From the NCBI GenBank assembly GCA_016187035.1, contig JACPKL010000008.1:35990-99989 (forward strand): 64,000 nt of DNA, read 5' to 3'. A program made the position numbers and the translations under genes. Positions 1 to 64,000 of this stretch are shown one piece after another (within the stretch, counting starts at the first letter, position 1; the number at the start of each line of letters is the position of its first letter). Under the pieces are notes generated by a model that saw only the letters and a program-made list of their open reading frames with translations, had not been told where the DNA came from and made no database searches. This DNA comes from Candidatus Daviesbacteria bacterium (GTDB lineage: Bacteria; Patescibacteriota; Microgenomatia; Daviesbacterales; UBA10151).

Positions 1-2
1 CT

Positions 3-299
3 GGACAAAAGGGTAATTTATATCTTTTTTCCCATTCCACAGATGCTCCCTGGAATATTGTCAGGTTTAATGCTATATTTTATTTACTAAGGGAACTGGT
101 ACCAGGGGATAGGGTAATTATTTTTTATCAAAATAAACGTTATGATTATATAGTTTTTGATAAAACAATAGCTTTTCCTCAAGATGTGTCTTACTTGACT
201 AATAAGTACGATACTCCTGTTTTAACTTTACAAACCTGTGACCCGCCAGGAACCCTTTTAAACAGGCTGGTTGTGAGAGCAAGGCTGGTAAATTCTTAA
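3..299 (+). CDS. Sortase-family transpeptidase, C-terminal part (5' end outside window)
   Basis: Frame open from window edge to TAA 297-299. Translation GNLYLFSHS...YDTPVLTLQTCDPPGTLLNRLVVRA shows sortase His, TLxTC Cys and downstream Arg. Absent from ORF track because it has no start. Confidence 0.75.
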   Translation, partial: GQKGNLYLFSHSTDAPWNIVRFNAIFYLLRELVPGDRVIIFYQNKRYDYIVFDKTIAFPQDVSYLTNKYDTPVLTLQTCDPPGTLLNRLVVRARLVNS

Positions 300-300
300 G

Positions 301-1389
301 ATGAGCAAACGTTTTATCATCACTATCATAACAATACTAACCATCATGATTTCTGCTGGGATAGTGATTATGCTAGCTAAAGGTTATACTTTTTCCCCTA
401 AAGAAATGAAAGTTGTGGGAACCGGCATTATGACCATTTCCTCAGAGCCGGATGCTGCCTCAGTTTTCCTGGATGGACATTTAACAACTGCCACCAATGC
501 CACTGTATCTTCTTTGGCTCCTAAAAGTTATTCAGTTAAAGTGGTTAAAGAGGGTTTTATCCCCTGGGAAAAGTTGGTAGAAGTGAAAGAAGGTTTGGTC
601 ACAGATTTAAAAGTTACCCTTTTTCCAGCCATCCCCACTATTTATCCTTTAACTTTTAATGGTATTGTTAATCCATTGTTATCTCAGGATGGATCAAAAT
701 TAGCCTTTATTGTGCCTAAAGGTAAAAAGGCAGGTGTTTGGGTCTGGACCCAGACCCGCAATCAGCCAATTGCTTTTGCCCGTACTGCAGAGCCACACCA
801 GATTGCCAACAGCACTGTGGCAGATTTTTCCAGCGCCAATCTGCGCTGGTCACCTGACTCTAAACAAGTCCTGGCTACAGTTGACCAAAACAATTATCTG
901 CTTAATGCTGATTCACTAAACACAAATCCCAGGGATATTACTCCCATACTTGCTGCTACTTTAAATGAATGGGAAGAAGATATCAAGCAAACCCAGCAGT
1001 CAAGGATACTGACCATTGGGGATGCAAAGTTTAGAAAAATAGCTTCAGATTCTGCCCTGCTGCGTTGGGCTCCTGATGAGACTAAATTTATGGCCAGTGA
1101 CCAAAATACCAAAATGAAGATATATGATTTAGAGGAAAGAAAAGAATATTCTTTGCCTGAAGCTAAAGCTTATCTGTGGCTGCCTGATTCAAGGCATGTT
1201 ATTTTAGTTGAGGAAGGGGATATTGCTTTAGTTGATTTTGATGGCACTAATAAAGCTATAATTTATGCTGGTAAGTTTGAGGACTCTTTTGTTTTTCCCT
1301 GGCCGGATTCATCCCGTTTAGCTATTATCAGCTCATTCCCCACCCCTACAGCCTCAGAGCCAAACCTGTATGGGATAAACTTAAGGTAG
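301..1389 (+). CDS. Membrane-anchored PEGA-domain / beta-propeller-like protein
   Basis: N-terminal TM helix. PEGA-like segment ASVFLDGHLTTATNATVSSLAPKSYSVKVVKEGFIPW. Repeated LRWSPDSK / LRWAPDETK / LWLPDSRH blade-like motifs. ATG lies 1 nt after the sortase stop. Confidence 0.6.
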   Translation: MSKRFIITIITILTIMISAGIVIMLAKGYTFSPKEMKVVGTGIMTISSEPDAASVFLDGHLTTATNATVSSLAPKSYSVKVVKEGFIPWEKLVEVKEGLVTDLKVTLFPAIPTIYPLTFNGIVNPLLSQDGSKLAFIVPKGKKAGVWVWTQTRNQPIAFARTAEPHQIANSTVADFSSANLRWSPDSKQVLATVDQNNYLLNADSLNTNPRDITPILAATLNEWEEDIKQTQQSRILTIGDAKFRKIASDSALLRWAPDETKFMASDQNTKMKIYDLEERKEYSLPEAKAYLWLPDSRHVILVEEGDIALVDFDGTNKAIIYAGKFEDSFVFPWPDSSRLAIISSFPTPTASEPNLYGINLR

Positions 1390-1446
1390 TTTGACCCATT
1401 TAGTATATCTTGTGAGTGGGTTTTCCCCTTGATAAAATAACACCAG

Positions 1447-1497
1447 TGTCATCCCTGCGAAAGCAGGGATCCATACAAAATCAAGTACGGAATGACA
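1447..1497. repeat. TGTCAT...ATGACA palindromic (MITE-like) element, 51 nt
   Basis: Termini are tgtcatcc / ggaatgaca. Inner perfect stem is ccctgc-GAAA-gcaggg. Intergenic, upstream of mreB. Confidence 0.8.
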
Positions 1498-1507
1498 GAG
1501 GAAGTTT

Positions 1508-2524
1508 ATGTTTAATTTCTCCAAAAGAGTTGGGATTGACCTTGGTACTGCTAATTCCTTAGTTTACCTGGCTGGACAGGGTATTGTGTTAAACGAGCCA
1601 ACAGTGGTAGCTATCACCACAGATGATAACAGGGTTTTGGCTGTTGGGAATGAGGCTAAAGAAATGCTTGGCAGGACTCCCGGGAATATTATGGCCTCCC
1701 GTCCTATGAAAGACGGGGTAATTGCTGATTATGTGATTACTGAAGCTATGATCAGATATTTTTTGGATAAAGCTTGTGGACAAAGCAGGTTGTTTAAACC
1801 TGAGGTGATGGTTTGCGCCCCGGCAGGAGTAACTTCAGTAGAAAAAAGGGCTATTTTAGATGCCACGCTGTCAGCCGGAGCCAAGACTGCTTTTTTAATA
1901 GATGAGCCTTTAGCTGCAGCCATTGGGGCTAAAATTCCTATAGCCAACCCTTCAGGTAACATGATTGTGGATATTGGCGGAGGAACCACAGAGGCAGCAG
2001 TGATTTGTTTAGGAGGAGTAGTGGTTCATTCATCAGTTCGGGTAGGGGGTAATAAGCTGGATGAGGCCATCCAGAATTTTGTCAGAAAAAAGCATAATTT
2101 AGTCATAGGGGATAATATGGCTGAGGAGGTTAAAATTAAGATTGGTTCTGCTACCAAGCTTAAGCCTAGTGAGGTTAGTAAAATGGCAGTCAGGGGAAGG
2201 GATGCTTTTACTGGTTTACCCAGGACAGTGGAGGTCAGCTCTGAGGAAGTTACAGAAGCTCTTTCAGAGATAGCCCAAAAAATTGTTTCAGCAGTTAAAG
2301 GGGTTTTGGAAAATATTCCTCCTGAGCTGGCCTCAGATATTATTGATAAGGGAATAGTGATGAGCGGGGGAACCTCACTGTTAAGAAACTTGGATAAACT
2401 GTTAACAGATTCTTTAGGAGTGCCTGCTTCTTTAGCAGAAAACCCGCTTTTATGTGTAGCCTTGGGAACAGGACTAGCCCTAGAAAACCTGGATCTGTAC
2501 AAAAGATCAGTTTCTAGAAGATAA
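1508..2524 (+). CDS. mreB: Rod shape-determining protein MreB (copy 1)
   Basis: Actin-fold motifs GIDLGTANSLV, DEPLAAAIGA, DIGGGTTE. 338 aa, full length. Confidence 0.9.
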   Translation: MFNFSKRVGIDLGTANSLVYLAGQGIVLNEPTVVAITTDDNRVLAVGNEAKEMLGRTPGNIMASRPMKDGVIADYVITEAMIRYFLDKACGQSRLFKPEVMVCAPAGVTSVEKRAILDATLSAGAKTAFLIDEPLAAAIGAKIPIANPSGNMIVDIGGGTTEAAVICLGGVVVHSSVRVGGNKLDEAIQNFVRKKHNLVIGDNMAEEVKIKIGSATKLKPSEVSKMAVRGRDAFTGLPRTVEVSSEEVTEALSEIAQKIVSAVKGVLENIPPELASDIIDKGIVMSGGTSLLRNLDKLLTDSLGVPASLAENPLLCVALGTGLALENLDLYKRSVSRR

Positions 2525-2531
2525 TAGTTAT

Positions 2532-3782
2532 ATGACTATTGGTTTTGACGGGTCAAGGGCTTTTGGACAAAATAAGCAAAGCTCTTCCTGGAATGAGCAA
2601 AGCTCTTCCTGGAATGAGCAAAGCTCTTCCTGGAATGAGCAAAGCTCTTCCTGGAATAAAACAGGAACAGAAAATTATTCTTATCAGCTGTTAAAAGCAT
2701 TGGCAAAAATTGACAATAAGAATAGCTATATTGTTTATTTAAGACCTGATGTGGTTATTCCTGGTTTTTCTTCTGTCGTTCCGAACGTAGTTATGTTCGC
2801 TCGCAATGACCAGGAGGATTGGCCGGAAAATTTCCAATTTAGGGTTATTCCCTGGCCCAGGTTTTGGACCCAGGGAGGCCTAGCTTTGCAGACTTTTAAA
2901 GACAAGTTGGATGTGCTATTTATTCCTTCCCATACCTTGCCTTTAATCAGGAAAAGAGGGCTTAAGACTATGATTACAGTACATGATTTAGGATCAGAGT
3001 ATCTGCCATCAATGCACCAAATTAAGCAGCGGTTATATTTGTCTTTTATGCAAAAATACCAGCTTAAAACTGCTAGCAAGATAATTGCAGTATCAAAGGC
3101 TACCAAACTAGATCTAATTAACAAAATAGGTATCAAGTCAGATAAAATAACAGTTGTTTATGAAGGATATGATGAAAAAAGATTTAAGATTCAAGATTTA
3201 AGATTTAAGAATGATATAAAAGTTAATAGTTTGAGATACTTTTTGTTTGTAGGGACAGTACAACCAAGGAAGAATTTGGAAAGGGTAATAAGAGCTTTCT
3301 CAACTCACCTCGAAGGTGAAAAAATGCAGTTACACCTTCGAGGTGGATTGAAGCTGCTGATTGCTGGTTCCAAGGGTTGGTTATCTGATGAAATATATAA
3401 ACTCCCTAAAAAACTGGGAATAGAGGATAAAGTCAAGTTTTTAGGCTATGTGCCTGACGAAAAGCTGGCTTATCTTTATAAAGGAGCTATAGCTTTGGTT
3501 TTTCCCTCTCTTTTTGAAGGATTTGGTTTGCCTATTCTGGAAGCCCAAGCTTGTAGTTGCCCGGTGATTACCTCAAACCTCTCATCCATGCCTGAAGTGG
3601 CAGGTAAAGGAGCAATTTTAGTGAATCCGTATTCTGTAGATGATATAGTAAGGGGGATGGTACAAGTTCAAAGTTCAAAGTTCAAAGTTCAAAGTTTGAT
3701 AAAAGCAGGGCTTCAGAATGTTAAAAGATTTAGCTGGGAAAAGGCAGCGAGGGAAACATTGAAAGTGCTATCGTCATCCTGA
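2532..3782 (+). CDS. Glycosyltransferase family 4 (GT-B, GT1-type C-terminal domain)
   Basis: FPSLFEGFGLPILEAQACSCPVITSNLSSMPEVAG (E-x7-E region). N-terminus MTIGFDGSRAF is typical of GT4. Carries several in-frame repeat insertions. Confidence 0.85.
   Translation: MTIGFDGSRAFGQNKQSSSWNEQSSSWNEQSSSWNEQSSSWNKTGTENYSYQLLKALAKIDNKNSYIVYLRPDVVIPGFSSVVPNVVMFARNDQEDWPENFQFRVIPWPRFWTQGGLALQTFKDKLDVLFIPSHTLPLIRKRGLKTMITVHDLGSEYLPSMHQIKQRLYLSFMQKYQLKTASKIIAVSKATKLDLINKIGIKSDKITVVYEGYDEKRFKIQDLRFKNDIKVNSLRYFLFVGTVQPRKNLERVIRAFSTHLEGEKMQLHLRGGLKLLIAGSKGWLSDEIYKLPKKLGIEDKVKFLGYVPDEKLAYLYKGAIALVFPSLFEGFGLPILEAQACSCPVITSNLSSMPEVAGKGAILVNPYSVDDIVRGMVQVQSSKFKVQSLIKAGLQNVKRFSWEKAARETLKVLSSS
2576..2659 (+). 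repeat. Tandem repeat, 21 bp x 4 (gcaaagctcttcctggaatga)
   Basis: Three identical units and a fourth with one mismatch. Encodes (QSSSWNE)x4 near the GT4 N-terminus. Confidence 0.95.
3179..3213 (+). repeat. Heptanucleotide-period array (aagattt family), in frame in GT4
   Basis: aagattt aagattc aagattt aagattt aagaatg. Translated KRFKIQDLRFKND. Confidence 0.85.
3306..3345 (+). repeat. Perfect hairpin element (13-bp stem, 14-nt loop), in frame in GT4
   Basis: cacctcgaaggtg (3306-3318) and caccttcgaggtg (3333-3345) are exact reverse complements. Translated HLEGEKMQLHLRG. A second copy lies at 59238-59307. Confidence 0.9.
3663..3696 (+). repeat. Heptanucleotide-period array (caaagtt), in frame in GT4
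   Basis: caagtt followed by caaagtt x4. Translated VQVQSSKFKVQS. Confidence 0.9.
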
Positions 3783-3796
3783 TACGAATTTCGCAG

Positions 3797-3877
3797 TGTC
3801 ATTGCGAGGAAGGAGTCTTCGACTGACGAAGCAATCTTCCGAGCTGGGAAGATTCCTCGGATGCACTCGGAATGACA
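3797..3877. repeat. TGTCAT...ATGACA palindromic (MITE-like) element, 81 nt
   Basis: tgtcattgcgagg...ctcggaatgaca. Inner stem aatcttcc-gagctg-ggaagatt. Fills the GT4/GT26 intergenic spacer. Confidence 0.8.
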
Positions 3878-3887
3878 GAAAGGGATT

Positions 3888-4661
3888 ATGAAGAAGGATG
3901 TTCTTGGAATCAAAATTGATGATGTTAATATTAACCAAGCTGTGGAAGTAGTATTTGGGTGGTTGAAAGAGGGAGGTAGGCGCTACATTGTTACTCCTAA
4001 TCCTGAGATAGTGGTGATGGCTCAAAAAGACCAAGAACTTAAAAATATTTTGAATAATGCAGATCTGGTAATTCCTGATGGGGTTGGTTTAAAAATAGCA
4101 ACTGATATAGTTTGTAATACTCCAGGAATAGACTTAATGGAAGCATTAATAAAATTAAGCAATGGAAAAGGCTTTACAACAGCCTTTTTAGGAGGCAAAG
4201 AAGGAGTAGCAGAAAAAGCAGCTGAGTGCTTACTGCGGAAGTATCCAAACCTTAAAATCTCATTCACTGGTTCTGGTGGTGAAATAAATGAGAATGGAGA
4301 GTTAATAGGAGAAGATTTAAGATTTAAGATTTATGATTTAAGAGATAAAAACGTTCATAAATCGTTAATCGTTAATCGTAAATCTCTGCCGAAGGCAGAT
4401 CTGCTCTTTATAGGTTTTGGTCCTCCAAAACAGGAAAAATGGATTGCTAAGAATTTAAATAAACTGCCTGTGAAGATAGCTATGGTTGTAGGGGGATCAT
4501 TAGATTATTTGTCTGGCCAAGTGCCAAGAGCTCCTAAATTTATCAGAAGCTTAGGATTGGAATGGCTATTTAGGCTAATAATTCAGCCCTGGAGGATCAG
4601 AAGACAGCTTGCGTTGCTCAAATATCTTTGGTTAATTTGGACAATGGATGGTGGAAAATAG
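3888..4661 (+). CDS. WecB/TagA/CpsF-family glycosyltransferase (GT26)
   Basis: VTPNPEIVVMAQKD, IPDGVGL, FIGFGPPKQEKWI, GGSLDYLSGQVPRAPKFIRSLGLEWLFRLIIQPWRIRR. Confidence 0.85.
   Translation: MKKDVLGIKIDDVNINQAVEVVFGWLKEGGRRYIVTPNPEIVVMAQKDQELKNILNNADLVIPDGVGLKIATDIVCNTPGIDLMEALIKLSNGKGFTTAFLGGKEGVAEKAAECLLRKYPNLKISFTGSGGEINENGELIGEDLRFKIYDLRDKNVHKSLIVNRKSLPKADLLFIGFGPPKQEKWIAKNLNKLPVKIAMVVGGSLDYLSGQVPRAPKFIRSLGLEWLFRLIIQPWRIRRQLALLKYLWLIWTMDGGK
4311..4385 (+). repeat. 75-nt heptamer-based imperfect hairpin, in frame in GT26 gene
   Basis: Left arm is aagattt-type units (4312-4346). Right arm is aaatcgt/taatcgt units (4356-4385), roughly the reverse complement. This is exactly 25 codons (EDLRFKIYDLRDKNVHKSLIVNRKS). 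Confidence 0.8.
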
Positions 4662-4787
4662 AAGATAGTGGTGGAAGGTAGATAATAGATGATAGATAAT
4701 TTCTATCTTCTAAGAGCGAAGCTCGCAAGCTTTGCTTATATTCTATTTTCAAAAATACCATCTTCCATATTCTATCATCTATCGTCT
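4651..4787. repeat. Composite purine-rich / pyrimidine-rich repeat block with central gagcgaagc core
   Basis: gaaaatagaa / ttctattttc and gatgatagata / tctatcatctatc occur as reverse complements. Centre is taagagcgaagctcgcaagctttgcttatattct. Intergenic, overlapping the GT26 stop. Confidence 0.75.
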
Positions 4788-4798
4788 AATATAATAAT

Positions 4799-5302
4799 AT
4801 GATAATCACAAAAAGCGCTAAAGATTTAAAACCAGTGTTAATGAAAGGAGCAAAATCAGGAGTTAAAAACCCCTATTATTTGATTGAAGATCAGGATCAA
4901 GTCATATTTGTAGTTGCTCCTGGGAGAAATGGCATAGAGTTTAATAAAACTTTAGGTTATTTTAGCTTTTTTCCTAATATGCAAACCTATCAGTGTTTAT
5001 ATGGACAAGGGGTAATTGTCATGCAGAGAAATGATGATTTTGGAGCAAAAGAGTTTAAAGTGGTAACTATAAATTCTAATAAACAAATTTTAGTGCCAGC
5101 AGGCTGGGGAATGTGCTTAATTAATACTGGAACTAACTTGTTAGTAGTAATAAGGAGCAGCAGGTTTGATGATAAGTATCTGGATACTAAACCAATTTTA
5201 GAAAAAAAGGGTTTTGCCTATTATATTGTGGAGAAAAAGGGTGAGATCAGTTTTGAGGAAAACCCTAATTATTCCATGCACCCACAGATTACTACAGAGT
5301 GA
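4799..5302 (+). CDS. Cupin-fold protein (cupin-type glucose-6-phosphate-isomerase-like; function uncertain)
   Basis: 167 aa. The beta-rich pattern GIEFNKTLGYF...YGQGVIVMQ...VPAGWGMCLINTG resembles cupin PGI-like proteins, but the metal-binding His residues are not obvious. Confidence 0.35.
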   Translation: MIITKSAKDLKPVLMKGAKSGVKNPYYLIEDQDQVIFVVAPGRNGIEFNKTLGYFSFFPNMQTYQCLYGQGVIVMQRNDDFGAKEFKVVTINSNKQILVPAGWGMCLINTGTNLLVVIRSSRFDDKYLDTKPILEKKGFAYYIVEKKGEISFEENPNYSMHPQITTE

Positions 5303-5334
5303 TAGTTTTTAGCTTTAGGACAACATATCCAAGT

Positions 5335-5550
5335 TTAATTAGCAGAAGATACCTTCTGAGTGATACCCAATAACCAGAGTACTGCTTCCTTTTTGTAGCG
5401 GCGGTCTCCTCTGGAATTTATTCTGATAGCTGGGAGTTTTCCTCTTTTACCCCATCTTTTAATAGTTAAAGGAGAAACTCTGAGAACTTGTGCAACTTCT
5501 CTAACAGTTAATAAATCAGGGAGATGTTCAAGGGAGATTTTATCAGCCAT
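5335..5550 (-). CDS. Excisionase/MerR-type helix-turn-helix DNA-binding protein
   Basis: LLTVREVAQVLRVSPLTIKRWGKRGKLPAIRINSRGDRRYKKEAV matches the excisionase-family HTH pattern. Confidence 0.7.
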   Translation of the reverse strand: MADKISLEHLPDLLTVREVAQVLRVSPLTIKRWGKRGKLPAIRINSRGDRRYKKEAVLWLLGITQKVSSAN

Positions 5551-5613
5551 TCTGTCTCAGAATATATCACATGGTTTCAGAGCATGTCAATACCCAGCCG
5601 TGTTGTTCCAGGG

Positions 5614-6054
5614 TTATTGTAATTCTACAGTAGCACCTGCTGCTGTTAATTTGGTTTTTGCTTCTTCAGCTGTTTGTTTGTTAACATTTTCTAAAACCGG
5701 TTTTGGAGCTGCTTCTACCAAATCTTTAGCTTCTTTAAGTCCTAAAGTAGGTACTAATTCCCTGACAGCTTTAATTACGGCTATTTTATTAGCTCCTGCT
5801 TGAGAAAGGACCACATTAAAGGTTGTTTTCTCCTCTTGCGGCTCACCTGCTGCTTGCCCTGAGTTTGTCGAAGGGGCTACTGCCACAGGCGCTTGAGCTG
5901 ATACACCAAACTTATCTTCCAGAGTATGGACTAAATCTGCCAGTTCTAGAACTGATAATTTCTCAATAGTAGCAATTATTCCTTCTAAGTTTTTACTAAC
6001 TGGTTTCTTTTCAGAAGACTTAGATTTCTGATCTTGTGTATTATCCATGTTCAT
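5614..6054 (-). CDS. rplL: 50S ribosomal protein L7/L12 with about 20-aa K/S-rich N-terminal extension
   Basis: [26 protein letters not shown]...[31 protein letters not shown]...ATVELQ. Confidence 0.9.
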
Positions 6055-6055
6055 T

Positions 6056-6147
6056 TGTCATTCTGAACGAAGTGAAGAATCTCTAGACTTGTTCTAAATA
6101 CATCTGAAATGAATTCAGAGATCCTTCGCTAATCGCTCAGGATGACG
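6056..6147. repeat. TGTCAT...ATGACG palindromic (MITE-like) element, 92 nt
   Basis: Left arm tgtcattctgaacgaagtgaagaatctct. Right arm agagatccttcgctaatcgctcaggatgacg. Fills the rplJ-rplL spacer and overlaps the last codons and stop of rplJ. Confidence 0.85.
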
Positions 6148-6679
6148 CTTGCGTGTCACCCCCCTTCATCTTTTGAATTTCTGAAAGTGCATATACTAAA
6201 TTTCTTAAGTTAGCTTGCAACACTCCCACAATTCCTTGCAAAGGAGCAACTAATACTCCTACTGTTTTAGCTCTTAGCTCCGGTTTTGAAGGAAGGGTGG
6301 AAAGTTGGATAATCTTTGCTTCATCCAGGCTGTCTTTACCTAAAAATCCTGATTTTACTTTACCTAAGCTGGCATCTTTTAATATTTTAACTAATATTTT
6401 AATAGGGGAGATCTCATCATCATAAGCAAAAAGTGCGGCAGTAGGACCTTCTAGATTGGAAGTTGGAAGTTGGAGGCTAGAAGCTGGAAGGGCACGCTCT
6501 AAAAGAGTATTCTTAGTAATACTAAATTCTGCAGATTGTTCCCTGAGTTTATTTCTTAGATCAGAGAGTTGCTTCATGGTCAGACCTTTGTAGTCTGTAA
6601 AAACCACTGCTTTAGCTTTAGCTAATTTTTCCTGTAATTTAATAACCAAATCTTGCTTTTGTTGTCTTGTTTTAGCCAT
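6137..6679 (-). CDS. rplJ: 50S ribosomal protein L10
   Basis: MAKTRQQKQDLVIKLQEKLAKAKAVVFTDYKGLTMKQLSDLRNKLRE. I place the start at ATG 6679. The 33 upstream codons of the track ORF look like non-coding leader. Confidence 0.85.
   Translation of the reverse strand: MAKTRQQKQDLVIKLQEKLAKAKAVVFTDYKGLTMKQLSDLRNKLREQSAEFSITKNTLLERALPASSLQLPTSNLEGPTAALFAYDDEISPIKILVKILKDASLGKVKSGFLGKDSLDEAKIIQLSTLPSKPELRAKTVGVLVAPLQGIVGVLQANLRNLVYALSEIQKMKGGDTQASS
6456..6490. repeat. Heptanucleotide-period array (ttggaag family), in frame in rplJ
   Basis: ttggaag ttggaag ttggagg ctagaag ctggaag on + strand. Read on the minus strand as PASSLQLPTSN. Confidence 0.8.
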
Positions 6680-6752
6680 ATTTGCCTTGGTTGGATTTAT
6701 GCTTCGACTGGTTCGACTACGCTCACCACCAGTCCGCTCAGCACCAACTGTC

Positions 6753-7832
6753 TTAAGCTGAATTATTATTATAACCAATTAACCACCAGAAAGCAAGCAG
6801 GTTAACCACACTTAAAGGATTAAACAGCATAGCAGTCATCAGCCCTAACAAAGCAGTTGTTTCCAGCAGTTTTTTATGCTGGATAAAGCGCTGAAAAGCT
6901 AAATATATCAGTAAAGATATTGAAACAACCCCTACCAGTCCTCCCTGGATCCAAAAATCCAGTAAAAAATTATGGGCACTGTCTACTATCTGATATTGAA
7001 CATTATTATTTAGAGAAACTGCCTCTTTGTGGATTATCTTTTGAATACTGCCAAATCCATGCCCAATAAAAGGAGATTTAAGACCTGCCATCAAAGCTGT
7101 CTGCCAAATTTCAGCACGGTTTTCAAACAGTCTTGGGGTGGCTGCAACAGGTAAGGTCAGACTAAGCATCATTAGTAAAATGCATATTATTGTTGCTTTA
7201 AGAGTTGAGGTTTTGACTCTGATGAGAATAATAAATACTACCTCAATTATTAGACCAATTAATCCAGCCCTGGAGCCTGATAATAAGATCAAAGTGCAGG
7301 TGGCAACCAGTGTCAGAAAACGTATTAATCTTCTGCAATGAGACCAGGTAAAAGGGAAGATAAACAAGGCAGTGGCAGCCAGGGCGTTTGGTTCACCCAG
7401 TGTGCCAAAAGCCCGTCCCTCAAAACTTCCTAAAATTACTGTTCCCATAAAAAGAAAAAGTAAAGACAATTGATACAGAAATTTAGGTATTTGATCTAGT
7501 TGGATATTTTTGGTCATTAGGGAGAAAAGTAATAAAGACATAAACAAAAATTGCCCCTGCAATCTAAAAGCATTACCAAAAAAAGCTCCAGCGCTCTTAA
7601 AAAGCAAGCTGGTATCCAAACTTAAAATAAACAAAATGCCTACAAAAATAATTTGAGGATTGATGAATTGTTTAAGCTGAGGTTTTTTAAAATTAATTAT
7701 TTTTAGGAAAAGCAGGGTATTAATAACTGCCTCTGTTAGAATCACCTTAGGAGTTTCAAAAGGGGAAATGCCGATGGGAATAACTACCAGGGGTAAAAAG
7801 AATAATAAAAAGACAACAAGGTATGCAGCCAC
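6753..7832 (-). CDS. O-antigen ligase / Wzy-like polytopic membrane protein
   Basis: About 10 TM segments. LGEPNALAATALFIFPF and LLSGSRAGLIGLII are typical of the O-antigen ligase family. Confidence 0.65.
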   Translation of the reverse strand: MAAYLVVFLLFFLPLVVIPIGISPFETPKVILTEAVINTLLFLKIINFKKPQLKQFINPQIIFVGILFILSLDTSLLFKSAGAFFGNAFRLQGQFLFMSLLLFSLMTKNIQLDQIPKFLYQLSLLFLFMGTVILGSFEGRAFGTLGEPNALAATALFIFPFTWSHCRRLIRFLTLVATCTLILLSGSRAGLIGLIIEVVFIILIRVKTSTLKATIICILLMMLSLTLPVAATPRLFENRAEIWQTALMAGLKSPFIGHGFGSIQKIIHKEAVSLNNNVQYQIVDSAHNFLLDFWIQGGLVGVVSISLLIYLAFQRFIQHKKLLETTALLGLMTAMLFNPLSVVNLLAFWWLIGYNNNSA

Positions 7833-7848
7833 AATATTAGTGTAGCAT

Positions 7849-10800
7849 TTATCTTTGGAAAAAGTGAATCAAAAGGTTAATGAATCTGTTAAATACATGC
7901 CCGGTTTCAGCAACTATCCTTTGAGGTTTAGCTTGGGTGATTGGTTTAAATTTAATATCAGCCTCAGATGAAGCAGGCTTGTTTTGAGTTGATAATACTC
8001 CAGCTTTGAATCCTTTAGCTGGACCAATTATATTGTCTCCTGATGTTTTAACAGCCAGCTCATTTGAAAATTCCCCTGGCATACAAATGTTACCGGCTCT
8101 GACTTTGAAATAATAAGTCTGACCATTATTTAAGCCCTTAACCACATAGCTGGTAGTATCTTTGCCTCCAATATTAGGATTACCATATTCTGGTTTGCCT
8201 GATTTTGTGCCATAAGCCACTAAATAATAGGTGACTGGATCAGCTGCTTTAGACCAGGTTAAAGTCACCTGGTTTCTGCCAGATGCTTTTGCTGATAAGA
8301 GTTTTGGAGCAGATTGTGGTTTGCTATCTACACAAGATGCAGGAGTAGATGGATTAGAAGGAGATGAAGGATTAGAGGGGGAAGAGGGATTAGATGAATT
8401 AGAGGATGAATTTTGAGTTAGGGTATAAGTGACAAACTTGGTAAAATGCTTGGTCCAGATAACCATATCAGACCCTACACTAATGAAACAGTCTCCATCA
8501 GCTGGTAAATTATCACCTGCAGTTTGTGAATCTTCAGTACAGCTTTGGGCGATTTTAGTAAATGTTGAGCCTCTTTGATAGCCTGTCAGTTTACCGGCTT
8601 GGTTTGGAATTAATATTCTGACAGCTTTATCAAAGCTTAAAGCAATATCACCCAAACCAATTTCCAAAACAACAGATACTGTATTCATTTTGCCGGTTTC
8701 TGAAGGAGGATTGGCCTGATTGTTTGCCAATACTTTTGGAGCATTAATGATGCCTGTCCAACTTAACGGACCTGAAATGGTAGTAGAAGTTGGAATTTCT
8801 ACTTTAATAGTGCCTAAATCAGTATTAGCATTTATATTTAAAATGTTATTGAAGGTAGCTTGTTTAGAAGTAGCTGAAGTTACCATTATATTGCCAAAGT
8901 TTAAAGTTGGATTTGCCACAGATTTTGGAATAGATAAATTAACATTAAAATTGCCATAAGCCATCAGCATTTCCGGATGATCTGAGTCAAGATTAGCCTG
9001 AGGGTCAATTAAGACTTGGTTTGCATTTGGAGTTGCTAAATCCTGGCGCACTGATGGAGCAATAGTCAAATTAAGCTCGTTACTTTTTATGCCATCCTCC
9101 ATAACATATAATTTGTATGTTTGTCCTGCCTGGTAGTTTGTAAAAGCAGGTAAAGTGAAGCTAAGACTGTGGTGGTCTGCAGAGGCTGGTTTGTAAAAAT
9201 CAGAAACAACTAAAGAGTTATCTATATATATTTGAGTAGAGTTAGTTAAGTTTGAACCAGAAATGACAATAACTGTTTGCCAATTAGCAGGATTAGGGAA
9301 GATACTGTTTATCACAGGTGTAGCTACTGGAGTAGGTGATAGTGTGGGTGATGGATTTGGATCTGATTTTGGAGTAGGAGTTGATTTAGCATCAGGACCT
9401 GCTATCAAATTCCACCAGTCGCTTGGCATATTCTGCATCCACCATTTTAACCATCCATCTCCTGTGCAGCCCCAGGAATTACATGTTAATGGTTCGACTT
9501 CACCTGAATTATCATAATTGAAATTTCTACAGTCACTATCGAACCTGTCTGTGTTTGTCCTGTCATATTCAAATCTTGAATTAGGTGGATTATGGACATT
9601 GCTGCAAGAATTTCTGTCACTCCAGTTTGCATACCCGGTTTTAAACTGACCAAATACTCTTTCCAGGTGATGACCATAACTTTCCAAAGCTTCCGTAAGG
9701 CCTCTGGTGTAGTTTAAACCATAAACTACGATTGTTTTGTCTGGGCAATAGGGTAGATTTGCTCCGTTTGTGGTAAAGCCATTGCTTCCGGTGATTGCTG
9801 ATTCCCAGGATCCTCCAGCATACGGGCCTAAACCATCTGCCCAGAGAATGACTGCTTTAATATCATTTTGTTTAGCCAAGTTACAAAGATTATATTTGGT
9901 GAAAAGGGCTTGATAATCATATCTTCCACCTGCTTGTGGAGGAGTATTATATTCTACATGAGCATCAGAGTCAGATAAGGTATAGTTCAAAGCGGGTTGT
10001 GCAGAAGAATTTGAATAACCATGATATTTAGAGGCTTCATTCATGGCTGGTAAAAGCACATTCTGGGTGAATATTTTGTTATCTCCATTGACATGAAAGT
10101 AGTCTCCGCTTGGGTGGTATTCCAGCATCCAGACTTTTATTTGTTGAGGAGCAGGTATAGCTGATGAGGAAGGGGTTGAAGTAGGAGCAGGAATGGTTGA
10201 GGGGGAAGGGGAGGGAACAACAACAGGAGTGGATATTGGAGTTGGACTAAGATCTGGTAAGCAAAGGCGGAAAATCCAGAAATTTAAGCAGTTTGCAGGA
10301 TCATCAGTAATAGGAGAACTGATAGGCTGGGTACTTGGTGTGGCGCTGGCTGTAGCTTGAGGGATGGCTGAAGGAGAAACTGTAGGAGTAGGTTGTGGGG
10401 TAGGTGTAGAGGTTACTGTAGGGAAAGTGATATTAGAGTATAAACAAGGAGTATATTTAGAACAAGATTGGGCATCTGAGGATAAATCATTAGATCTTAA
10501 AGCTATATTTATCATTTCAATTTGTTGGTCAACGCGGTGATAGAAATTAAAATCAGCTGTAAAAAAGGCAATATTTCCATTTTCATCTGATCTCATTTGA
10601 TCTGATCTGACCGGATCATACCCTAAGAAATTGTTATGGACAAACCAAATAGTGTAGAGTGAGTTAGGTGTCAGGTTACTAAATACCCCGTTAACATAAC
10701 CCTTTTCTATTACTCCAACTGAACCAGACGGGCTTCTGTCAGTTAAGGTCACAGTCAATGTGCCATAACCATTTGGAGTTGGGCTTTCAGTAGCAGGTAT

Positions 10801-11055
10801 AAGGTTTACAGCCACAAAATTAGTTTCAGGGTGAGGAGCTGGAGTAGACGTAGGAGCTGGGGTAGGTGTAGCTGATGGGGAAGGGGTTGAGGATGGTTCC
10901 GGAAAGGGGTTCAGATTTTCAATAGCAGAAGTAATTGCAGCAGTTATGGGATTATTTGGATCAGAGGCAACTGCCAAAACAATGTTAGTTTGGACTAGCA
11001 TTAATATCCCAATTAGGGAATAAATAAAGGATGAAAGCAGTATTTTTGATTTCAT
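7849..11055 (-). CDS. Giant secreted surface protein (P/T/S linkers, unknown central domain, IPT/TIG-like, C-terminal FN3)
   Basis: Probable start is ATG 11055 (MKSKILLSSFIYSLIGILMLV signal); the track ORF starts at TTG 11097. FN3-like segment VTLTWSKAADPVTYYLVAYG...GQTYYFKVRAGN. C-terminus is IVAETG plus a short hydrophobic tail ending QR. Confidence 0.7.
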   Translation of the reverse strand: MKSKILLSSFIYSLIGILMLVQTNIVLAVASDPNNPITAAITSAIENLNPFPEPSSTPSPSATPTPAPTSTPAPHPETNFVAVNLIPATESPTPNGYGTLTVTLTDRSPSGSVGVIEKGYVNGVFSNLTPNSLYTIWFVHNNFLGYDPVRSDQMRSDENGNIAFFTADFNFYHRVDQQIEMINIALRSNDLSSDAQSCSKYTPCLYSNITFPTVTSTPTPQPTPTVSPSAIPQATASATPSTQPISSPITDDPANCLNFWIFRLCLPDLSPTPISTPVVVPSPSPSTIPAPTSTPSSSAIPAPQQIKVWMLEYHPSGDYFHVNGDNKIFTQNVLLPAMNEASKYHGYSNSSAQPALNYTLSDSDAHVEYNTPPQAGGRYDYQALFTKYNLCNLAKQNDIKAVILWADGLGPYAGGSWESAITGSNGFTTNGANLPYCPDKTIVVYGLNYTRGLTEALESYGHHLERVFGQFKTGYANWSDRNSCSNVHNPPNSRFEYDRTNTDRFDSDCRNFNYDNSGEVEPLTCNSWGCTGDGWLKWWMQNMPSDWWNLIAGPDAKSTPTPKSDPNPSPTLSPTPVATPVINSIFPNPANWQTVIVISGSNLTNSTQIYIDNSLVVSDFYKPASADHHSLSFTLPAFTNYQAGQTYKLYVMEDGIKSNELNLTIAPSVRQDLATPNANQVLIDPQANLDSDHPEMLMAYGNFNVNLSIPKSVANPTLNFGNIMVTSATSKQATFNNILNINANTDLGTIKVEIPTSTTISGPLSWTGIINAPKVLANNQANPPSETGKMNTVSVVLEIGLGDIALSFDKAVRILIPNQAGKLTGYQRGSTFTKIAQSCTEDSQTAGDNLPADGDCFISVGSDMVIWTKHFTKFVTYTLTQNSSSNSSNPSSPSNPSSPSNPSTPASCVDSKPQSAPKLLSAKASGRNQVTLTWSKAADPVTYYLVAYGTKSGKPEYGNPNIGGKDTTSYVVKGLNNGQTYYFKVRAGNICMPGEFSNELAVKTSGDNIIGPAKGFKAGVLSTQNKPASSEADIKFKPITQAKPQRIVAETGHVFNRFINLLIHFFQR
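8351..8410. repeat. ggattagaagg-family simple repeat, coding (SNPSSPSNPSSPSNPS linker)
   Basis: ggattagaaggagatgaaggattagagggggaagagggattagatgaattagaggatgaa. The same k-mers occur at 45231-45269 and 46862-46892. Confidence 0.75.
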
Positions 11056-11105
11056 GAAGCCGATAGTATAACAGACTATCGGTCCATTGTCAAGCAACTA
11101 TGGGT

Positions 11106-11993
11106 TTATCTGGGGATCCACATCCAATAGCCTTGCTGGCCAGATGGGCCTCCTATAGAAGAGTCATTAACTAGGGATGCAGAAGGAGAGGAAACTTTAG
11201 GAAGAGGTGAAGTCCAAGCGCCGGAAGCGCCAGCTTTGCCCATATTTTTAGAAATAAAGCTTAAATCAAAGGTATTAATTACCCCGTCTTTATTAAAATC
11301 AGCATTTTCATTCCAGTTAGCTGAAGATTTAGTTTTACCTAAAAGATTTTGAATGATATTATAGTCAGCAGTATTAATAATATTATCTTCATTTAAGTCA
11401 CCTGTGAGCATATTAATAGGCTGGCCTTCATTTAAAACAGTGGTAGTAGGGGTCATCACAAAGCTAGATGAGGTAGCAATCTGGACAGAGCCTTTAAGCA
11501 AAGCTGTATATTGGGTCCCTGCTGTTAATCCTGCTAAGGATAAGTTAGAGTACTGCCCTGAGGCAGGTAAATCTACCGAGAAGGTAAGTAAAAATTTAGG
11601 GTTTGAGGTTAGCGCGCCTTCTATAATTCCAATAAATAATTTAGTAGCCCAGGTTTGTTGGGGCCGGCCTTCCAGCAAAGCTGTGAAAGACATAGTAGGG
11701 CCATAAGATGAGGCAATAGTAGGGGAGGAATCAGAAGGAGCAGGGTTTGGTGAAGATGAGGCTGATGGTTTAGATTCTTCAACCAGGCCTAATAATTGCT
11801 TTGCTCCTGAAGACAAGGACTCTTTATCAGGCAAAGGAAGTATAGAGGAGGTTTTAGCAGATTTAGTATTAGTTTCAGAGGCTTTACTTTTATATGTTTG
11901 GGCGTGGGATGCCAAATAAGCTCCAACAGGAATAGATAAGACAATAAAGACATAGATTCCCAGCATGAGACGTTGTTTAAACGTAGAGAACAT
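11106..11993 (-). CDS. Membrane-anchored/secreted protein with C-terminal dockerin-like EF-hand pair
   Basis: N-terminal TM. TGDLNEDNIINTADYNIIQNLLGK and NADFNKDGVINTFDLSFISKNMGK match the duplicated dockerin type I calcium-binding repeat. Confidence 0.65.
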   Translation of the reverse strand: MFSTFKQRLMLGIYVFIVLSIPVGAYLASHAQTYKSKASETNTKSAKTSSILPLPDKESLSSGAKQLLGLVEESKPSASSSPNPAPSDSSPTIASSYGPTMSFTALLEGRPQQTWATKLFIGIIEGALTSNPKFLLTFSVDLPASGQYSNLSLAGLTAGTQYTALLKGSVQIATSSSFVMTPTTTVLNEGQPINMLTGDLNEDNIINTADYNIIQNLLGKTKSSANWNENADFNKDGVINTFDLSFISKNMGKAGASGAWTSPLPKVSSPSASLVNDSSIGGPSGQQGYWMWIPR

Positions 11994-12018
11994 AAGACAA
12001 TTGTACTACAATAGTTAA

Positions 12019-13002
12019 ATGATAAAAATCCTTGTTAACGCATTAATAGGCATAATTCTGATTGTAGCCTGGTCGCGTTTTGTAAACCTTGATCAGATTC
12101 TTTCTACCCTTAAGAAAGTTAACTTAGTTTATTTGTTGCCTGTACTTGGTTTTTTATTCTTTTCTTCCATATTGAGAGCTGTCAGGTTTAAAGTATTTTT
12201 AGCAGAAATTAAAAAAATCAGCCTACAGGACCTGATATTTTTAAATGGGGCAGCTCAGATGCTTAATTTTTTTATCCCTATCAGAGCAGGGGAAATAGCC
12301 AAAGGAGTTTATTTAAATACTCAATATAGCCTAAATTTAGGCAAGTCTATTATCTGGGTTTTTATAGACAGGTTTGTGGATTTTTTGGTGTTATTGCTTT
12401 TGGCTGCTGCACTTTTGTTGGTAGTTCCGACCGCCCTTAGTATAACAATTATAAAAATTATAACCATTATACTAATCACAGTTTTACTAGCCGCTTATTT
12501 AGCAGTTTTTCAACTTAGTTCTGCCAGAAAAATCATTGTTTTTTTGAGGCCTCTCTTAATATTTAATCTTATTAAGATATATTTTGATAAAGTTACATCA
12601 TTCATTTTAGACTCTTTTTCCATTTTAGACAGGCATCCTAAGGATTTAGCTTTAATGGTGATAATTACTGTATTAGCTTATTTTACTGATGCTGCTGTCT
12701 GGTATTTTACTTTTTTATCATTAGGGGTTTCCCAGTCCTTTATAAAAATGTATCTGGGGCAGATGCTGTCTGCTTTGACTTATCTGATTCCTGCAGCCCC
12801 GGGATATGTGGGTTCAGCAGAAGCATCAGGATTATTAATACTTTCAGGAGTTTTTAATATAGAGGCCAATTTAGCCTCAGCCATGATAGTTTTATTCCAT
12901 ATAGTTTCAGCTGTTTTTATTTTAATGTTTGGCTTAATTTCTATATTCAGCCTCAAGATCAATCTTGGGGAAATATTAAAAAGAGCCTTAAATAGAAGCT
13001 AG
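12019..13002 (+). CDS. Lysylphosphatidylglycerol-synthase-TM-like (flippase-like) membrane protein
   Basis: 8 or so TM helices. N-terminal LRAVRFKVFL motif is typical of this family. Confidence 0.55.
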   Translation: MIKILVNALIGIILIVAWSRFVNLDQILSTLKKVNLVYLLPVLGFLFFSSILRAVRFKVFLAEIKKISLQDLIFLNGAAQMLNFFIPIRAGEIAKGVYLNTQYSLNLGKSIIWVFIDRFVDFLVLLLLAAALLLVVPTALSITIIKIITIILITVLLAAYLAVFQLSSARKIIVFLRPLLIFNLIKIYFDKVTSFILDSFSILDRHPKDLALMVIITVLAYFTDAAVWYFTFLSLGVSQSFIKMYLGQMLSALTYLIPAAPGYVGSAEASGLLILSGVFNIEANLASAMIVLFHIVSAVFILMFGLISIFSLKINLGEILKRALNRS

Positions 13003-13899
13003 ATCCAGCTTTATTGATGGGCCCATGGTGGGTGAAAGGGAGACTTTTTTAATCCTGGATTTGCCTATGGTTTGGAGAAGAGTTTTAATATTAGCTGATA
13101 ACTCCTCAGTGGGTTGATTAAGTTTACCTAAACCAAGATGGATAACAGGAGCTTTGGCTTCTGTTTTATATTCTGAGCGAAGCGAAGAATTCAAGCTCTG
13201 CTTATATTCTGTTTTACCAGCCTGGAAAGACTCTACTGCCTTTTTTAAATCAGTCACAATAGTACCGCTCTTAGGATTTGGCATGAGGCCCTTAGGTCCT
13301 AAAATCCGGGCAACTTTAGCCAGTTTAGGCATACCAGCAGGTGTTGTCACAATTAAATCAAAATCTATTTTGCCTTTACTGATATTTTCAATAGTCTCAT
13401 CGTCACCCTCATAAGCTAAGATCCTTAATTTCTTGCCTGAGGCATAGGGGAGGGAAACCAGTCCCCGTAGCCCGGTTTGGATAGTTAAAATATGGGCTTC
13501 CAAAGTGCCTGTAAAGGCTGAGAAAGAATGTTTTTTTACCAGATCTACAGCCTCATTCAGAGGGTAGGTTTTACTTCTATCTAAGTCTTTAGTAGCTTGC
13601 TGGTATTTTTTAGATCTGGGCTTGGATTTAGCAGGTCTCCTGTTATCAGGTTTCTGTTTTCGGTTTTCGGATGTAAGTTTATCAGTTCTCTGTTTGTCTG
13701 TTTCTGAAACTGATAAACTGGTAACAGATTTACCTTTATCTGACAACTGAGAACTGAGAACCGATGACTGATCTTCTCCTTCCAGCTCTGCTTTGAGTTT
13801 TTCCACCAGCTCATCTGTCCTGCCTAGTTTTTTGGCAGGTTTTTTTGGTTCTTTTTGTTGGATGGAATCATCCATTATTTTTGTTTTAGTTTTACCCAT
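12988..13899 (-). CDS. rplA: 50S ribosomal protein L1 with about 95-aa N-terminal extension and an internal 12-aa insertion
   Basis: Core motifs [33 protein letters not shown]...[11 protein letters not shown] overlaps the rplK stop (ATGGGTAA), as in coupled rplKA. Confidence 0.9.
13166..13211. repeat. 36-nt element insertion bounded by 10-bp direct repeat TTATATTCTG, in frame in rplA
   Basis: TTATATTCTG at 13166-13175 and 13202-13211. Between them lies agcgaagcgaagaattcaagctctgc. Duplicates the EYK codons of L1. Confidence 0.85.
13746..13773. repeat. Heptanucleotide-period array (actgaga), in frame in rplA N-terminal extension
   Basis: actgaga actgaga accgatg actgatc. The neighbouring sequence 13649-13670 has ttttcgg units. 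Confidence 0.8.
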
Positions 13900-14317
13900 T
13901 TATCTTCACCCCCATGCTTCTGGCTGTGCCTTCCACAATCTTCATGGCAGCCTCAACATCTTTAGTGTTTAAATCTGGCAGTTTAGCCTCAGCAATGCTT
14001 CTGACCTGTTCTTTAGTCAAGCTTCCAACAACATTCTTTAAAGCTGTGCCAGAGCCTTTTTCTAAATTAAGCATCTTTTTAATCATCTCAGCCATGGGCG
14101 GTTCTTTGGTAATAAAAGAAAAAGTCCTGTCTTCATAAACAGTAATGACCACTGGTAAAATATTGCCCTGTTTGTCTTTGGTTTTTTCATTAAAAGCTTT
14201 GACAAACTCCATAATAGGCAGGCCGTGAGAACCCAATGCAGGACCAACAGGAGGAGCAGCAGTAGCTGTAGCTGCTGGAATGTTTAATTTTATATAAGTT
14301 TTTACTTTTTTAGCCAT
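13892..14317 (-). CDS. rplK: 50S ribosomal protein L11
   Basis: [27 protein letters not shown]...[17 protein letters not shown]. Confidence 0.95.
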
Positions 14318-14351
14318 AATCTGATTTTGATATTTTACCTGACTCCAAACG

Positions 14352-14420
14352 AGATTTAAGATTTAGGAATTAAGATTCAAGATTTTTATTCTTAAATCAT
14401 AAATCTTATCTCTTAAATCT
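14352..14420. repeat. aagattt-family imperfect hairpin in the nusG-rplK spacer
   Basis: agatttaaga (14352-14361) is the exact reverse complement of tcttaaatct (14411-14420). The interior is made of aagattt-like units and their complements. Confidence 0.8.
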
Positions 14421-15108
14421 AGATTTTTTGTACCTGCAGAAAATCCAGTTCAACAGGTGTTTCCCTGCCAAATATAGAAACCAGAACCTTGATCTTTCCT
14501 CTTTCTTCATCCACATGATCTACTTTACCAATAAAGTCTGCAAACGGGCCGTCAACAATTTTAACAGTATCAGAAACAGTAAAAACCTGTTTAAAAGTGG
14601 GAGCTTCCTCTTTGGTGAATTTAACAATAGTAGCTACTTCAGCATCAGAAATTGGGGTAGGTTTATTTCCCATACCCACAAAAGAAGTGACTCCGGGGGT
14701 GGTCCGTACAGCCAGCCAGGATGCTTCATCCAAAATCATTTTTACCAGAATATATCCGGGAAAAATCTTTTCTTTAACTTCTATCTTTTTACCGCTCCTG
14801 ATTTCAATTTTATCCTGCATTGGCACCAGGACTTCCAGGATTTTTTCTTCCAGATGTTCTGATTCAATTCTCTGCTTTAAAGTAGCAGCCACCTTATTTT
14901 CATGGCCTGAATAGGTATGGACTACATACCATTTAGCATTGGGGTTAGAGGATTTGACGGTAGATGGTGGAAGATTGATGGTAGAATCTTGAGGATTGAT
15001 GATAGAAGGTGGATCTTCTTCTTTCGATTTTCCATCTTCTATTTTCAAAGTACTATCTTCTACTTTTCTATCATCTATTGTCTGTTCTTCTGTTTTATTA
15101 TTGTCCAT
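14419..15108 (-). CDS. nusG: Transcription termination/antitermination factor NusG with about 55-aa N-terminal extension
   Basis: WYVVHTYSGHENKV (NGN domain). KOW region VKIVDGPFADFIGKVDHVDEERGKIKVLVSIFGRETPVEL. Confidence 0.9.
   Translation of the reverse strand: MDNNKTEEQTIDDRKVEDSTLKIEDGKSKEEDPPSIINPQDSTINLPPSTVKSSNPNAKWYVVHTYSGHENKVAATLKQRIESEHLEEKILEVLVPMQDKIEIRSGKKIEVKEKIFPGYILVKMILDEASWLAVRTTPGVTSFVGMGNKPTPISDAEVATIVKFTKEEAPTFKQVFTVSDTVKIVDGPFADFIGKVDHVDEERGKIKVLVSIFGRETPVELDFLQVQKI
14959..15083. repeat. gatagaag-family imperfect hairpin, in frame in the nusG 5' extension
   Basis: The left arm ggtagatggtggaagattgatgg...gatgatagaaggtgga is collinear with the reverse complement of the right arm tccatcttctattttcaaag...tctatcatctattgtct. 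The right arm closely matches spacer 4741-4787. Confidence 0.75.
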
Positions 15109-15289
15109 TGTTTCCTACTAAATAAGCTGTTAGAGATGTCAGGATATAATCCAACCCTCCTAAAAAAAGCCCTACAGCCACTGCTACAGCTACTACTAAA
15201 ATAGTGTAGCGGATGGTTTGCCCTCTTGAGGGCCAGGTCACTTTTAACAGCTCCTCTTTAACCTCTTTTAAAAAACTGATTGCATTCAT
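15098..15289 (-). CDS. secE: Preprotein translocase subunit SecE
   Basis: 63 aa. FLKEVKEELLKVTWPSRGQTIRYTILV plus one TM helix. Position is upstream of nusG. Confidence 0.85.
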   Translation of the reverse strand: MNAISFLKEVKEELLKVTWPSRGQTIRYTILVVAVAVAVGLFLGGLDYILTSLTAYLVGNNGQ

Positions 15290-15373
15290 GGTAATAAGGA
15301 CCTTCTCACTCGCAGTATGAGAAATTCTACTGCTCGCTTCGAAGAACCTTGCCTTTTGACTTCGTCAAAACGT

Positions 15374-15397
15374 AAAAAAGGGTCCTATCTTGGACCC
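15374..15397 (-). terminator. Intrinsic-terminator-like hairpin (GGGTCC-AAGATA-GGACCC-TTTTTT on minus strand)
   Basis: Perfect 6-bp GC-rich stem followed by T6. Lies upstream of secE with no minus-strand gene ahead of it. Confidence 0.4.
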
Positions 15398-15471
15398 ACT
15401 TTGTCAAGTATAACAGAAACACCTTGATTTTAGCAAGTAGAGAAACTACACTGAATTTAGATAGATTAAAT

Positions 15472-16185
15472 ATGTTTTGGAAAACTGCCCGAATAAAAGT
15501 TTGGTTTTTGATTGCTTTTTTTGTACTTGGAGTTGTTTTGGGCATTTTTTTAGTCGCTTTTGCTTTGGAGCCAAAATCTGTAATCAAAAGTCTTGTCTTT
15601 TCTAATATCACTGACCATCAGATTACCATCTCCTGGGTAACTGAAAAAGAAACTAAAGGGGTTGTAGTGGTAAGCCAGGGTAAACTTCCTGTTTGGCCAA
15701 TCTTTGTAAAGAATTATTCTAAAGATGACGGAGAAAAAAGTTTAAAAAAAGTTGGCAGGTATATTACTCATCATGTGACTATTACCAACTTAAACCCTGA
15801 CAATAAGTATAAATTCAAAATATTTCAGGGATTAAAAACAGCTTTTAATGGAGAATTTAGAACTTTTAAAACACTTGATTCTCTTGATGGGCCAAATCCG
15901 ATATATGGCAGAGTTCTATCTAAAGATAAAAGACCAGTCATTGGGGCAATTATTTATCTGCAAGCCAAGACAGCTTCCCAGTCATCTTCTTTAATTTCCA
16001 GCCAGACTAATTTAACAGGCAGATGGAGTCTTGATTTAGCAAATTTAAGAACCAGCAATTTAGATGAAGGATTTGATTTAAAAAGCAATACTTTAGAAAT
16101 AGTGATTGTGGAAACAGGGAAAGGCAAGGTTAAAGCTGAAACTAAACAAGGCCAGGATAAACCCTGGCCGGACATTATTATATGA
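15472..16185 (+). CDS. TM-anchored FN3-like + CarboxypepD_reg-like protein (paralog A)
   Basis: Probable start MFWKTARIKVWFLIAFF. ITDHQITISWVTEKETKGVVVV...THHVTITNLNPDNKYKFKIF is FN3/PAP-N-like. IYGRVLSKDKRPVIGAIIYLQ follows. Paralog of 19968-20669. Confidence 0.65.
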   Translation: MFWKTARIKVWFLIAFFVLGVVLGIFLVAFALEPKSVIKSLVFSNITDHQITISWVTEKETKGVVVVSQGKLPVWPIFVKNYSKDDGEKSLKKVGRYITHHVTITNLNPDNKYKFKIFQGLKTAFNGEFRTFKTLDSLDGPNPIYGRVLSKDKRPVIGAIIYLQAKTASQSSSLISSQTNLTGRWSLDLANLRTSNLDEGFDLKSNTLEIVIVETGKGKVKAETKQGQDKPWPDIII

Positions 16186-19100
16186 AAAAAATATTACTCA
16201 GCGCAGTTAATATCCTTGTTATTTTTAACCTGCTATTTTACCAGTTAGCCCCAGCGCTTATCCATGCCCAGGAAGAACCTTTGCCAGAAGAAGCGCCTGC
16301 TGCGGAAACCCAGGAATCAGAAGTACCACAGGAATCAGTTACAGCAGGAGAGGAAGAACAGGTAGCAGCAGCTTTGGCGGATAACGAGGATGATGAAACA
16401 GGTGTTGACTCAGGTATTGGTATTATTGATGTTGCAGATGCTGTGACAGGAGCGCCGGCAGAGGTAATTGAGGCAGTTGTTGATGGTGCGGAATCTGTCG
16501 TTGACGGACTGCAGGGTTTGGGCGGAACTGTACAGCAAGCTTTTGATAATAGCGATCAAGAAGGTATTTTAACAAGGAGAGCAGAAGAACTGGAGGCTGA
16601 GGAGCAGGCAAGACTTGAAGCACAAAGATTGGCTGTAGAAGAGGCTTTAAACAGGTCTCCTGAGGAAAGATCACGTTCTGTTGCCCAAGCTCTTGAACTG
16701 CCGGAGGATACCTCGGCTGAACAGGTTGTAAACGAGCTTAACAACTTGGTTAACCAAACTGGGATAAAGATAGAGGGAGATCCCAGTTCGCTTGTATTGA
16801 CACAGGTTTCTTTGACTGAGGATGAGTTGGTGGAGCAAGTGTCGCTTGCCCTTACTCTTCCTCCGGTAGAAAGAGACGCAGAGCTAGAGCGGATAAAACA
16901 GCAGGTTCTAGGCGGGACAGAGTTTGTTGCCAATCTTGTTACCCAAGACTTCTACAATCTTTTCAAGCACACGACAGATCTTCAGTTCAATGACTTACCA
17001 AGAATTGAAGGGCTGAAAATCCAAGCAGGATTTGATGATGATTACATTAGAAATAATACAGCAGACTATCTTCGACAAACTAAAGACTTACAGAAATTGA
17101 CAAGCGAGCAGCTTGAACAGCAGATTCAAGGTCTTTATACATATTTAGCAGAAGATGAAGCGAATCGCGCAACTGAGCAGTTAAGAGCTAAGAAAGAATA
17201 CGCAGATGCTCTCAAGGAAGTTGAACAAAAAGCTCGAGACCTTCAACAGGAAGCTCAAATCACAGGCGCCCTGGCTCTTGCAGGATATATTCCTGTAGAT
17301 CAGTTGGCAGCACCGGCCATAAAAAGAGTGGCACAATCAGTAGAGACAAGAACAGGTTTACTTATCAGAGCCCAAAGTTTCCTGGGTCAAGCAGGTGATT
17401 TTGCAAATGGACTGTTTGGGAGAGGGACAAACCAAGTAGCAGAGACAGGCACACGCACAGCTTTGAGTAAAGCTGAGCCGGTTTTTGCTATGCCTGCCCG
17501 GGTTGGTGAGTCTGTTGTAGCGGGTACATTTGGAATTCGAGCCGACTCAGTTGCGGGCCCTTTATACTATTCTAGGGAGGTTATACCGAGAGCAGCTAGT
17601 CTCTCGGAAAGGTTATTAGGCCCCCACGACATAATAAATGACGCAGCGGATCAGCAAGTTAAGCAGGCTGTTGAAAATTTGAGAAGAATTTATCCTGACG
17701 AGTATGCTTCTCCTGAAAAGGCAGCAGAAGCGGAAGCTATGCTTAGAGGTGCCCTCTTAGGAAAATTGCAAGCAGAGAGGGAGATGGCTGAGAGGTTAAT
17801 TGCTGACTGGGTTTACAGAGAAGTCCCCGAAGGGGATATTTACTTAGCAATGGATGCGTCCAGAAGGTTAAACAATTTCCTTTTGACTCCCGGTGCAAGC
17901 CTTAAGAATCTCCCGGATGACTTGCGCTATGCATTTAATGCAGGGGTCTATGACTCTAGGGTTGAGAGCGGGCTTTCAACTGTTGTTGGTATGATGGATA
18001 CTGCAGACTCCATACTTACTCAGCAGTATAATGCGTCAAGAATTCAGAATCAGATAAATACATCCTCTGAGATCTTGCTTCGTCTTAAAGAGTATGCTTT
18101 GTCTAACGGAGCTGATGATATTAGTTTCCGAAATTTACATCGTGTTGCCGATCCAAAGTCCATACATATCGTGACTGCAGCAGATATGCAGCGATATTCA
18201 CCAGATGTTCCTGCTGGTGGTTTGTTTCTTTCTCGTGATCAACAAATTCTTTTAAGGGAAGAGGCGGCGGACCGCGTAGGTGTTTTAGCTCATGAGTGTA
18301 TTCACAGGGCTTGTAGTATTAACCGTTTAGATGATGGTACAACCTATCAAGCTATGGTCCAAGCCCTTGGGGGGCAGAATTTGGAGCAGGGTGAAAACAA
18401 CTACAGTAAGCTTGCGGAGGGGCTTACTCAATGGACTCTCACAAAAGGTAGGGAACTAGCTGGTGTTGTTGATGATGCAGGCCCGGGTTACATTCCACAG
18501 GTTGCGGCTGTTGAGGAGATTGTAACAACAATACAAAAGAATGCCCGGGTCTCGAGGGAGCGAGCTGAAGCTATAGTAATAGAGGCGCAAGTTAGCGGGT
18601 ATTATGGTAAGTTGCATGAGCCGCTTGGGCATCGGTGGTTGGGGCCAATAGATCGTGGGAGTGATAAACAGGTTGGGAATGAGATTTTGCGCGATATTCT
18701 CGATAGAACTCCGAAGACTACTTCCAATGTTGATTACAGACAACCTAAGCCCGAGCCAAGTACTGTAATTACCCCGGCGAATATTGGAAGGGCTACTGTA
18801 GCAGTTGGTGGTGCCGGGGTACTGGGGTATCTTAGTCATCTTGCTAATCAGGCTGTGCACCCTATAAAAGAGAGTGATAAAAATCCTTCAAGACGTTTGT
18901 TGCCTATGATTTTAGTTAAACCTGTTTATGCTCAAGGTACTATTTCGCAGAATCAGATGTCTAGTTTGTCGGATTTTGAGCAGCGTATCAGAGTTCAACT
19001 GGTTAAGGATGCTTTGAAGGCAAATGGTGAAGTTAATCAAGTATATCTTGAAAATGCGGCTCGTGTACAAATTTTTGCTCCACAGGTTTTGCAGATTACT

Positions 19101-19964
19101 GATGGTTTTGCTTTTGTAACTGGGGAAGCAGGTAGTTCAGAAGGTCAGTTGCCGGCAGGTACTTATTTGGTAGATGTGTCCGCTTTAGCTAACACTGAGA
19201 TTTCAGTACCGCAGAGTGTTGAAATTGGCGAGAAAGCGGTTACGATCGCGGTTGGCATTAGGGAAGGTTCTGGGAATGTAAAGAAAATAAGAGCAGAAAA
19301 CACTAAGAATTCTCTTGTTGCATATGCAGCAGAACAAAAAGGAAAGCAAAGTGTAAAAGTTTTGACTTACTACGACGAAAATGGGAACGGAAAGTGGGAT
19401 AAGAGTGAGCACTCTGTTCCTTGGGCTGGGGTGCAGGTGGAGTTAAAGAATATGCACCAGGATAAACTCGTTTCCCTACTTTCTGGTTGGAACTTGGTAA
19501 CTTTGACTGCTGTGCCGAGTAAACCATTGACTGCTTCCGGGTTAGTTACGGAGATTGCAAAACAAGAGGGTTATGCAACAACTATTTCGACTTTGGAAAA
19601 TGGGAGTTGGAAATCATTTGTGCAAAGAGGAGACAAGAAATATACAGGGGAAGATTTTGTGATAGAACCAGGGAAGGCATATTTTGTTAAGGCTCTGAAA
19701 AGATCTGCTTTCCTCTATCAAGGTCAAGAGTTTGTTGCCCCAATTAAACTTAACCTAGACTCGGGTTGGAATGGGGTAGGTATCCCTTTTTCTCAAAAAG
19801 ATTATAAAGCCTCAGATTTTAAAGCTGAGGTAGCTGCCAGGTGGGAATCAGGAGCTTGGGATGCTTTTGTTAAACTGGAAGAAGAATATGGCAATAATTT
19901 TCCAATTGAAAATGACAGGGGGTATATTGTCAAGGTAGGGCAAAATACAGAGTTTAAGCCTTAA
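16182..19964 (+). CDS. 1260-aa secreted/membrane protein: signal peptide, acidic region, coiled coil, HExxH motif, C-terminal GWN-repeat modules
   Basis: The ATGA junction couples it to the upstream gene. Signal is MKKILLSAVNILVIFNLLFYQLAPALIHA. HECIH at 18291-18305. Hydrophobic stretch ATVAVGGAGVLGYL. C-terminal LLSGWNLVTL / LDSGWNGVGIP modules. Confidence 0.7.
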   Translation: MKKILLSAVNILVIFNLLFYQLAPALIHAQEEPLPEEAPAAETQESEVPQESVTAGEEEQVAAALADNEDDETGVDSGIGIIDVADAVTGAPAEVIEAVVDGAESVVDGLQGLGGTVQQAFDNSDQEGILTRRAEELEAEEQARLEAQRLAVEEALNRSPEERSRSVAQALELPEDTSAEQVVNELNNLVNQTGIKIEGDPSSLVLTQVSLTEDELVEQVSLALTLPPVERDAELERIKQQVLGGTEFVANLVTQDFYNLFKHTTDLQFNDLPRIEGLKIQAGFDDDYIRNNTADYLRQTKDLQKLTSEQLEQQIQGLYTYLAEDEANRATEQLRAKKEYADALKEVEQKARDLQQEAQITGALALAGYIPVDQLAAPAIKRVAQSVETRTGLLIRAQSFLGQAGDFANGLFGRGTNQVAETGTRTALSKAEPVFAMPARVGESVVAGTFGIRADSVAGPLYYSREVIPRAASLSERLLGPHDIINDAADQQVKQAVENLRRIYPDEYASPEKAAEAEAMLRGALLGKLQAEREMAERLIADWVYREVPEGDIYLAMDASRRLNNFLLTPGASLKNLPDDLRYAFNAGVYDSRVESGLSTVVGMMDTADSILTQQYNASRIQNQINTSSEILLRLKEYALSNGADDISFRNLHRVADPKSIHIVTAADMQRYSPDVPAGGLFLSRDQQILLREEAADRVGVLAHECIHRACSINRLDDGTTYQAMVQALGGQNLEQGENNYSKLAEGLTQWTLTKGRELAGVVDDAGPGYIPQVAAVEEIVTTIQKNARVSRERAEAIVIEAQVSGYYGKLHEPLGHRWLGPIDRGSDKQVGNEILRDILDRTPKTTSNVDYRQPKPEPSTVITPANIGRATVAVGGAGVLGYLSHLANQAVHPIKESDKNPSRRLLPMILVKPVYAQGTISQNQMSSLSDFEQRIRVQLVKDALKANGEVNQVYLENAARVQIFAPQVLQITDGFAFVTGEAGSSEGQLPAGTYLVDVSALANTEISVPQSVEIGEKAVTIAVGIREGSGNVKKIRAENTKNSLVAYAAEQKGKQSVKVLTYYDENGNGKWDKSEHSVPWAGVQVELKNMHQDKLVSLLSGWNLVTLTAVPSKPLTASGLVTEIAKQEGYATTISTLENGSWKSFVQRGDKKYTGEDFVIEPGKAYFVKALKRSAFLYQGQEFVAPIKLNLDSGWNGVGIPFSQKDYKASDFKAEVAARWESGAWDAFVKLEEEYGNNFPIENDRGYIVKVGQNTEFKP

Positions 19965-19967
19965 ATT

Positions 19968-20669
19968 ATGAGTAAATTGATTACCGTCACTGTTCTTTTA
20001 TTATTAATCATTAGCTTGCCTGCGGTTTTGTATCTTGTCAGCAAACAAACTCAATTTTTTTCTAAAGCCTCAGCCGGTTCTGAGCCGAACGAGATCCAGA
20101 TTACCAATTTAGCTGATAATTCTTTTACAGTCAGCTTTACCACTACAGCACAAGTACCCGTCTTTATCCAGTATGGCGCCAGTGAAAGTTTAGGATTTGC
20201 TGCAACTGATGATCAGGATCAATCTAATTCTTCTCCCAGGTTTACTCATCACATTACTTTAAAAAACCTGGATCCTGAAACTGAAATCTATTATAAGATT
20301 AATTCAGGAGGGAAAATATTTGATAAAAGTGGTCAGCCTTTTCAGCAGAGGACTGCTCAAGTGGTCAAAGATACTCCACCACTGCCTTCACCGGTTTTTG
20401 GCAAAGTCATTTTTGAAGACAAATCTACTTTTAAGGAAGCTGTTGTTTACTTAAAATTAAAAGACGGCCAGAAACTATCTTCTTTTATAAGAGAAGGAGG
20501 TAACTTTCTGATCGTTTTAAACAGTGCCAGAACAGAGAATTTATCAAGTTTTGTCAGTCCTAAAGCTGGGGATAACATGAAGATTACTGTACGGTCAGCA
20601 AATAATCAAATCATCAAAGAAACAAAATATAGCGGCGAAAATAAACCATTGTCTGATATTACCATATAG
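19968..20669 (+). CDS. TM-anchored FN3-like + Ig-like protein (paralog B)
   Basis: ITNLADNSFTVSFTT...THHITLKNLDPETEIYYKI, then VFGKVIFEDKSTFKEAVVYLK. Same architecture as 15472-16185. Confidence 0.65.
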   Translation: MSKLITVTVLLLLIISLPAVLYLVSKQTQFFSKASAGSEPNEIQITNLADNSFTVSFTTTAQVPVFIQYGASESLGFAATDDQDQSNSSPRFTHHITLKNLDPETEIYYKINSGGKIFDKSGQPFQQRTAQVVKDTPPLPSPVFGKVIFEDKSTFKEAVVYLKLKDGQKLSSFIREGGNFLIVLNSARTENLSSFVSPKAGDNMKITVRSANNQIIKETKYSGENKPLSDITI

Positions 20670-20681
20670 TATAATTTTAGG

Positions 20682-21071
20682 GTGAAACATTTAGCTATTT
20701 TTAAAGAAGATGGAGCAGATAAAATATTATCAGGGGAGAAAACTATTGAAAGCAGGTTTTCCAGACGGCGGATTGCTCCTTTTGGTCAAGTTAGCAGTGG
20801 AGATTTAGTTTATATAAAGCCAGCTGGGAAAGAGGTTATTGGCCAATTTAGAGTACAAAAAGTGATCTTTTATGATGGGCTGGGGATAGAGGAAATAAGG
20901 GAAATCAGAGAAGAATATGGAAAAAAAATAGCTGTGGAAGAGAGTTATTGGAAAGGGAAAGGAGATTGCCGGTATGGGACTTTAATCTTCATAGGAGAAT
21001 CTGTCCGTTTCATTACCTCACCTATAAGACTTAAGAAAAAAGACCAAAGAGGCTGGGTGGTGTTAAGATAA
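20682..21071 (+). CDS. ASCH-domain protein
   Basis: ILSGEKTIESRF...GDLVYIK...GQFRV pattern of the ASCH/PUA-like fold. GTG start. Confidence 0.6.
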   Translation: MKHLAIFKEDGADKILSGEKTIESRFSRRRIAPFGQVSSGDLVYIKPAGKEVIGQFRVQKVIFYDGLGIEEIREIREEYGKKIAVEESYWKGKGDCRYGTLIFIGESVRFITSPIRLKKKDQRGWVVLR

Positions 21072-21075
21072 AATG

Positions 21076-21084
21076 TGATATAAT
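21076..21084 (+). promoter_or_regulatory. Extended -10 (TGaTATAAT) 6 nt upstream of ATG 21091
   Basis: tgatataat at 21076-21084. The ATG follows after ttttat, implying a leaderless or near-leaderless mRNA. Confidence 0.4.
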
Positions 21085-21090
21085 TTTTAT

Positions 21091-21300
21091 ATGCCTTTAA
21101 TCTGGGATTATGATATAAATGAGCTGAAGAAAACTAAATCAGGCAGGCTCCTGATTTTGGAAAGATTAATTAATTATGGCCCCACCAATAAAAGGGAAAA
21201 AATCAGTTTATCTGAGGTCAAGAAGAATTGGGAAAGACTCAAAGGTAACTTATTCCCATTGCCAAAAAGACTAATGGAACTTCTTATATGGGGAAAGTGA
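21091..21300 (+). CDS. Small protein, putative partner/antitoxin of the downstream AbiEii-like toxin
   Basis: 69 aa. Overlaps the next gene by 13 nt. No recognisable motif. Confidence 0.45.
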   Translation: MPLIWDYDINELKKTKSGRLLILERLINYGPTNKREKISLSEVKKNWERLKGNLFPLPKRLMELLIWGK

Positions 21301-21956
21301 ATCAAAGAATAAATCTTACTCCAAAACAGCAGATCATATTTAATGAGTTCAAAAAAAGCGACTTTTTAAAACAAAACTTCTATTTTACAGGTGGAACCGC
21401 TCTTTCTGCTGTTTATTTAAACCATAGATTATCTGAAGACTTGGATTTTTTCTCTCAAGAAAAGTTTGATACTTTACCAATAGAAAATTTGATAACAGCT
21501 TGGGGGCAGAAATACCAGTTTAAAATTAATTTAAGGGAGGAGGAAGTAGTCAAAGTTTTTCTTCTGCAATTTGAAGATAAAGAGCAACTTAAAGTTGATT
21601 TTGGCTATTATCCTTATAAAAGATTAAGGCCAGGACAGGCCATTGACTGCGTGGAGATTGACAGTTTATTTGATATCGCTGTTAACAAGCTGCAGACCAT
21701 ACATCAAAGAGAGAATGTTAAGGATTTTGTTGATCTTTACTTTTTACTTAAGGATTTCACAGTGTGGGATCTAATAGAAGGTGTGAGGATAAAGTTTCGC
21801 ATGGAAGTAGACCCTTATACTATCGCAGCAGCTTATCTAAAAGCTGAAAGGTTTGATAGTTTGCCAAAAATGCTGGTATCACTGGATTTATCAGAACTTC
21901 AAGCGTTTTATAAAGATTTAGCTAAAAAGCTGGGCAAAAGTGTGGTAAAGCCTTAA
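21288..21956 (+). CDS. Nucleotidyltransferase AbiEii/AbiGii-family toxin (type IV TA / abortive infection)
   Basis: FTGGTALSAVYLNHRLSEDLDFF N-terminal signature. Size 222 aa. Confidence 0.7.
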   Translation: MGKVNQRINLTPKQQIIFNEFKKSDFLKQNFYFTGGTALSAVYLNHRLSEDLDFFSQEKFDTLPIENLITAWGQKYQFKINLREEEVVKVFLLQFEDKEQLKVDFGYYPYKRLRPGQAIDCVEIDSLFDIAVNKLQTIHQRENVKDFVDLYFLLKDFTVWDLIEGVRIKFRMEVDPYTIAAAYLKAERFDSLPKMLVSLDLSELQAFYKDLAKKLGKSVVKP

Positions 21957-22201
21957 GGAGTAAATCTAACTTTAAAGCGGCGTTCATTAACCTTAAAAGT
22001 GGGTACTGGAATTTCATCCTGAATAGTATCTTCAACTCTTTGGAAATCTCCGCTTAATCCATTAGCTGCTTCATTAGTAGCTTTAGGCTTAAAAATCAGG
22101 GGGTGTTTAACCAAATATAATCCCACACTCAAACCAGCCAGTATTATTAATAAAGTAACAATCTTTTTCCAGTTTGCTTGAACTATTTCCATATTCTTCA
22201 T
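21953..22201 (-). CDS. Small TM-anchored protein (last gene of 4-gene operon)
   Basis: 82 aa. TM segment IVTLLIILAGLSVGLYLV. ATGA overlap with the upstream giant gene. Confidence 0.5.
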   Translation of the reverse strand: MKNMEIVQANWKKIVTLLIILAGLSVGLYLVKHPLIFKPKATNEAANGLSGDFQRVEDTIQDEIPVPTFKVNERRFKVRFTP

Positions 22202-25200
22202 ATACCAATCGCTTCAACACTAGGAGCAGGAGTTTGCTCTTCACCTAATGTATAAATTACACTAATACTGTCAGCGCTGCCATCCTCAAAAGTTCTAATC
22301 AAAGAGCAGGTCATGGAAGTTTGGTCCTCAGGAATAGACAACCATATATCTTCCCCTGAGTTCATAATATCACCGGTTGTTTCACCTGGGCACTCCAGCA
22401 CTGCTGAAGAAGTAACTTCTGGTTCATCAGGAGCAGGTGCCGGGGCAGGCAGATTAAAGTTAATAGGATGTGGTTGAATGTTTGTTTCTAAATTATCTGC
22501 GGTGAAAGTTACTGTATATGATCCCGGGTCTAAAGGTTTATATTCTGCATAATAGGTGCAGCCACCTTTGCATAGACTTTGATCAATGTTAGCAGAAATA
22601 GTTTCTTCTCCGTGTGGGCTGGTGACCAAAAACTTAGGGTTTTGGAGGGATTGGCCGTCAGTATATATAAATTTAATAGGTTGGTTAACTGGCACATCAC
22701 CATTATTATCAGGGAAAGGTTCGATACTGACAGTTATCAAGAGGGAATCTAGACTTAATTCTAGTGATTCTCTGGGTAAAGTTACTCTGTCCCAGCCGGT
22801 TGTTGACCTGAATTTATCTGATATTTCAAAAGCCCCTGTCTGGACATCATAATAAAGTATTTCTCCGGAATTGGAAGTTATTACTTCAACAGGGTTGCCG
22901 TTAACTGATTTATCAACCGGGATTTGTGAAGAAGTATTGTTTTGATTTCTGGCATTAATAACCACATCAACCAGCTCTACTGTCTTATCATCTGAAGGGT
23001 TGTTTACCGGAGTGACAAACGGAACTATATGGAAAGAATAATTTTGGTTATTTTTAACTTTTCGGCCGTTTTTCCAGGAAACAGCAGTACATTTAAATGC
23101 AGGCCTTGGGTTAGTTCCCTCAGAATAAAACTCTTCCTGAATCAAATATTCACCATTGGGATCTAAATCATCCAGCCTGGAAGAAAGATTAGTATTAGCT
23201 TCAGCAGTAAACCTTAAAGAATCATTAACATAAATATTAACCCTGTTATATTCAGCAGGCAGCGTTCCTTTAACATCAGGGTAAGAAACAGTAGTGGTAT
23301 CAGTTTGCCCAACCTTTGTTGCACACCAAAGCACAGATCCTATTACCGGTGTTTGGACAAACTGGATATCTGAAAGCAAGGTTAATTTAGCTTTTGCCAG
23401 TGTTTGGTATTGATCAGTGTCCTGGTGGCTTACCCAGAGTTCATATTCTCCTGGGATCAACTTTAAATTCTTAAAATCTAACACATAAGAGTGACAATTG
23501 GCAAAATCAGCATAAGGTAGAGCTATTAATTTAGGGGAGGATTCTTGGATCTGATATAGCTCAAGCTTAATTGATGCATTCTGGCAAGCTTCATCTTCAT
23601 TTTCAGTAAACATTTTCCCGCCGATATTGACAGTTCCGGCAGAAATAGGTACTTCCATTTCCTGTAAACCATTAATATAAGCTTTAACCTGGGCAGTTTT
23701 TTTGATAGAGGCTGGAATTGGAGTTGGGGCAGGTTGTTCAGTTGCAGGAGCTGTTGGTTCAGCACCAACTGGTGCTTGGGCAAATTTGCCTAAGTTATAT
23801 CTTTTTTGAATACATTCTGCAAAAGTGATTGATCTATTAGTTGTTTCTTTTAAAACCAGGGGAGCACAGGTGTTTTCTGCCAGATTATCACAATCTTTTT
23901 CTTTTACCCCTGTTTTACCAGCTTCCCCGCACCAGGCTCCAATAATACTGTCTATACTTACCTGATCTGTCCAGACATTTCTTAGCTGGTCAATAGGAGC
24001 AACTATGGCAGGAGCTGTAAATAATCTTTCTGCTGCTGTTTTGACACAGGATTCCAAATCCTGGAATGCATCTACTTTCAGGTTCTGACAGCCTCTTTGG
24101 ACAACAGTTTGCTCACATCTTCTGCCATTATTGTCATCTAGTCCCTCATCTGGATGATGGGCTTTCCAGACAAACTCGCAATATTGTCCAACATATTCAT
24201 CAAACTTAACTTCACCTTCATCTAATTGCTGCTTTATATTTCTTGGTATATTCTGGTCTTCTTCTGAACAAACCAAAAATTTATCTTTGGTATCTTTCAT
24301 ACAAGTATCAACGTCATCCCCATACCCAGTACAAGTTTGTGTACCTAGATAAGTTCTACAACTTTTGCCTCCACAAGTGTTTGTTACATTAGTACAGTAA
24401 TAATCAGTTTTTTGCTTAATTTGGCAATCTCTATCACAAGGAGCTGCTGCAGCCGGAGCAGCTGCAGGGGGCGGCGGTGGGGTTGCTGGGGCTGGTGGAG
24501 CAGCCGGTGGTGGAGTAGCTGGTGCTGCTACTGGAGCTACCGGGGCAGCATTAGACAGCAATGAATACTGGTAGTCTGACATACACTTGTTTTTGTCTGC
24601 ATCAGATTTGCACATCTCAAAAGTCTGCCAGCAGATTTCGTCTGTAGGACTACAAAAATCTGAAGCTGTTAGGGTAACAGGTCCTGCTGCAGGTGGGGGA
24701 GCTGGAGGTGCTGGTGGAGCAGCAGGGGGTGGAGCTGCAGGTGGTGGGGGAGGGGCTGCTCCTGAACCTCCAGTTGCTGCGGCTGATGAAGCTGCTTCTT
24801 CTCTGGCTTTATTTATTGCTTCCTGACGTGATGATAATACACACTCATTAAAAGCATCCAGGTATATATCCTCATCATAGCAATTATTAGCTTGGTTATA
24901 TCCTAAACACACTTGAGGATTATAATCAGGGACACTCTGAGGTTTATTATTGCAAGTTTCCTCAATCCTGATTTTTGCTTGTTCTTTTTTGCGTTGTGTA
25001 TTTATACCTGCAAAATGATCTGTGACACATTCTTTAGGGACAATAGCAGGATCTTCTAATATTTTACTGGTACATTCAGCTATTACTGATGATTTACAAG
25101 CAGAATCTTTCTGACACTTATTATCGCTTACGCTGATTAATTGATCAAATTTATCTGGATATCCAATATAAAGCCCATGAAGCCTGAGAGTATCTTCGCT

Positions 25201-26685
25201 GACTGTTCCAGCTTTTGGTAAACAAACTGGTTTGCTGCCAATTGCCATTTGAATACATTCCTCAGCTGCCAAACAGTATTTTGTCTCTAAAAATAGACAA
25301 AAAGAGGGATTCTCTCCCAGAATACTTTTGAGTGTTGTATTCTGATTAGCTTTTGTCTTAGCTGCTGCTATAGCATTATTAATTTCTGTTTGCTTGGTTT
25401 GTTCAGCTTCCCGCGCTTCTACTAAGGCACAGTCTTCAGTGCTGGTTGCATCAACACAAGCGCTTTTACCTGAACATGTCCGCCATGCACAATTTTCAGC
25501 GCTTGATATACATACATCTGGAGATTTAATGGTAGTATCATTGCAACTGTTTGGAGAACCTGGATTGGTCAGGTTTTTTATCTCATAAAAAACTGGTTTA
25601 AGTAGTCCTGTTCGGTGATCGATTAAGCCTAAATTTCGCCATTCAAGCTGCCCATCGCTTACTCTAGCTTGTCTAACATCATGGAGGCTAAACAAAAACG
25701 CCTTTTCAATCTCTGGTCGGCCTTGAAAGAAAGCAGTTGCATCTTTATCATAATCAGCCTGATTTTTTGGTGAATAATTTTTTTGTTTTTGTATTTCCTG
25801 TTGAATTTGATCATCACTGAAAGAATCTAAATAATCAGGAGCTGATCTCCAACCGTATTCTGTCACCCAGAATTTGCTGTTTTGGTAACCCTGCAAATTC
25901 TTAATAGCATTTATAAAAGCATTTAACCTGTCTCTATTATATGGGGGACCGCCGTTTTTCTGTCCTTCATTAATATAAAAATTAAGGCCAATTCTTAAGG
26001 CTTGCTCATCTGATAGGATATCAGTACGGCCTAGCCTACGGAGTTCTGTGTAAAAACGGGTAAAATAATTTATCACAAAGTTATATATTTTAAAGTTTTT
26101 AGAAGTTTGATAACCAGCTTGTCTATTAGTAGGATCCACATTAAACATATTTTGTAAATAATCGTCTGATATATAAAGGCCACCAGATACAATAGTTTTA
26201 TTAGAGTCTTTAAGGCCATCATAAAAGTGGATTACTTGTTGAACATAACCCTCAGGAGTGCAGTTGAAAAAATCATCTCCAATTTTTGGTGGATCTGGTT
26301 CTTTATTTTGTTCATTACCCACCTGCACTGCTTGAATAGCCTGGTTGTTTTTGATCTTGTCAATAAAGACTTGTTCATCATTAGGATTTCCACAATTATC
26401 TTGGTAAACTGCCAGCACATTTGTGCCTGTAAGACCGTAATTTTTAGGATTAAAGCCAGTATTATCAACAGGTTTGACAGTTAAAACTGTTCTGATCCAG
26501 TTAATATTTAATAAAGAGAATATATCAGATGTTTTCGATGTAGGTTTCCCCGAGGCATCATATTGTTGGACTGTCAGTGGTTGATATTGTCCTCCTACAT
26601 CAATACCAATCTCCCCAGCAAAAGCTGACTTTGGGAAACTGACTAAAAGACTTAATAAAAATAGATAGATAAATTTTTTAATCAT
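22198..26685 (-). CDS. 1495-aa secreted protein: clan GH-A-like glycosidase domain, Cys-rich modules, Pro/Ala linkers, C-terminal Ig-like repeats
   Basis: Signal peptide ...FPKSAFA. AVQVGNEQN and FWVTEYGW resemble clan-A acid/base and nucleophile motifs. Dozens of Cys. AAPPPPPAAPPPAAPPAPPAPPPAAGP and a second PA linker. Confidence 0.7.
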   Translation of the reverse strand: MIKKFIYLFLLSLLVSFPKSAFAGEIGIDVGGQYQPLTVQQYDASGKPTSKTSDIFSLLNINWIRTVLTVKPVDNTGFNPKNYGLTGTNVLAVYQDNCGNPNDEQVFIDKIKNNQAIQAVQVGNEQNKEPDPPKIGDDFFNCTPEGYVQQVIHFYDGLKDSNKTIVSGGLYISDDYLQNMFNVDPTNRQAGYQTSKNFKIYNFVINYFTRFYTELRRLGRTDILSDEQALRIGLNFYINEGQKNGGPPYNRDRLNAFINAIKNLQGYQNSKFWVTEYGWRSAPDYLDSFSDDQIQQEIQKQKNYSPKNQADYDKDATAFFQGRPEIEKAFLFSLHDVRQARVSDGQLEWRNLGLIDHRTGLLKPVFYEIKNLTNPGSPNSCNDTTIKSPDVCISSAENCAWRTCSGKSACVDATSTEDCALVEAREAEQTKQTEINNAIAAAKTKANQNTTLKSILGENPSFCLFLETKYCLAAEECIQMAIGSKPVCLPKAGTVSEDTLRLHGLYIGYPDKFDQLISVSDNKCQKDSACKSSVIAECTSKILEDPAIVPKECVTDHFAGINTQRKKEQAKIRIEETCNNKPQSVPDYNPQVCLGYNQANNCYDEDIYLDAFNECVLSSRQEAINKAREEAASSAAATGGSGAAPPPPPAAPPPAAPPAPPAPPPAAGPVTLTASDFCSPTDEICWQTFEMCKSDADKNKCMSDYQYSLLSNAAPVAPVAAPATPPPAAPPAPATPPPPPAAAPAAAAPCDRDCQIKQKTDYYCTNVTNTCGGKSCRTYLGTQTCTGYGDDVDTCMKDTKDKFLVCSEEDQNIPRNIKQQLDEGEVKFDEYVGQYCEFVWKAHHPDEGLDDNNGRRCEQTVVQRGCQNLKVDAFQDLESCVKTAAERLFTAPAIVAPIDQLRNVWTDQVSIDSIIGAWCGEAGKTGVKEKDCDNLAENTCAPLVLKETTNRSITFAECIQKRYNLGKFAQAPVGAEPTAPATEQPAPTPIPASIKKTAQVKAYINGLQEMEVPISAGTVNIGGKMFTENEDEACQNASIKLELYQIQESSPKLIALPYADFANCHSYVLDFKNLKLIPGEYELWVSHQDTDQYQTLAKAKLTLLSDIQFVQTPVIGSVLWCATKVGQTDTTTVSYPDVKGTLPAEYNRVNIYVNDSLRFTAEANTNLSSRLDDLDPNGEYLIQEEFYSEGTNPRPAFKCTAVSWKNGRKVKNNQNYSFHIVPFVTPVNNPSDDKTVELVDVVINARNQNNTSSQIPVDKSVNGNPVEVITSNSGEILYYDVQTGAFEISDKFRSTTGWDRVTLPRESLELSLDSLLITVSIEPFPDNNGDVPVNQPIKFIYTDGQSLQNPKFLVTSPHGEETISANIDQSLCKGGCTYYAEYKPLDPGSYTVTFTADNLETNIQPHPINFNLPAPAPAPDEPEVTSSAVLECPGETTGDIMNSGEDIWLSIPEDQTSMTCSLIRTFEDGSADSISVIYTLGEEQTPAPSVEAIGI

Positions 26686-27068
26686 TTTGGTAGTTTAAAG
26701 TCCTCTTCTTTAAATTGGGGGAAAGGTCTTAGGTATGCCCTTAGTTTAATTACAGCTTTTTTAATCTCTATAGTAGCTGAATTCTGATACCTTTGGTAAA
26801 TTAGCTGGTAAGCCTTGCTGTAATCAATATATTTGGTTTCCAAGGTCCTGTCTTTGGAAGCAAAAGAAACATACCTGACTATATCCTGGTCTTTTGGGTC
26901 TTTAAATGTTTGTTTAATGGTTTGCTCCAGATCTTCTTTGGTAGAAAAAGTTTTTAATGGTGTACTAACAGGTTTAATCATCTGTTTTTTAATCAAAACA
27001 GCACCTGTAACAGCCAGAATAATCAATAAACTGATAGATATGATAAAAATAATAATTTTTTTGTTCAT
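26682..27068 (-). CDS. TM-anchored small protein (paralog 2)
   Basis: 128 aa. Shares ...DIV.Y...A...........Y......Y......Y......L.......PQFK..DF..P with 27065-27463. ATGA overlaps at both ends. Confidence 0.55.
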   Translation of the reverse strand: MNKKIIIFIISISLLIILAVTGAVLIKKQMIKPVSTPLKTFSTKEDLEQTIKQTFKDPKDQDIVRYVSFASKDRTLETKYIDYSKAYQLIYQRYQNSATIEIKKAVIKLRAYLRPFPQFKEEDFKLPK

Positions 27069-27463
27069 GGTGATGGGAAATCTGTATCTTTAAACTGGGG
27101 ATAGATTTTGCTGTACTGTTTAACTCTTAATAAAACCAGATTATATTGGGGATTTTTGGAAGATTTATAAGCTTTGAGGATTTTGGAGTAAATGGTTGTA
27201 TAATAGGAATAGCTTTTATCAGGACTTTTCTCATTAAAAGCTAAAGTAGTATAGCCAACAATATCTTTATACCTGGAAGCAGTAAAAGTAGTTTTGATAA
27301 GTTTTTCCAGAGTTAATGTGGGGCTGGTTATTTTTGGTTTATTAATTAACTTAGGTACAGGTTTTGGTAAAAGCAAAGCTGCAGCTAAGACTACTGTTAA
27401 GACTACTGTTAAGACTATCCCAATACCAACCAGTAGTTTAAGATTCTTTTTAAGAATCCACAT
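27065..27463 (-). CDS. TM-anchored small protein (paralog 1)
   Basis: 132 aa. Tandem paralog of 26682-27068. The TM helix contains a 12-bp duplication (LTVVLTVVL). Confidence 0.55.
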   Translation of the reverse strand: MWILKKNLKLLVGIGIVLTVVLTVVLAAALLLPKPVPKLINKPKITSPTLTLEKLIKTTFTASRYKDIVGYTTLAFNEKSPDKSYSYYTTIYSKILKAYKSSKNPQYNLVLLRVKQYSKIYPQFKDTDFPSP

Positions 27464-27590
27464 ATCTTACATCTTGCTCATATAATAATAATGTTGTCAA
27501 GATAAGACGTGCTTGACAGAAACTAATACATATAGCTTCCAACCCCAGGGGTTTGAACGTAATATTTTTCTCATAGTTTTAATGATAAAA

Positions 27591-29882
27591 CTAATAGTTT
27601 CTAATTCCATCCAGGGTGGCTTGTTGGGCTGAGGGGGAGGCTAAAGTGGAAAAAGGATCAGAAAAAATCATCTTTTCCTCTTTACGCGCTACCCTGACCA
27701 GACTTTTGGGAATAACAGTGGCAATAACCAGATCTTTTCTGCCATCAACATTAGCCTCAACAATGCCTGCAGGACGCTCAAACGGATGATCGCTCCTGCC
27801 TGCCAGTAGTAACTTCATAATTCCATTCCAGATTGGAGCAGCTCCTGTCACACCTGAAGCTAAAGCTGGATTCATGGGGGAATTATTATTATTACCAACC
27901 CAAACTCCCACCACAAAATCAGGAGTGTAACCAAAGGTCCAATTATCCCTTTTATTATCTGAGGTGCCGGTTTTAACTGCGAGAGTTTTCCCTTCAATTT
28001 TTAATAAAGAGTCTAATCCAAAAGCGCTCTTTCTGGCCTCATTATCAGTTAAAATACTGGTTATTAAATATGCCACCTCTTTAGGAACAACCTGGATAGG
28101 ATGAGGTTCATATTCCTCCAAAACATTACCGTCTGAATCAGTTACTTTCAAAATTGGAGTGGAAATGTTTTTATTGCCCATCTGGGATAGTGTGTCATAA
28201 AGGGTCATCATATCTATCATTTTGACTTCAGCTGCTCCCAAGGTTAAAGCCAAACCATATCTTTTTGGATCAGTAAAAGTTGTCACACCCATATCTTTAG
28301 CAGTTTGGATTACCTCCTCCACCCCAACTATTGCTTCTACTTTAACAGCAGGCACATTATATGATGAGCCTAAAGCCTGCCTGATAGAAACAGCTCCATG
28401 ATATGACCCGTCATAATTAACAGGGGAGTAGCTGTTTCCCCAATTATCCCTAAAAGCAACCGGTACATCCAAAACAGTATTGCCGGGAGAAAAGCCTTGT
28501 TTAAAAGCAGTAGCATAAGTAGCCACTTTAATGGAAGAGCCTGGCTGTCTTAGAGAAAGAGTCACATTAAATGCTCCAAACTCCTCATTATGGTAGTCTT
28601 TGCTTCCTACCATGGCTAGAATTTGGCCTGTTTTAGCCTCTACCACCATCGCTGCCCCGTTTTTAACATTTAAAGGGCCTAACTTGTTTACTTCCTCAGC
28701 CACAATTTTTTCAACTTTTTCCTGCATATTTAAATCAATAGTAGTAATGATTTTTAATCCTCCTTGTGACACAGATCTTTGGCCATATTTTTGGGAAAGG
28801 GAATCTTTAACAAACATCACAAAATGCGGGGCCTTGATATTATTTTGAGCAGGTTTTAAATATAAGTCCTCTGAATAGGCTGAATTAGCCTTATTTTGGG
28901 TTAAGAATTTATTTTCCACCATTCTTCTTAACACTTCTTTTTGCCTGTCTTTACCAAGTTCAGGATTTGAGCCATAAGGGGAAAATTGAGTTGGGGAAGC
29001 TGGCAAGCCTGCCAAGTAAGTTGCTTGAGCCAGGGTCAAATCTTTGGCTGGTACCCCAAAATAAGTTTCTGCAGCTGCTTCAACACCCCATGCTGTACCG
29101 CCATACGGAGCTTCATTGACATACATTTGTAAAATCTGATCTTTTTTATAAAGCCTTTCAGCCCAAAGAGCCAGAATAATCTCTTTAACTTTACGGATAT
29201 AAGTTTTTTCCGGAGTAAGCAGGGTGTTTTTAATCAGCTGCTGGGTGATGGTAGAGGCGCCTTCTAAATTCTCGTTGTCAGGGCGTTTTTGAAAATTTGC
29301 CAAAGCAGCTCTGAGAATAGCTCTGATATCTATTCCCGGATGTGAATAAAAATTCCTGTCTTCAGCAGCAATGGTTGCTTGAATAAAGTAAGAAGGGAGG
29401 GAATTAAGATTAGCCAGGCTGCGGTTTCTGCCTTCATACATTCTATATAAAAGTTTTCCATTCCTGTCATAAAATTCAGTGGTTAAAGCTCTGTCCGGGG
29501 AAATTAGCTTTTCAGGAGAGGGGAGCTGGTAAGCGGCAATAAAAACAAAAGAAGTATAAAAATATACTAAAATAGCTATCAAGCTTAAGGCAAAGCTTAT
29601 TTTAATTTTTTTGGATACTCTTTTTCTATAATAAAATTTAAGCTTATTTAAGTAGTAGGGGATAAACCACTCTTTTCTGGGCCTGCCCCTGCTTCTATGA
29701 AGCAGATGGAGGTTGGGGATTGGCAGTAAATAGATTACAACTTTAAGAGCATATACAGGGAGTTTGACAGTGTGTTTAACTAACCAGATTTCTGCCTGCC
29801 CGATTTTTATTAAAATATATTGCACGAACAAAAGAACCGTTTTAACAGGATTTAAGTTGTTCAATATTTGTCCTCTAGGCAT
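27591..29882 (-). CDS. Bifunctional class A penicillin-binding protein (GT51 transglycosylase + transpeptidase)
   Basis: EDRNFYSHPGIDIRAILRAA, GASTITQQL, RQPGSSIKV (SxxK), KTGTSDN. Confidence 0.9.
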   Translation of the reverse strand: MPRGQILNNLNPVKTVLLFVQYILIKIGQAEIWLVKHTVKLPVYALKVVIYLLPIPNLHLLHRSRGRPRKEWFIPYYLNKLKFYYRKRVSKKIKISFALSLIAILVYFYTSFVFIAAYQLPSPEKLISPDRALTTEFYDRNGKLLYRMYEGRNRSLANLNSLPSYFIQATIAAEDRNFYSHPGIDIRAILRAALANFQKRPDNENLEGASTITQQLIKNTLLTPEKTYIRKVKEIILALWAERLYKKDQILQMYVNEAPYGGTAWGVEAAAETYFGVPAKDLTLAQATYLAGLPASPTQFSPYGSNPELGKDRQKEVLRRMVENKFLTQNKANSAYSEDLYLKPAQNNIKAPHFVMFVKDSLSQKYGQRSVSQGGLKIITTIDLNMQEKVEKIVAEEVNKLGPLNVKNGAAMVVEAKTGQILAMVGSKDYHNEEFGAFNVTLSLRQPGSSIKVATYATAFKQGFSPGNTVLDVPVAFRDNWGNSYSPVNYDGSYHGAVSIRQALGSSYNVPAVKVEAIVGVEEVIQTAKDMGVTTFTDPKRYGLALTLGAAEVKMIDMMTLYDTLSQMGNKNISTPILKVTDSDGNVLEEYEPHPIQVVPKEVAYLITSILTDNEARKSAFGLDSLLKIEGKTLAVKTGTSDNKRDNWTFGYTPDFVVGVWVGNNNNSPMNPALASGVTGAAPIWNGIMKLLLAGRSDHPFERPAGIVEANVDGRKDLVIATVIPKSLVRVARKEEKMIFSDPFSTLASPSAQQATLDGIRNY

Positions 29883-30074
29883 GTTTTTTATTAAGTAGGA
29901 CAGTTGGAGCTTTGTGAGCGTATTCTAAGATATTTTTCTTAAAGCTTCAAGAGGGTAAATTGAAATGATTATAGGATGTGGTAAAATGCAGAATAACTAT
30001 GATACAAGTTTCGCTGGAATGACAGGAAAGTAAGAATGATGCTGGAGAAAACTGAACTCATGCTGCTATAAAAG

Positions 30075-30103
30075 TTGACTTTTAAAAACCTATAGTGTAG
30101 AAT
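30075..30103 (+). promoter_or_regulatory. Sigma70-like promoter TTGACT-17 nt-TAGAAT
   Basis: TTGACT at 30075-30080 and TAGAAT at 30098-30103. ATG 30112 follows 8 nt later, making this a leaderless candidate. Confidence 0.5.
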
Positions 30104-30111
30104 GTATAAAT

Positions 30112-30402
30112 ATGGGTATTTGGAGTAAAGAAACTGTTAATATTGAACATGGGCTGCCAATAGGCAAGTTAGCAGAACGGGAAGTGGCAAAAAGTCCTTT
30201 TTTAAGCACCGTGAAAAGGACTCGTAGCATCACTGGTGGCGCTCCTCAGGTATTGCTAGTCATAGGTGGTGTAGCCTTATCTATGCTTTTTGCGACAGGG
30301 ATCACTGAATGTAATCTGCGTTCAGCTGAAAAGGATGTAGCAGCAGCCAAAGCCATTGCTGTGAGGTTAGCTACTCCTACTCCTCAACTAACCAGCAGAT
30401 AA
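30112..30402 (+). CDS. Hypothetical small membrane protein
   Basis: 96 aa with one TM (VLLVIGGVALSMLFATGI). Supported mainly by the well-placed promoter. Confidence 0.35.
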   Translation: MGIWSKETVNIEHGLPIGKLAEREVAKSPFLSTVKRTRSITGGAPQVLLVIGGVALSMLFATGITECNLRSAEKDVAAAKAIAVRLATPTPQLTSR

Positions 30403-31301
30403 AGTCCAACTCCCAAAAGTCCTATTCCTGCTAGTTTAGATAGCAGTATCAGGAAAGAGTATTTTTCTTTAAACAGCCATAAACTAAATAAAAATAAAAA
30501 CACATATTGAATCCCTTGCAGGGAATTGACTAAAGCAGGGGAGGTTAGAGAAATAGCATAAGTTAACAGCAGCTGTTGGGTACCTCCCAGAGCCTGCCCA
30601 AACAGAAACAAAAATCCCGTTTTCTTGCCACCCTGGATAACAGAATGATTGTTGGAAGAAAGGACTATTTTGCGCAAAGAAGGAATCACTAAAATACTTA
30701 AAATAAGAGGAATTAAGATTATTCTTGAATAAACTAAAACTGTTAAAAAGTTAGACTCTAAGTAAGCCTGTCTCAAAACTAGATAAGAAACAGCGAACAA
30801 GAGAGCAGAGAGTATCCCCAGTAACAGCTCACCTCCGAGGAGTGGCTTTGTCCCTTCACCGGAGGTGTTGGTACCCATACATATATACGATCGTATCAAT
30901 GTATGGGAATTGAGGGTGATTAATCCTAAGATTAAAACTGCTACTGCTGCCAATTGAGTTTGGGAGATGCTTGAAAAAATTGCAGCATGGATCAAAAGCA
31001 AGAGGGGAACAAAAGTTCCAATTGTTGGCACTACCTTGGATACTTGCCCAATTTTGATGGCAGCAAACATGAAATAAGCGCCTGAGGTCCAAAGTATGGT
31101 TGAGACAGATGCTAAAAGTAAGGTATAGGAGTTAGGGATGGGGGTAAAAGGTAAAGCCAGAAGAATTAATAAGCTAAATAAAGAAATATAAATAACATAG
31201 CTTAAAGGGTTGGGGATGGATTTGGCCAGTAAGAATTTATCAATTGTTACAGCAATGCTGTTTAAAAGGTAAGCTAGGATGGTAAAAGGTAGATAAGACA
31301 T
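30384..31301 (-). CDS. EamA/DMT-family transporter
   Basis: 10 TM helices in two halves. TAATG junction with the upstream GH1 gene. Confidence 0.7.
   Translation of the reverse strand: MSYLPFTILAYLLNSIAVTIDKFLLAKSIPNPLSYVIYISLFSLLILLALPFTPIPNSYTLLLASVSTILWTSGAYFMFAAIKIGQVSKVVPTIGTFVPLLLLIHAAIFSSISQTQLAAVAVLILGLITLNSHTLIRSYICMGTNTSGEGTKPLLGGELLLGILSALLFAVSYLVLRQAYLESNFLTVLVYSRIILIPLILSILVIPSLRKIVLSSNNHSVIQGGKKTGFLFLFGQALGGTQQLLLTYAISLTSPALVNSLQGIQYVFLFLFSLWLFKEKYSFLILLSKLAGIGLLGVGLYLLVS
30830..30907. repeat. Two adjacent palindromes, in frame in the central loop of the EamA gene
   Basis: cacctccg (30830-37) pairs with cggaggtg (30860-67). cccatacat (30874-82) pairs with atgtatggg (30899-907), enclosing the perfect 12-nt palindrome atacgatcgtat (30885-96). 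Confidence 0.85.
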
Positions 31302-32581
31302 TATTTTCCTTTTATAATTTCTTTATACCTTTTCTCTAACACTTCTTCAGCATCAACAGTGTGACCTAAAAATCTAAGCAGGGAATGGGGAATCCCATTA
31401 TGTTGAATAATATCTGTATACACCAGCGCTGAAGGTCTGATTTTTCTTTCCTGGGTAGTATAATCCACCTCAATCAGACCAAACCTGGGATCAAAACCTC
31501 TGTGCCATTCAAAATTATCAATTAAAGACCAATAGAAAAATCCTCTGACATTCACTCCTGCCCTGATAGCCCTAAACACTTCCTGCAAATAAGCAATCAG
31601 AAAGCGGTTGCGTCTGTCATCATTAGTTGAAGCAATCCCGCACTCAGTAATATAAATAGGTATGTCATCAGAAAGATCAGTTAACACTTCAAATAACCCT
31701 TCAGGATAAATTTCCCAGCCCAAATCTGAAACATCATGAGTTTGCTGAAGTAAATTAACCTGCTTGGGCACTAAACCATGAGTGGTAAACCTGACATGGA
31801 AATAATAATTAATGCCTAAAAAATCATGAGTGCCTTTAGTTAAAAAATAGAATAAATGATTTGCTGCTAAATCATTTAAAGATACAGCTGCCTGTTCTAA
31901 GATTGAGTGTTTATGATAAGACTCAAAAGATAACACATTATTAGCAATTCCAATAGGTTTGCCAGCCGGGAAACTTTGATGCAAAAATTTATAAATTCTT
32001 TTGTGGGCTGAAGCTAAATTAAGGGTAGTTTTTATTTGTCCAAGAAAACTTTTTTTAAGCTGGGGCCATTCTTTCCTAATATAAGTTTCATAAATATAAA
32101 CACCTGGTTCATTTAAAGTAATCCAAAAATCAACATACTCAGCCAGTTCCGGGACCACTCTTTTAACAAATTCTTCAAAATATTTAATAGTTGCCCTGTT
32201 TTCCCAACCGCCTAATTTAGCTACCCATTTAGGCAAAGTAAAATGCCAAAGGGTTAAAAAGACAGTCATCTTAAGAGACTTAAGGTACTTGAGCATCTTA
32301 ACATAATGCTCTATTTCTTCAGGGTCAAATTTACCCTGTTCAGGCTCTATCCTGGACCATTCAATAGACAAACGGTGGGCATTATGATTAAGCTGTTTTG
32401 CTAAGCAGAAGTCTTTCTCATAAAGATGATACTCGTCACAAGCTTTACCTGCGCTTTTAAAATCTTCCCAATCAGCATTTAGATTGTTTCCTTCTACCTG
32501 ATAAGCTGAGGTAGCAGCCCCCCATAAAAAATCAGGAGGAAACTTTAAAGTATCATGGTCGTGTTTTTCTTGAGGAGGCAT
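31301..32581 (-). CDS. Glycoside hydrolase family 1 (beta-glucosidase-like)
   Basis: FLWGAATSAYQVEGN, TLNEPGVY (acid/base), YITECGIA (nucleophile region), WSLIDNFEW. Confidence 0.85.
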   Translation of the reverse strand: MPPQEKHDHDTLKFPPDFLWGAATSAYQVEGNNLNADWEDFKSAGKACDEYHLYEKDFCLAKQLNHNAHRLSIEWSRIEPEQGKFDPEEIEHYVKMLKYLKSLKMTVFLTLWHFTLPKWVAKLGGWENRATIKYFEEFVKRVVPELAEYVDFWITLNEPGVYIYETYIRKEWPQLKKSFLGQIKTTLNLASAHKRIYKFLHQSFPAGKPIGIANNVLSFESYHKHSILEQAAVSLNDLAANHLFYFLTKGTHDFLGINYYFHVRFTTHGLVPKQVNLLQQTHDVSDLGWEIYPEGLFEVLTDLSDDIPIYITECGIASTNDDRRNRFLIAYLQEVFRAIRAGVNVRGFFYWSLIDNFEWHRGFDPRFGLIEVDYTTQERKIRPSALVYTDIIQHNGIPHSLLRFLGHTVDAEEVLEKRYKEIIKGK

Positions 32582-32651
32582 GATATATTATATTTATTAT
32601 GTACTATTCAAAGGTAAGTAGCAATCAATATCTTAATCAAACTACAAAAAG

Positions 32652-33371
32652 ATGATTAAATTGCTGCCCTTTATCTTAATACCTGTTCTAATCATAGGGG
32701 TTTTAGGCTACTGGCGTTTTTCAGCCTCATCCAAGAATTTAACTACTCCACAAACTGAAAGTGATGTTCCTATTGAAGTTCCCAAAACCTTACCTCAAGC
32801 CAGTTTAGAAGATAGGGTTAAAGCTTTGGAAGAAGTGGTGAATAAATTAGTTGCTCAGGTGAATAATTTAAAAGCTCAACCAAGTCCGGCTTCATCTGCT
32901 AACTCTTCAAGCTCTAACCCAAATGATCTGGATTCTCAGGTAACGCAGTTAAAAGTAAGGGTGTCTGCTTTGGAAAAAGCCACTCCAGCGCCTGTTTCTG
33001 GCAGCTCTAAATATCCTTTATATATTCCCTTGGGTTCCAGCGCAGGGCCTTGGAGCAACCAGGATTGGGTCAGCGCCTCAGAGTATGAGACAGTTATTGA
33101 TCCTGGTAATTATGCCAATTATACCAGTATGCAGCTAGAGGTTAATTTTAGATTAATAGAAACAGCAGGAACAGGTTCTGTCAGGCTGTATAATGCTTCT
33201 GATAATTCTGCCATTTCTTCCCAGGTAGATACCACCTCTTCCAGTTTTAGTTTGAAAACCTCATCTACTTTTACTTTACCCTCAGGCAGCAAAACATATA
33301 AATTACAAACCAAAAGCTCCCAAGGAAAAGATCTATATATCCAATCTGCCAGGATTAAAGTTAATTTTTAA
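32652..33371 (+). CDS. TM-anchored hypothetical protein (coiled coil + beta-rich C-terminal domain)
   Basis: 239 aa. N-terminal TM, then LEDRVKALEEVVNKLVAQVNNLK coiled coil. Confidence 0.5.
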   Translation: MIKLLPFILIPVLIIGVLGYWRFSASSKNLTTPQTESDVPIEVPKTLPQASLEDRVKALEEVVNKLVAQVNNLKAQPSPASSANSSSSNPNDLDSQVTQLKVRVSALEKATPAPVSGSSKYPLYIPLGSSAGPWSNQDWVSASEYETVIDPGNYANYTSMQLEVNFRLIETAGTGSVRLYNASDNSAISSQVDTTSSSFSLKTSSTFTLPSGSKTYKLQTKSSQGKDLYIQSARIKVNF

Positions 33372-34093
33372 AGGGTAATAACCAGGTCATCAGTAGCACA
33401 GATGGTGTTGGGGAAAATAGATTGGGCTGCTTTTTCTGCTTCTCCTCTTTGTTTTAAGCTGGTATAAAGGCTGGCATCAAAGTGAGTTAAAACCAGCTTG
33501 TTAACTCCTGTTTCTTTGGCCAGTGTAGCTGCCTCATCTGGACCAACATGGCCCCAGCTGCTTTTTGGATGATCTAACAAATAAGAACTTTCATGGATCA
33601 ACAAATCAGCATTTTCAGCCAGTTTGTAGCTGGCCTTAGAAATTCCTGCATCTCCTGAATAAGCAATTATTTTTCCATCAAGAGTAATCCTAAATCCATG
33701 GTCTTTATAAGCATGGAAAAGCTCTATTATTTCAACCGGGAAAGGCAAATCCTCACAAAAATTTACCTTCATCTTATATTTATTAGTAGGAGTGGTAAAA
33801 GGAGGGGTAACTAACTTGTCAAAATCCTGCTTTCTGCCTTCAGGCAAACAAATATTTATCCCTTGGGCAAAGGTAAATTTATTTAAAACATGCAGTCCTT
33901 CAACATGGTCAAGATGGAAATGGGAAATAAACAGGTAAATTGGTTTTGTTTCTTTAATATGTTGGTCTAATTTATAGATGCCATTTCCCCCGTCAAAGAT
34001 TACATAATAATCTTTGCTGTCTATCAAGATACAAGCAGTATTTCCGGTCTGAGTTGTATACCAACCATTAGTTCCCAAAAAAATAATTTTCAT
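33368..34093 (-). CDS. MBL-fold metallo-hydrolase (RNase Z-like)
   Basis: MKIIFLGTNGW...FISHFHLDHVEGL. Start moved to ATG 34093 because the track ORF's first 21 codons overlap tRNA-Trp. Confidence 0.8.
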   Translation of the reverse strand: MKIIFLGTNGWYTTQTGNTACILIDSKDYYVIFDGGNGIYKLDQHIKETKPIYLFISHFHLDHVEGLHVLNKFTFAQGINICLPEGRKQDFDKLVTPPFTTPTNKYKMKVNFCEDLPFPVEIIELFHAYKDHGFRITLDGKIIAYSGDAGISKASYKLAENADLLIHESSYLLDHPKSSWGHVGPDEAATLAKETGVNKLVLTHFDASLYTSLKQRGEAEKAAQSIFPNTICATDDLVITL

Positions 34094-34096
34094 TTG

Positions 34097-34171
34097 TGGC
34101 AGGGGCGGGAGGAATCGAACCTCCAGGGTCGGATTTGGAGTCCGATCGTTTGCCAATTAACGGACGCCCCT
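34097..34171 (-). tRNA. trnW: tRNA-Trp (anticodon CCA), CCA end encoded
   Basis: Acceptor AGGGGCG/CGCCCCT. Anticodon arm TCGGA-CTCCAAA-TCCGA. T arm GGAGG-TTCGATT-CCTCC. Ends G-CCA. 75 nt. Confidence 0.9.
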
Positions 34172-34822
34172 AGATTTACTGAAAACATTATATATTGCCT
34201 CAAGTTCCTTAGCAACGCTGGCATCATAATATACTAGGGCGAGACACCCTGGATAATTTTCCTTAAATCTCTTTCCTGTATTCGGTTTTAAATAACTCCT
34301 ATGAAATTGGTTTAGGGGGATATCCGTTATCTTACTCCAAAATTGTTTTTGAGTTTCATTGTTGTGGTATTCATGTATATGTACTAGCGCTCGTAATTTA
34401 GACTCATCTACCTTAAAACCAACTCTTAAAAGGTAGAGAAAGTTACTTATTAGAGAAGGATCGGAACTAGTAAATTTTACTGAAGTCAAATTTTTATTTC
34501 CCTCACACCACCAAATCAAGGAACAACAAAGTTTAGCTAACATTTTAGAAAAAGGTATGGTGGATAACATCTCAGAGGCTGTTCTTTCCAGAATTACTCT
34601 ATTTTCCTCACGGGCCTTTTTTCTGATGAAAATACTTTTATATTGACCAATAATCTTTCGTTGTGATAAACGCTCTTGGGCCTTAGAGGACAAAATAATG
34701 CTTGAAAGCCATAATGAGGAAGTACTTTGTGCAATACTAAGTTTAGCTGCGACTTCTTTTATTGAATATCCCCGTTTTCTAAGAAGAATAGCCTCTTCTT
34801 TTACATCAATGGGGTAGGGCAT
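34157..34822 (-). CDS. HTH-domain protein, possibly LAGLIDADG-like homing-endonuclease relative (uncertain)
   Basis: N-terminal HTH GYSIKEVAAKLSIAQSTSSLWL. Later LIWWCEGNKN...FTSSDPSLISNFLYLLRVGF is loosely LAGLIDADG-like. The 3' end overlaps the tRNA-Trp 5' end by 15 nt. Confidence 0.5.
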   Translation of the reverse strand: MPYPIDVKEEAILLRKRGYSIKEVAAKLSIAQSTSSLWLSSIILSSKAQERLSQRKIIGQYKSIFIRKKAREENRVILERTASEMLSTIPFSKMLAKLCCSLIWWCEGNKNLTSVKFTSSDPSLISNFLYLLRVGFKVDESKLRALVHIHEYHNNETQKQFWSKITDIPLNQFHRSYLKPNTGKRFKENYPGCLALVYYDASVAKELEAIYNVFSKSRGVR

Positions 34823-34890
34823 AAGGTTATATAACCATCATAAATGGTTCGAAAATTGTTGTCAAGACTGATCTAAATTGAATTTACATT

Positions 34891-34940
34891 TGATCATTGT
34901 AACATTGAAAACTCACTGAAAATTAGAAATTGAAAATTTA
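34891..34940. repeat. Dispersed about 45-nt repeat (atcattg..cattgaa.actca.tg.aaatt...), copy 1
   Basis: tgatcattgtaacattgaaaactcactgaaaattagaaattgaaaattta. Close match to 37219-37265. Confidence 0.75.
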
Positions 34941-35105
34941 TAACTTTACTTCATTATGGGGAGTAGTTTTCCTGCAGTGTTTACAGAATTTACTCAAAGT
35001 CAGCTTTTCTTTTATCTCTACTGTGTTTTTGCTGTTTGTATAGTTTTTGTTTTTACAAACAGAACACATGAATATAAATAATTGTCTGTTACCCTTTTTA
35101 GCCAT
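34938..35105 (-). CDS. rpmG: 50S ribosomal protein L33 (55 aa; below ORF-track size cut-off)
   Basis: MAKKGNRQLFIFMCSVCKNKNYTNSKNTVEIKEKLTLSKFCKHCRKTTPHNEVKL. Has the two CxxC pairs and the KFC..C.K.T.H.E.K tail of L33. Confidence 0.85.
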   Translation of the reverse strand: MAKKGNRQLFIFMCSVCKNKNYTNSKNTVEIKEKLTLSKFCKHCRKTTPHNEVKL

Positions 35106-35130
35106 AATCAAGTGATTATATCACACTGGG

Positions 35131-35202
35131 AGCCGAAGACGGGAATCGGACCCGTGACCTGCTCCTTACCATGGAGCTGCTCTGCCACTGAGCCACTTCG
35201 GC
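35131..35202 (-). tRNA. trnT: tRNA-Thr (anticodon GGT)
   Basis: Acceptor GCCGAAG/CTTCGGC. D arm GCTC-AGTGGC-AGAGC. Anticodon arm GCTCC-ATGGTAA-GGAGC. T arm ACGGG-TCCGATT-CCCGT (C at position 55 is unusual). CCA not encoded. Confidence 0.8.
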
Positions 35203-35235
35203 GTAAAAACATTTTAGCATAAATCTGTTAAACTT

Positions 35236-35814
35236 ATGATTATGTTATTTGCACCATATATTCTATTGGCTGGGACTGTTTTGGGTATCAATGTGGTGCC
35301 TGTATTAATGCCGCCTACCTGGACTATCCTGGCTTTTTTTGTGACTAAATATGACTTGTCACTCTTGCCGGTAGTCTTAATTGGAGCTACTTGTGCTACC
35401 TTGGGAAGAATTATTTTAGCTGCTATGGCTGGTTCTTTTAGAAGATTTTTGTCAAAAGAGTCTCAGGACAATTACGCCTCAATTGGGGTCTATCTTAATA
35501 CTCATGAGCATATAACAATCCCCCTGGTTATTACCTATGCTTTTATTCCTATTCCATCAAACCATGTTTTTATAGCTGCTGGATTAGCTAAGGTTAGAAT
35601 AAAGCTTTTAGCAGGAGCTTTTTTTGTGGGCAGGTTGATAAGTTATACTTTTTGGGTTAGTTTAACTAGTAGGCTGGCTGATAATTTAGCAGATATTTTT
35701 AGCAGCCATTATTCTAAAATAGGATCTGTGGTGGTTGAAATAGCAGGACTAGCTGCCCTTTATTTTATAGGCAAAATTGCCTGGAAAAAGATTTTAAAAA
35801 GAATAGAGAGATGA
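35236..35814 (+). CDS. Polytopic membrane protein (DedA/VTT-like?)
   Basis: 192 aa, 5 or so TM helices. Family assignment is weak. Confidence 0.5.
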   Translation: MIMLFAPYILLAGTVLGINVVPVLMPPTWTILAFFVTKYDLSLLPVVLIGATCATLGRIILAAMAGSFRRFLSKESQDNYASIGVYLNTHEHITIPLVITYAFIPIPSNHVFIAAGLAKVRIKLLAGAFFVGRLISYTFWVSLTSRLADNLADIFSSHYSKIGSVVVEIAGLAALYFIGKIAWKKILKRIER

Positions 35815-35884
35815 GCCTCCTGGCAGAATCGAACTGCCGTCGACGGTTTACAAAACCGCTACTTTACCACTAAGTTAAGGAGGC
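35814..35884 (-). tRNA. trnT: tRNA-Thr (anticodon TGT)
   Basis: Acceptor GCCTCCT/AGGAGGC. Anticodon arm GCGGT-TTTGTAA-ACCGT. T arm GGCAG-TTCGATT-CTGCC. 71 nt. Confidence 0.85.
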
Positions 35885-35960
35885 AATAGGGTTATATTCT
35901 ACCAGTTTTCAGTTATCAGTTTCTAGTTCTAGAGTATTATGGAAAGAGATACAGGAGTTA

Positions 35961-36014
35961 ACAAAAACTGGAAGATCCGCTATACTCAGTTAGCGGCAGG
36001 TTAAATTCTTCCAG
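35961..36014 (-). terminator. Terminator-like stem-loop followed by TTTTTGT on minus strand
   Basis: Outer stem ctggaaga/tcttccag (35968-75 / 36007-14). Inner stem ccgcta/tagcgg. A5 on the + strand (35963-67) is a T-run on the minus strand. Confidence 0.4.
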
Positions 36015-36064
36015 AAACTTAATGAATAATTTCTCCCTACTAAGTCGTTAGCCAGATTTTCTCC

Positions 36065-36283
36065 TCAGTAGTCTGAGGTGGGTATCCTATGCATTATTCC
36101 TAAGAAGTAATGCAACAGCAGATGTCCCTTAAATTTAAAAAACAGTGAAGAAAAATATTCTGGCTTTAAACGTGCTAAGCAGGGCAGTCCTTCGACTCCA
36201 CCAAGATGACTTGGCTTCGCCTCAGGATTATAATCCTTTAGGCCATCTACTAAATGCCCTTCAGGTACTCTAATCATAACCAT
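36065..36283 (-). CDS. Doubtful 72-aa ORF, partly made of repeat-element sequence
   Basis: HLGGVEGLPCLA is encoded by a cttcgac-type repeat (36190-36230). The only support is the downstream terminator-like hairpin. Confidence 0.2.
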   Translation of the reverse strand: MVMIRVPEGHLVDGLKDYNPEAKPSHLGGVEGLPCLARLKPEYFSSLFFKFKGHLLLHYFLGIMHRIPTSDY

Positions 36284-36322
36284 TTTTTAGTCCTCTTGTC
36301 AAGAGGGATTTTAACAAAGTAA

Positions 36323-36351
36323 TTGACAAAAAAAGATGTGCATGTTAATAT
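36323..36351 (+). promoter_or_regulatory. Sigma70-like promoter TTGACA-17 nt-TAATAT with TGCATGT direct repeats (possible operator)
   Basis: TTGACA at 36323-28 and TAATAT at 36346-51. TGCATGT occurs at 36338-44 and 36351-57. ATG 36360 lies 8 nt after the -10. Confidence 0.55.
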
Positions 36352-36359
36352 GCATGTGT

Positions 36360-36560
36360 ATGTTAAACAAAAGGGTTCACGTTCTTTTTGATAAAGATTT
36401 ATGGAACAATCTAAACAAAGCAGCAAGAGCTGAAAAAGTCTCTGCAGGGGAATTCATCAGAAGAGCTGTTAAACAAGGACTAGAACACAAAAAGGAACTT
36501 CTTAAGCAAAAACAAACACTACCCTTTAAAGGACTTTTTAAACCCAGAGACAGTAAGTAA
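36360..36560 (+). CDS. Ribbon-helix-helix (CopG/Arc-type) DNA-binding protein
   Basis: MLNKRVHVLFDKDLWNNLNKAARAEKVSAGEFIRRAVKQGL is the RHH beta-strand plus two-helix pattern. No toxin gene follows. Confidence 0.65.
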   Translation: MLNKRVHVLFDKDLWNNLNKAARAEKVSAGEFIRRAVKQGLEHKKELLKQKQTLPFKGLFKPRDSK

Positions 36561-36561
36561 T

Positions 36562-37197
36562 CTAAAATCCTAAAGCAGAACTAAATAAGTTGACAAAATA
36601 TCCCAAAAGAGTTTGAAGTAATGTAGATCTCCCAAAGGGAATCATTAAAAAGATTAATAGAATCAAAAAGCCATATCTTTCCAATCTTTGGTACTCCTTG
36701 GCTAAATTAAAAGGTAAAAGTGATAAAAGGATTTTTGATCCATCTAATGGGGGTATAGGGAAAAGGTTAAATATCCCTAATATTAAATTAATCTTAACAC
36801 TAAATTGTAAAATTGCTCCAAGCAGAGAAGGGAAAATCTGAGGTAAAGCATTTAACAAATGAAAGATTAATGCAGCTATAATAGCTAAAATAAAGTTTGA
36901 TAAAATTCCAGCAGCAGCTACAAATAATTCTCCGCGTCTAATATTGGAGAAATTCAATGGATTTACCGGAACTGGCTTGGCCCAACCTAAAAGAATAGGG
37001 GAACCGCTAACTATCAGCAGAATGGGTAATAAAATTGTTCCAAAAAGATCTATATGAGGTATAGGATTTAGAGTTAATCTGCCCATCTTTTGGGCAGTAT
37101 GATCTCCAAACTTTAATGCTACAAGTCCATGCATAACCTCATGGGTGATAACTGAAAAAAGCATTATTATTATTGATAAAGCAAGTAATTCTGGCAT
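36562..37197 (-). CDS. Site-2 protease family (M50) membrane metalloprotease
   Basis: HEVMHGLVA (HExxH) and NLFPIPPLDGSK motifs. Multiple TM segments. Confidence 0.85.
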   Translation of the reverse strand: MPELLALSIIIMLFSVITHEVMHGLVALKFGDHTAQKMGRLTLNPIPHIDLFGTILLPILLIVSGSPILLGWAKPVPVNPLNFSNIRRGELFVAAAGILSNFILAIIAALIFHLLNALPQIFPSLLGAILQFSVKINLILGIFNLFPIPPLDGSKILLSLLPFNLAKEYQRLERYGFLILLIFLMIPFGRSTLLQTLLGYFVNLFSSALGF

Positions 37198-37212
37198 AAG
37201 ATTAATTTTAAA

Positions 37213-37272
37213 TTTTCAATCATTGAATCATTGAACACTCATTGTAAATTGTAAATTGTAAATTGTAAATTG
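37213..37272. repeat. Dispersed repeat copy 2 plus gtaaatt heptamer array (x4)
   Basis: aatcattgaatcattgaacactcattg followed by gtaaatt x4 (37244-37271). Lies in the divergent spacer between the M50 gene and rpmB. Confidence 0.85.
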
Positions 37273-37291
37273 GTATGTTAAACTTAGCCTC

Positions 37292-37504
37292 ATGTTAATA
37301 TGTTCAAGATGCGGTAAGGGAAAAAATACCCTCTCATTTTCCCGTCATAAAAAGGGTTCCTCTGGAGCTGGAGGAGTGTGGGCTTTGCGCGCCCCAATCC
37401 ACAAAAGAGTCCAAAAACCCAACCTCCATATTTATAATGGAAAAAAATACTGCACTAAATGTTTAAGAATAGTTAAAAAAGACGTGTCCGCAATAACTGC
37501 TTAA
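37292..37504 (+). CDS. rpmB: 50S ribosomal protein L28
   Basis: CSRCGKG...SFSRHKKGSSGAGGVWALRAPIHKRVQKPNLH pattern of bL28. Confidence 0.65.
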   Translation: MLICSRCGKGKNTLSFSRHKKGSSGAGGVWALRAPIHKRVQKPNLHIYNGKKYCTKCLRIVKKDVSAITA

Positions 37505-38405
37505 GAGGAAAATCAGGGTAGCCGTTTAAGAAGTCTTTGAAGGATATTGGTTTTTTCCCCTCCATTTGCAATAAATGTTCATCCTTCCTGTCATTCTGAG
37601 CGATTAGCGAAGAATCTTCCATGGATCGGGAAGATTCCTCACTCTGTTTTGGATAACGTATGGGTGGCAAAAATTTAATAATTTTGTTATTCCATTTTGT
37701 CCATACCCCTGGCCAGGGATAATAAGCGCGGATCTCTCTGTCTAATTTTTCAGGTTGGGGAGGATTATTAATATTAAAATAACCATCTTCTTTAACAAAG
37801 TGTTTAGTGTAAGTAGCCTTGGAATGATCTTGGGGGGTAGGATTAATTGATCCTTCCAAGTATTGTTTTATTACCTTTAAAATTAGTTGTCCTCCTAGTT
37901 CATTTAGCTTAGTCAATAAAGTATCTCTAGTTTCTTTGGGAGTCAGTATATATTCCTGTTGGGCTAGTATATCTCCGCTATCTACCTCATCAGTTATTTG
38001 AATGATAGTAACTCCTGAAATCTTGTCTCCATTAAGAATAGCAGTAGGAGCAGGGGAAGGACCTCTATATTTGGGTAAAAGTGAATGATGGATATTTAAT
38101 GGAGCATATTTTGGTAAGGTTAGCAAGTCTTTAGACAGGATTAATCCATAATCTTCCACTACCAAAAAATCACTCTTCAGCTTGGCAATTTTATTTATTA
38201 CTTCCTTGTCTAATTTACTTGTTTCCAAAGTTGGAATATTTAATTCACTGGCTAATTTTTTAACAGGACTATCAGGAATTGTGATAACTAACGATACAGG
38301 AAAGATTGAATAGACAATCTTTAATCCAATAATTGAGTACTTTGTATTCCCAAAAAAAACTAGTTTAAGTTTTGAGTTTTGATTTGAAGTTTTAACATTT
38401 GACAT
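37473..38405 (-). CDS. fmt: Methionyl-tRNA formyltransferase
   Basis: VFFGNT..., NIHHSLLPKYRGPSPAPTAIL, C-terminal LQMEGKKPISFKDFLNGY. Position is downstream of def. Confidence 0.85.
   Translation of the reverse strand: MSNVKTSNQNSKLKLVFFGNTKYSIIGLKIVYSIFPVSLVITIPDSPVKKLASELNIPTLETSKLDKEVINKIAKLKSDFLVVEDYGLILSKDLLTLPKYAPLNIHHSLLPKYRGPSPAPTAILNGDKISGVTIIQITDEVDSGDILAQQEYILTPKETRDTLLTKLNELGGQLILKVIKQYLEGSINPTPQDHSKATYTKHFVKEDGYFNINNPPQPEKLDREIRAYYPWPGVWTKWNNKIIKFLPPIRYPKQSEESSRSMEDSSLIAQNDRKDEHLLQMEGKKPISFKDFLNGYPDFPLKQLLRTRLF
37589..37646. repeat. TGTCAT-type palindromic element, in frame in the fmt C-terminal domain
   Basis: tgtcattctgagcgattagcgaagaatcttcc-atggatc-gggaagattcctcactctg. The arm nearly matches the reverse complement of the right arm of the 6056-6147 element. 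Translated (minus) as about QSEESSRSMEDSSLIAQNDRK. Confidence 0.8.
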
Positions 38406-38422
38406 TTGAGTTTTGAGTTAAA
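38367..38422. repeat. Heptanucleotide-period array, 8 units, spanning fmt codons 1-13, the fmt/def spacer and the def stop
   Basis: aagtttt gagtttt gatttga agtttta acatttg acatttg agttttg agttaaa. The sense strand of fmt reads MSNVKTSNQNSKLK. Confidence 0.85.
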
Positions 38423-39020
38423 TTGTGATTTCTTCAAACATATCTGTACCTGTTTTGTCTTTACCAATAAATTTATAAAATCTGCCTTTTTGCTCAAGGA
38501 CTCTGTCTGAAAATAATATTCCATTTAAATGATCAACCTCATGCTGGAAAATCCAGGCAGCAATACCTTTTAATGTTTTAGTAACCTGGTTACCATTAAT
38601 ATCCTGGTAAGCAACTTTAATGCTGATATGTCTTTTCAACTGGCCCCAGATATTTAGAACAGAAAGGCATCCTTCAAAATAAGTTTTAGTAGCTTTTGAA
38701 TAAGATAAAATTTTGGGATTTATAATAGCAACAAAATCTTTATTGTAGTTTTTCCATCTGGAAGACCTTTGTCCAGGTTCTGGGGGAGGGATATTTTTTG
38801 AATCATGAATTCTGGCTACAAAAAAGCTTTCTTTTAGCCCAACCTGAGTAGCTGCTAATCCAACTCCTTCAGGATCTTGAAAGGTCTGAGTTAGTTTTAC
38901 CATCTCCTTTAAGGTATCTAAAAGAGATGGGTTAAATTTTTTAACCTGTTTACACTGGATTCTAAGTCTTGAGTCAGGCGCTTTCACAACTTTTAAACTG
39001 AGAGAAGTCGGATCTTGCAT
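38418..39020 (-). CDS. def: Peptide deformylase
   Basis: GVGLAATQVG, EGCLS, QHEVDHLNG. Confidence 0.9.
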   Translation of the reverse strand: MQDPTSLSLKVVKAPDSRLRIQCKQVKKFNPSLLDTLKEMVKLTQTFQDPEGVGLAATQVGLKESFFVARIHDSKNIPPPEPGQRSSRWKNYNKDFVAIINPKILSYSKATKTYFEGCLSVLNIWGQLKRHISIKVAYQDINGNQVTKTLKGIAAWIFQHEVDHLNGILFSDRVLEQKGRFYKFIGKDKTGTDMFEEITI

Positions 39021-39097
39021 GAAAGAATTTTAACAGAAAAATTCCTATATTGCATGTATCCTGCTATCCTACCTCGGAGGTAGGAATGAAGCTACAC

Positions 39098-39367
39098 CTA
39101 GGGTCTTCTATTATTTTGAAGTTGATGTAACCGCCACATAAATATTTTGGCTTTGGATTTGGCAGAAGTGTATCCTTTGGTAAAACTCAAAGTTTCCTCC
39201 AAGAGCCTTCTATCCAGCTGTTTGGCCAGTTTAATATATAGGGAATAACGCTTAGTATCTCCTAAGCTTTCTGCTAAGTATATCCCATATTCCTGAAATT
39301 CATGTGCTATATTCTTGGGTCTATCTTTAAACTTAGCATCAGCTATAGCTGTTTTGATGGACTTCAT
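39098..39367 (-). CDS. Hypothetical 89-aa protein
   Basis: ATGA-type 4-nt overlap with the upstream gene. No motif recognised. Confidence 0.45.
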   Translation of the reverse strand: MKSIKTAIADAKFKDRPKNIAHEFQEYGIYLAESLGDTKRYSLYIKLAKQLDRRLLEETLSFTKGYTSAKSKAKIFMWRLHQLQNNRRP

Positions 39368-41403
39368 GGACTTCCTGATTTTGTTGCCTCTTTTAATTGT
39401 TCTAATGCTTCCAGATAATCTGGTTTTAAGTTTAAGGTAGTTTTTAGATTTTCAATTTCTTCATCCTTTTTACCGATACTTTCTAAAATTAAAGCCTTAT
39501 TATAATAAAGCTTAGGATCAGTTGGGGCCAGCTTGATAGCCATATCTAAAGCTTCCAAAGTTTTGTTAACATACTTTTTATCTAAACTAGCTAATTCATA
39601 ATATGTCCTAATAGCTGTTCTCCAAAAAGAAACGTTTTTAGGGCTAATTGTTAAACTGATTTTTAATTGATTTAAAGCCTCATCTTCTAAAGCAGCAGAA
39701 AGAGAAGCGTCAGTTTCTTTTAAAGCAGCAGCAGCCGCAGCTGCAGAATAGCTAAGTTCAGAACGGTAGAACGGCTCTCCTTTATTTAAGTCAGAAGCCA
39801 TGCTTAATAAATTATATGCTTTGCCAGGATTACCTAAATCTGAGGCTTTTTGACCTTGATTGAACAGTGTATCAGCATACCAAAGCTGGAAGATAGAATA
39901 TAGAAGATAGAGGGTGGAAAAAATCACAATCCCTTTAGCTATATTAGTATAAATTTTCCGACGGTAGATGATAGAAAATAGATGATGGAATTTTGAAGCT
40001 GGAAGATGGAAGGTAGAAATAGAATCAGTAGCAACAAAAACCAAAGCAGGAAAAAGGTAAAAAAAGACAGCTATGATAACTACTGAGAATAGGAAGAAGT
40101 TATAGATAAGATAGGAGATATATGAGGCAAGAATACTATAAAGTAGCAGATTTTTGGTTCCTTTGCGTTTTAGTATAAGCGAAGCTTGATACTTCGTATT
40201 AACAATTATAAATTTTATAAAAATTATAATAATTATCAAATAAGTTCCAAATCCTACAATGCCTGTGGTAGCTAGATAATTCAAATACTCATTATGGGCT
40301 TTATTGTATAAAAAATCCCACTCAGAGGTTAAGTTATGCTCCTTTGGCCTGAATTGATAATATGAATAAGCAAATGTCTCCACTCCTGAGCCAAACAAGG
40401 GATAATGTTTAAAAATATCCAGGGCTCCATGCCAGACAATAAACCTGATTTGTCCTGATTCTGTGCCGCCATTTTCCAGTTGTGTACCTACAGAAGGATT
40501 GGAAGGTAAGCTGATGGTAGGTCTTGCTGGAGCAGCAAATTTAGAGACTAACCTGAAAGAGGTTAAAGCAGACCCAAAAAGAACATTAATAACCAGAAAA
40601 CTTAATATTACTATAAGTAATGATTTCAACTTAACTATATTTACGATTCCACCCTTAGGGTGGAGCCTTAGAATATAGAGACCGATAAGAGTGATAAATC
40701 CAACTATTAGGCCTAATGTTGGACCTCTTGAGTAGGTAAAGGTAAAAGCCAGGTAATAAATAACAAGTAGTAAGTAGTAAGTAGTAAGTAGTAAGGGGGA
40801 AGGAGCAGATAAGAAGAAATACAGGGCAGGGAAGATCAACATGGCAAGGTAGGCTGCCATCCAGTTTGGCTGGCCTAAGGTGGCAAAAACTCTTTCATAA
40901 ACTTTTTGCACCCAGCAGTCAGCATTAAATTCTCCTCTTAAAATTACACAGGAAGGTGATACCTGAAAGTGTTCTAAAATTCCCCAGACAGCAATAATCA
41001 GACCTGAAGCTAAGCCTATTTTTAAAAGGGGCTTAATTTTATCTGCTGTAACATTAGATACAAAGGCCCAGTAAAGCAAAAGATAACAGATTATGGATAA
41101 GAGGCCTCCATTGGAGCGTGAATAATAACCCCAGATAGAAGTATGAAGGTCTATTGAGAAAATAGTTGATAAAATATTAGCCCCTAAAAACAGCAGTAAT
41201 GGAATGTCCAAGGGTGTACGATTTAAGATTAAAGATTTATGATTTATGATTTTAAGAAGCCAACTCCCTACTATAACTACAGTCAATCCATAAGTTAAAA
41301 TCATCTTGTTATATTCAAAAAGCTCATAATTTAAAGAGGTCCAAAAAAGAGGAGTTAGAAAAAAGAGAGTATAAAAAGAATAGGAAATAATTTTATCAAG
41401 CAT
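39364..41403 (-). CDS. O-antigen-ligase-like polytopic membrane protein with C-terminal TPR repeats
   Basis: YSRGPTLGLIVGFITL (Wzy_C-like) and NEYLNYLATTGIVG. The C-terminal 150 aa are TPR-like (AYNLLSMASDLNKGEPFY..., YYNKALILESIGKKDEEI). Confidence 0.65.
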   Translation of the reverse strand: MLDKIISYSFYTLFFLTPLFWTSLNYELFEYNKMILTYGLTVVIVGSWLLKIINHKSLILNRTPLDIPLLLFLGANILSTIFSIDLHTSIWGYYSRSNGGLLSIICYLLLYWAFVSNVTADKIKPLLKIGLASGLIIAVWGILEHFQVSPSCVILRGEFNADCWVQKVYERVFATLGQPNWMAAYLAMLIFPALYFFLSAPSPLLLTTYYLLLVIYYLAFTFTYSRGPTLGLIVGFITLIGLYILRLHPKGGIVNIVKLKSLLIVILSFLVINVLFGSALTSFRLVSKFAAPARPTISLPSNPSVGTQLENGGTESGQIRFIVWHGALDIFKHYPLFGSGVETFAYSYYQFRPKEHNLTSEWDFLYNKAHNEYLNYLATTGIVGFGTYLIIIIIFIKFIIVNTKYQASLILKRKGTKNLLLYSILASYISYLIYNFFLFSVVIIAVFFYLFPALVFVATDSISTFHLPASKFHHLFSIIYRRKIYTNIAKGIVIFSTLYLLYSIFQLWYADTLFNQGQKASDLGNPGKAYNLLSMASDLNKGEPFYRSELSYSAAAAAAALKETDASLSAALEDEALNQLKISLTISPKNVSFWRTAIRTYYELASLDKKYVNKTLEALDMAIKLAPTDPKLYYNKALILESIGKKDEEIENLKTTLNLKPDYLEALEQLKEATKSGSP
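39884..40025. repeat. gatagaag/ggaagat-family repeat blocks, in frame in a TM region
   Basis: agctggaagatagaatatagaagatagagggtgg (39884-39917) and ggtagatgatagaaaatagatgatgg...ggaagatggaaggtagaaatagaat (39963-40025). The antisense strand is read as FSTLYLLYSIFQLW / DSISTFHLPASKFHHLFSIIY. Confidence 0.75.
40767..40794. repeat. Heptanucleotide array gtagtaa x4, in frame in a TM region
   Basis: Four exact gtagtaa units, read on the minus strand as LLLTTYYLL. Confidence 0.9.
41221..41255. repeat. aagattt-family heptamer array, in frame
   Basis: atttaag attaaag atttatg atttatg attttaa, read on the minus strand as LKIINHKSLILN. Confidence 0.85.
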
Positions 41404-41465
41404 AAAATACTACCATTATGCTAACAGATAGAATAGATTCAGAGCAAGAGCAGAAGCCTAAAACA

Positions 41466-41474
41466 TGATATAAT
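41466..41474 (+). promoter_or_regulatory. Extended -10 (TGaTATAAT) upstream of VIT-family gene
   Basis: tgatataat at 41466-74, followed by an AGAGGG Shine-Dalgarno and ATG 41496. Confidence 0.4.
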
Positions 41475-41495
41475 CTTTCTAAGAGGGATTCATTA

Positions 41496-41993
41496 ATGAA
41501 GTTCAACCTGCATGAGGACTATCTTAGAAGTATAATGTTTGGGTTGCAGGATGCATTAGTTTCTATAACCGGGGTAGTGGTTGGAATCAGCGCCGGAGTT
41601 TCTAATCAGGCGATTATTATCTTAGCCTCTTTTGTGGCAGTGTCTGTAGAAGCTTCTTCTATGGCTGCAGGTCAATATACTTCAGAAAAAGCGGTTCATC
41701 AGATGGATAAAACCGGCAGGCATACAGATGCTCTGATCATCGGAGCGCTACTTATGTTTTTCTCATATCTTGGGGCAGGTCTAATTCCCATCATACCATT
41801 TTTAATTTTTCCTGCTGATTCTGCCAGAGTTATTAGTATCACGGCTGCGTTGGCAGGTCTTTTTGTAGTTGGTTATTTGAAAGGCAAGATTGTTAAAGAT
41901 GGTGCTTTAAGAAGCGCTATTGAGATCTTTATTATTGGAGGATTAGCAACAGTAATTGGTTTAGCGGTTGGTAATCTCTTAAAAGTCTACTAA
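41496..41993 (+). CDS. VIT1/CCC1-family iron/manganese transporter-like membrane protein
   Basis: IMFGLQDALVSITGVVVGISAG and C-terminal TM helices. Confidence 0.65.
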   Translation: MKFNLHEDYLRSIMFGLQDALVSITGVVVGISAGVSNQAIIILASFVAVSVEASSMAAGQYTSEKAVHQMDKTGRHTDALIIGALLMFFSYLGAGLIPIIPFLIFPADSARVISITAALAGLFVVGYLKGKIVKDGALRSAIEIFIIGGLATVIGLAVGNLLKVY

Positions 41994-42167
41994 AAACCGT
42001 TGTGATAAGTTAACCTATTAGCCATAGGGAGAGAAGCCAAAAGGATGTAAGGATTAGATCTAGGAGCGATAGCAAAAGAAACAGGCAACTCATCCCCAGC
42101 TGATTTACAAAATCTTAAAAGATAAAACTGTTGTGGATTTATAATCTTGTGTGTTACACTCCCTTCA

Positions 42168-43226
42168 ATGTTTGATATCTGGAAATATTTATCTTTTGAT
42201 ATTGGTATAGATTTGGGGACAGTTAATACCCTGGTGCTGGTTAAAAGCAAAGGAATAGCCATCAGAGAACCTACTGTAGTAGCACTTCATAAAAAAACCA
42301 GGCAAATTTTAGCAATTGGAGCTGATGCTAAAAGGATGTTAGGCAGGACTCCTGTTTCTATTGAAGCGATCAGGCCTTTAAGGGGCGGAGTAATTTCAGA
42401 CTTTGATACAACCGAGGCTATGCTCCGTTACTTTATTCATAAAGTGCATGAAACTCCTGTAAACAGATGGTCTTTGCCCAAAATCCCCAAACCAAGAGTA
42501 GTAGTGGGAATTCCTTCAGGTGTGACAGAGGTAGAAAGGAGAGCTGTACAGGATGCCTGTTTATCTGCTGGAGCCAGGGAAGCTTTTCTGATTGAAGAAC
42601 CTATGGCAGCAGCTATTGGAGCAAAACTGCCTGTTGAGGAACCAGATGGAGTGATGGTAGTAGATATAGGCGGAGGAACTTGCGAGATTGCAGTTATTTC
42701 TTTAGGAGGTATGGTTATTAACAAATCAATGAGAATAGCTGGGGATGAGTTGGATGAGTCAATTGTTTCTTATATGAGGTTAAGATATGGAATGTTAATT
42801 GGGGAAAAAACTGCAGAAGATGTCAAAATTGAGATTGGTTCAGCTTATCCTTTAGACAAAGGAGACTGCTTAGCAACAGTAGTCAGGGGTAGAGATTTAC
42901 AAACAGGTTTGCCAAAATCTTTAAAAATTACAGCTGCGGAAATCAGAGAGGCTTTATCACCAATTATTACCCAAATAATTTCAGGGGTCCAAGAAGTTTT
43001 GGAAGAAACTCCGCCGGAACTTTTAACAGATATAGTGGAAAGGGGGATATTTTTAGCAGGGGGAGGGGCGCTGCTTCGGGGTTTGGATAAAAGAATTGCG
43101 GAAGAGACAAAACTGCCAATTTATATCACAGATGATCCTTTAACAACGGTAGTTAGGGGTTGTGGTGAAGTATTAAATAACTTGGATTTACTATCCAAAG
43201 TCAAAGTGACAGGCGGATTAAGATAA
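42168..43226 (+). CDS. mreB: Rod shape-determining protein MreB (copy 2)
   Basis: Start taken at ATG 42168 (MFDIWKYLSFDIGIDLGTVNT); the track ORF starts at TTG 42147. EEPMAAAIGA, DIGGGTCE. Confidence 0.9.
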   Translation: MFDIWKYLSFDIGIDLGTVNTLVLVKSKGIAIREPTVVALHKKTRQILAIGADAKRMLGRTPVSIEAIRPLRGGVISDFDTTEAMLRYFIHKVHETPVNRWSLPKIPKPRVVVGIPSGVTEVERRAVQDACLSAGAREAFLIEEPMAAAIGAKLPVEEPDGVMVVDIGGGTCEIAVISLGGMVINKSMRIAGDELDESIVSYMRLRYGMLIGEKTAEDVKIEIGSAYPLDKGDCLATVVRGRDLQTGLPKSLKITAAEIREALSPIITQIISGVQEVLEETPPELLTDIVERGIFLAGGGALLRGLDKRIAEETKLPIYITDDPLTTVVRGCGEVLNNLDLLSKVKVTGGLR

Positions 43227-43230
43227 TATG

Positions 43231-43239
43231 TGTTATAAT
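43231..43239 (+). promoter_or_regulatory. Extended -10 (TGtTATAAT) for the antitoxin-doc operon
   Basis: tgttataat at 43231-39, then the strong SD AAGGGGGTGA, then ATG 43268. Confidence 0.45.
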
Positions 43240-43267
43240 TATGTTCTAACACAAAGGGGGTGAAGAC

Positions 43268-43516
43268 ATGTTACAAAAAATTATTCAAGTAGGTAATTCA
43301 TATGCAATAACTATTCCTAAAAGTATCATTGACGCGTATGGTGTGGCAAAGGAAAAATTTGTCAATCTTTATGAGGAGCCTAAAAATAAAAGAGTAGTTA
43401 TTAGTTTTTTAACCGAAGACTCAACAGATGAAATTATAGACCCTGAAGTTTATATGGTAGCAAAAAAACTCCTAAAAAGATATTTGCCTGCCTTTAAAGA
43501 GCTTGCAAGAAAATAA
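43268..43516 (+). CDS. AbrB/MazE/SpoVT-fold antitoxin (Phd-like partner of Doc)
   Basis: IIQVGNSYAITIPKSIIDAYGV swapped-hairpin motif. Lies directly upstream of doc. Confidence 0.7.
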   Translation: MLQKIIQVGNSYAITIPKSIIDAYGVAKEKFVNLYEEPKNKRVVISFLTEDSTDEIIDPEVYMVAKKLLKRYLPAFKELARK

Positions 43517-43529
43517 TTCGAGATGATTA

Positions 43530-43922
43530 ATGAAGTACTTATCTGTTAAAGATGTATTGCTTTTGCATAGTATGGCAGTTGATGAGAGCGGCGGTTCTCA
43601 CGGATTACGTGATTTAGGGCTTTTGGAATCAGCTGTCGCCAGACCTCAATCCTCATTTGGTGGAGAGGATTTGCATCCAGACATGTTTTTGAAAGTAGGA
43701 GCCTTAATTCATGGACTCTTGAGAAATCATCCGTTTGTGGATGGGAATAAACGTACCTCAATGTTTTCAGCCATGACATTTCTAGAATTAAATGGTTATC
43801 TCTTCGATGCAAGGCAAAAAGAAGTAGTTAATTTTGCTTTAAAAGTGGAAAATGAGAAATTATCTGTAGAGGAAATTGCAAAATGGTTAAAAGAGCACAC
43901 CAAAATTAGAAAATTAAAATAA
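43530..43922 (+). CDS. doc: Doc (death-on-curing) Fic-fold toxin
   Basis: LLESAVARPQ...HPFVDGNKRTS (Fic/Doc motif). Confidence 0.85.
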   Translation: MKYLSVKDVLLLHSMAVDESGGSHGLRDLGLLESAVARPQSSFGGEDLHPDMFLKVGALIHGLLRNHPFVDGNKRTSMFSAMTFLELNGYLFDARQKEVVNFALKVENEKLSVEEIAKWLKEHTKIRKLK

Positions 43923-43925
43923 ATA

Positions 43926-43934
43926 TGTTAATAT
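43926..43934 (+). promoter_or_regulatory. Extended -10 (TGtTAATAT) 8 nt upstream of ATG 43943
   Basis: tgttaatat at 43926-34, then actaacaa, then ATG. Leaderless candidate. Confidence 0.35.
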
Positions 43935-43942
43935 ACTAACAA

Positions 43943-45013
43943 ATGCTACATACTCCTTTTTATGATCCAAGTAAAAGTTATGAAGAAAATTATGATAAGG
44001 GGCCATATGGTGCATTTGCAGATGGGCAAGTTTACCAACAGATTAACAAACCAACTTATGACTTTCTAGGTCAAAAAGTGTATTTGCCTTTTGGTATTCC
44101 GGCAGGACCGCTTTTGAATTCTAACTTTTGTAAGAGCGCTTTTGAAAAGGGGTTTGATATTTGTGTTTATAAAACTGTCAGGGCAGAAAGTTTTCCCTGC
44201 CATCCATTTCCAAATATTTTGGCTGTAAAAATTGAAGGTGATTTAACCGCTGTAAAAGCCCGGAGTAAACTGACTGCTGATAATGAATACTGCGAACCTT
44301 TAAGTATTACCAACTCTTTTGGGGTACCTTCTAAAGAGCCTTCTGTTTGGCAGGAAGATGTTAAAAAGGCTATCAGATATGCAGGAAAAGGCCAATGTTT
44401 AGTTTTAAGCTTTATGGGTACTGTTAAACAAAACCAGACAGCAGATGAATTTGTGGCAGATTTTGCTAAAGCTGCCAAGAAGGCCAAAGAAACAGGGGCA
44501 AAAATATTAGAAGCTAACTTATCCTGTCCAAATATTGGGAATGAGGGGCTGGTTTGTTATAACCTGGAAATGACTCAGAAGGTTTGTGAGGCTCTCAGGA
44601 GAGAAATTGGTAATACCCCTTTAATATTAAAAGTAGGTTACTTTCAAAATAATGAAGACTTAAACAAACTGGTTGAGGTTGCTTCAAAATATGCCCAAGG
44701 CATTGCTGCTATTAATACTGTTTCAGCTGAGGTGGTGGATAAAGCAGGTAATCAGGTTTTACCTGGAAAGAACAGGCTCAGATCAGGAGTATGTGGGACT
44801 GCTATTAAATGGGCAGGTTTGGATATGGTGAGAAAACTTAAATTCAAAATTCAAAATTCAAAATTCAAAATTCAAATTATAGGGGTAGGGGGAGTGATGA
44901 AGCAAGAGGATTATTTTGAATATATTGAAGCCGGGGCAGACTGTGTGATGAGTGCCACCGGAGCCATGTGGAACCCTTATTTGGCCCAGGAGATTAAAAA
45001 GATATTACGTTAG
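43943..45013 (+). CDS. pyrD: Dihydroorotate dehydrogenase-like (class 1) flavoenzyme
   Basis: FGIPAGP, LEANLSCPNIGNEG, IIGVGGV...GADCVMSATG. Confidence 0.7.
   Translation: MLHTPFYDPSKSYEENYDKGPYGAFADGQVYQQINKPTYDFLGQKVYLPFGIPAGPLLNSNFCKSAFEKGFDICVYKTVRAESFPCHPFPNILAVKIEGDLTAVKARSKLTADNEYCEPLSITNSFGVPSKEPSVWQEDVKKAIRYAGKGQCLVLSFMGTVKQNQTADEFVADFAKAAKKAKETGAKILEANLSCPNIGNEGLVCYNLEMTQKVCEALRREIGNTPLILKVGYFQNNEDLNKLVEVASKYAQGIAAINTVSAEVVDKAGNQVLPGKNRLRSGVCGTAIKWAGLDMVRKLKFKIQNSKFKIQIIGVGGVMKQEDYFEYIEAGADCVMSATGAMWNPYLAQEIKKILR
44837..44878 (+). repeat. Heptanucleotide array tcaaaat, six units = 42 nt = 14 codons, in frame in pyrD-like gene
   Basis: cttaaat tcaaaat tcaaaat tcaaaat tcaaaat tcaaatt. 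Translated LKFKIQNSKFKIQI. Confidence 0.95.
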
Positions 45014-45604
45014 TTAGCTGTTTTTGTATTTGTAAGCCAAACGCTTTTTAAGAAGATTTTCTGAATAACCACCTTCTGTTTCATGTTTTCTCTCTAAAGC
45101 ATTCATCTGTTTATCCAAAAGATAACCTTCTCTGATTAAAACGTCAATCAAATAATTGACTATTCCCTCTATTCCTTCTTTTCCACCTAATCCCTCTTTA
45201 TTAATCTTGAGGATAGCCTTGACTGAAGTTAAAGAAGAGGGATAAGAAGGATTAGGAGAATTAGAGGGGTAATTTTCTATAGCTAGGCGAAGTCTAAATA
45301 AACGAGGATCTCCTTTGTCCCAAAAGGGGAGATTTTCTAATTTTAAAATATCTTCAAAATCCTCCAAAGCCTCCATACCAGATGATTTAGCTACATCATA
45401 AAGCTTAAGTTTGGTAGATAAACTTCTTTCAGAGCAACCTTCCACAATATTTTGCTTATTTGACCTTAGAGCTTGTTTAATCTGGTCTCTTTGACGGTGG
45501 TCCTCGTATTTATGATAGTAGAGAGGGACAAATTCCCAACCTATTAAAAAGGCAATTTCAGATAATTTATAAGAAAGAAGCTGTTTGTAACCTGGGACAG
45601 CCAT
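45014..45604 (-). CDS. Four-helix-bundle protein (23S rRNA-IVS-protein-like family)
   Basis: YKLSEIAFLIGWEF...QALRSNKQNIVEGCSERSLSTKLKLYDVAKSSGMEALEDFEDIL. Confidence 0.6.
   Translation of the reverse strand: MAVPGYKQLLSYKLSEIAFLIGWEFVPLYYHKYEDHRQRDQIKQALRSNKQNIVEGCSERSLSTKLKLYDVAKSSGMEALEDFEDILKLENLPFWDKGDPRLFRLRLAIENYPSNSPNPSYPSSLTSVKAILKINKEGLGGKEGIEGIVNYLIDVLIREGYLLDKQMNALERKHETEGGYSENLLKKRLAYKYKNS
45165..45269. repeat. 105-nt imperfect hairpin (ggattagaagg family), in frame (35 codons)
   Basis: The left arm ccctctattccttcttttccacctaatccctcttt faces the right arm aaagaagagggataagaaggattaggagaattagagggg. Confidence 0.8.
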
Positions 45605-46323
45605 TAGATTCTCTTTGATTGTTTTAAATATTCAACACTCTCATTATACTGCTCTTGGGTTATTGTACTTTTTTCCAGGTAATAATCTAAAATCCCTTTT
45701 AATGTCAAAGGCGCATAGAATTGATAACCTGCTTGTTCAATCATTTCTTTTCCACCCTCACCTCTATCAATCAGCACAATTAGTCCTAGGACTTTATAAC
45801 CCAACTGTTCAGCCACTTGAAAGCTTCTGAATTTGGATTCTCCTTTGGTGATAACATCATCAATAATAAGTATAGTTTTGCCCTTACCTTTTGGCGCATC
45901 TTTGGCAGGTAAAATTCTGGGGCTGCCAGGCTGGTCATCTTTCTCAAAGATTGTCAAATAAGGGATTTTAGTCACAGTGGCAAATTCTTTAGCATAAGGT
46001 ATGGCTGCATTAGGTATGCCTGTACAAGATTGGGGAATTTGTTTAAGGGTCATTTTTGCCATGCATTCGGCGATCTTTTTGTTTAGGCTGTCAGGAAGAT
46101 TTCTTAAATTAACAATAATTGGAGAAAGCGGAGCTTCAGGGTGTTTTTCATGGTATACAAAAGCAAATTCAGATGGGTCAATCCGAAAGTCAATAGGGCT
46201 GGTATCCCTTATTACATAATAAAATTCATAACTACCATCAGGATTTTGTTTTTTCCTCCTGACTTTGGCATGAGTTTTAGTGCTGATTAATAAGTCAGCT
46301 AATTTTTTCTCTGATTGTTTCAT
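45604..46323 (-). CDS. pyrE: Orotate phosphoribosyltransferase-like
   Basis: PRPP-binding motif TILIIDDVITKGES. Lies between pyrF and the four-helix-bundle gene. Confidence 0.6.
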   Translation of the reverse strand: MKQSEKKLADLLISTKTHAKVRRKKQNPDGSYEFYYVIRDTSPIDFRIDPSEFAFVYHEKHPEAPLSPIIVNLRNLPDSLNKKIAECMAKMTLKQIPQSCTGIPNAAIPYAKEFATVTKIPYLTIFEKDDQPGSPRILPAKDAPKGKGKTILIIDDVITKGESKFRSFQVAEQLGYKVLGLIVLIDRGEGGKEMIEQAGYQFYAPLTLKGILDYYLEKSTITQEQYNESVEYLKQSKRI

Positions 46324-47047
46324 GTAATTTTAAAACAGCTTCTCTGGGGTTAGCTGCAAAAATAATATCCCTTGAGGAGTTTATTATCAAACCCTGCTTT
46401 TTGCTATCAAGGCCATTTTCCAATGTAGCTTTTAAGTTTCCACCCTGGGCCCCAATTCCTGGAACTAATATTGGCATATCGCCTATGATTTCCCTGACCT
46501 TTTTTAACTGCTTAGGATATGTTGCTCCCACCACCACTCCTACATTATTATTTTTATTCCAACTCTTAACATGTTCAGCTACTACCTGGTACAGTGGTTT
46601 ATCACCCACTTTTAAATCCTGGAATTCTGCTGCTCCTGGATTTGAAGTTCTCACAAGTATAATGACCCCTTTATCTGCTCTATCCAGGAAAGGCTGTAAA
46701 GATTCCCTACCCAAATAAGGGGAAACAGTTACTCCGTCAACTCCTAAAGTGTCAAAAATAGCCTTAACATAAGCTTTATTGGTGGAGGCCACATCACCTC
46801 TTTTAGCATCTAAAATAATGGGAACTTCCGGATATTTTTCTTTAATGTATTTAATTGTTTTTTCTAATCCTTCTAATCCTTCTAATCCTTCTGCTTCATA
46901 AAAAGCTGATTGGGGTTTATAGCAACAGACTAAGTCTGAGGTTTGATCAATTATAGACTTATCAAACTTAAAATCACCAATGTCTAGCCCCACACACACA
47001 AACTTTCCCTCAGCCCATTTAGCTTTTAATTTAGTTAAAAAGTCCAC
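46295..47047 (-). CDS. pyrF: Orotidine-5'-phosphate decarboxylase
   Basis: VCVGLD..., ILDAKRGDVASTN, PGIGAQGG. Confidence 0.8.
   Translation of the reverse strand: MDFLTKLKAKWAEGKFVCVGLDIGDFKFDKSIIDQTSDLVCCYKPQSAFYEAEGLEGLEGLEKTIKYIKEKYPEVPIILDAKRGDVASTNKAYVKAIFDTLGVDGVTVSPYLGRESLQPFLDRADKGVIILVRTSNPGAAEFQDLKVGDKPLYQVVAEHVKSWNKNNNVGVVVGATYPKQLKKVREIIGDMPILVPGIGAQGGNLKATLENGLDSKKQGLIINSSRDIIFAANPREAVLKLHETIREKIS
46862..46892. repeat. 9-bp tandem repeat ttctaatcc x3, in frame in pyrF
   Basis: Read on the minus strand as EGLEGLEGLE. The k-mers are shared with 8351-8410 and 45231-45269. Confidence 0.9.
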
Positions 47048-47089
47048 GCAGACAATATACCATACCTGTGATATATTGTCTTAAGCTTT

Positions 47090-47878
47090 ATGGACAAAGT
47101 AATTCCTGACCTCAAACTTTTCCTGTACTTATTAATTATCAGCATTTTAATTTTGGTTTTAGATCAATTCCGTTTGCTCAATCTTACTAAAAGTCTTATT
47201 TCTTATCTAACAAACCCAATTTCTTTTGGTCTTTATCAAACTAACCAGAAATTAAGCAGGCAGTTTTATTTTGTTTTTGAAGCCCGTTTTGCAGCTCAAG
47301 AGAACAAGGCGTTAAAAGAGCAAATTGGTAAATTATTATCTGAAAACACCCAGCTTAGAAAGAAATTAGCTGAGACAGAGAGTTTGGTTTCTCAGTCAAA
47401 ATATTTAGATACTCCAAATTACAATCTAATAGTTACTAGGCCGATTGGCTTATCAAGATTTTTAAAAGTTGATAAAGGTTCGAATTCAAACTTAAAATTA
47501 GGGGAAGCGGTTATTTTTAATAATAATTATATAGGAAAGATAGTCCAAATTTTCCCAAAATCAGCTAACGTTCAACTTTTAATTGATCCTGATTCTAAAG
47601 TAGCTGCATTTTCTCAAGGATTAGAAGGCAGGGCTAAAGGTGTGTTAGCTGGTCAGTTTGGTACTGAGATGTTAATGGATAAAATCCTGCATGAGGAAAA
47701 AATTAAACTTGGGGATTTAGTTTACTCAGAAGGAACAGAAGGGTTTTTACCAAGGGGATTAATTTTAGGTCGGGTTAGTCAAATTCTAGAAAGAGAAAAC
47801 GAAGTTTTTAAACAAGCTAAAGTTCAACCTGTTTTTGATATCAGAGACTTAGAATTAGTATTTGTAATAGGAGAATGA
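47090..47878 (+). CDS. mreC: Rod shape-determining protein MreC
   Basis: N-terminal TM, coiled coil (ENKALKEQIGKLLSENTQLRKKLAE), beta-rich C-terminal domain. Precedes mreD and PBP2. Confidence 0.7.
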   Translation: MDKVIPDLKLFLYLLIISILILVLDQFRLLNLTKSLISYLTNPISFGLYQTNQKLSRQFYFVFEARFAAQENKALKEQIGKLLSENTQLRKKLAETESLVSQSKYLDTPNYNLIVTRPIGLSRFLKVDKGSNSNLKLGEAVIFNNNYIGKIVQIFPKSANVQLLIDPDSKVAAFSQGLEGRAKGVLAGQFGTEMLMDKILHEEKIKLGDLVYSEGTEGFLPRGLILGRVSQILERENEVFKQAKVQPVFDIRDLELVFVIGE

Positions 47879-47879
47879 T

Positions 47880-48326
47880 ATGAAAACACTAATTTTTATC
47901 TTAATCATTGCTTCTTTTATCCAAACTACTATCCTCTCGGTAGATTTGGTTTTACTTATTTTGATCTGTAGAGCATATATTAGGACTGATAAAAATAATT
48001 TATACCTGGCATTTGGTTTTGGAATATTAATTTCATACCTAGATTTAAGGCCTGTAGGTAACATAAGTATAATTTATTTAATTTTGACAGAACTTGCTCA
48101 AACTTTATCCAAATCAAGGCTGGCTGGAAATTCCTTACTAATTATTCCACTAAGCTTTGTTTTCTTAATGATAAATCAAATTGTAAATACCTTGTTGTCT
48201 TTTGATCAGCTGCAGCTTTTTCCAAAGATAGTGGTTGAAAGTCTGTTATCTTTACCTATTTTATATTTTCTAAGACTTTGGGAGGAAAGATTTATTGTTA
48301 GAAAAGAGCTGAAACTCAAAATTTAG
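47880..48326 (+). CDS. mreD: MreD-like small polytopic membrane protein
   Basis: 148 aa, 4-5 TM segments. Called by position between mreC and PBP2. Confidence 0.5.
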   Translation: MKTLIFILIIASFIQTTILSVDLVLLILICRAYIRTDKNNLYLAFGFGILISYLDLRPVGNISIIYLILTELAQTLSKSRLAGNSLLIIPLSFVFLMINQIVNTLLSFDQLQLFPKIVVESLLSLPILYFLRLWEERFIVRKELKLKI

Positions 48327-48341
48327 AAATTAAATTCCACT

Positions 48342-50144
48342 ATGCTTAAAAAAAGGAAATTCTTAGGATTTGGATTCCCGGATGAAGTAGCTAAAGTTAC
48401 TTCAAAGATTGGGCATTTCAGCAAAAAAAATGAATCTGATTGGGTAGATAATTTGTTGCCTAATTTTGATCCAGGCTATACTCACTTAACCAAAAGCCCC
48501 TGGTTGCTTTTACCTTTTTCTGCTTCTTGCATAATATTGTTTTTCATAATATTTATACGCCTTTTCCATCTGCAAATTATTGAGGGAGAAACAAACAGAA
48601 GTTTAGCTGATGAAAACCGTATTCAGATTAAAGTCATCCATGCCCAAAGGGGAGTGATATTTGATCGGAATGGTAAAATCCTGGCAGCTAATTCCCCAGC
48701 ATTCAGGTTATTTGAGAAAGATTTAAAAAAAGTTAAGTTAATCAGCAGGGAAAAGGCTTTGGAAATGGAGGTTAAGAAGGATACGAGGACCTCTGATTTA
48801 GAGGTTGATAATGTCCGTACTTATCCAATGGCTGAAAAATTTGCTCATGTGATCGGGTACGTAGGTGAAGTTTCCCAAACACAGCTTAAGGAAAGCGGGT
48901 ATCGTTTAGGTGACAGGATCGGGCAGATTGGAATCGAAGCGCAATATGAAAAATTACTTAAAGGGAAAGATGGGGGAGAGATTATTGAGGTAGATTCTAA
49001 GGGGGTTAAACTTCGCACCTTAAGACGGGATCCTCCAGTCCCTGGGCAAAACGTTTATTTAACAATTGACGCTGATTTACAAGATAAGGTTTACAATGAG
49101 TTAAAGCAAGCTTTAACTAAAGCAGAAAGTTGTTGCGGTTCAGCAGTTGCCATGGATCCCGCAAATGGCCAAATTCTGGCATTAGTTTCTTATCCGTCAT
49201 TTAACCCAAATGTTTTTACCAAAGATTACGATGAAGGGAGAATAGCCCAAATCTTTTCTCAAAAAGAGGCTCCTATCTTAAATCGCGCTATTTCCGGCAC
49301 TTACCAACCAGGCTCCACATTTAAAATAGTTTCCTCTTTGGCAGCCTTGTCTTCTGGTAAAGTTAATGCCAGTACCACTATTTTGGATAATGGAGCAATT
49401 TTCTTAGGTCCATACAAATTTACTAATTGGTATTTTACTGAATATGGAAAAGTAGAAGGTAATGTGGATTTAGTTAAAGCTATTAAGCGTTCTAATGATA
49501 TATATTTTTATGAAGTTGGCAGAATGATTGGAGAAGGTAAGCTTATTGAATGGGCTAAAAAGTTAAATTTGGGAGAGAAGTTAGGTATTGATTTGCCTGC
49601 TGAAGCAGAGGGTTTAGTGCCTTCTGATGAGTGGAAAAGAAAAACTTATAATCAAGTTTGGTATCCTGGGGATACCTTGCATATGGCAATAGGTCAGGGA
49701 TTTGTGTTGACCTCACCTTTGCAAGTTTTAGGAATAACTTCTTTTATAGCCTCAGATGGAATTTTGTATAAACCACAATTGATGCTTACAAACTTCAAGC
49801 CAAAAATCTTAGTTTCAAATGTAATTTCAGCTGATAAAATTGAATTAGTAAAGAGAGGGTTAAAGTTAGTTCCCAAAGATGGTGGTACTGCCTGGCCATT
49901 TTTTACTTTTCCTATTCCTACTGCTGGAAAAACTGGTACAGCAGAATTTGGGGATCCTAAAGGAAAAACTCATGCCTGGTATACCTCTTTTGCGCCAGCA
50001 GAAAAGGCTAAAATTACTTTAACAGTTCTAGCAGAAGCTGCAGGAGAAGGGTCAAACGTGGCAGCTCCAGTAGCTAAAGAAGTATACCGTTGGTATTTTT
50101 CAGAAAATAAAGCTGATTTGATTAAAGATATTTACACCCAATAG
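48342..50144 (+). CDS. mrdA: Penicillin-binding protein 2 (class B transpeptidase)
   Basis: RGVIFDRNGKILA, GSTFK (SxxK), KTGTAE. Confidence 0.85.
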   Translation: MLKKRKFLGFGFPDEVAKVTSKIGHFSKKNESDWVDNLLPNFDPGYTHLTKSPWLLLPFSASCIILFFIIFIRLFHLQIIEGETNRSLADENRIQIKVIHAQRGVIFDRNGKILAANSPAFRLFEKDLKKVKLISREKALEMEVKKDTRTSDLEVDNVRTYPMAEKFAHVIGYVGEVSQTQLKESGYRLGDRIGQIGIEAQYEKLLKGKDGGEIIEVDSKGVKLRTLRRDPPVPGQNVYLTIDADLQDKVYNELKQALTKAESCCGSAVAMDPANGQILALVSYPSFNPNVFTKDYDEGRIAQIFSQKEAPILNRAISGTYQPGSTFKIVSSLAALSSGKVNASTTILDNGAIFLGPYKFTNWYFTEYGKVEGNVDLVKAIKRSNDIYFYEVGRMIGEGKLIEWAKKLNLGEKLGIDLPAEAEGLVPSDEWKRKTYNQVWYPGDTLHMAIGQGFVLTSPLQVLGITSFIASDGILYKPQLMLTNFKPKILVSNVISADKIELVKRGLKLVPKDGGTAWPFFTFPIPTAGKTGTAEFGDPKGKTHAWYTSFAPAEKAKITLTVLAEAAGEGSNVAAPVAKEVYRWYFSENKADLIKDIYTQ

Positions 50145-50185
50145 TAATTTCAATTAGGTAGCTGTGCTACAATTTGACTATTGTA

Positions 50186-51262
50186 ATGAATAATGTAGTT
50201 TATCTGTTAGCGCTACATTCTATTGATGGCCTTGGGCCAATAAGACTTAAGGCAATTATTGATTATTTTAAAGATCCAAAACTAGCTTGGGAAGCGAAGG
50301 CAGAAGAAGTCAGAAACTTAGGATTACCACAAAATGTAATAAATCTTTTTCTGGAAACCAGAAAGAGATTGGATCCAGAAAGTTATGCACAGTCAATTAA
50401 AAATTCTGGTATTAACTGGGTAACAATTTTTGATGATGATTATTCAAGTCTTTTAAGGCAAATATATGACCCGCCAATAGTTTTATATTACAAGGGAAAA
50501 ATAAAAAACTGGAATAACCCGGCTATAGCTATAGTAGGAAGCAGGAAAATGACTGGATATGGCAGGGTAGTGACTGAAAGATTTACCAAAGAACTGGTTG
50601 CTTCTGGGTTAACTATTGTTTCTGGGTTGGCTAGAGGAGTAGATGCTAAGGCTCACTGGACAGCAGTTAAAGAAAAAGGTCAAACTCTGGCTGTTTTAGG
50701 AGGTGGTTTAAATCAAATATATCCTCCGGAAAACAGACAACTGGCAGAAGAAATTGAACAGCAGGGGGCTGTGATTTCTGAGTTTCCTCCTGACTACCCA
50801 TCACTTCCGGGTAATTTTCCCCAAAGAAATAGAATTATTGCTGGATTATCAAAAGCAGTATTAGTAACTGAAGCAGCTTCAGATTCTGGTTCTTTAATTA
50901 CTGCAAGGTTAGCTGTAGAAGGAGGTAGGGAGGTTTTTGCTGTACCCGGTCCTATCACCTCCTCTTTGTCTAAAGGACCAATTGATTTAATTAAAGCAGG
51001 AGCAAAGCCTATTTTTGAGCCTCAGGAGATTTTAGAGGAATTAGGAATTCAAAATAAGGTAAAAGCCACCTTTCATAAGGAACTACAACTTTCTGAGGAT
51101 GAAAGAAAAGTGTTAGAGTATTTAGGAGAAGAAAGCCATCATATTGATGAGATAGGCAGGATGTTAAGTTTTCCTGCTGCAAAGATTTCTGCAATTTTAT
51201 TAAAAATGGAGATTTCTGGCTTGGTGCAAGGTTTGGGTAGTGGTAATTATTGTAAATCTTGA
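50186..51262 (+). CDS. dprA: DNA-processing protein DprA
   Basis: GSRKMTGYG, GLARGVDAKAH, GSLITA. ATG 50186 is preferred over the track's TTG 50174. Confidence 0.85.
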   Translation: MNNVVYLLALHSIDGLGPIRLKAIIDYFKDPKLAWEAKAEEVRNLGLPQNVINLFLETRKRLDPESYAQSIKNSGINWVTIFDDDYSSLLRQIYDPPIVLYYKGKIKNWNNPAIAIVGSRKMTGYGRVVTERFTKELVASGLTIVSGLARGVDAKAHWTAVKEKGQTLAVLGGGLNQIYPPENRQLAEEIEQQGAVISEFPPDYPSLPGNFPQRNRIIAGLSKAVLVTEAASDSGSLITARLAVEGGREVFAVPGPITSSLSKGPIDLIKAGAKPIFEPQEILEELGIQNKVKATFHKELQLSEDERKVLEYLGEESHHIDEIGRMLSFPAAKISAILLKMEISGLVQGLGSGNYCKS

Positions 51263-51274
51263 TACCATAAAAGT

Positions 51275-51625
51275 ATGGACAAAAATTTTCTATTAATATT
51301 CTCCTTAATTGTAATTTTGCTGGCAGCTTATCTAACTTTGGCTTTCAATAATAATTTATCTCAAACTGTTTCCAAAAGCGGGATAGACACTGCTATCAAC
51401 CAATCTAAACATCTTTACAGGCAGGAGAAGGAAAAGGGCAGGGATTTTTCAAATGGACTATGTTTATCAGATGCTTTAATGCCTAATTGGGTAGTTGATA
51501 TTGTTCATGATCCAAGACTGCCTATTGATGATCTTGCAGAAAACCAATGTACTTCATACAGGGAAGGAAGGTCAAAGCATTTTGTGGAGCTGGATCTTGA
51601 TGGGAATTTGGTAAGGGCTAAATAA
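51275..51625 (+). CDS. TM-anchored hypothetical protein
   Basis: 116 aa with an N-terminal TM helix. No motif recognised. Confidence 0.5.
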   Translation: MDKNFLLIFSLIVILLAAYLTLAFNNNLSQTVSKSGIDTAINQSKHLYRQEKEKGRDFSNGLCLSDALMPNWVVDIVHDPRLPIDDLAENQCTSYREGRSKHFVELDLDGNLVRAK

Positions 51626-51640
51626 TGCTGACTTAAAATC

Positions 51641-54157
51641 GTGAAATACCTAATGCTGCCCATACATTTGATTGAATTTTGGTATCCGGAAGGGATTGCT
51701 TTTTTTATTAGAATTTGGAGAAACTTAATGCTTCTTTTAGAAGAAGATCTGGCAGTTGGTCTAATGCTGAAGCTTTTATTTGTACCTCTTTTCCATGATG
51801 CAACTATAGTTGGAAGAGTACTTAGCTTTCTTTTTAGGATAATCAGGATATTTATAGGAGTTTTTGCCTTTACTTTAGCTACTCTGATTCTTTTTTTAAT
51901 TGGAGGTTATTGGTTTTCTTTACCAGTTTTGGCTTTTTTTGATACACCGCCCTTAATGTCACGGATTTTATTTTTTTCAGGATCATCCCTTTTTCTCATC
52001 CACGTTTTTACTCATCCTCATAAGAAAGTTTGGTCGATCAGGTCTTCTGATAATCCAGAAGATATTTGGCAAGCTTGTCAAGTGAAGCCAAAAGATTTAA
52101 GTTTAAAGAAACTTTTATCTACTTTTGAAGTTTCGGATTTACTATCAAATTTGGAAGTTCAACTTAATGGTTTTCCTGATTTTGAAATTACTGATAAAGA
52201 TAAAACTATCAAAAAGGCTTTTGAACTGGCTAAGAATAGCAGCAGTAAGTATATAGGAGCCCGCCACTTTTTTGTAGCAGCGCTGTTTGAAATTCCTAAT
52301 ATAGACCAATTTTTATTAAAATTAGGCCTAATCCCAACTGATTTTGTAAAAGCTTTGTCTTTTTTAGAAAAAAAGAGACAGACTTGGAGAAGGGTTTGGA
52401 TCTGGGATGAAGATTTTGCAGTCCGCCATCTTAAAGGAGTAAATAGGGGATGGTTAGGTGCGCCAACTCCCCAATTAGATTTAGCGGGGGAGGATTTAAC
52501 TAAAAGTGCTGCAAAATCTGCTGACTCCGAATTCATTAGAACTAATACTGTAGTTTCTGATGTAGTTAATATTCTTTCTCAAACCTCTGGCAGGAATATT
52601 ATTTTAGTCGGACCTAGTGGTTGCGGCAAATCTGCTTTAATCAGGCATTTGGCTAAGATGATAGTTTTAGGTGATGCTCCGCCATCTTTAGCTACTAAGA
52701 GATTAGTGATGTTAGATCTGACAAAACTCTTATCAGGAATCAGCAATCAAGGAGAACTGGCATTAAGAGTTAAAAATATTTTTGAAGAAGTAGAATTTGC
52801 TCAAAATGTCATTATTGTAATTGAAGAAATTCACCAGTTAGGTATGGGAGAAGCAGGTAATAGTTTCAATTTATATTCTCTGATGCAGCCTTACATTGAA
52901 TCAAACACTTTTCAGTTCATTGGTATTACAGAATTAGAAAACTACTCTAAAATTTTGGAAAAAAATGCCTCTTTTGCAAGAAACTTTAGAAAAGTAGAAA
53001 TGCCGCCAGCCACAGAAGTTGAGACTCTGGATATATTGGAATATAGAAGTATTGACACAGAAAGGAAAAGCAAAACCAAGGTAACTTTTATTGCTTTAAA
53101 GGAAGCTATCGAACTTTCCAAAAAATTTATCAAGGATAGAGTATTACCTGACAGCGCTATTTCAGTTATCAAAGAGGCGGTAGTTCAAGCTGCTAATGGA
53201 TGGGTAACCAAGGGAGTGGTAAAGAGAGTTGTTTCCTCAAGAGTGAAGATACCTTTACTGGAAGTTGGAACTGTCCAAAAGGATAAACTATTAAACTTGG
53301 AGTCAGAAATACACAAAATAATGATTGACCAGGAGCAAGCAGTAAAAGTGATTTCAGATACATTAAGACGATCTGTAGTCGGGCTTAGAGAGGAAGCTAG
53401 ACCAATTGGCTCATTTTTATTTGTAGGCCCAACCGGAGTTGGTAAAACTGAAATGGCTAAAACCTTAGCCCAGGTATATTTTGGAGACAAGGATACTTTT
53501 ATCAGGTTTGATATGTCTGAATACCAGAATCCCGAGTCTGTGGCTAGGTTAATAGGAAAGGACGGGGAAGGTGGTTTATTAACAGAGGCTGTCAGAAACA
53601 GACCCTATGCTTTAATTCTTTTAGATGAGTTTGAAAAAGCTAATGAAAAAATATTAACTTTGTTTTTACAGGTACTAGATGATGGGAGATTAACTGATGG
53701 TATGGGTAGAACTATCGGTTTTGAAAATACTATTATAATTGCCACTTCTAATATTGGGTCGCTTCTAATTGCTCAGGGTCTGCAAAGTGGGAAAGGTATG
53801 GATGAGATTGAAAGATGGGTGAATGATGAGATGTTAAAAGTTTTAAGGCCAGAGTTGGTTAACCGTTTTGACGATATAATCATTTTTAAACCACTCTCTG
53901 AAGGAGATTTAGGAAAAATTGTTGCTTTAAAACTAAAGGTATTACAGGATCAGATGAGACAAAAGGGGTTTGTAATAGAGTTTACTCCGCAACTAGTTGC
54001 AGAATTAGGAAAGAGAGGTTTTGATCCGGTTCTAGGAGCAAGACCCTTAAGAAGATTAATCCAAGATACCCTGGAAGCTGAGTTATCTAAACTTATCTTA
54101 GAAAATAAACTATCCAAAGGCCAACCATTTGAAGCAGGAGTGGAGCTGTTGGGATGA
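51641..54157 (+). CDS. Membrane-anchored double-AAA+ Clp/Hsp100-family ATPase (no N-domain, no M-domain seen)
   Basis: N-terminal about 130 aa with 3-4 TM helices. D1 has GPSGCGKSAL and IIVIEEIH. D2 has GPTGVGKTEMAKTLA, ILLDEFEKA and RPELVNRFD. Confidence 0.8.
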   Translation: MKYLMLPIHLIEFWYPEGIAFFIRIWRNLMLLLEEDLAVGLMLKLLFVPLFHDATIVGRVLSFLFRIIRIFIGVFAFTLATLILFLIGGYWFSLPVLAFFDTPPLMSRILFFSGSSLFLIHVFTHPHKKVWSIRSSDNPEDIWQACQVKPKDLSLKKLLSTFEVSDLLSNLEVQLNGFPDFEITDKDKTIKKAFELAKNSSSKYIGARHFFVAALFEIPNIDQFLLKLGLIPTDFVKALSFLEKKRQTWRRVWIWDEDFAVRHLKGVNRGWLGAPTPQLDLAGEDLTKSAAKSADSEFIRTNTVVSDVVNILSQTSGRNIILVGPSGCGKSALIRHLAKMIVLGDAPPSLATKRLVMLDLTKLLSGISNQGELALRVKNIFEEVEFAQNVIIVIEEIHQLGMGEAGNSFNLYSLMQPYIESNTFQFIGITELENYSKILEKNASFARNFRKVEMPPATEVETLDILEYRSIDTERKSKTKVTFIALKEAIELSKKFIKDRVLPDSAISVIKEAVVQAANGWVTKGVVKRVVSSRVKIPLLEVGTVQKDKLLNLESEIHKIMIDQEQAVKVISDTLRRSVVGLREEARPIGSFLFVGPTGVGKTEMAKTLAQVYFGDKDTFIRFDMSEYQNPESVARLIGKDGEGGLLTEAVRNRPYALILLDEFEKANEKILTLFLQVLDDGRLTDGMGRTIGFENTIIIATSNIGSLLIAQGLQSGKGMDEIERWVNDEMLKVLRPELVNRFDDIIIFKPLSEGDLGKIVALKLKVLQDQMRQKGFVIEFTPQLVAELGKRGFDPVLGARPLRRLIQDTLEAELSKLILENKLSKGQPFEAGVELLG

Positions 54158-54501
54158 TAACTTTATTAGCCTTTATAGTATTTGCCCAATCAATTACTTT
54201 GGATCAGGTAAACCAAAAGGTCAGTGACAGGTTTGAGGAAGATGTGTTTAAGATGGCTGCAATTATGGAGCAGGTCAGGGAGAGAAAAGGTATTACAGAA
54301 ACAAGAGTTGCTTTTGGGGGTTCTGATACACCAATCAAGCAGGCTGATTATTGGGTCAATTTTGCAGCAGAAGCAGTTGCATATCAAAGGGTGCAGAAAT
54401 ATTCTTCTAAAAGTCAACTAAGATCCAGCCTGGAAATATTAAAAAATAAGCTGTTGCAGGCCAAAAGTAAGGTAAGAAAGGCTTTAGTTGATATACAGTA
54501 A
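54154..54501 (+). CDS. Small secreted/TM-anchored hypothetical protein
   Basis: 115 aa. ATGA overlap with the ATPase gene. Confidence 0.5.
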   Translation: MITLLAFIVFAQSITLDQVNQKVSDRFEEDVFKMAAIMEQVRERKGITETRVAFGGSDTPIKQADYWVNFAAEAVAYQRVQKYSSKSQLRSSLEILKNKLLQAKSKVRKALVDIQ

Positions 54502-54733
54502 ACATACATTGTTAACAGTCGTATTAGTAATATTACTGGCAACAATTTTAACGATCGCATTTTTTGTTTCCAAGTTTGCACATCCAATAAAAACAGTATT
54601 GGTAAATCCATCATTGGTGAGTTCATCCTCACCGGTACCTACTCCTAAACAATACCAATTTGATGTTTCCACTGATTTAAAACAGGAACTTGAATCTATT
54701 AACCCCCAGGTTTTAGATAGCGATTTTGAATAA
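54488..54733 (+). CDS. Small TM-anchored hypothetical protein
   Basis: 81 aa, TTG start, TM segment LLTVVLVILLATILTIAFFV. Overlaps the upstream gene by 14 nt. Confidence 0.4.
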   Translation: MIYSKHTLLTVVLVILLATILTIAFFVSKFAHPIKTVLVNPSLVSSSSPVPTPKQYQFDVSTDLKQELESINPQVLDSDFE

Positions 54734-54787
54734 GTTTAAAAACGTAATACTTGACAGGTGGGTTAAAATCCCTTTAAGGTTAAACAT

Positions 54788-56815
54788 ATGCAGAATTTAG
54801 TTGTAGTGGAAAGCCCTACGAAGGCCCGCACGCTACAGAAATTTCTTGGAGATAAATATCAAATCGAAGCTTCAATGGGACATATTAGGGATTTGCCAAA
54901 GTCTGACTTTGGGGTAGATATTCTTCATGATTTTGAGCCACAATATGTTATCCCTCGCGATAAAAGGAAGAAAGCATTTGAGTTAAAAAGAATAGCTAAT
55001 AAGGCTCAGACTTTATATTTGGCAACAGATCCTGATCGGGAAGGTGAGGCTATAGCCTGGCATATAGCAGAGTTGCTACGCAATTCTGAACTCAAAACTC
55101 AAAACTCAAAAGTGAAAAGTGAAAACATAAGACGTGTGGTTTTTCATGAAATCACAGAAGAGGCTATTAAAGAAGCATTTAAGCATCCTAGAGAACTAAA
55201 CATGCAGCTGGTTGATGCCCAGCAAGCCAGAAGAGTATTGGACAGGCTGGTTGGTTATAAACTGTCTCCTTTGCTTTGGCAAAAAGTTAGAAAAGGTTTA
55301 TCAGCAGGAAGGGTGCAGTCTGTAGCTTTAAGGTTAATTGCAGAAAGGGAAAGGGAGATCCAGGCATTTAAAGCAGTGGAGTATTGGGTTATTGAAGCAG
55401 AGCTGCAGGCAGAAAAGGGGATGTTTTTAGCCACCTTAATTGAATTAAATGATAAAAAATTAGAAATTAAAAATGAGCAGGAAGCTAAAACCCATGTATC
55501 CAATTTAGAAAAAGCAAATTACATTGTAGAAAAGGTTATTCAAAGGCAGGTCCGCCGTTACCCTTATCCTCCATTTACCACTTCTACCTTGCAGCAAACT
55601 GCAGCCAATAGACTTGGTATGTCAGCAAAAAAAACCATGATGTTAGCCCAAGCTTTATATGAAAGAGGATTAATTACTTATATGAGGACAGATTCTGTTA
55701 ATTTATCCGTTCAGGCAGTTGGGTCTGTTAGATTATATATTGAAAATTATATTGGTAAGTCTTACATACCAAATACTCCCAGGATTTTTAAATCTAAATC
55801 CAAAAACGCCCAGGAAGCCCATGAGGCGATACGTCCTACGGACGTCAAATTCGAAATTCGAAATGTTTCGCAACGCAAAACTGTCCTCGGCAGAGCGAAA
55901 TTCGAAAATTCTTTAAATAGGGATCATTTAAGGCTTTATGATTTGATTTGGAAAAGGTTTGTAGCCTGCCAGATGAGTGAGGCATTAATTGATCAGACTA
56001 CGGTTGATGTAAAAGCAGCTGAATATTTACTGAGAGCCACAGGCAGTGTGATTAAATTTGAAGGTTGGCTTAAGTTATATGAAAAAGATTTAGAAGATAA
56101 AGAGGAAAAGAAACAAGTATTACCAAACTTATCAGAAGATCAGAACCTTAATTTAAATAAACTTTTACCTACACAGCATTTTACAGAGCCTCCTCCAAGG
56201 TTTAATGAGGCTTCTTTAATAAAAAAATTAGAGGAACTTGGTATTGGCAGGCCTTCCACCTATGCACCTATTTTATCTACTATCCAGGAAAGGTTTTATG
56301 TTGAGAAAATGGAGCGGAAATTTGTCCCAACCGCCTTAGGGTTTGCTGTAATTGATTTTTTACTAAAATATTTTCCGGATGTTTTCGACTATTCTTTTAC
56401 TGCCCGGATGGAAAATGAGCTGGACGATATTTCAAGAGGGGAGAGACAGTGGAAACCAACTATAAGAGAGTTTTATGGGCCTTTTGAGAAAAAATTAGAA
56501 GAAGTAGTAAAAACAGCAGAAAAAGTTAAAATGGAAGTTACTTTAGCCGGTAAAAAATGTCCAAAGTGTGATAAGGATTTAATAATCAGAATAGGCAGGT
56601 TTGGCAAGTTTTTAGCATGCTCGTCTTTTCCTGAGTGTAAGCATACAGAAAGCTTGGAAGAAAAGGTTAATGTCAGATGCCCGACAGACGCAGGAGAGGT
56701 TGTTATTAGAAAAACCAGGCGCGGTAAAACTTTTTATGGCTGCAAAAACTGGCCTGGTTGTAAGTTTGCCTCTTGGACCAAGCCAAAAAGCCCGTCAGTT
56801 GACACTAAAGCCTAA
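54788..56815 (+). CDS. topA: DNA topoisomerase I
   Basis: VVVESPTKA, DPDREGEAIAWH, YMRTDS, EAHEAIRPT. C-terminal Cys4 zinc ribbons (CPKCDK...CSSFPEC). Confidence 0.95.
   Translation: MQNLVVVESPTKARTLQKFLGDKYQIEASMGHIRDLPKSDFGVDILHDFEPQYVIPRDKRKKAFELKRIANKAQTLYLATDPDREGEAIAWHIAELLRNSELKTQNSKVKSENIRRVVFHEITEEAIKEAFKHPRELNMQLVDAQQARRVLDRLVGYKLSPLLWQKVRKGLSAGRVQSVALRLIAEREREIQAFKAVEYWVIEAELQAEKGMFLATLIELNDKKLEIKNEQEAKTHVSNLEKANYIVEKVIQRQVRRYPYPPFTTSTLQQTAANRLGMSAKKTMMLAQALYERGLITYMRTDSVNLSVQAVGSVRLYIENYIGKSYIPNTPRIFKSKSKNAQEAHEAIRPTDVKFEIRNVSQRKTVLGRAKFENSLNRDHLRLYDLIWKRFVACQMSEALIDQTTVDVKAAEYLLRATGSVIKFEGWLKLYEKDLEDKEEKKQVLPNLSEDQNLNLNKLLPTQHFTEPPPRFNEASLIKKLEELGIGRPSTYAPILSTIQERFYVEKMERKFVPTALGFAVIDFLLKYFPDVFDYSFTARMENELDDISRGERQWKPTIREFYGPFEKKLEEVVKTAEKVKMEVTLAGKKCPKCDKDLIIRIGRFGKFLACSSFPECKHTESLEEKVNVRCPTDAGEVVIRKTRRGKTFYGCKNWPGCKFASWTKPKSPSVDTKA
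55085..55126 (+). repeat. Heptanucleotide array tcaaaac/tgaaaag, six units = 42 nt = 14 codons, in frame in topA
   Basis: tctgaac tcaaaac tcaaaac tcaaaag tgaaaag tgaaaac. Translated SELKTQNSKVKSEN. Confidence 0.95.
55844..55912 (+). repeat. 69-nt cgaaatt-type repeat block, in frame in topA directly after EAHEAIRPT
   Basis: cgaaattcgaaa at 55852-63 and 55896-907 brackets tgtttcgcaacgcaaaactgtcctcggcagag. Translated VKFEIRNVSQRKTVLGRAKFENS (23 codons). Confidence 0.8.
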
Positions 56816-56872
56816 TTTTAGTATGATGATGAGGGCCTCAAATTCCCCCAAGAGCAGAATTGTCCAAAACAA

Positions 56873-58522
56873 ATGAAGTACATTTTTGTTAGTGGTGGTG
56901 TAATAAGTGGAATTGGCAAAGGCACAACAGCTGCCTCTATTGCTTTCCTTCTTAAATCTGCTGGTTTACGAGTTGCCCCTATTAAATTTGAAAATTACCT
57001 TAATTTAGACGCCGGCACAATTAACCCTATTGAACATGGTGATCCATTCCTTTGTGAAGACGGGACTGAAGCTGATATGGATATTGGCACTTATGAAAAG
57101 TTCTTGAATGAGGATATGGGTAAAGACAACTTTGTCACTATGGGCAGAATTTACCAATCAGTCATAGAAAGAGAAAGAAGGTTTGAATATAACGGTGAAG
57201 ATGTGGAAGCTATTCCTCATCTAACCAATGAAATTATAGGCAGAATAAAAAATCTTGGCAGATTAAAAAAAGCTGATATTGTCATTATAGAATTAGGTGG
57301 AACAGCAGGGGAATATCAAAATGTCTTCTATTATGAAGCATCCAGGATTATGACTTTGGCAAACAGGGGGGATGTTTTGCATATTCATGTTTCTTATGTG
57401 CCTACACCGCGCCATCTGGGAGAGCCAAAAACAAAACCTACCCAATTATCTGTCAGGACATTAAACTCTTTAGGGATTCAGCCTGATTTTGTGATTACCC
57501 GCTCAGAAAAATATTTAGACCAAAGAAGAAGGGAAAGATTTGCCTTATTTTGTAATATGAGGCCGGAGGATATTATCTCCAATCCGGATCTTTCATCTGT
57601 TTACGAAATTCCCTTAGTTTTGCATAAGCAGAATCTGGAAGAAAGAATACTGCAAAAACTAGGGTTGAAACTAAGAAAGCCTGACCTAAAGTCTTGGGAA
57701 AAACTGGTTGAGAAAATTCACACTAAGAAAGACAAGGGAATTGAAATTGCCATAGTGGGTAAGTATTTTGGCACAGGAGATTATCAGCTGAAAGATTCTT
57801 ATGCAGCTTTATTTGACGCTATAGACCATGCCTGTTATTCCATAGGGGTAGGAGTAAAAACTAAATGGGTTGATGCGGAGAAAGTTGAGAGAGAAGGGGC
57901 GGAGATTATAGGTAAACCGGATGGGATAATTGTGCCAATTGGCTGGGGAGAAAGAGGCTCTGAAGGGATGATTGCAGGAGCCTCGTATGCCAGAAAGCAT
58001 TTAGTTCCTTATCTGGGTTTATGTTATGGGATGCAGCTGGCTGTTATTGCATATGCACGGGATATTTTAGGTTGGCAAGATGCAGATACAACAGAGAATA
58101 ATTCTAAAACTACGCATCCGGTGATTGATTTAATACCAAAACAAAAAGAGTATATGGAAAGAAGGGCTTATGGGGGTACTATGAGATTAGGCGCCTGGGA
58201 TGCAACTGTTAAAAAAGGAACCAGGGCTTTTGAAATATATCAGCAAGCTGGAAGCTTCGCTTCTCAAACCCAGCATACCTCAGAAAGACACAGGCACAGA
58301 TATGAGTTTAATAATAAATATGCTAAGGATTTTGAAAATAATGGTTTGGTGATTAGCGCCAGGTCAGTTGCAGAAAATCTGGTAGAGATAATAGAACTGC
58401 CTAAAGATGTACATCCATTTTATATGGGCACCCAGGGCCACCCTGAATATAAATCAAGACCGCTTTCTCCCCACCCCATCTTTTTAGCCTTTATTAAAGC
58501 CACCTCTGAAAACAAAAAATAA
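56873..58522 (+). CDS. pyrG: CTP synthase
   Basis: MKYIFVSGGVISGIGKG. GATase domain GLCYGMQ, HRHRYE. Confidence 0.95.
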   Translation: MKYIFVSGGVISGIGKGTTAASIAFLLKSAGLRVAPIKFENYLNLDAGTINPIEHGDPFLCEDGTEADMDIGTYEKFLNEDMGKDNFVTMGRIYQSVIERERRFEYNGEDVEAIPHLTNEIIGRIKNLGRLKKADIVIIELGGTAGEYQNVFYYEASRIMTLANRGDVLHIHVSYVPTPRHLGEPKTKPTQLSVRTLNSLGIQPDFVITRSEKYLDQRRRERFALFCNMRPEDIISNPDLSSVYEIPLVLHKQNLEERILQKLGLKLRKPDLKSWEKLVEKIHTKKDKGIEIAIVGKYFGTGDYQLKDSYAALFDAIDHACYSIGVGVKTKWVDAEKVEREGAEIIGKPDGIIVPIGWGERGSEGMIAGASYARKHLVPYLGLCYGMQLAVIAYARDILGWQDADTTENNSKTTHPVIDLIPKQKEYMERRAYGGTMRLGAWDATVKKGTRAFEIYQQAGSFASQTQHTSERHRHRYEFNNKYAKDFENNGLVISARSVAENLVEIIELPKDVHPFYMGTQGHPEYKSRPLSPHPIFLAFIKATSENKK

Positions 58523-58904
58523 TTCCTTCTATTTTTGATACTATTAAGATATGCAAAAAGGATATACTCGAATTCTTATCTTCTTTGTAACCATTTTATT
58601 ATTGAGTAGTTTTGTGTATATTAAAAAAGAATGGTAAGGTTATTGTCCTTATCTATCCTGGCAGATGGGGTACTGAAGGACCAACATATACAGAAAAAGA
58701 ACCTTTATATATTAGATGAAGTTATCTGTGATCGAGTAGCTTCCACGATAAGATTTACTTCTAAAGAAAAGACATGATGTTAAAAGAATCCAAAGGTCTT
58801 TGCATGGAGTATCTGAATCTTAAAAAGAAAAAAGAAGCCATTTATTGCTTGCTATTCAGAAAATGGGCTAGAAATTATCCATTGATCTGTTATTATTAGT
58901 GCTG

Positions 58905-59621
58905 ATGGATAAAGGATTGCTAATTGTTATAGATGGAATTGATGGGGCTGGCAAGACTACCCAAGTTGAGCTTTTAAAACAGTCTTTAGCCTCGCAAGGT
59001 CGGATTTGGGAGGCTATCAGTTTCCCAAGGTATGAGGATAATTTGTATGGCAAATTAATTAAAAGATATTTGGAAGGGGAATTTGGGAATATAAATGAAG
59101 TTAATCCATATTTGATGGCTCCTATCTTTGCTGGAGATAGGATCTTAGCAAAGCCTCTGATAGAAGTTTGGTTGAGTACTGGGAAATTAGTTATTGCTAA
59201 CAGATATGTTTCTGCCAGTAAAGCCCATCTTGGAGCTCACCTCGAAGTCTTCGACCCTGAGGCTCAGACCCGAAGGGGTGAAAAAATGCGATTACACCTT
59301 CGAGGTGTGCATTATCAAAGAGAAAACTTTATGAGATGGTTAGATAAGTTAGAATATGAAACTAATGGATTACCTAAACCAGATTTAACAATTCTCTTGG
59401 ATGTTGATCCAAAGGTAGGACAACATAATGTCCAGGATAAAAATGTTAAAGATATCCATGAAGATAGTATTAAACACTTGGAAGAGGCAGCTAAAATTTA
59501 TCTGGAGCTTGCCCAAGCTGAGCCAAATTGGCAGGTTGTAAACTGCATGATTTCTGATAAGATGAGAAGCAAAGAAGATATCCATAAAGAAATAACTGCC
59601 CTAATTGATAGATTAGTATGA
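58905..59621 (+). CDS. tmk: Thymidylate kinase
   Basis: LIVIDGIDGAGKTTQ (P-loop), NRYVSAS, PDLTILLDVDP. ATG 58905 is preferred over the track's GTG 58899. Confidence 0.85.
   Translation: MDKGLLIVIDGIDGAGKTTQVELLKQSLASQGRIWEAISFPRYEDNLYGKLIKRYLEGEFGNINEVNPYLMAPIFAGDRILAKPLIEVWLSTGKLVIANRYVSASKAHLGAHLEVFDPEAQTRRGEKMRLHLRGVHYQRENFMRWLDKLEYETNGLPKPDLTILLDVDPKVGQHNVQDKNVKDIHEDSIKHLEEAAKIYLELAQAEPNWQVVNCMISDKMRSKEDIHKEITALIDRLV
59238..59307 (+). repeat. Second copy of the 13-bp-stem hairpin element, carrying a nested 30-nt insertion, in frame in tmk
   Basis: cacctcgaag [tcttcgaccctgaggctcagacccgaaggg] gtgaaaaaatgcgattacaccttcgaggtg. Translated HLEVFDPEAQTRRGEKMRLHLRG. Confidence 0.9.
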
Positions 59622-59636
59622 CTATTAGGAAATTAG

Positions 59637-60122
59637 ATGACTAAGAAAACCAAAACTCAATTAGGAGCAATATTTATCTTGGCAGTTCTGGTTCTAAGTT
59701 TAATCCTATCCCAAACAGCCAGCCCAGATTCTCAATTATTCTGGGGTTTAAAAAGAATCCAAGAAAAAGTTTATTTAAAGCTAAAATCTAACCCTAATGA
59801 AAAATTAGATTATATGAGGTTTCTGCTGGATCGGCGTTTGCAGGAATTAAAAAGCCAAGTAGAAAGACAAAGTTATGGTTATATTTTGCCCTCAGCTTTA
59901 AGATATTCTACATTAGCTGGACAGATTACAGACATTATCATTGTTAATAATATGAAAGATCAAGTTGCTTCCATCATCAATCAATTTAAAGATCATCAAA
60001 AAGCGCTATATGAGATTTATGTAATTTATCCTAAGAATACTGATAATTTGGAATATAAATATATTGAAGATGACATTAATTATCTCAAACTTTATTTAGA
60101 TAAATTAACAAAGATTCAATAA
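59637..60122 (+). CDS. TM-anchored hypothetical protein
   Basis: 161 aa with an N-terminal TM helix and a helical remainder. Confidence 0.5.
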   Translation: MTKKTKTQLGAIFILAVLVLSLILSQTASPDSQLFWGLKRIQEKVYLKLKSNPNEKLDYMRFLLDRRLQELKSQVERQSYGYILPSALRYSTLAGQITDIIIVNNMKDQVASIINQFKDHQKALYEIYVIYPKNTDNLEYKYIEDDINYLKLYLDKLTKIQ

Positions 60123-60140
60123 ATTCTTATCTCATTTGAT

Positions 60141-61487
60141 ATGATTGTAGCCAAATTTGGTGGGACATCTGTCAGCAGTAAAGAAAGAATCTATGCCATC
60201 TGCCAGGTAATTAAAAGTCAGTTAGAAAAAGAGCCAATTATAGTGGTGTCTGCTTTATCAGGAGTGACAGACTTATTACTATCTTTCTTACTCGTCAAGT
60301 CCAAAGCCCAAACAGTAAAAAAACTACAAGAGCTAAAAACCCTGCATAAGAAATTAATAGATAGCTTATGGGACGGTGAAAAAGCACAGCAAACCTTAAA
60401 ATTCATTGATAACAACCTTGAAAAGATAACCAAACTTTTAAAAAAGAAAACCAATACCAAAAGATTTTCCGATAAACTGGTTTCTTTTGGTGAGATAATG
60501 TCTTCCTATATTATTGCCCAGGTTTTAGAAAGCCAGGGGATTAGAGCAAGCCAAATAATTGCTACAGAACTAATTGTTACTGATGAAAACTACTCTTCTG
60601 CTGAATTTTTACCTTTGCCGACCAAAAGAAATGTAAAAAAAATATTAACTCCATTAATCAAGAAAAAGGTCGTTCCGGTAATAACGGGTTTTATAGGTTC
60701 AACAAAAAAAGGCCAGACTACTACTTTAGGCAGGGGCGGATCTGATTATTCTGCCTCAATTATTGGGTTTTGTTTAGGAGTATCGGAAATCCAAATCTGG
60801 ACAGACGTGGATGGCATCTTTAGCGCTGATCCGCGTCTTTTGGCTAATGCCAAACGTTTACTGGTAGTTTCTTTCAAAGAAGCATCAGAACTAGCAAGCT
60901 TTGGCGCAAAAATATTACACCCCAGAACAATCCGTCCTGCTATTGGAGCTGGAATACCTGTCAGGGTTTTAAATACTTTTAATATTAATAATCCCGGTAC
61001 TAAAATTTGCGAAAAGACAAATATGCCTTCAGGGCTTAAAGCAATCTCTTTTAAACGTAAAGTAACACTAATAAATATTTATTCCAGTGAAATGCTTTTA
61101 CAAAAAGGGTTTTTAGCCCGTATTTTCCAAGTTTTTGCTGACAATAATATTTCTGTGGATTTAGTCAGCGTCTCGGAAGTTAGTGTATCAGTTACTTTGG
61201 ATAATGAACAAGGTTTTGCTAATGCAGTTAAACAACTTTCCTTATTTGCCACAGTTTCTGTAAGTGAGAATTTAGGGATTGTTTCTTTGATTGGAGAAGG
61301 TATTACTTCATCACCTGATTTTATAAACATGGTTTTTACAATCCTGGCAAAGGCAAAAATATTAGTCAGGATGGTTTCTTTAGGTGCTACTAATATAAAT
61401 ATCAGTATTGTGGTAGAGTCTAATCAAATAGAACAAGCAGTTATAAAACTGCATAATAATTTACTAGAAAGGTCGATTTCATCTTGA
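60141..61487 (+). CDS. lysC: Aspartate kinase
   Basis: MIVAKFGGTSV, TTLGRGGSDYSA, C-terminal ACT repeats. Confidence 0.9.
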   Translation: MIVAKFGGTSVSSKERIYAICQVIKSQLEKEPIIVVSALSGVTDLLLSFLLVKSKAQTVKKLQELKTLHKKLIDSLWDGEKAQQTLKFIDNNLEKITKLLKKKTNTKRFSDKLVSFGEIMSSYIIAQVLESQGIRASQIIATELIVTDENYSSAEFLPLPTKRNVKKILTPLIKKKVVPVITGFIGSTKKGQTTTLGRGGSDYSASIIGFCLGVSEIQIWTDVDGIFSADPRLLANAKRLLVVSFKEASELASFGAKILHPRTIRPAIGAGIPVRVLNTFNINNPGTKICEKTNMPSGLKAISFKRKVTLINIYSSEMLLQKGFLARIFQVFADNNISVDLVSVSEVSVSVTLDNEQGFANAVKQLSLFATVSVSENLGIVSLIGEGITSSPDFINMVFTILAKAKILVRMVSLGATNINISIVVESNQIEQAVIKLHNNLLERSISS

Positions 61488-62224
61488 AAATAGCTTTAGT
61501 AGGTTTTGGTAATATGGGTCAGGAGGTGGAAAGAGTAATTAAAGACTCTAATTTACACCAGGTAGTTTCCATCAGCTTAAAAACTATTAATGGTGATTGG
61601 GATAATAAAGGATTAAAGCAGGCAGATGTAGTGATAGATTTTACCAATCCCAAGGTAGTTTTGGGAAATATTAAAAAAGTGGCTGCTTTGGGTAAAAATA
61701 TGGTAGTTGGTACAACCGGCTGGTATGACCAAATTAATGTAGTAAAAAGAATTGTGAAACAAAAGAAGATTGGTTTAATTTATGCCCAAAATTTTTCCAT
61801 CGGGGCTAATATTTTCTTTAAAATCATCAAAGATGCCAGCGGGCTTTTTGCCGGATTTGAAGATTATGATGTATATGGTCTTGAGGTTCACCACAGCGGT
61901 AAAAAAGACAGTCCTTCCGGTACTGCTGTTAGGATTGCCAGGGAGATTTTAGACAAATTCCCGTCCAAGAAAAAATTACAAACAGAGAAATTAGATAGGC
62001 AAATAGCAAAAGATGAGCTGCATTTTGCATCTGTCAGGGGAGGCAGAAATCCCGGTTTTCATCAGGTCACTTTTGACAGCCAGGCAGATTCTATTACTTT
62101 ATCTCATCAAGCCCATAACAGGACAGGATTTGCCCGGGGGGCTATTTTAGCTGCAGAGTTTATTAAAGGCAAAAAAGGCTTTTACAAATTTGACCAGGTT
62201 TTTGAGGGAGGTGATAAAAGATGA
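61484..62224 (+). CDS. dapB: 4-hydroxy-tetrahydrodipicolinate reductase
   Basis: KIALVGFGNMG, VVGTTGW, EVHHSGKKDSPSGTA. The TTG start overlaps the lysC stop. Confidence 0.85.
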   Translation: MKIALVGFGNMGQEVERVIKDSNLHQVVSISLKTINGDWDNKGLKQADVVIDFTNPKVVLGNIKKVAALGKNMVVGTTGWYDQINVVKRIVKQKKIGLIYAQNFSIGANIFFKIIKDASGLFAGFEDYDVYGLEVHHSGKKDSPSGTAVRIAREILDKFPSKKKLQTEKLDRQIAKDELHFASVRGGRNPGFHQVTFDSQADSITLSHQAHNRTGFARGAILAAEFIKGKKGFYKFDQVFEGGDKR

Positions 62225-63108
62225 GTAAAAAATTTAAAGGAGCAATAACAGCTTTGGTAACCCCTTTTCTGGAAGATGGTAAAGTTGATATTGAAAGTTT
62301 AAAGAATTTAGTACGCTTTCAAATCAAAAGCCGTATAGATGGATTAGTGCCTTGTGGTACAACCGGTGAGACACCTACTTTAAGTGAAGATGAATATAGG
62401 CTGGTAATTGAGACTGTAGTAAAAGAAGTTAAAGGCAGGATACCAATTATAGCCGGTGCAGGCAGTAATGATACCCAGAAAGCCATTCATCATTCCCAGA
62501 TTGCCAAAAAATTGGGAGCAGATGCGCTTTTGCATGTAACTCCTTACTATAATAAACCAACTCCTGCCGGGTTAGTAGCCCATTTTAAGGCCATTACCAG
62601 AGCAGTTGATTTACCAGTTATTTTATACAATGTTCCGGGCAGAACAGGTTCTAATGTATCAGCTGCTACTTTAATTAAAATAATTAAAGAAGTTCCCCAA
62701 GTAGTGGGGGTCAAAGAAGCATCAGGTAATATTACCCAGATGATGGATATTATTAAGGGTGTGCCTGCAAATTTTTCAGTGTTGTCAGGGGATGATGCTT
62801 TTACTTTGCCTTTAATGGCAGTAGGGGGTGTGGGGATAATTTCTGTTGCTTCAAACCAGATACCAAAAGCAATGCATGATTTGACGGGTGCAGCTTTGGA
62901 GGGAAATTTTATCAAAGCCAGGAAGCTGCATTATCAGTGGCTTGATTTAATGAATATTAATTTTATAGAATCAAACCCAATTCCTGTTAAAACTGCGCTG
63001 TCTATGATGGGAAAAATCAAAGAAGTTTTCAGGCTGCCTTTGGTTTCCATGGAGGAGAAAAATAGGGAAGCACTAAAAGCAGTTTTAGTTGCCCATAAAT
63101 TAATATGA
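62221..63108 (+). CDS. dapA: 4-hydroxy-tetrahydrodipicolinate synthase
   Basis: LVPCGTTGE, TPYYNKP, GVKEASGN. ATGA overlap with dapB. Confidence 0.9.
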   Translation: MSKKFKGAITALVTPFLEDGKVDIESLKNLVRFQIKSRIDGLVPCGTTGETPTLSEDEYRLVIETVVKEVKGRIPIIAGAGSNDTQKAIHHSQIAKKLGADALLHVTPYYNKPTPAGLVAHFKAITRAVDLPVILYNVPGRTGSNVSAATLIKIIKEVPQVVGVKEASGNITQMMDIIKGVPANFSVLSGDDAFTLPLMAVGGVGIISVASNQIPKAMHDLTGAALEGNFIKARKLHYQWLDLMNINFIESNPIPVKTALSMMGKIKEVFRLPLVSMEEKNREALKAVLVAHKLI

Positions 63109-64000
63109 AAAAAATACCAGTGGGAATAATAGGCGCCACCGGTATGGTTGGGCAACGTTTTATTACCCTGCTAAATTATCATCCTTGGTTTGAAGTTACT
63201 TGTGTGGCAGCATCTCCTAGGTCTGCTAATAAGAAATATAAAGAAGCAGTAAAAGACAAATGGGTAATAGAAGGAAAAATACCAGATTCTATTGCTAAGA
63301 TGACTGTTTCGGCAGTGGAAAGGGATATAGAGCAAGTTGCCAAACAAGCGAGATTAATTTTTTCTGCCTTGGATATGGATAGAGGCCAAATCAGGGAAAT
63401 TGAAAAAGAGTATGCTTCTTTAGGAATGGCTGTAGTGTCCAACAATTCTGCTCATAGATGGACTGAAGATGTGCCAATGATTATGCCTGAAATAAATCCA
63501 GAGCATTTAGAATTAATCTCCTCTCAAGATCACGGATTCATCGTGGTGAAACCAAATTGCTCAATTCAGTCTTATGTGCCAATGTTAACTCCTCTTTTAA
63601 AATTTGGTATTAAAAAAGTGGTAGTGACCACTTTGCAGGCAGTATCAGGCGCCGGTAAAACTTTAAAAGGATGGCCTGATATGCAGGATAATGTCATTCC
63701 ATTTATCGGCGGTGAGGAAGAAAAGAGCGAATTAGAACCTTTAAAGATTTGGGGGCAAGCAGTAAATGGCAGGATAAAAATGGCTAAGATAAATATCAGC
63801 GCTACCTGTATCAGGGTGCCTGTTGAGGATGGGCATATGGCATCTGTCAGTGTTTATTTTAATAAAAAAGTCAGTAAAAAAGAAATTTTAAAGATTTGGA
63901 AAAATTTCAATCCTTTAAAAAAACTTAATTTGCCATCTGCTCCTGATCCTTTTATTACTATAATGGAAGAAGAAAACAGGCCACAAACCAGATTGGACAG
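63105..64000 (+). CDS. asd: Aspartate-semialdehyde dehydrogenase (3' end outside window)
   Basis: MKKIPVGIIGATGMVGQRF..., KPNCSIQ (active-site Cys). The ATG overlaps the dapA stop (ATGA). Open to the window edge, hence absent from the ORF track. Confidence 0.85.
   Translation, partial: MKKIPVGIIGATGMVGQRFITLLNYHPWFEVTCVAASPRSANKKYKEAVKDKWVIEGKIPDSIAKMTVSAVERDIEQVAKQARLIFSALDMDRGQIREIEKEYASLGMAVVSNNSAHRWTEDVPMIMPEINPEHLELISSQDHGFIVVKPNCSIQSYVPMLTPLLKFGIKKVVVTTLQAVSGAGKTLKGWPDMQDNVIPFIGGEEEKSELEPLKIWGQAVNGRIKMAKINISATCIRVPVEDGHMASVSVYFNKKVSKKEILKIWKNFNPLKKLNLPSAPDPFITIMEEENRPQTRLD

Follow-up and report, generated by a model that had tools for sequence, protein, structure and literature searches.

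Very short palindromic repeats inserted in frame in Daviesbacteria genes and their probable link to RAYT-like transposases

A perfect hairpin that lies in frame in a glycosyltransferase gene of Candidatus Daviesbacteria is one of a family of mobile and very short palindromic repeats in these uncultivated, ultra-small bacteria. We analyzed a 64,000-nt stretch of one contig, referred to here as the window, in which an earlier note had interpreted the hairpin as mobile or copy-pasted DNA read in frame in unrelated genes. Two results support that interpretation. Identical arms and closely similar loops recur in more than 15 unrelated host genes from many independent assemblies, and the proposed comparison with thymidylate kinase (tmk) orthologues showed that 86 of the 89 that are readable at the site have a short, empty form without the element. 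The element is probably a REPIN-like miniature, a non-autonomous REP doublet that a RAYT mobilises and that persists only where a surface loop tolerates an in-frame insertion. The two intact copies and their host genes are as follows.

3306..3345, + strand: intact REP doublet (REPIN-like hairpin) with arms at 3306-3318 and 3333-3345 and loop at 3319-3332
2532..3782, + strand: host gene 1, GT4 glycosyltransferase (Pfam Glycos_transf_1 and Glyco_transf_4)
59238..59307, + strand: composite REP doublet in tmk, with left arm at 59238-59247 plus 59278-59280, loop at 59281-59294 and right arm at 59295-59307
59248..59277, + strand: nested 30-nt hairpin at the centre of the tmk left arm, position ambiguous by 1 nt
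58905..59621, + strand: host gene 2, thymidylate kinase of the M. tuberculosis type (Pfam), with the insert at residues about 112-135
Repeat sequence: TCCACCTCGAAGGTG
Predicted peptide stretches across the element: ...STHLEGEKMQLHLRGGLK... and ...GAHLEVFDPEAQTR...

The hairpin in the GT4 gene has a perfect 13+13 bp stem, and direct sequence comparison confirmed that its left arm, CACCTCGAAGGTG, is the exact reverse complement of its right arm, CACCTTCGAGGTG, across the loop AAAAAATGCAGTTA. It is translated in frame as HLEGEKMQLHLRG within ORF 2532-3782. Directly 3' of it, the GA at 3346-3347 agrees with the one-sided flank of the family described below, and the hairpin plus GA makes a 42-nt unit of 14 codons. 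The folding energy was −27.5 kcal/mol as RNA (z −5.5) and −15 kcal/mol as single-stranded DNA (z −8.3). The element lies in a loop, bounded by ...RAF(S/A) on one side and LKLVIAGSKGW on the other, that is hypervariable across 120 orthologues.

The tmk copy has the loop AAAAAATGCGATTA and a right arm identical to that of the GT4 copy, while in the left arm the 30-nt insert comes after CACCTCGAAG. The earlier note had recorded the same element at 59238-59307; it is indeed the same element, but a composite one whose left arm is interrupted by a hairpin and not a plain second copy. It folds as a three-way structure and is translated as HLEVFDPEAQTRRGEKMRLHLRG in ORF 58905-59621. Both copies begin on a codon boundary and share one element frame, as had been noted, and Pfam agreed with the host identities originally assigned from the sequence. 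A single relative of the nested 30-nt hairpin was present in ~0.87 Mb of fetched loci (L059:236-264, 4 mismatches in 29), and with this one relative a separate repeat family seems doubtful. That relative adjoins a duplicated tRNA 3' end.

Judged against its orthologues, the element in tmk is an insertion. At DNA level, the empty orthologue nearest to this tmk has GCT AAT TTA CCT GAG GGC CAA at the site, and another orthologue carries a single arm plus GAGCATTAT. Because the net length difference is 57-63 nt for a 70-nt element, a clean insertion does not fit. The insert is the only low-confidence segment in the AlphaFold2 model of the enzyme, with a pLDDT of 52-69 versus 87 overall. This model and the hypervariability of the GT4 site are best read as indicating that both elements sit at tolerated positions.

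Related palindromes occur elsewhere in the window. The exact arm was found three times; allowing up to 2 mismatches gave 4 matches where 0.51 were expected, a number that none of 100 shuffles reached, and CACC-N5-GGTG gave 4 matches versus 0.38 expected. Three further features, absent from the earlier note's list, are the following.

30830..30867, no strand assigned: decayed doublet of the CCG/CGG subtype (CACCTCCGAGGAG, 14-nt loop, CACC--GGAGGTG), inside an EamA-like ORF at 30384-31301 (− strand)
39067..39085, no strand assigned: arm-like palindrome, TCCTACCTCGGAGGTAGGA, in an intergenic stretch
40646..40665, no strand assigned: single REP-like palindrome, ATTC CACCCTTAGGGTG GAG, inside a Wzy_C ORF at 39364-41403 (− strand)

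The palindrome at 40646-40665 has the TCCACC-N5-GGTGGA architecture seen in units that flank RAYT genes, and the one at 39067-39085 is possibly related to the family.

The search for further copies that had been suggested for this hairpin yielded 14 genuine exact-arm loci in Daviesbacteria-type genomes other than the window, together with many metagenome contigs, and most of these copies lay in frame in unrelated genes. A situation in which only two copies existed and the peptide was shared by orthologues of unrelated phyla, which would have contradicted mobility, was not what we found. In a metagenome scan, CACCT-NNN-AGGTG units were present at 120 or more loci at least. Host genes included PheT (two sites), RadA, GT4, P-type ATPase, DinB, YchF, UvrD/PcrA, membrane proteins and a pilin leader, and one copy lay upstream of RecJ. 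An A-rich ATGC loop was common to 21 copies, and the 14-nt loop AARAAATGCRRYTA recurred at more than 15 unrelated loci in different species. Element length across copies was 37-41 nt, or 70 nt with the nested hairpin. Copies were read in three frames (HLEG..., TSKV... and PRR...), and in nearly all genic copies the long open frame continued through the element. Copy number appeared to be low, at 2-3 exact copies per 64-770 kb: one 770-kb contig held 3 exact copies, and the window holds 2 intact copies and 1 decayed copy. Among the judged hairpins of the wider family, 64% were inside open frames of at least 150 codons compared with 87% of random positions, leaving 36% outside long open frames compared with 13%.

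The basic unit of the family is a 13-nt mini-palindrome, CACCT-NNN-AGGTG, which extends to A(A/T)TC-CACC-N5-GGTG-GA(A/T)T. The 40-nt hairpin consists of two inverted units around a short spacer; here the triplets are CGA/TCG and the spacer is close to that of the GT4 copy. In a scan that left the triplets free, the central triplets were complementary in 75 of 127 hairpins, where about 2 would be expected by chance. Target-site duplications were not enriched, since a direct repeat of at least 2 nt was present at 3 of 21 copies and the mean of a null made from shuffled flank pairs was ~2. The flank was one-sided, consisting of CAA-TC on one side or its complement on the other. Extension of the stem into the flanks was not supported, as the first flanking pair was complementary in 0 of 21 copies. 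The flank consensus of the family copies contained neither a GTAG nor a CGTC tag.

Single arms were also found. At the GT4 site, the 120 orthologues included 14 doublets and 5 singlets, and in two of the orthologues (L140 and L141) a single arm adjoins a piece of the loop. Single arms at the tmk site likewise sit beside loop remnants. The PheT sites L001, L005 and L071 carry decayed or rearranged copies, and comparison of these three revealed no empty site. From this arrangement of arms and loop pieces, the single arms look like deletion remnants of doublets.

We then considered the enzyme that might move the element. Of the loci collected because they carry hairpins, 9 gave a total of 11 RAYT-like matches by tblastn. 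By Pfam, one of these proteins was a Y1_Tnp at 25.3 bits (cut-off 23 bits). REP_Tyr_transpos was the only NCBIfam match for all six proteins tested, with E values of 1e-10 to 1e-14 and scores of 39-53 bits, which are below the equivalog cut-off of 80. The YH.N, HUH (H-x-H) and RYIHLNP motifs were conserved. The best match of the RAYT-like profile to a solved structure was 4ER8, E. coli TnpArep; a profile was needed, as one Daviesbacteria RAYT used alone as the query gave no match in the solved-structure library.

Exact CACCT-NNN-AGGTG units flank five RAYT genes (L038, L060, L041, L055 and L149). Most of the other RAYT genes are flanked by variants of the CACC-N5-GGTG type, and the gene at L049 has a different repeat. 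The L038 contig harbors several paralogous transposases, each with its own unit variant. At the Daviesbacteria loci L011 and L002, the exact element lies 2-6.5 kb from a RAYT gene that is flanked by variant units. The window itself contained no RAYT gene by tblastn and no transposase among the ~40 ORFs scanned with Pfam. Among the RAYT loci examined, none was flanked by exactly CACCT-CGA-AGGTG, the nearest unit being CAACCTTCGAGGTTG at L147, and a cognate RAYT, whether for the CGA/TCG subfamily or for the genome of the window, was not found in the loci searched. These associations are best read as placing the element among REP-doublet repeats linked to RAYT-like transposases.

We infer that such a RAYT mobilises the CGA/TCG subfamily: a RAYT-like HUH/Y1 tyrosine transposase, its gene lying elsewhere in these genomes, would copy the doublets into new sites in the form of single-stranded DNA hairpins. 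This route has been proposed for REPINs and demonstrated for IS200/IS605, and it leaves no target-site duplication. As Daviesbacteria genomes have almost no intergenic space, most insertions would hit genes, and the survivors would be copies that keep the frame, lack a stop codon and lie in tolerant surface loops. Survival of only such copies would account for the reading of the element as HLEGEKMxLHLRG in both GT4 and Tmk. After insertion, the inverted arms would let the loop flip, deletion between the arms would leave a single arm, and further hairpins may nest in the centre of an arm, as in tmk.

The arms were 26/26 identical among GT4 orthologues while the coding flanks were only 60-70% identical, and RadA orthologues gave the same values with the arms conserved at synonymous positions, although this comparison is biased because most copies came from exact-arm searches. 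Perfect arms beside diverged flanks argue against a passive, immobile remnant and for ongoing homogenisation, re-insertion or function. At 14 independent genic sites the loop was always in one orientation relative to the host gene; the GT4 site was mixed, with some orthologues carrying a flipped loop. In a neighbor-joining tree of the 120 GT4 orthologues the carriers were unclustered, requiring 18 changes for 19 carriers, but the tree was poorly resolved and gives weak evidence of recurrent gain at this site. We saw no difference in presence or absence between near-identical genomes that would point to recent mobility of the element.

These features raise the question of whether the hairpin is instead a functional mRNA structure under host selection, either one that affects pausing or stability or one that masks an internal Shine-Dalgarno (SD) sequence and start (AAGGTG, A6 and an in-frame ATG). 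The strong RNA fold, the arms kept at synonymous positions in GT4 and RadA and the fixed loop orientation at most genic sites are all consistent with such a role, as are the identity of the invariant CACCT/AGGTG with the anti-SD/SD core and the presence in most copies of an in-frame start codon, ATG (or GTG/TTG), in the loop. In L002, moreover, the element lies at the expected start of the pilin leader peptide. We nevertheless regard host selection for an mRNA structure as unlikely, since the copies occupy non-homologous positions in unrelated genes and lie between genes as well, the hairpins of the wider family are outside long open frames more often than random positions are, some GT4 orthologues carry the loop the other way round, decay has left single arms and broken doublets, and CACCT-NNN-AGGTG units also flank transposase genes. 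Most genes in the window have no SD, so the SD resemblance may be coincidental. No Rfam family matched the hairpin: at the gathering threshold the whole window gave three tRNAs only, and by E-value the sole match in the tmk region was a weak one to sucC RNA (E 0.98). The data can be explained with no effect of the hairpin on mRNA translation or stability.

Cut-and-paste movement of a classical MITE, derived by deletion from a DDE-type insertion sequence and ending in 13-bp terminal inverted repeats, would also suit the small size, the dispersed copies and the perfect inverted ends. This origin is very unlikely given that target-site duplications were at the level of the null, that no insertion sequence with matching ends was present in ~0.87 Mb of fetched loci, that each arm is itself palindromic and also occurs singly, and that the transposase genes flanked by these units are of the HUH/Y1 and not the DDE type. 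Short quasi-palindromes could alternatively give rise to the palindromes locally, through template switching or fold-back repair and without movement between sites. Single arms do occur at the same sites as doublets, the step from single arm to doublet adds 27 nt and keeps the frame, and the palindromes remain perfect, but a local process cannot yield the same 14-nt loop AARAAATGCRRYTA at unrelated loci of different species and leaves the same units beside RAYT genes unexplained; we consider it highly improbable. Least probable of all is selection for the peptide as a protein motif (HLxG...HLxG), or an assembly artefact as the source of the hairpin. The peptide does recur in several proteins, yet three different frames are used and conservation is at the nucleotide level, synonymous sites included, and the element was found inside intact long ORFs in dozens of independent assemblies (NCBI, ENA, JGI and Logan).

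REP elements with RAYT transposases were reportedly described by Nunvar in 2010, and Rickettsia palindromic elements (RPEs) by Ogata in 2000. Cyanobacterial small dispersed repeats of 21-27 nt are said by Elhai (2008) to nest in one another and to lie in genes at times; by that description they are also very small, nesting and intragenic, but differ in sequence and phylum. Translational bypass inserts (phage T4 gene 60 and mitochondrial byps) are likewise short hairpin-forming inserts within coding sequence. They break the frame or carry stops and are skipped by the ribosome, whereas nearly all genic Daviesbacteria copies keep one continuous open frame, and translation through the element is therefore the simple reading.

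REP/REPIN-RAYT systems consist of short palindromic units, mostly in inverted doublets, with singlets that are decayed doublets and REPINs of ~70-110 nt (Bertels and Rainey 2011, PMC3116915). The Daviesbacteria repeats resemble them in having a repeated short palindromic unit, inverted doublets that form a hairpin, singlets that look like decayed doublets, no target-site duplications, in the wider family, HUH/Y1 transposase genes flanked by CACCT-NNN-AGGTG units and, on the L038 contig, several paralogous transposases with their own unit variants. They differ in having units of 13-21 nt and a doublet of 40 nt, no GTAG tag, an apparently low copy number, about two thirds of copies inside ORFs and not between genes, and a divergent transposase clade, below the NCBIfam cut-off, in a CPR lineage. 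Our full-text literature search found no report of RAYTs, REPINs or such elements in CPR. Intragenic REPs (Di Nocera et al. 2013, PMC3733652) are single or dimeric REPs wholly inside ORFs that encode 20-30 extra residues, many of them in replication and repair genes, and have been interpreted as tolerated loop or linker insertions. The Daviesbacteria hosts RadA, UvrD/PcrA and DinB, together with the copy upstream of RecJ, fit this pattern, but those REP families are tagged by GTAG or CGTC and their intragenic copies are a minority, while most Daviesbacteria copies are intragenic and the tag is a different one. RPEs, as described in section 4.2 of PMC10969869, are also palindromic repeats that lie in frame in numerous unrelated housekeeping genes, there too in a reduced genome, and encode a fold-compatible peptide. 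In that account they are about 100-150 bp long, encode a conserved peptide of 30-50 residues, occur in Alphaproteobacteria and are tied to no transposase, and this description sets the much shorter Daviesbacteria elements, with their three frames, apart. The Daviesbacteria repeats add a new family to a type of selfish DNA that is already known, for which intragenic REPs and RPEs are the precedents.

It is conceivable, though rather unlikely, that the doublets are not passive at all and that a RAYT-REP system has been maintained long-term in CPR, repeatedly rewriting surface loops of housekeeping proteins, with the hairpin, which mimics SD/anti-SD and holds an in-frame start codon, perhaps co-opted at the mRNA level. 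This possibility would fit the perfect arms beside diverged flanks, the apparently repeated occupation of the GT4 loop by different family members, the unclustered carriers and the nearly always one-way loop. Given how unusually strongly the arms are conserved, one may ask whether it is their usefulness to the host that makes such systems persist.

Compared with their homologues, proteins of CPR/Patescibacteria are frequently longer and contain unusual inserts. For one class of these inserts the present data identify a specific DNA element as the source, together with a candidate enzyme, and they would bring REP/RAYT biology into an uncultivated radiation whose genomes are very small and in which the repeats are mostly intragenic. 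CACCT-NNN-AGGTG doublets offer a simple annotation signature with which to distinguish repeat-derived peptide from native sequence, and the copies in the essential enzymes Tmk, PheT, RadA and UvrD provide a naturally occurring series of loop insertions that are tolerated.

The arms of the hairpin element in the GT4 glycosyltransferase gene had been described as exact reverse complements, and CACCTCGAAGGTG (3306-3318) does match CACCTTCGAGGTG (3333-3345) in this way around the loop AAAAAATGCAGTTA. The same element was present in tmk (59238-59307) with an identical right arm and a loop, AAAAAATGCGATTA, nearly that of the GT4 copy; here a 30-nt insert, a hairpin by itself, splits the left arm after CACCTCGAAG. 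As the earlier note had stated, each copy begins at a codon boundary, and the element frame that is translated is the same in both.

2532-3782: GT4 host ORF, reading the element as HLEGEKMQLHLRG
58905-59621: Tmk host ORF, reading the element as HLEVFDPEAQTRRGEKMRLHLRG
30830-30867: decayed doublet (two inverted arms around a spacer) of the CCG/CGG type, named by its central triplets

The window also held two single arm-like palindromes, one of them at 40646-40665. Exact arms numbered 3, and allowing up to 2 mismatches gave 4 matches against 0.51 expected, a count that no shuffle reached. With CACCT/AGGTG placed around three free bases, every arm is a small palindrome in its own right, so that the pair of arms forms inverted and near-direct repeats at once. 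Computed folding of the plain GT4 copy gave -27.5 kcal/mol (z -5.5) as RNA and -15 kcal/mol (z -8.3) as single-stranded DNA.

We searched for further copies, as had been proposed. A scan with one genome per species returned 16 loci, out of which 14 were genuine, AT-rich and Daviesbacteria-like, while L008 and L014 were rejected as GC-rich chance matches; nearly all copies lay within long open frames. When the central triplets were left free, a metagenome scan yielded at least 120 loci. Among the matches listed, the triplets were complementary in 75 of 127 hairpins, far above the ~2 expected by chance, which defines a wider family of the form CACCT-NNN-AGGTG / spacer / CACCT-N'N'N'-AGGTG. Its hairpins fell in open frames of at least 150 codons in 64% of cases versus 87% for random positions, and are thus mildly depleted from genes, yet mostly genic.

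In 21 copies, with CGA/TCG or CCG/CGG triplets, the loop was the A-rich ATGC one found in the window element. Elements are 37-41 nt long. By translation, their hosts were PheT (two sites), RadA, GT4, a P-type ATPase, DinB, YchF, UvrD/PcrA, an ATP-grasp enzyme, a winged-helix regulator and two large membrane proteins; one copy lay directly upstream of recJ and one in a pilin leader region. In the latter (L002:7560-7700), the element stands at the expected start of the leader peptide in a type IV pilin-like gene (...VQLHLRGVKLNSGFTLVEIL), and the loop GTG after AAGGTG could be its start codon. Four loci (L004, L007, L009 and L016) are titled 'uncultured Gammaproteobacteria', which looks wrong: they carry close orthologues of Daviesbacteria genes, including a GT4 at 59% identity and a RadA with the same insert.

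The window Tmk and GT4 proteins both have identical database entries, from a Candidatus Daviesbacteria MAG (contig of 183 kb). Comparison with orthologues lacking the insert, another proposal of the earlier note, was made for tmk. The window Tmk is 238 aa long versus ~217 aa in homologues, and in an alignment of 22 homologues the surplus residues mapped exactly onto the element. Out of 89 orthologues in which the site could be parsed, 86 had the short form, one had an unrelated insert and one (P0003) a single arm. At this site the DNA of the orthologue closest among the empty ones is GCT AAT TTA CCT GAG GGC CAA, and that of P0003 is GCT CACCTTCCAGGTG AG CAT TAT CAA. In the AlphaFold2 model (pLDDT 87 overall), the insert was the sole low-confidence stretch (52-69 at residues 111-140). 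When aligned by sequence with M. tuberculosis TMPK, it falls on a short segment of that enzyme.

In GT4, the element occupies a hypervariable site between ...RAF(S/A) and LKLVIAGSKGW. Among 120 orthologues, 14 had an arm doublet and 5 a single arm, the remainder being empty or holding unrelated repeat-derived peptides. The doublets were the window element, with its loop the same way or flipped, or the CCG/CGG subtype read HLRG...HLGG. At L140 and L141 the single arm adjoins a loop remnant, and single arms here are best read as deletion products; in a 40-nt copy, an inter-arm deletion would take out 27 nt and preserve the frame.

Other repeat-derived peptides occupy this hotspot in P0123, P0147, P0150, P0162, P0190 and other orthologues, and residues ~85-97 of the window GT4 (VVMFARNDQ) hold one as well. 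The peptide families in these loops read VIARSEATKQS...ARNDN, SAVRQKT...DDRRLMTDD and FVIRYS...KND. This suggests in-frame insertion by several families of palindromic repeat in these genomes. Heptamer runs resembling GATTTAA were seen in the window at 3175-3217, 4308-4350, 14347-14425 and 41214-41256; two are in frame (KRFKIQDLRFKND in GT4, EDLRFKIYDLRDKN in a WecG-family gene) and one is an intergenic inverted pair. Similar peptides, DLRFKN...LIINHKS, fill the hotspot of other orthologues. Near its 5' end, the GT4 gene also carries four tandem 21-nt units (2571-2654) encoding QSSSWNE x4.

Several further features of the window were observed. Two 28-nt segments form an inverted pair with 93% complementarity (GTCATTCTGAGCGATTAGCGAAGAATCT), one near the L10/L12 genes (6119-6146) and the other within a formyltransferase gene (37590-37617). 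Purine-rich GGTAGATGGTGGAAGAT-like repeats lie in or near intergenic stretches (4637-4700, 14953-15013 and 39884-40017). L1 (12988-13899), L10 (6137-6778) and NusG (14419-15108) are longer here than is usual in other bacteria and may contain further inserts; the Pfam match of the 303-aa L1 ORF spans only residues 165-294. A Shine-Dalgarno sequence was recognisable upstream of very few of the ~43 long ORFs, with a clear exception at 62221 (GGAGGTGATAAAAGATG). Outside the window, at L059:120-300, a tRNA 3' end is repeated ~130 nt downstream, and the two ends enclose a relative of the hairpin nested in the tmk element; the locus may be a tRNA that is interrupted or bears an intron.

A candidate transposase emerged at L038, where two hairpins with identical loops lie on either side of a 225-aa ORF matching Pfam Y1_Tnp (25.3 bits, cut-off 23) and NCBIfam REP_Tyr_transpos (E 1.8e-13). 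Searching by tblastn with this protein gave 11 matches in 9 loci, all chosen beforehand for hairpins. Five further proteins matched REP_Tyr_transpos only, at E 1e-10 to 1e-14 and under the 80-bit cut-off. The motifs YH.N, HUH (MP-T/N-H-x-H-x-L) and RYIHLNP are conserved in this family resembling RAYTs, the Y1 transposases linked to REPs (short palindromic repeats; REPINs as doublets), and among solved structures its profile best matched E. coli TnpArep (4ER8), then ISDra2 TnpA. We read the flanks of 13 such genes: five (L038 no. 1, L060, L041, L055 and L149) had an exact CACCT-NNN-AGGTG no more than ~100 nt away, on one side or on both, seven had variants of the CACC-N5-GGTG design (e.g. CAACCTTCGAGGTTG at L147 and TCCACCCTCCAGGTGGA at L011), and one (L049) a different repeat. 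Three paralogues on the 15-kb contig L038 each have their own palindrome variant.

L038 1077-1706: RAYT-like gene, flank TTCCACCCGTCGGGTGGAA
L038 6064-6738: RAYT-like gene, flank CACCCCAGGGGTG
L038 9446-10123: RAYT-like gene, flank CACCT-TAA-AGGTG

The same REP-RAYT arrangement has been described for REPINs (PMC3116915). The exact window element and a RAYT-like gene occurred together in two Daviesbacteria loci, L011 (~1.9 kb apart) and L002 (~6.5 kb apart). That a specific RAYT mobilises the window-element subfamily is inferred. No transposase was found among the scanned window ORFs; 21288-21956 is an AbiEii-family toxin gene and 43530-43922 a Fic/DOC gene.

A DDE-type MITE is a weaker explanation, and target-site duplications were not in excess. 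So is local palindrome formation. The flanks are asymmetric, with CAA common at -5 to -3, and the first flanking pair was complementary in 0 of 21 copies. In 19 of 21 copies the left arm is preceded by C or the right arm is followed by G, and no copy has both, in agreement with the longer palindrome A(A/T)TC-CACC-N5-GGTG-GA(A/T)T of single units such as 40646-40665 and those next to RAYT genes. The readings as a protein motif or as an artefact of assembly are likewise weaker. Genic copies use three reading frames (HLEG..., TSKV..., PRR...), which rules out a selected peptide as the explanation. Since each genic copy keeps one continuous frame, translational bypass is unnecessary.

With respect to the host gene, the loop pointed the same way at 14 independent genic sites, and only the GT4 site was mixed. 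Because the side of the TC/GA flank is not uniform, insertion polarity is a less likely source of this bias than selection at the level of the encoded peptide or the mRNA (GEKMxL versus VTAFF). An RNA-level function of the hairpin as the primary cause is again a weaker account, and the predicted -27 kcal/mol hairpin could possibly add an effect on translation.

Arms were 26/26 identical in all GT4, RadA and PheT orthologue pairs except one, with 150-nt coding flanks 60-70% identical, a comparison in which several copies came from an exact-arm search or peptide-based choice and which is tempered by the decayed copies also found. The identity extends to synonymous positions, placing the constraint at the nucleotide level. 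At the GT4 site, perfect arms enclose unrelated 23-nt loops in three CCG/CGG copies. Carriers at that site were unclustered on a poorly resolved neighbor-joining tree (18 changes for 19 carriers), and a block replacement distinguishes one PheT site between the close relatives L001 and L005. Together, these data suggest, and do not prove, recurrent replacement or re-insertion at occupied sites. The conservation of the arms is the most puzzling feature of the family.

Established precedents are REP/REPIN-RAYT systems (PMC3116915), REPs that lie within genes, with enrichment in repair genes (PMC3733652), and the in-frame palindromic elements (RPEs) of Rickettsia (PMC10969869). The Daviesbacteria family differs in its very short unit and doublet, its end tag, its mostly intragenic copies, its divergent RAYT clade and its occurrence in Candidate Phyla Radiation bacteria, for which we found no report of such repeats in the literature. 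The analysis shows the dispersed family, the insertion status, the absence of target-site duplications and, for the wider family, the REP-RAYT association, and it supports the original suggestion of a mobile or copied DNA element. In the best-supported account, the element is a miniature REP doublet that a RAYT-like Y1 transposase would spread via single-stranded DNA hairpins. Selection would then retain copies that keep the frame and lie in loops, the genome being gene-dense.

Follow-up and report, generated by a model that had tools for sequence, protein, structure and literature searches.

The CGTC-tagged REP superfamily (Di Nocera, De Gregorio and Rocco 2013, PMC3733652) includes the dRS3/NTS repeats of Neisseria and RPE-4 as well as RPE-6 of Rickettsia. 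Its units carry the tag CGTC, with the variants TGTC and CCTC, and a tail whose consensus is CCA; they occur mostly as dimers with the tags outside (the HH type), both homo- and heterodimers, and lie mainly between genes of the same or convergent orientation, near the upstream stop codon, some copies being intragenic and in frame. In that survey CGTC units were never found to flank a Y1 transposase gene. Such repeats are bound and cut as single-stranded DNA by Ssn, a small GIY-YIG nuclease (Chenal 2025, PMC11893778), which binds the folded hairpin as single-stranded DNA only; binding depends on a C that follows the stem, cleavage on the GTC that precedes it, and the cut falls a few nucleotides 5' to the tag. 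For the N. meningitidis enzyme, SsnA, a changed stem sequence abolished activity even though the hairpin was kept, and the RNA form was not bound (PMC11893778); Ssn is documented solely as a nuclease.

Here we analysed a 64-kb stretch of DNA from Candidatus Daviesbacteria (CPR/Microgenomates), hereafter the window. With a probability of about 0.8, its short palindromic elements consist of CGTC/TGTC-tagged REP units paired head to head, that is, Ssn-related motifs (NTS/SRM), in a non-autonomous form. The family is already described (PMC3733652, PMC11893778) and very widespread, and the window elements are a further member of it. They share with the CGTC REPs an unpaired CGTC or TGTC tag, a stem of 8-9 bp starting from A-T and T-A, in some units loops of 4-5 nt (GAAA, CTTGA) and in unit A the CCA tail, a predominance of head-to-head dimers, a position in same-direction spacers near the upstream stop codon, in-frame intragenic copies and no linked transposase. 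The host differs, being a member of the CPR here whereas the 2013 survey covered five phyla, and so does the commonest unit, whose stem, interrupted by a tandem G.A pair and closed by a GAA loop, is not fully paired, and whose tail is mostly CTC rather than CCA.

Hairpin units and dimers in the window

Table 1. Repeat units and dimers in the window (positions are those of the whole stretch)
Feature	Position	Strand	Description
Element A	1447..1497	.	Head-to-head heterodimer, PEGA-mreB spacer
A left unit	1447-1473		TGTC-ATCCCTGC-GAAA-GCAGGGAT-CCA
A right unit	about 1469-1497	minus	Decayed, CTTGA loop; TGTC-ATTCCGTA-CTTGA-TTTTGTAT
Truncated unit head	3772..3782	+	CGTCATCCTGA; CGTC tag; missed by the preliminary description
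Element B	3797..3877	.	Head-to-head dimer, glycosyltransferase-wecG spacer
B left unit	3797-3836		Long-loop variant; TGTC-ATTGC...GCAAT-C
B central stem			AATCTTCC-N6-GGAAGATT
B right unit	3851-3877	minus	TGTC-ATTCCGAG-TGCAT-CCGAGGAAT-C
Element C	6056..6147	.	Head-to-head dimer occupying the rplJ-rplL spacer (Pfam: L10, L12)
C left unit	6056-6083	+
C right unit	6118-6147	-	Tag CGTC
rplA copy	13166..13212	-	Tag-less perfect hairpin core ATTCTGAGCGAAGCGAAGAAT at 13170-13190; missed by the preliminary description
Solitary decayed unit	30000..30024	-	TGTC-ATTCCAGC-GAAA-CTTGTAT-C; direct reading
Element D	37589..37658	.	Head-to-head dimer; lies within fmt (37473..38405, minus), in frame
D intact unit	37589-37616	+	TGTC-ATTCTGAGC-GATTA-GCGAAGAAT-C
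D second unit	37633-37658	-	Decayed; arm CGTTATCCAAAACAGAGTGAGGAATC

The unit is a hairpin of about 25 nt, made of an unpaired (T/C)GTC tag, a stem of 8-9 positions, a loop of 3-5 nt and a C after the stem, and all four elements A to D are of the head-to-head type with the tags outside (Table 1). The tag is TGTC in A, in both units of B, in the left unit of C and in D, and CGTC in the right unit of C and in the truncated head at 3772. The sequences that a preliminary description of this DNA had reported at 1447-1497, 3797-3877, 6056-6147 and from 37589 are present as written, and the family termini that it recognised are real, except that C ends in GGATGACG (a CGTC tag on the other strand) and not in GGAATGACA. 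Its fmt copy, placed at 37589-37646, is indeed embedded in the gene in frame, but extends to about 37658. The family is modular, as had been proposed, although the modules listed as shared are variants of one hairpin unit plus a central stem, the latter formed by the inner ends of both units of a dimer. The likeness of 30001-30030 to the flanks of B also holds (GCGAAAYTYGTATC is common to the 30000-30024 unit and the left flank of B), but a decayed single unit is the simpler account of what had been put forward as a possible internally deleted copy. A unit resembling the long-loop left unit of B stands at position 15917 of a Daviesbacteria locus (L208), and the left unit of A translates as VIPAKAGI, a peptide identical to that of a CGTC-1 unit of R. 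conorii. A separate sequence, ATGAACAT, follows both C and D, and a search for further copies of it found none.

Across the collected units the opening pairs of the stem, A-T and T-A, are invariant (38/38 distinct units), as are G2, T3, C4 and C26 in unit alignment A6; the latter four correspond to the nucleotides shown to matter for SsnA, namely the GTC ahead of the stem and the C behind it. Seven of the nine stem pairs vary on both sides, with a covariation score of 0.395 against 0.163 in shuffles, in a set chosen with a hairpin filter, which makes the percentage of paired positions circular. Among 245 collected units the tag is TGTC in 190 and CGTC in 38. The commonest type has a stem of 5 bp, a tandem G.A pair (G.A/A.G mismatches at stem positions 6-7) and 2 bp, closed by a 3-nt GAA loop and followed mostly by a CTC tail; the loops GAAA, CTTGA, GATTA and GAA all occur, and the first base of the tail is an invariant C, including in the CCA tail of unit A.

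With filters switched off, a covariance model built for the unit retrieved six units in the window, namely both units of C (44.8 and 34.9 bits), D (35.9), B (29.7), the rplA copy (25.6, E 3e-4) and A (16.2), all further matches in the window having E>2; the 30000-30024 unit is under threshold in this search. GGAATGACA occurs four times against 0.43 expected, and TGTCATTCTGARCGA, with up to 2 mismatches, three times against 0.09. Elements A and C fold far better than shuffles (z = -5.3 and -5.0, respectively), and B and D moderately so. We therefore give no weight to chance palindromes in AT-rich spacers, for which only the low G+C of the window speaks, since the pattern counts are far above those of shuffles and identical 25-mers recur in about 16 phyla among the matches listed.

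Filled and empty sites in relatives

Against relatives of the same gene order the elements stand out as insertions, real and mobile copies of the family. The PEGA-mreB spacer lacks A in all five relatives compared, where it measures 61-67 nt as against 118 nt here, and the glycosyltransferase-wecG spacer lacks B in all eight, where it measures 2-48 nt. One of these empty B sites (L125) reads ...ACGAACAG directly followed by AAAG..., and nevertheless keeps a truncated head of the 3772 type. The rplJ-rplL spacer is mixed: the dimer is absent in two lineages (L127, L135), and in a third (L129-131) a different dimer stands at the same place. Furthermore, Logan contigs begin exactly at the TGTCAT/TCAT of A, and the contig of a 99%-identical strain diverges from the window sequence inside D. 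A purine run (GRAAGG) was considered as a part of the element and rejected, because it is already present in the empty sites of L125 and P0002.

Inside fmt, D and its flanks encode 30 residues, PIRYPKQSEESSRSMEDSSLIAQNDRKDEH, in place of a 2-residue turn. The insert was mapped with CPR homologues, an alignment to the E. coli Fmt structure being uninformative across it; 81 of the 94 homologues have an empty site, and the other 13 hold different unit variants there. These 13 alleles are dispersed across the tree, and two reading frames of the unit are used; the site has been filled many times independently. On either side of the rplA insert (36 nt, in frame, a 12-residue peptide) stands a direct repeat of 10 nt, TTATATTCTG (13166-13175 and 13203-13212), and 106 of the 113 matched L1 homologues read GKTEYKTExKAPV with no insert. 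Fmt and L1 gain surface loops from the elements, much as the palindromic elements of Rickettsia (RPE-1 and others) are in-frame repeats in essential genes that add a surface peptide; RPE-1 is different in being about 150 bp long and unrelated in sequence, RPE-4 and RPE-6 belonging to the same CGTC superfamily as the present units.

This distribution bears on the idea that the elements are primarily cis-acting RNA structures selected at these operons, for example as intercistronic stabilisers, processing sites or translational regulators. A, B and C do lie between genes of one orientation, at a distance of 7-10 nt upstream of the start codon that follows, stable RNA hairpins are predicted for them, and E. 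coli REPs are known to affect mRNA. However, relatives do not share the elements at orthologous positions, copies lie within coding sequence (fmt, rplA), no Rfam family matches, the same unit stands beside unrelated genes in about 16 phyla among the matches listed, and the RNA form is not bound by SsnA (PMC11893778). In the window, Rfam at the gathering threshold returned 3 tRNAs only; its E-value mode gave generic long-hairpin and miRNA matches and a sub-threshold AaHKsRNA41, which we rejected as family assignments. We consider a primary RNA role unlikely; RNA effects probably follow from insertion and do not explain why the elements exist. The view that these are dispersed modular palindromic repeats and not operon-specific structured RNA, put forward in the preliminary description, is upheld by two of three orthologous spacers being empty and by the copies in coding sequence.

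The same comparison speaks to the suggestion that the elements are MITEs of a DDE-type insertion sequence, with TG...CA termini as terminal inverted repeats (TIRs) and a transposase supplied in trans from elsewhere. The termini are TG...CA, the elements are short and, as had been observed, carry no ORF, and Pfam scans of 60 window ORFs found no transposase (Y1_Tnp included). On inspection by eye of the filled and empty pairs, nothing consistent with a target-site duplication was seen at any of them; single units exist alone; the supposed TIR is a self-folding hairpin with a covarying interior; and the full-length relative, described below, encodes only a nuclease of 95-110 aa. A DDE-type origin is thus extremely improbable, and the termini are not simple TIRs but complete hairpin units with an unpaired tag, arranged as REP head-to-head dimers. 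The term MITE-like is apt insofar as the elements, like bacterial MITEs such as Correia elements, are short, ORF-less, palindromic and dispersed and look like gene-less derivatives of a longer gene-carrying unit; they depart from MITEs in that there is neither a target-site duplication nor a DDE transposase, and the ends are autonomous hairpin units.

Distribution across phyla and the Ssn gene

The 24-25-mer unit was found at at least 120 genome loci, with identical 25-mers in about 16 phyla among the matches listed, and the commonest unit, GTCATYCTGAGCGAAGCGAAGRATC, is nearly unchanged in about 16 phyla among those matches. About half of the genome-scan matches listed are convergent doublets, 10-90 nt apart. 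Clustering of the ORFs (70 aa or longer) that lie no more than 800 nt from 178 units, at 120 listed loci, gave no recurring family, which indicates that a partner is not linked to ordinary copies. A four-helix-bundle/23S rRNA IVS protein was entertained as the flanked gene and was not borne out at these loci; the ORF at 45014-45604 has a weak sub-threshold match to such a protein and no units around it. A literature search by sequence string found nothing relevant.

In other Daviesbacteria and CPR contigs the associated gene, flanked by units, encodes an Ssn homologue of the GIY-YIG type and not a transposase. GIY-YIG ORFs lie between inverted units in three CPR loci (L143, L138, L011) and two Daviesbacteria loci (L207, L208). 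They encode proteins of 95-110 aa homologous to Neisseria SsnA, with 48% (tblastn E 2e-22) and 39% (BLASTP E 6e-27) identity to the 94-aa gonococcal protein. Around the gonococcal gene itself stand no fewer than 14 copies of the unit head CGTCATTCC, 7 of which are full NTS matches. The small single-domain genes between repeats recall the NTS-ssnA-NTS layout of Neisseria; the CPR ssn differs in lying within a single head-to-head dimer, like a minimal IS. At the same gene junction the ssn-bearing unit is missing in five loci (L137, L141, L145, L146, L147), so that the ssn-carrying dimer is itself an insertion. A six-frame search of the 64-kb window found no Ssn homologue, and in this the window elements also differ from the Neisseria system.

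A second difference concerns the published SRM pattern, HGTCWYN(0-2)YYVSBRHN(0-5)WNVSBRGN(0-2)RNCYNB, which was derived from 29 genomes of 4 phyla (PMC11893778). It matches neither the window variants nor the units that flank the CPR ssn genes (0 matches in each); it does recover the NTS of Neisseria, with 7 copies at the gonococcal locus (L210), and a single copy in L206. The pattern is a search pattern and not a functional definition. Since it misses the commonest variant, with its tandem G.A stem and GAA loop, censuses based on it are likely to be underestimates. The CGTC-REP/Ssn-motif system, earlier known mainly from Proteobacteria, now takes in a CPR (Daviesbacteria) genome and about 16 phyla among the matches listed.

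Classical REPINs, in which a RAYT (REP-associated Y1/HUH tyrosine transposase) moves doublets of REPs, are the other system to which these elements might be assigned. Like the GTAG REPs and REPINs of E. coli and Pseudomonas, they are tagged hairpins, imperfect palindromes with an unpaired 5' tag, whose inverted doublets form long hairpins and appear to be the replicating unit; they are extragenic within operons, most copies have no linked gene, and one trans-acting, ssDNA-specific enzyme has a gene flanked by repeats. The tag, however, is (C/T)GTC and not GTAG, Di Nocera et al. saw no CGTC units flanking a Y1 transposase gene (PMC3733652), Y1_Tnp is absent among the 60 window ORFs, and the gene between inverted units in five CPR loci encodes a GIY-YIG nuclease and not an HUH/Y1 transposase. 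Mobilisation by a RAYT is therefore very unlikely.

Possible mode of spread and effects on host genes

If the elements are Ssn-related dimers, an Ssn encoded elsewhere in the source genome would recognise the units in trans on single-stranded DNA, during replication or DNA uptake, and the short dimers would be gene-less derivatives of the ssn-bearing unit. Spread would begin with cleavage and be completed by repair or by template switching at short homologies, and not proceed by cut-and-paste transposition; we draw this route from the 10-nt repeat at rplA, the truncated-head duplications in many phyla and the flanking DNA brought along into fmt. Units that are decayed (the right arm of A, the second arm of D, 30000-30024) or tag-less (rplA) may no longer be Ssn substrates.

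A bolder proposal, which we make only tentatively and hold less probable than not, is that ssn within two outward-tagged units constitutes a minimal autonomous element whose sole protein is the GIY-YIG nuclease, with the gene-less dimers as its MITE-like derivatives and spread occurring by ssDNA cleavage and microhomology-templated repair or capture. Were this so, it would represent a transposition-like route that uses no transposase, in an element currently active in CPR genomes; there would be preferred landing sites, as the Gly-Gly turn of Fmt and the positions just 5' of GGAGG-like runs suggest, and a capacity to remodel essential genes and operon junctions. Material for work on the mechanism is at hand in the spacers with and without dimers, the fmt site, which has been filled at least 13 times, the rplA insert with its 10-nt repeat, and the ssn unit present or absent at one junction. 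For annotation, the elements account for unusual C-termini (SSS*, ASS*), the added loops of Fmt and of L1, and breaks in CPR metagenome assemblies.

Several effects on the host can be read from the sequence. B, together with the 3772 head, and C overlap the upstream stop codon: the TGA stop and last codons of the GT4 glycosyltransferase gene (2532..3782) come from the head at 3772-3782, and the rplJ stop codon (6137-6139) derives from a copy of CGTCATCCTGA within C. Genes that abut or overlap in relatives are separated here, and mreB has acquired a 60-nt hairpin leader.

Elements of the window and their common unit

The four palindromic elements of the preliminary description (A to D) were all recovered where it had placed them. 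They are more than chance occurrences: GGAATGACA has four copies in the window against 0.43 expected, TGTCATTCTGARCGA, with up to two mismatches, has three against 0.09, and the two-ended pattern gave none in shuffled sequence. Single-strand folding was far better than that of shuffles for A (z = -5.3) and C (z = -5.0), and moderately better for B and D. The modules listed earlier are present, not as separate entities but as guises of one unit, formed by a (T/C)GTC tag, a stem opening with A-T and T-A pairs, a short loop and a C 3' of the stem. Each element consists of two inverted units with the tags outermost (a head-to-head dimer), AATCTTCC-N6-8-GGAAGATT being the paired inner ends of an element's two units; the right unit of A and the second of D are decayed. 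In an alignment of 38 distinct units no variation occurs in the GTC, the C or the A-T/T-A pairs, and both partners vary in seven of nine stem pairs, with a covariation score of 0.395 versus 0.163 in shuffles, figures qualified by the preselection of these units with a hairpin filter.

Features of the window and of related loci (window coordinates unless a locus is named; A to D placed by ORF calling and Pfam)
Feature	Position	Setting	Units	Spacer, window and relatives
A	1447-1497	PEGA-domain gene/mreB spacer	left: TGTC-ATCCCTGC-GAAA-GCAGGGAT-CCA	118 nt with A; five relatives 61-67 nt, no unit
B	3797-3877	spacer of GT4 glycosyltransferase and WecG-type transferase	left: long-loop variant ATTGC...GCAAT; right: TGTC-ATTCCGAG-TGCAT-CCGAGGAAT-C	105 nt with B; eight relatives 2-48 nt, no dimer
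C	6056-6147	occupies rplJ/rplL spacer	first: TGTC-ATTCTGAAC-GAA-GTGAAGAAT-C; second: CGTC-ATCCTGAGC-GATTA-GCGAAGGAT-C	82 nt, filled by C; L127, L135 no unit; L129-131 different dimer
D	from 37589	within fmt, in frame	TGTC-ATTCTGAGC-GATTA-GCGAAGAAT-C	
rplA insert	13166-13212, minus strand	within rplA	hairpin core	
Decayed solitary unit	30001-30030, minus strand		TGTC-ATTCCAGC-GAAA-CTTGTAT-C	
Unit-head match	2789-2810, minus strand	within glycosyltransferase gene	GTCATTGCGAGCGAA	
Intragenic dimers	L129-131 (e.g. L129 1066-1145); L148 288-351; L132 ~1066	glycosyltransferase orthologues		
Head duplications	L022 ~390-443; L006 ~7290-7346; L028; L032; L036; L075; L011 6114-6171; window 3772-3802			
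196-aa ORF	45014-45604, minus strand	between pyrD and pyrE		
DprA	50174-51262			
Toxin-antitoxin-type genes	43268-43922; 21288-21956			

A covariance model made from the 38 units, run on the window without filters, returned six units at 44.8, 35.9, 34.9, 29.7, 25.6 and 16.2 bits, and no other match below E = 2 in the rest of the window. The 25.6-bit match is a previously unnoticed perfect hairpin core inside rplA. A unit-head match in the glycosyltransferase gene, with no recognisable hairpin, could be either a relic or chance.

The site at 30001-30030 had been taken for a possible internally deleted copy of B. Its likeness to the flanks of B (GATACRARTTTCGC plus GGAATGACAGRAAG) is real; a 12-of-14 match is by itself expected about 0.4 times per 64 kb, and the likeness gains meaning because the site adjoins one of only four GGAATGACA sites. 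The deletion reading is tentatively set aside, as the minus strand reads as a decayed solitary unit of the GAAA type. The GCGAAAYTYGTATC of this unit is also found in the left flank of B, and both may be relics of one older unit subtype, beside one of which B would have inserted.

Insertions in spacers and coding regions

Comparison with twelve metagenome contigs of the gene order PEGA-mreB-GT-wecG-GPI-(rplL<-rplJ) supports the reading of the window copies as insertions relative to these relatives. The GT/wecG spacer of one of them (L125) has an empty site, ...CAG/AAAG..., and retains a truncated head at the stop. Elements supply stop codons to the glycosyltransferase (...TCG TCA TCC TGA) and to rplJ (...GCG TCA TCC TGA), and in the window they separate genes which, in relatives, directly adjoin or overlap one another. 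Upstream of mreB, alignment A4 (L125, L126, L127, L133, L134) shows TTGACC followed by a conserved extended -10 box, TGnTAAAAT, and since the start codon lies about 9 nt 3' of this box, the mRNA looks leaderless in these five relatives. In the window (1390-1507), A and GAGGAAGTTT are inserted between the -10 box and the mreB ATG, and the gene gains a hairpin leader with a Shine-Dalgarno-like run. In public short-read assemblies of the same or a 99%-identical strain, two Logan contigs with identical mreB (L002, L003) have their first base exactly at TGTCAT/TCAT of A, and contig L201 (~1490-1577), from a 99%-identical strain, departs from the window sequence within D into unrelated DNA, which is either a real rearrangement or a jump in the assembly graph caused by the repeat. 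Such assembly breaks at A and D are expected from a repeat present elsewhere in the genome.

The fmt gene shows a recurrent insertion polymorphism. A two-residue turn (KF[LY]P-xx-x[LIVM]QMEGK) is present in 81 of 94 Microgenomates homologues, and the other 13 carry unit-derived inserts at that turn, as single units or dimers of different variants and in two reading frames; the filled alleles are dispersed on a neighbour-joining tree, each beside empty sisters. The site reads TTACCA/GGAGGT/TTACTG in the nearest empty relative, and the insert has some 14-20 nt in excess of the units. The 8-mer ATGAACAT (37575-37588, 6047-6054) stands 3' of the ATGACA end of both D and C, after GGAAGG at D and after one A at C, where it belongs to the rplL start ATGAACATG; no further copies were found beyond these two flanks. 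The shared 8-mer is a hint that copying of the fmt insert also took in flanking sequence of its donor locus, one situated upstream of a gene start.

In rplA, 106 of 113 homologues read GKTEYKTExKAPV, and an in-frame 12-residue insert is found in the window genome alone. It encodes ATTCTGAGCGAAGCGAAGAAT as a perfect 21-nt hairpin core, without GTC tag or 3' C. A 10-nt direct repeat, TTATATTCTG, flanks the insert, and the hairpin begins with the last six bases of this repeat. Both Fmt and L1 have gained extra loops from inserted units. A few other L1 homologues have inserts of 6-8 aa at the same point (EHSSKQVY and similar). Orthologues of the glycosyltransferase at 2532..3782 in other lineages carry head-to-head dimers within the coding region, and fmt is therefore not the sole intragenic landing place in the group. 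Between pyrD and pyrE, the window has a 196-aa ORF that matches the 23S rRNA intervening-sequence protein family weakly and below threshold (E 3.5e-5, 24 bits); the ORF lacks an equivalent at that position in relatives L202 and L204.

Known families, distribution and the ssn gene

The window elements belong to the known family of CGTC-tagged REPs and Ssn motifs, and constitute no new class. The former were defined by an unpaired CGTC tag, often TGTC, stems of 8-9 bp in which complementary A and T almost invariably come first, a loop 4-5 nt long and a short tail of consensus CCA; they are chiefly head-to-head dimers, i.e., with tags outside, include in-frame intragenic copies, have no associated transposase, and count Neisseria dRS3 and Rickettsia RPE-4 and RPE-6 among their members (Di Nocera et al. 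2013, PMC3733652). Unit A of the window translates exactly to VIPAKAGI, the peptide from an R. conorii CGTC-1 unit in the supplement of that work. The dRS3 repeat was later enlarged to the 28-nt NTS, CGTCATTCCCGCGMAVGCGGGAATCYRG, bound and cut by SsnA, a 94-aa GIY-YIG protein, solely as single-stranded DNA and on one strand only, a few nucleotides upstream, just outside the tag; the C 3' of the palindrome is critical for binding and the three bases 5' of it for cleavage, and ssn genes typically have the motif on their flanks (Chenal et al. 2025, PMC11893778). These critical positions (GTC, C) are exactly those invariant in our 38 aligned units. The literal SRM search pattern of that study, which does detect gonococcal NTS copies, matched none of the window units or of those from candidate phyla radiation (CPR) bacteria, so that the unit seen most often here, which has a GAA loop and a tandem G.A pair, falls outside it.

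The pattern GTCATYCTGAGCGAN{1,3}GCGAAGRATC, scanned for in one genome per species, has at least 120 loci. Among the matches listed, hosts include Acidobacteriota, Nitrospirota, Chloroflexota, Bacteroidota, Bacillota, Gemmatimonadota, Verrucomicrobiota, Planctomycetota, Omnitrophota, Patescibacteria, Bdellovibrionota, Fibrobacterota and others, about half of these matches are convergent doublets 10-90 nt apart, and the adjoining genes are unrelated and housekeeping, with no recurrent neighbour family. The units have no Rfam family. Canonical dimers at L093 3071-3242 and L043 749-834 match RF02901 (Aggregatibacter sRNA 41) sub-threshold, at 41 bits versus a gathering score of 97, and this family may contain such a repeat. 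In L007, L010, L043, L093, L106 and L079 (Acidobacteriota, others), a further inverted repeat, CAGGCTGCGGAAAAA ... TTTTTCCGCAGCCTG or GGGACTGTTGAAAAAGTC ..., surrounds the dimers to give nested composite palindromes.

As the preliminary description had it, the window encodes no transposase; Pfam scans of 60 ORFs and phmmer on the six-frame translation found none, and no integrase or GIY-YIG gene either. In CPR contigs L143 and L138, two inverted units, their tags pointing outward, enclose a GIY-YIG ORF of 97-98 aa; in L143, TGTC-ATTCTGGAGC-GAA-GCGATAGAAT-C is followed after 7 nt by the ssn ORF, whose final codons extend into the second unit (...GATCCTATCGGGCTAAAGCCCTCCAGGATGACA). The unit carrying ssn has itself been inserted: the same gene junction measures 367-373 nt in these two contigs versus 2-13 nt in L137, L141, L145, L146 and L147. 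The GIY-YIG ORF of a Gracilibacteria locus (L011) is flanked by the canonical 25-mer. We found 2134 Ssn homologues, among them proteins named Candidatus Daviesbacteria, and in two Daviesbacteria assemblies (L207, L208) the ssn gene is likewise bracketed by units: homologous Ssn genes are associated with units in the same candidate phylum. The gonococcal 94-aa protein, with which L143 shares 48% identity (E 2e-22) and protein P0188 39% (E 6e-27), lies amid at least 14 copies of the CGTCATTCC unit head, seven being full NTS matches. The gonococcal ssnA locus was taken from Neisseria gonorrhoeae chromosomes (NZ_CP119140.1, NZ_CP119142.1; 2.17 Mb each) filed as plasmids.

Mode of spread

We envisage that an Ssn encoded elsewhere in the source genome acts on the window units while the DNA is single-stranded, that the short dimers would be gene-less derivatives of the ssn-bearing dimer, and that spread would proceed by cleavage, after which short homologies would serve for repair or template switching. 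In unrelated phyla, many units have, on their 5' side, one or more short tandem duplications of 19-24 nt that comprise 8-12 nt of unit head plus flank, e.g., (GAGCACTTACTGTCATCCT)x2, and may have been left by cleavage and repair, or by slippage, immediately 5' of the tag. Cut-and-paste transposition is opposed by these duplications of the first 8-12 nt, by the lack of target-site duplications, by the rplA copy, completed by pre-existing bases and flanked by the 10-nt repeat, and by the excess nucleotides brought by the fmt insert. The earlier view of a MITE-like family holds for elements that are dispersed, mobile, modular and in effect non-autonomous, and fails for a MITE of the terminal-inverted-repeat type, given the missing duplications. 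What is new is the CPR host, a unit variant missed by the published search pattern, a single head-to-head dimer, itself inserted, that encloses the ssn gene, the repeated use of one landing site in fmt and the rplA copy flanked by microhomology, which are leads towards the mechanism of spread.

The window encodes DprA, and hence DNA-uptake processing, a point that would matter should Ssn act on incoming single-stranded DNA. It also has toxin-antitoxin-type genes, namely a MazE-like antitoxin with a Fic/DOC protein, and an AbiEii nucleotidyltransferase toxin.

Follow-up and report, generated by a model that had tools for sequence, protein, structure and literature searches.

RPEs are small, non-autonomous dispersed repeats, many of which have inserted without a frameshift into functional genes of unrelated kinds, whose products thereby gain a conserved peptide; permissive positions of the protein are believed to accommodate them (PMC10969869). 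MITEs are also non-autonomous and dispersed, are flanked by short direct repeats and occasionally give in-frame fusions (PMC10969869). A GCGAAGC-type loop has been described in some enterobacterial REPs, such as that of Citrobacter (GTAGGCCcGgTAAGCGaaGCGCC...) (PMC2817692). PARCELs are described as repeats that code in both orientations and spread among proteins (PMC2996958).

Selfish repeats that invade housekeeping proteins in frame are mainly seen as a Rickettsia peculiarity. We find such repeats here in the ultra-small, streamlined CPR bacteria, in the window, a 64,000-nucleotide stretch of Candidatus Daviesbacteria DNA. A 36-nt insert in rplA, the gene for ribosomal protein L1, is very probably a single unit of a tiny repeat, non-autonomous and dispersed, that occurs in Daviesbacteria and their relatives. 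The family resembles RPEs in being dispersed and in lying in frame in L1, LysRS, TPR, GT2 and LysM proteins, an ATPase and a phosphodiesterase-like protein. RPEs, however, are ∼100–150 bp long, clearly palindromic and confined to Rickettsia, whereas the 36-nt unit (24 nt in a short variant) is weakly self-complementary, TTATA-bounded and found in CPR/Daviesbacteria, with no sequence relationship between the two. The element works like an RPE but does not belong to the RPEs, and at just 12 codons it is about four times shorter.

Other described systems are less close. With REPs and REPINs the family shares a size of 20–40 nt, a hairpin with a variable stem and a conserved short 5′ motif, and the TGTCAT palindromes of the window resemble REPIN-type inverted doublets. 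REPs lie outside genes, begin with GT(A/G)G, are restricted to a species or genus and are linked to a RAYT (Y1/HUH transposase) gene; the 36-nt family in contrast ends in TTATA (the palindromes in GTCA), its copies are often intragenic, and its hairpin module is found across phyla. MITEs usually measure 50–500 bp, can be traced to a recognisable parent IS and have well-defined terminal inverted repeats, whereas the 36-nt element appears to have none that are clear, and its flanking repeat is TTATA at every copy rather than copy-specific. PARCELs are described as intragenic tandem repeat coding sequences of surface proteins (PMC2996958), whereas the 36-nt element makes single 12-codon insertions in housekeeping proteins.

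Results

A 36-nt insert in the gene for ribosomal protein L1

The insert-bearing reading frame encodes a genuine L1. Its product matches Pfam PF00687 (E = 7.5e-24, 84.8 bits vs a cut-off of 32.2) and L1 chains in the PDB (down to E = 1e-31), is 100% identical to P0001 ('50S ribosomal protein L1 [Candidatus Daviesbacteria bacterium]') and retains the invariant columns of the Daviesbacteria L1 alignment. Relative to L1 orthologs the insert is exactly 36 nt long, in frame and free of stops in the rplA frame. The 10-mer TTATATTCTG flanks AGCGAAGCGAAGAATTCAAGCTCTGC (13176–13201) on both sides, at 13166–13175 and 13202–13211; it has three copies in the window, two of them 36 nt apart, vs 0.41 expected from shuffling. 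TTATA stands at both ends of the insert (13166–13170 and 13202–13206), and the 10-nt repeat makes the exact position of its junction ambiguous. The right copy reads CAG AAT ATA A in reverse complement, within ..ACA GAA TAT AAA.., and orthologs without the insert have ACA GAA TAT AAA ACA GAA at this position. A first-pass annotation of this DNA had given the coordinates and sequences of repeat and core, the in-frame length of 12 codons and the literal duplication of the EYK codons, seen as a repeated GAA TAT AA; all of these held on re-check. Its description of rplA as essential did not, as L1 is not strictly essential and many CPR genomes have lost it (bioRxiv 10.1101/2021.01.31.429008).

Features of the insert-bearing locus and of related sequences in the window
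Feature	Position	Strand	Description
rplA (uL1)	12988–13899	minus	303 codons from first ATG (NCBI: 295 aa); ORF intact, carries the insert
Inserted 36-nt unit	13166–13201	plus (element sense), antisense to rplA	TTATATTCT GAGCGAAGCGA AGAAT TCAAGCTCTGC; encodes 12 residues
Hairpin module	13170–13190	plus	stem ATTCT (13170–13174) / AGAAT (13186–13190), cap GAGCGAAGCGA (13175–13185)
3′ box TCAAGCTCTGC	13191–13201	plus	family consensus TCAAGCTYTGC (alignment A2); recurs at 4725–4735
Second TTATATTCTG copy	13202–13211	plus	terminal TTATA of element or target, plus native L1 codons
Short-variant family copy	4703–4744	plus	TATCTTCTA A GAGCGAAGCTC GCAAGCTTTGC TTATATTCT; spacer between ORFs 3888–4661 and 4799–5302
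TGTCAT palindrome	6056–6147	plus	two inverted arms with hairpin module; fills rplJ-rplL spacer, supplies rplJ stop codon
TGTCAT palindrome	37589–37646	plus	in frame inside fmt (37473–38405, minus strand); fold z = −3.5

Whether the inserted residues are lineage-specific had been asked in the first-pass annotation, and they are specific to this genome: none of 119 other L1 orthologs carries them. The nearest L1 is ∼80% identical in the core, L1 genes share 73–82% nucleotide identity among themselves, and a neighbor-joining tree of 120 L1 cores is star-like. Solved L1 chains, from B. subtilis and others, show a 13-residue gap exactly at the insert position, and in an AlphaFold model residues 229–248 have pLDDT values <50 and lie between a helix (218–226) and a strand (252–259). 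Assuming from the open frame that it is translated, the insert most likely forms a disordered surface loop without a function of its own. Nine other L1 orthologs (of the 120; Daviesbacteria) have inserts of 18–24 nt at the same codon, which add six to eight residues (EHSSKQVY, EQSSKQVY, ERSSKMIY, EQGSKILY or GFKQVY). These contain GAGC(G/A)AAGCTC as in the short variant of the family, and their 3′ half has no family match. In other Daviesbacteria this codon is a hot spot for insertions.

A dispersed repeat family with a covarying stem

The units share one anatomy: a TTATA is followed by a covarying 5-bp stem that encloses the invariant cap GAGCGAAGCGA, then by the box TCAAGCTYTGC and a second TTATA. 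In the L1 insert the cap includes the GCGAAGC mini-hairpin motif. A metagenome scan with one pattern, GAGCGAAGCN{2,14}AAGCTYTGCTTATA, returned 35 loci, representing 30 distinct copies, vs <1 expected, so that the further copies of the core sought since the first-pass annotation do exist, at least 35-fold above chance. The 3′ box is part of the search pattern, and its conservation among the matches is by construction. The left ATA (columns 8–10 of alignment A2) lies outside the pattern and is invariant in 15/15 aligned copies, most of which have the full left TTATA, while the 5′ end may read YATA. A copy within the gene for a TPR membrane protein of Daviesbacteria (L138/L141) matches window 13165–13207 at 43/43 nt. 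The short variant of 4703–4744 is also present in L135, L139 and L143. Tandem arrays occur in both lengths: L136 has a period of exactly 36 (3.2 copies, 94% matches) and L133 one of 24 nt. The unit lengths of 36 and 24 nt are always whole codons.

Across the 15 aligned copies 98.1% of stem cells are paired, vs 88.5% in shuffles. Three pairs account for 11 double-sided changes, a number matched by 0/500 shuffles, and slid controls reach at most 50% paired. The hairpin at 13170–13190 is the minimum-free-energy structure of the insert as DNA, yet with standard parameters it is no stabler than shuffled sequence (z = 0.04 as RNA, 0.16 as DNA). Structural support for the stem comes from the covariation in these 15 copies. 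The first-pass annotation had proposed the RPE-like insertion of a small non-autonomous element with the frame kept, and the insertion itself is largely right; the element is a poor palindrome with a fold z of ∼0.

The window has two family copies in all, one long and one short. The right part of the insert, CAAGCTCTGCTTATATTCT, recurs in the non-coding short copy at 4726–4744 with one mismatch (18/19, as first reported; 0.04 matches expected), and the match extends to 24 nt with two mismatches (blastn-short E = 8e-4). We considered region 4700–4750 as an rplA pseudogene fragment and rejected this, as the similarity ends at the element and the region is built of other local repeats. Searches for a published name of the 36-nt family found none, literature searches on its sequence strings giving unrelated primer or vector matches; Rfam at gathering thresholds had no match in the window, and no candidates came from a word search of proteins for the peptides that the element encodes (YKQSL.. 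/ YNLSEAK..).

TTATA ends account for much of the direct repeat

Direct repeats flank all copies, and every family copy is bounded by TTATA at both ends. The ATTCT in the left TTATATTCTG copy is half of the element's own stem. At the filled site of P0121 only TTATAT is duplicated, which indicates that the left 9-mer was brought by the element. The flanking repeat is just 6 nt in L126 and L137, and in L1, P0140 and P0191 it runs 4–5 nt past TTATA into the stem half. The 10-bp repeat therefore consists of the TTATA ends of the element plus a TTCTG match between its 5′ stem half and native L1, and is not a clean or simple target-site duplication; the earlier caveat that it may be element-internal is largely borne out. 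A fixed 5-bp duplication of TTATA is possible.

In-frame copies in other proteins and empty sites in close relatives

About one-quarter of the distinct copies lie inside ORFs. In a class I LysRS the in-frame copy encodes the peptide YKQSLKSSLRSNY, in the context GKY[KQSLKSSLRSNY]KPY, giving 11 residues more than in PDB 1irx. A TPR membrane protein has 11 additional residues after FYIL, and further in-frame copies are found in a GT2 glycosyltransferase, a LysM protein, an ATPase and a phosphodiesterase-like protein. In-frame insertion of the kind known from RPEs, which the first-pass annotation had seen in L1, thus extends to other conserved proteins.

The TPR protein offers filled and empty versions of one site. 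Eight of 120 homologs carry the element there, all of them Daviesbacteria wherever named, with the DNA reading TTATATTTT-GAGCGAAGCGA-AAAAT-...-TTATATTTTA. Their nearest relatives lack it; P0193, for example, is empty and 86% identical to P0140. The recurrent alternation of filled and empty states at a given site could stem from recombination or precise loss instead of repeated insertion. Close relatives differ in whether a given site is filled, which bears on alignment trimming and phylogenomics; inserts of this kind in marker genes, even those for ribosomal proteins, should not be read as vertical characters. The family also offers a concrete source for the numerous short insertions and extensions of CPR proteins that lack an explanation, and L1, LysRS and Fmt form a natural set of tolerated 12-residue insertions.

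A hairpin module shared with TGTCAT palindromes

The core of the L1 insert had been equated with the arm of the TGTCAT palindromes in the window. TTCTGAGCGAAGCGAAGAAT matches 6061–6080 with two mismatches (0.02 matches expected) and 37593–37615 with a 2-nt indel. The insert holds the 21-mer ATTCTGAGCGAAGCGAAGAAT, identical to the arm core (stem plus cap) of the GTCATTCTGAGCGAAGCGAAGAATC palindromes, and this hairpin module is exact across many bacterial phyla. In nearly all of 127 matches in other genomes the 20-mer of these palindromes is preceded by GTCA and followed by C, and in many the arm faces an inverted partner across a spacer of variable length. In the L1 copy TATA precedes the 20-mer and T follows it, a partner arm is absent, and the tail is TCAAGCTCTGC-TTATA. 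The common 21-nt hairpin module thus stands, and the rest of the equation does not: the L1 insert is a member of a separate family, characterised by its 36-nt unit and its TTATA termini, and is not a fragment of a TGTCAT palindrome.

The palindrome at 6056–6147 folds as RNA with −35.7 kcal/mol (z = −5.2). At the position of the other, within fmt, the closest Fmt relatives lack ∼27 residues. An Rfam search on the palindromes gave generic hairpin or miRNA matches alone, well below threshold, and for the GTCATTCTGAGCGAAGCGAAGAATC palindromes across phyla we found no published name or description.

Discussion

Arrival and survival of the insert

We propose that a copy of the element was pasted at TTATA(T) in the Tyr-Lys codons of rplA (GAA TAT AAA), antisense to the gene. 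In this orientation one frame alone is stop-free, giving YKQSL.SSLRS.Y, and in the sense orientation the consensus likewise has one open frame alone, giving YNLSEAKISSFAY. The site is a helix-strand loop of L1 where homologs have gaps. Given a 12-codon unit, a single stop-free frame and a gap-tolerant loop, selection would keep such copies and remove those in other frames or places. For mobilisation our preferred guess is a trans-acting enzyme, for instance HUH/RAYT-like, that would recognise the DNA hairpin; insertion would then occur next to TTATA, presumably helped by extra homology between the 5′ end of the element and the target.

The element copy may instead have arrived by ectopic gene conversion or template switching, guided by the 9–10 nt of identity (TTATATTCT), rather than by transposition. 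The repeats of L1, P0140 and P0191, which extend beyond TTATA into the stem half, mean that the element variant matches its target in these three cases, as conversion would have it; the same sites are also occupied in scattered lineages, and arrays of whole units are products expected of unequal recombination. Against this, the P0121/L138 element has the same stem (ATTCT) at a site that matches TTATAT alone, the repeats of L126 and L137 stop at 6 nt, and copies sit in many unrelated genes with TTATA as the sole common sequence, which points to a short specific target rather than long homology. We therefore regard conversion as unlikely, though well worth keeping in view. Slippage is a far poorer account. 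If the 36 nt between the TTATATTCTG copies had been duplicated locally in tandem and had then diverged, this would explain both the flanking direct repeat and an insert as long as the repeat spacing, but outside the 10-mer the insert is unlike the preceding or following 36 nt of rplA and matches element copies elsewhere, a contradiction that leaves it with next to no probability.

Inserts occupy this very position in nine of the 120 orthologs, and the first 12 nt are alike (TAT AAG CAG AGC T vs TAT GAG CAA AGC T), so the 12 residues might be read as an old lineage-specific L1 loop, homologous to the six- to eight-residue inserts and similar to the repeat by convergence or chance. This is very unlikely and already contradicted by the evidence, namely a match of 43/43 nt with a copy that lies in an unrelated gene vs 73–82% identity among L1 genes, the full element anatomy of the insert, the same peptide in a LysRS and the at least 35-fold enrichment of the family. 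The occurrence of the insert in a single genome, and the fact that repeats are a classic cause of misassembly, could further suggest an assembly or binning artefact, or an insert removed or bypassed at the RNA level and absent from the protein. An independent 1001-bp Logan contig (run SRR12113385) is, however, identical to window 12952–13952 with the insert present, which makes a misassembly specific to the MAG unlikely; the insert comprises exactly 12 codons with no stop in the frame of the gene, and equivalent in-frame inserts exist in other genes and assemblies. Artefact or bypass is highly improbable on these grounds.

Insertion of a mobile unit hence remains the reading we prefer, and it can be extended. 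In the extended form, which we consider possible but on the whole doubtful, the GAGCGAAGCGA units (36/24 nt) would be the smallest mobile DNA elements yet seen to colonise coding genes. They would re-insert in a homing-like, sequence-directed manner at TTATA(T)TYT, with the same loops struck repeatedly, and sites in L1, the TPR protein and Fmt (there by the related palindromes) would have been struck repeatedly in separate CPR lineages. An HUH-type enzyme may mobilise the units as hairpins of single-stranded DNA, and the shared hairpin module would tie them to a REP-like palindrome family spread across bacterial phyla.

Several candidates were set aside along the way. The pattern matches at L155 (an alcohol dehydrogenase) and L148 (57% GC) are probably due to chance or unrelated to the family, and a GCCGCT...GGAC group (L128, L131, L140, L156 and L158) has conserved flanks and may belong to another, larger repeat; the evidence draws on none of them. 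The element also contains an internal imperfect inverted pair, AGCGAAGC / GCTYTGCT, which is predicted as an alternative stem in some copies, such as L157. Its C/T polymorphism (alignment A2) breaks a pair and is uncompensated.

An in-frame repeat element in ribosomal protein L1

In this genome of Candidatus Daviesbacteria (CPR/Microgenomates; window GC content 37.7%), rplA lies downstream of secE-nusG-rplK, and its product matches Pfam Ribosomal_L1 (E = 7.5e-24). The first-pass annotation described a 36-nt insertion in this gene, and we could locate both copies of TTATATTCTG, flanking AGCGAAGCGAAGAATTCAAGCTCTGC, at the positions reported. Read in frame with L1, the 36 nt amount to 12 codons, GGT AAA ACA GAA TAT [AAG CAG AGC TTG AAT TCT TCG CTT CGC TCA GAA TAT] AAA ACA GAA. 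Two similarities reported for the insert were likewise reproduced: 13171-13190 matches 6061-6080 with 2 mismatches (0.02 such matches expected), and 13192-13210 matches 4726-4744 with 1 mismatch (0.04 expected), the latter extending to 24 nt (E = 8e-4). Run SRR12113385 also yields a Logan contig of 1001 bp that carries the insert and matches the window without a difference.

Coordinates of features in the window and in related loci (L-numbers, DNA loci outside the window)
Feature	Position	Strand	Content
rplA	12988-13899	minus	
36-nt insert	13166-13201		
Direct repeat	13166-13175; 13202-13211		TTATATTCTG
DNA of L1 N-terminal extension	13615-13899		
Short (24-nt-period) element copy	4703-4744		
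Possible decayed element copy	40170-40192		TATCAAGCTTCGCTTATA
Membrane-protein ORF	39364-41403	minus	
TGTCAT palindrome, rplJ-rplL spacer	6056-6147		
rplJ	6137-6778	minus	
TGTCAT palindrome in fmt	37589-37646		
In-frame palindrome segment of fmt	37560-37650		KFLPPIRYPKQSEESSRSMEDSSLIAQNDRKDEHLLQMEGKK
fmt	37473-38405	minus	
GA-rich family	14956-15013; 39960-40017; 4637-4700; 4752-4786		
Four tandem 21-nt units	2571-2654		AATGAGCAAAGCTCTTCCTGG
ORF with 21-nt units	2532-3782	plus	
7-nt-period repeats	3175-3217; 4308-4350; 14347-14425; 41214-41256		AGATTTAAGATTTAAGATT
23S_rRNA_IVP / bAvd-type gene	L005 2151-2717; L162 1045-1413; L164 3478-3825		
Element in phosphodiesterase-like protein	L126/L153		EFYNLSEAKISSFAYNQI
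Element in GT2 glycosyltransferase	L129		in-frame peptide
Element in LysM protein	L137		TTYNSSEARISSSAYTVV
Element in TPR membrane protein	L138/L141		in-frame peptide
Element in ATPase	L152		VCYNLSEAKISSSAYNLN
Element in class I lysyl-tRNA synthetase	L159	antisense	GKYKQSLKSSLRSNYKPY

When the best 120 L1 homologs among 5.8 billion database proteins were compared, the insert proved to be lineage-specific: the 12 residues occur only in the window's own protein (P0001), and 110 of the 120 contain GKTEYKTE.KAPVIH without an insert. Alignments of solved bacterial L1 chains show a 13-residue gap precisely at the insert point. No close relative with an empty L1 site was found in the databases searched, the nearest L1 being only ~80% identical in the core. 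AlphaFold modelling with 40 homologs gave pLDDT values below 50 for residues 229-248, which are located between helix 218-226 and strand 252-259, and the insert is thus predicted to form a floppy loop. We see no evidence for a function of the insert in L1. To call rplA an essential gene, as the first-pass annotation did, is too strong, because L1 is dispensable in some bacteria and has been lost in many CPR genomes (bioRxiv 10.1101/2021.01.31.429008).

The first ~95 codons of rplA encode a Lys/Ser-rich N-terminal extension of ~95 residues, which is missing from solved L1 structures and poorly conserved among Daviesbacteria; most of it is modelled with low confidence (pLDDT below 50 at residues 9-26, 41-57, and 59-83). 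Its DNA is built of short CTGA/GAAC-type repeats. Three related contigs have a four-helix-bundle gene of the 23S_rRNA_IVP / bAvd type at or up to ~1.2 kb downstream of rplA, directly adjoining it in two of them; there is no such gene at the corresponding position in the window.

Anatomy of the repeat family

In JGI metagenome contigs, the pattern GAGCGAAGCN{2,14}AAGCTYTGCTTATA matched 35 loci (<1 expected by chance) and yielded 30 distinct family copies, which share the anatomy TTATAATTT GAGCGAAGCGA AAATT TCAAGCTYTGC TTATA. The 5 bases on each side of the cap vary among copies yet remain complementary (AATTT/AAATT, AATTC/GAATT, ATTCT/AGAAT, ATTTT/AAAAT, and AGTTT/GAACT). In an alignment of 15 copies, paired cells make up 98.1% and 11 double-sided changes affect 3 stem pairs, a level of covariation matched by 0 of 500 shuffles; pairing falls to 50% or less when the partner is slid by 1-3 columns. 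The cap contains GCGAAGC, a classic hyper-stable DNA mini-hairpin (PMC13037366). The insert hairpin has no significant stability under standard energy parameters. A stretch of 43 bases (13165-13207) is identical in L138 and L141. L136 is a head-to-tail array of 3.2 units that repeat every 36 nt exactly, and L133 is a tandem array of a shorter variant with a 24-nt period, of which the window also contains a copy. A possible decayed copy, which agrees with the 3' box plus TTATA at 16 of 18 positions, is in frame in the membrane-protein ORF and translates as NTKYQASLILKR.

Several metagenome copies lie within long open frames of AT-rich contigs and translate as 12-residue inserts. The peptide in lysyl-tRNA synthetase nearly equals that in L1, and this enzyme is 11 residues longer than P. 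horikoshii LysRS at the insert point. Inspection of the consensus reveals only one stop-free frame per orientation, with stops in the others arising from TTATAA and ATTTGA. That no other copies persist in genes is explained by a length of whole codons together with the single open frame.

Repeatedly occupied sites

In the TPR family, whose members are Daviesbacteria wherever a name is given, 8 of 120 homologs carry the element at the same FYIL/S site. The nearest relatives of each filled protein are empty (P0193, for instance, lacks the insert at 86% identity to the filled P0140). In L1, an 18-24-nt insert is found at the identical Tyr-Lys codon boundary in 9 of 120 orthologs, reading TAT [GAG CGA AGC TCT AAA ATG ATT TAT] AAA in P0037; the rplA loci of other Daviesbacteria behind this comparison are L002, L005, L161, L162, and L163. 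These L1s are scattered among empty relatives, ~82% identical at the nucleotide level. Their inserts carry GAGC(G/A)AAGCTC, the short-variant cap with the mini-hairpin, on the coding strand, and the 3' half has no family match. The 36-nt insert of the window has the opposite orientation and is identical to an element copy elsewhere, from which we read it as a separate, more recent event at the same L1 site. Taken together, the insert is shown to be an in-frame, lineage-specific copy of a dispersed family that has a covarying stem and has repeatedly occupied the same sites.

Junctions and possible mobilization

The first-pass annotation had cautioned that the direct repeat may be internal to the element, and this caveat was well placed. 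On the left, the copy (13166-13174) is part of the element and contributes ATTCT, the 5' strand of the covarying stem. An ATA at this end, which is outside the search pattern, is present in 15/15 long copies, most of them with the full TTATA. The right copy is native L1 sequence, orthologs having ACA GAA TAT AAA (reverse complement TTTATATTCTGT). TTATA is found on both sides of every copy, and repeat length ranges from 4 to 10 nt. Close homologs of the L138 TPR protein (P0121) have F-Y-I-K-S-E, and its filled site reads TAT ATT CTG AGC ... GCT / TAT ATC AAA. Here TTATAT alone is repeated, and thus the remainder of the left 9-mer was brought by the element. In the homologs P0140 and P0191, an ATTTT/AAAAT stem meets the native site TAT ATT TTA, yielding a 9-10-nt repeat, as in L1. 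The 10 bp repeated in rplA are therefore made up of the TTATA boundary and a further match of the element end to its target. Such a repeat is compatible either with insertion beside TTATA aided by further homology or with microhomology-driven conversion.

The element may be mobilized in trans by a hairpin-recognizing enzyme acting on single-stranded DNA, such as a HUH/RAYT-like protein; we offer this as a first guess, with low confidence, because the mini-hairpin is conserved and of DNA type and the boundary is always the same pentanucleotide. Among described elements, REPs come closest in architecture, some having GCGAAGC-type loops (PMC2817692), and Rickettsia palindromic elements (RPEs) come closest in behavior (PMC10969869). 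The insertion is real, and its original reading as an RPE-like in-frame element is supported, with the refinements described here. It extends the RPE type of in-frame selfish repeat to a new lineage, in a new and much smaller form.

Relation to the TGTCAT palindromes

The insert core had also been taken for an arm of the TGTCAT palindromes; the two do have a hairpin module in common, but the insert is not a palindrome fragment. The 20-mer TTCTGAGCGAAGCGAAGAAT occurs in more than 120 genome stretches from many phyla (L006-L125 among the matches listed, which include Nitrospirota, Acidobacteriota, Bacteroidota, Chloroflexota, Firmicutes, Cyanobacteria, and CPR). Among these matches it is almost always found as GTCA-20mer-C, often with an inverted copy beyond a spacer of variable length, a type to which both window palindromes belong. 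In contrast, the L1 insert has TATA and T in place of GTCA and C, lacks the partner arm, and carries a TCAAGCTCTGC-TTATA tail. The L1 element represents a sister family of the palindromes. Rfam contains no family for either, and a literature search by sequence string returned no paper describing them.

The fmt palindrome is in frame in methionyl-tRNA formyltransferase. The closest CPR Fmt proteins have KFLPG-xx-LQVEGKK and ~27 residues fewer at this site, and in two other Fmt proteins, P0254 and P0242, this position holds other inserts derived from palindromes (RLRGNDDG in P0242). The other palindrome, 92 nt long, fills the rplJ-rplL spacer (RNA fold z = -5.2), and the last codons and TGA stop of rplJ lie inside its arm.

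Other repeats in the window

A second, GA-rich family has a period of ~14 nt, with two sites 78% identical over 58 nt. It is translated in the NusG N-terminal extension (PPSIINPQDSTINLPPSTVKS) and in the membrane-protein ORF (TFHLPASKFHHLFSIIYRR), and it flanks the short element copy. The tandem 21-nt units encode NEQSSSW x4 at the N-terminus of a glycosyltransferase-like protein, where they separate the conserved motifs GFDGSRAF and KTG; the unit includes GAGCAAAGCTCT, a 12-mer also present in the 24-nt insert of the L1 homolog P0070. Repeats with a 7-nt period recur between genes; some of them form inverted pairs, including one between rplK and nusG.
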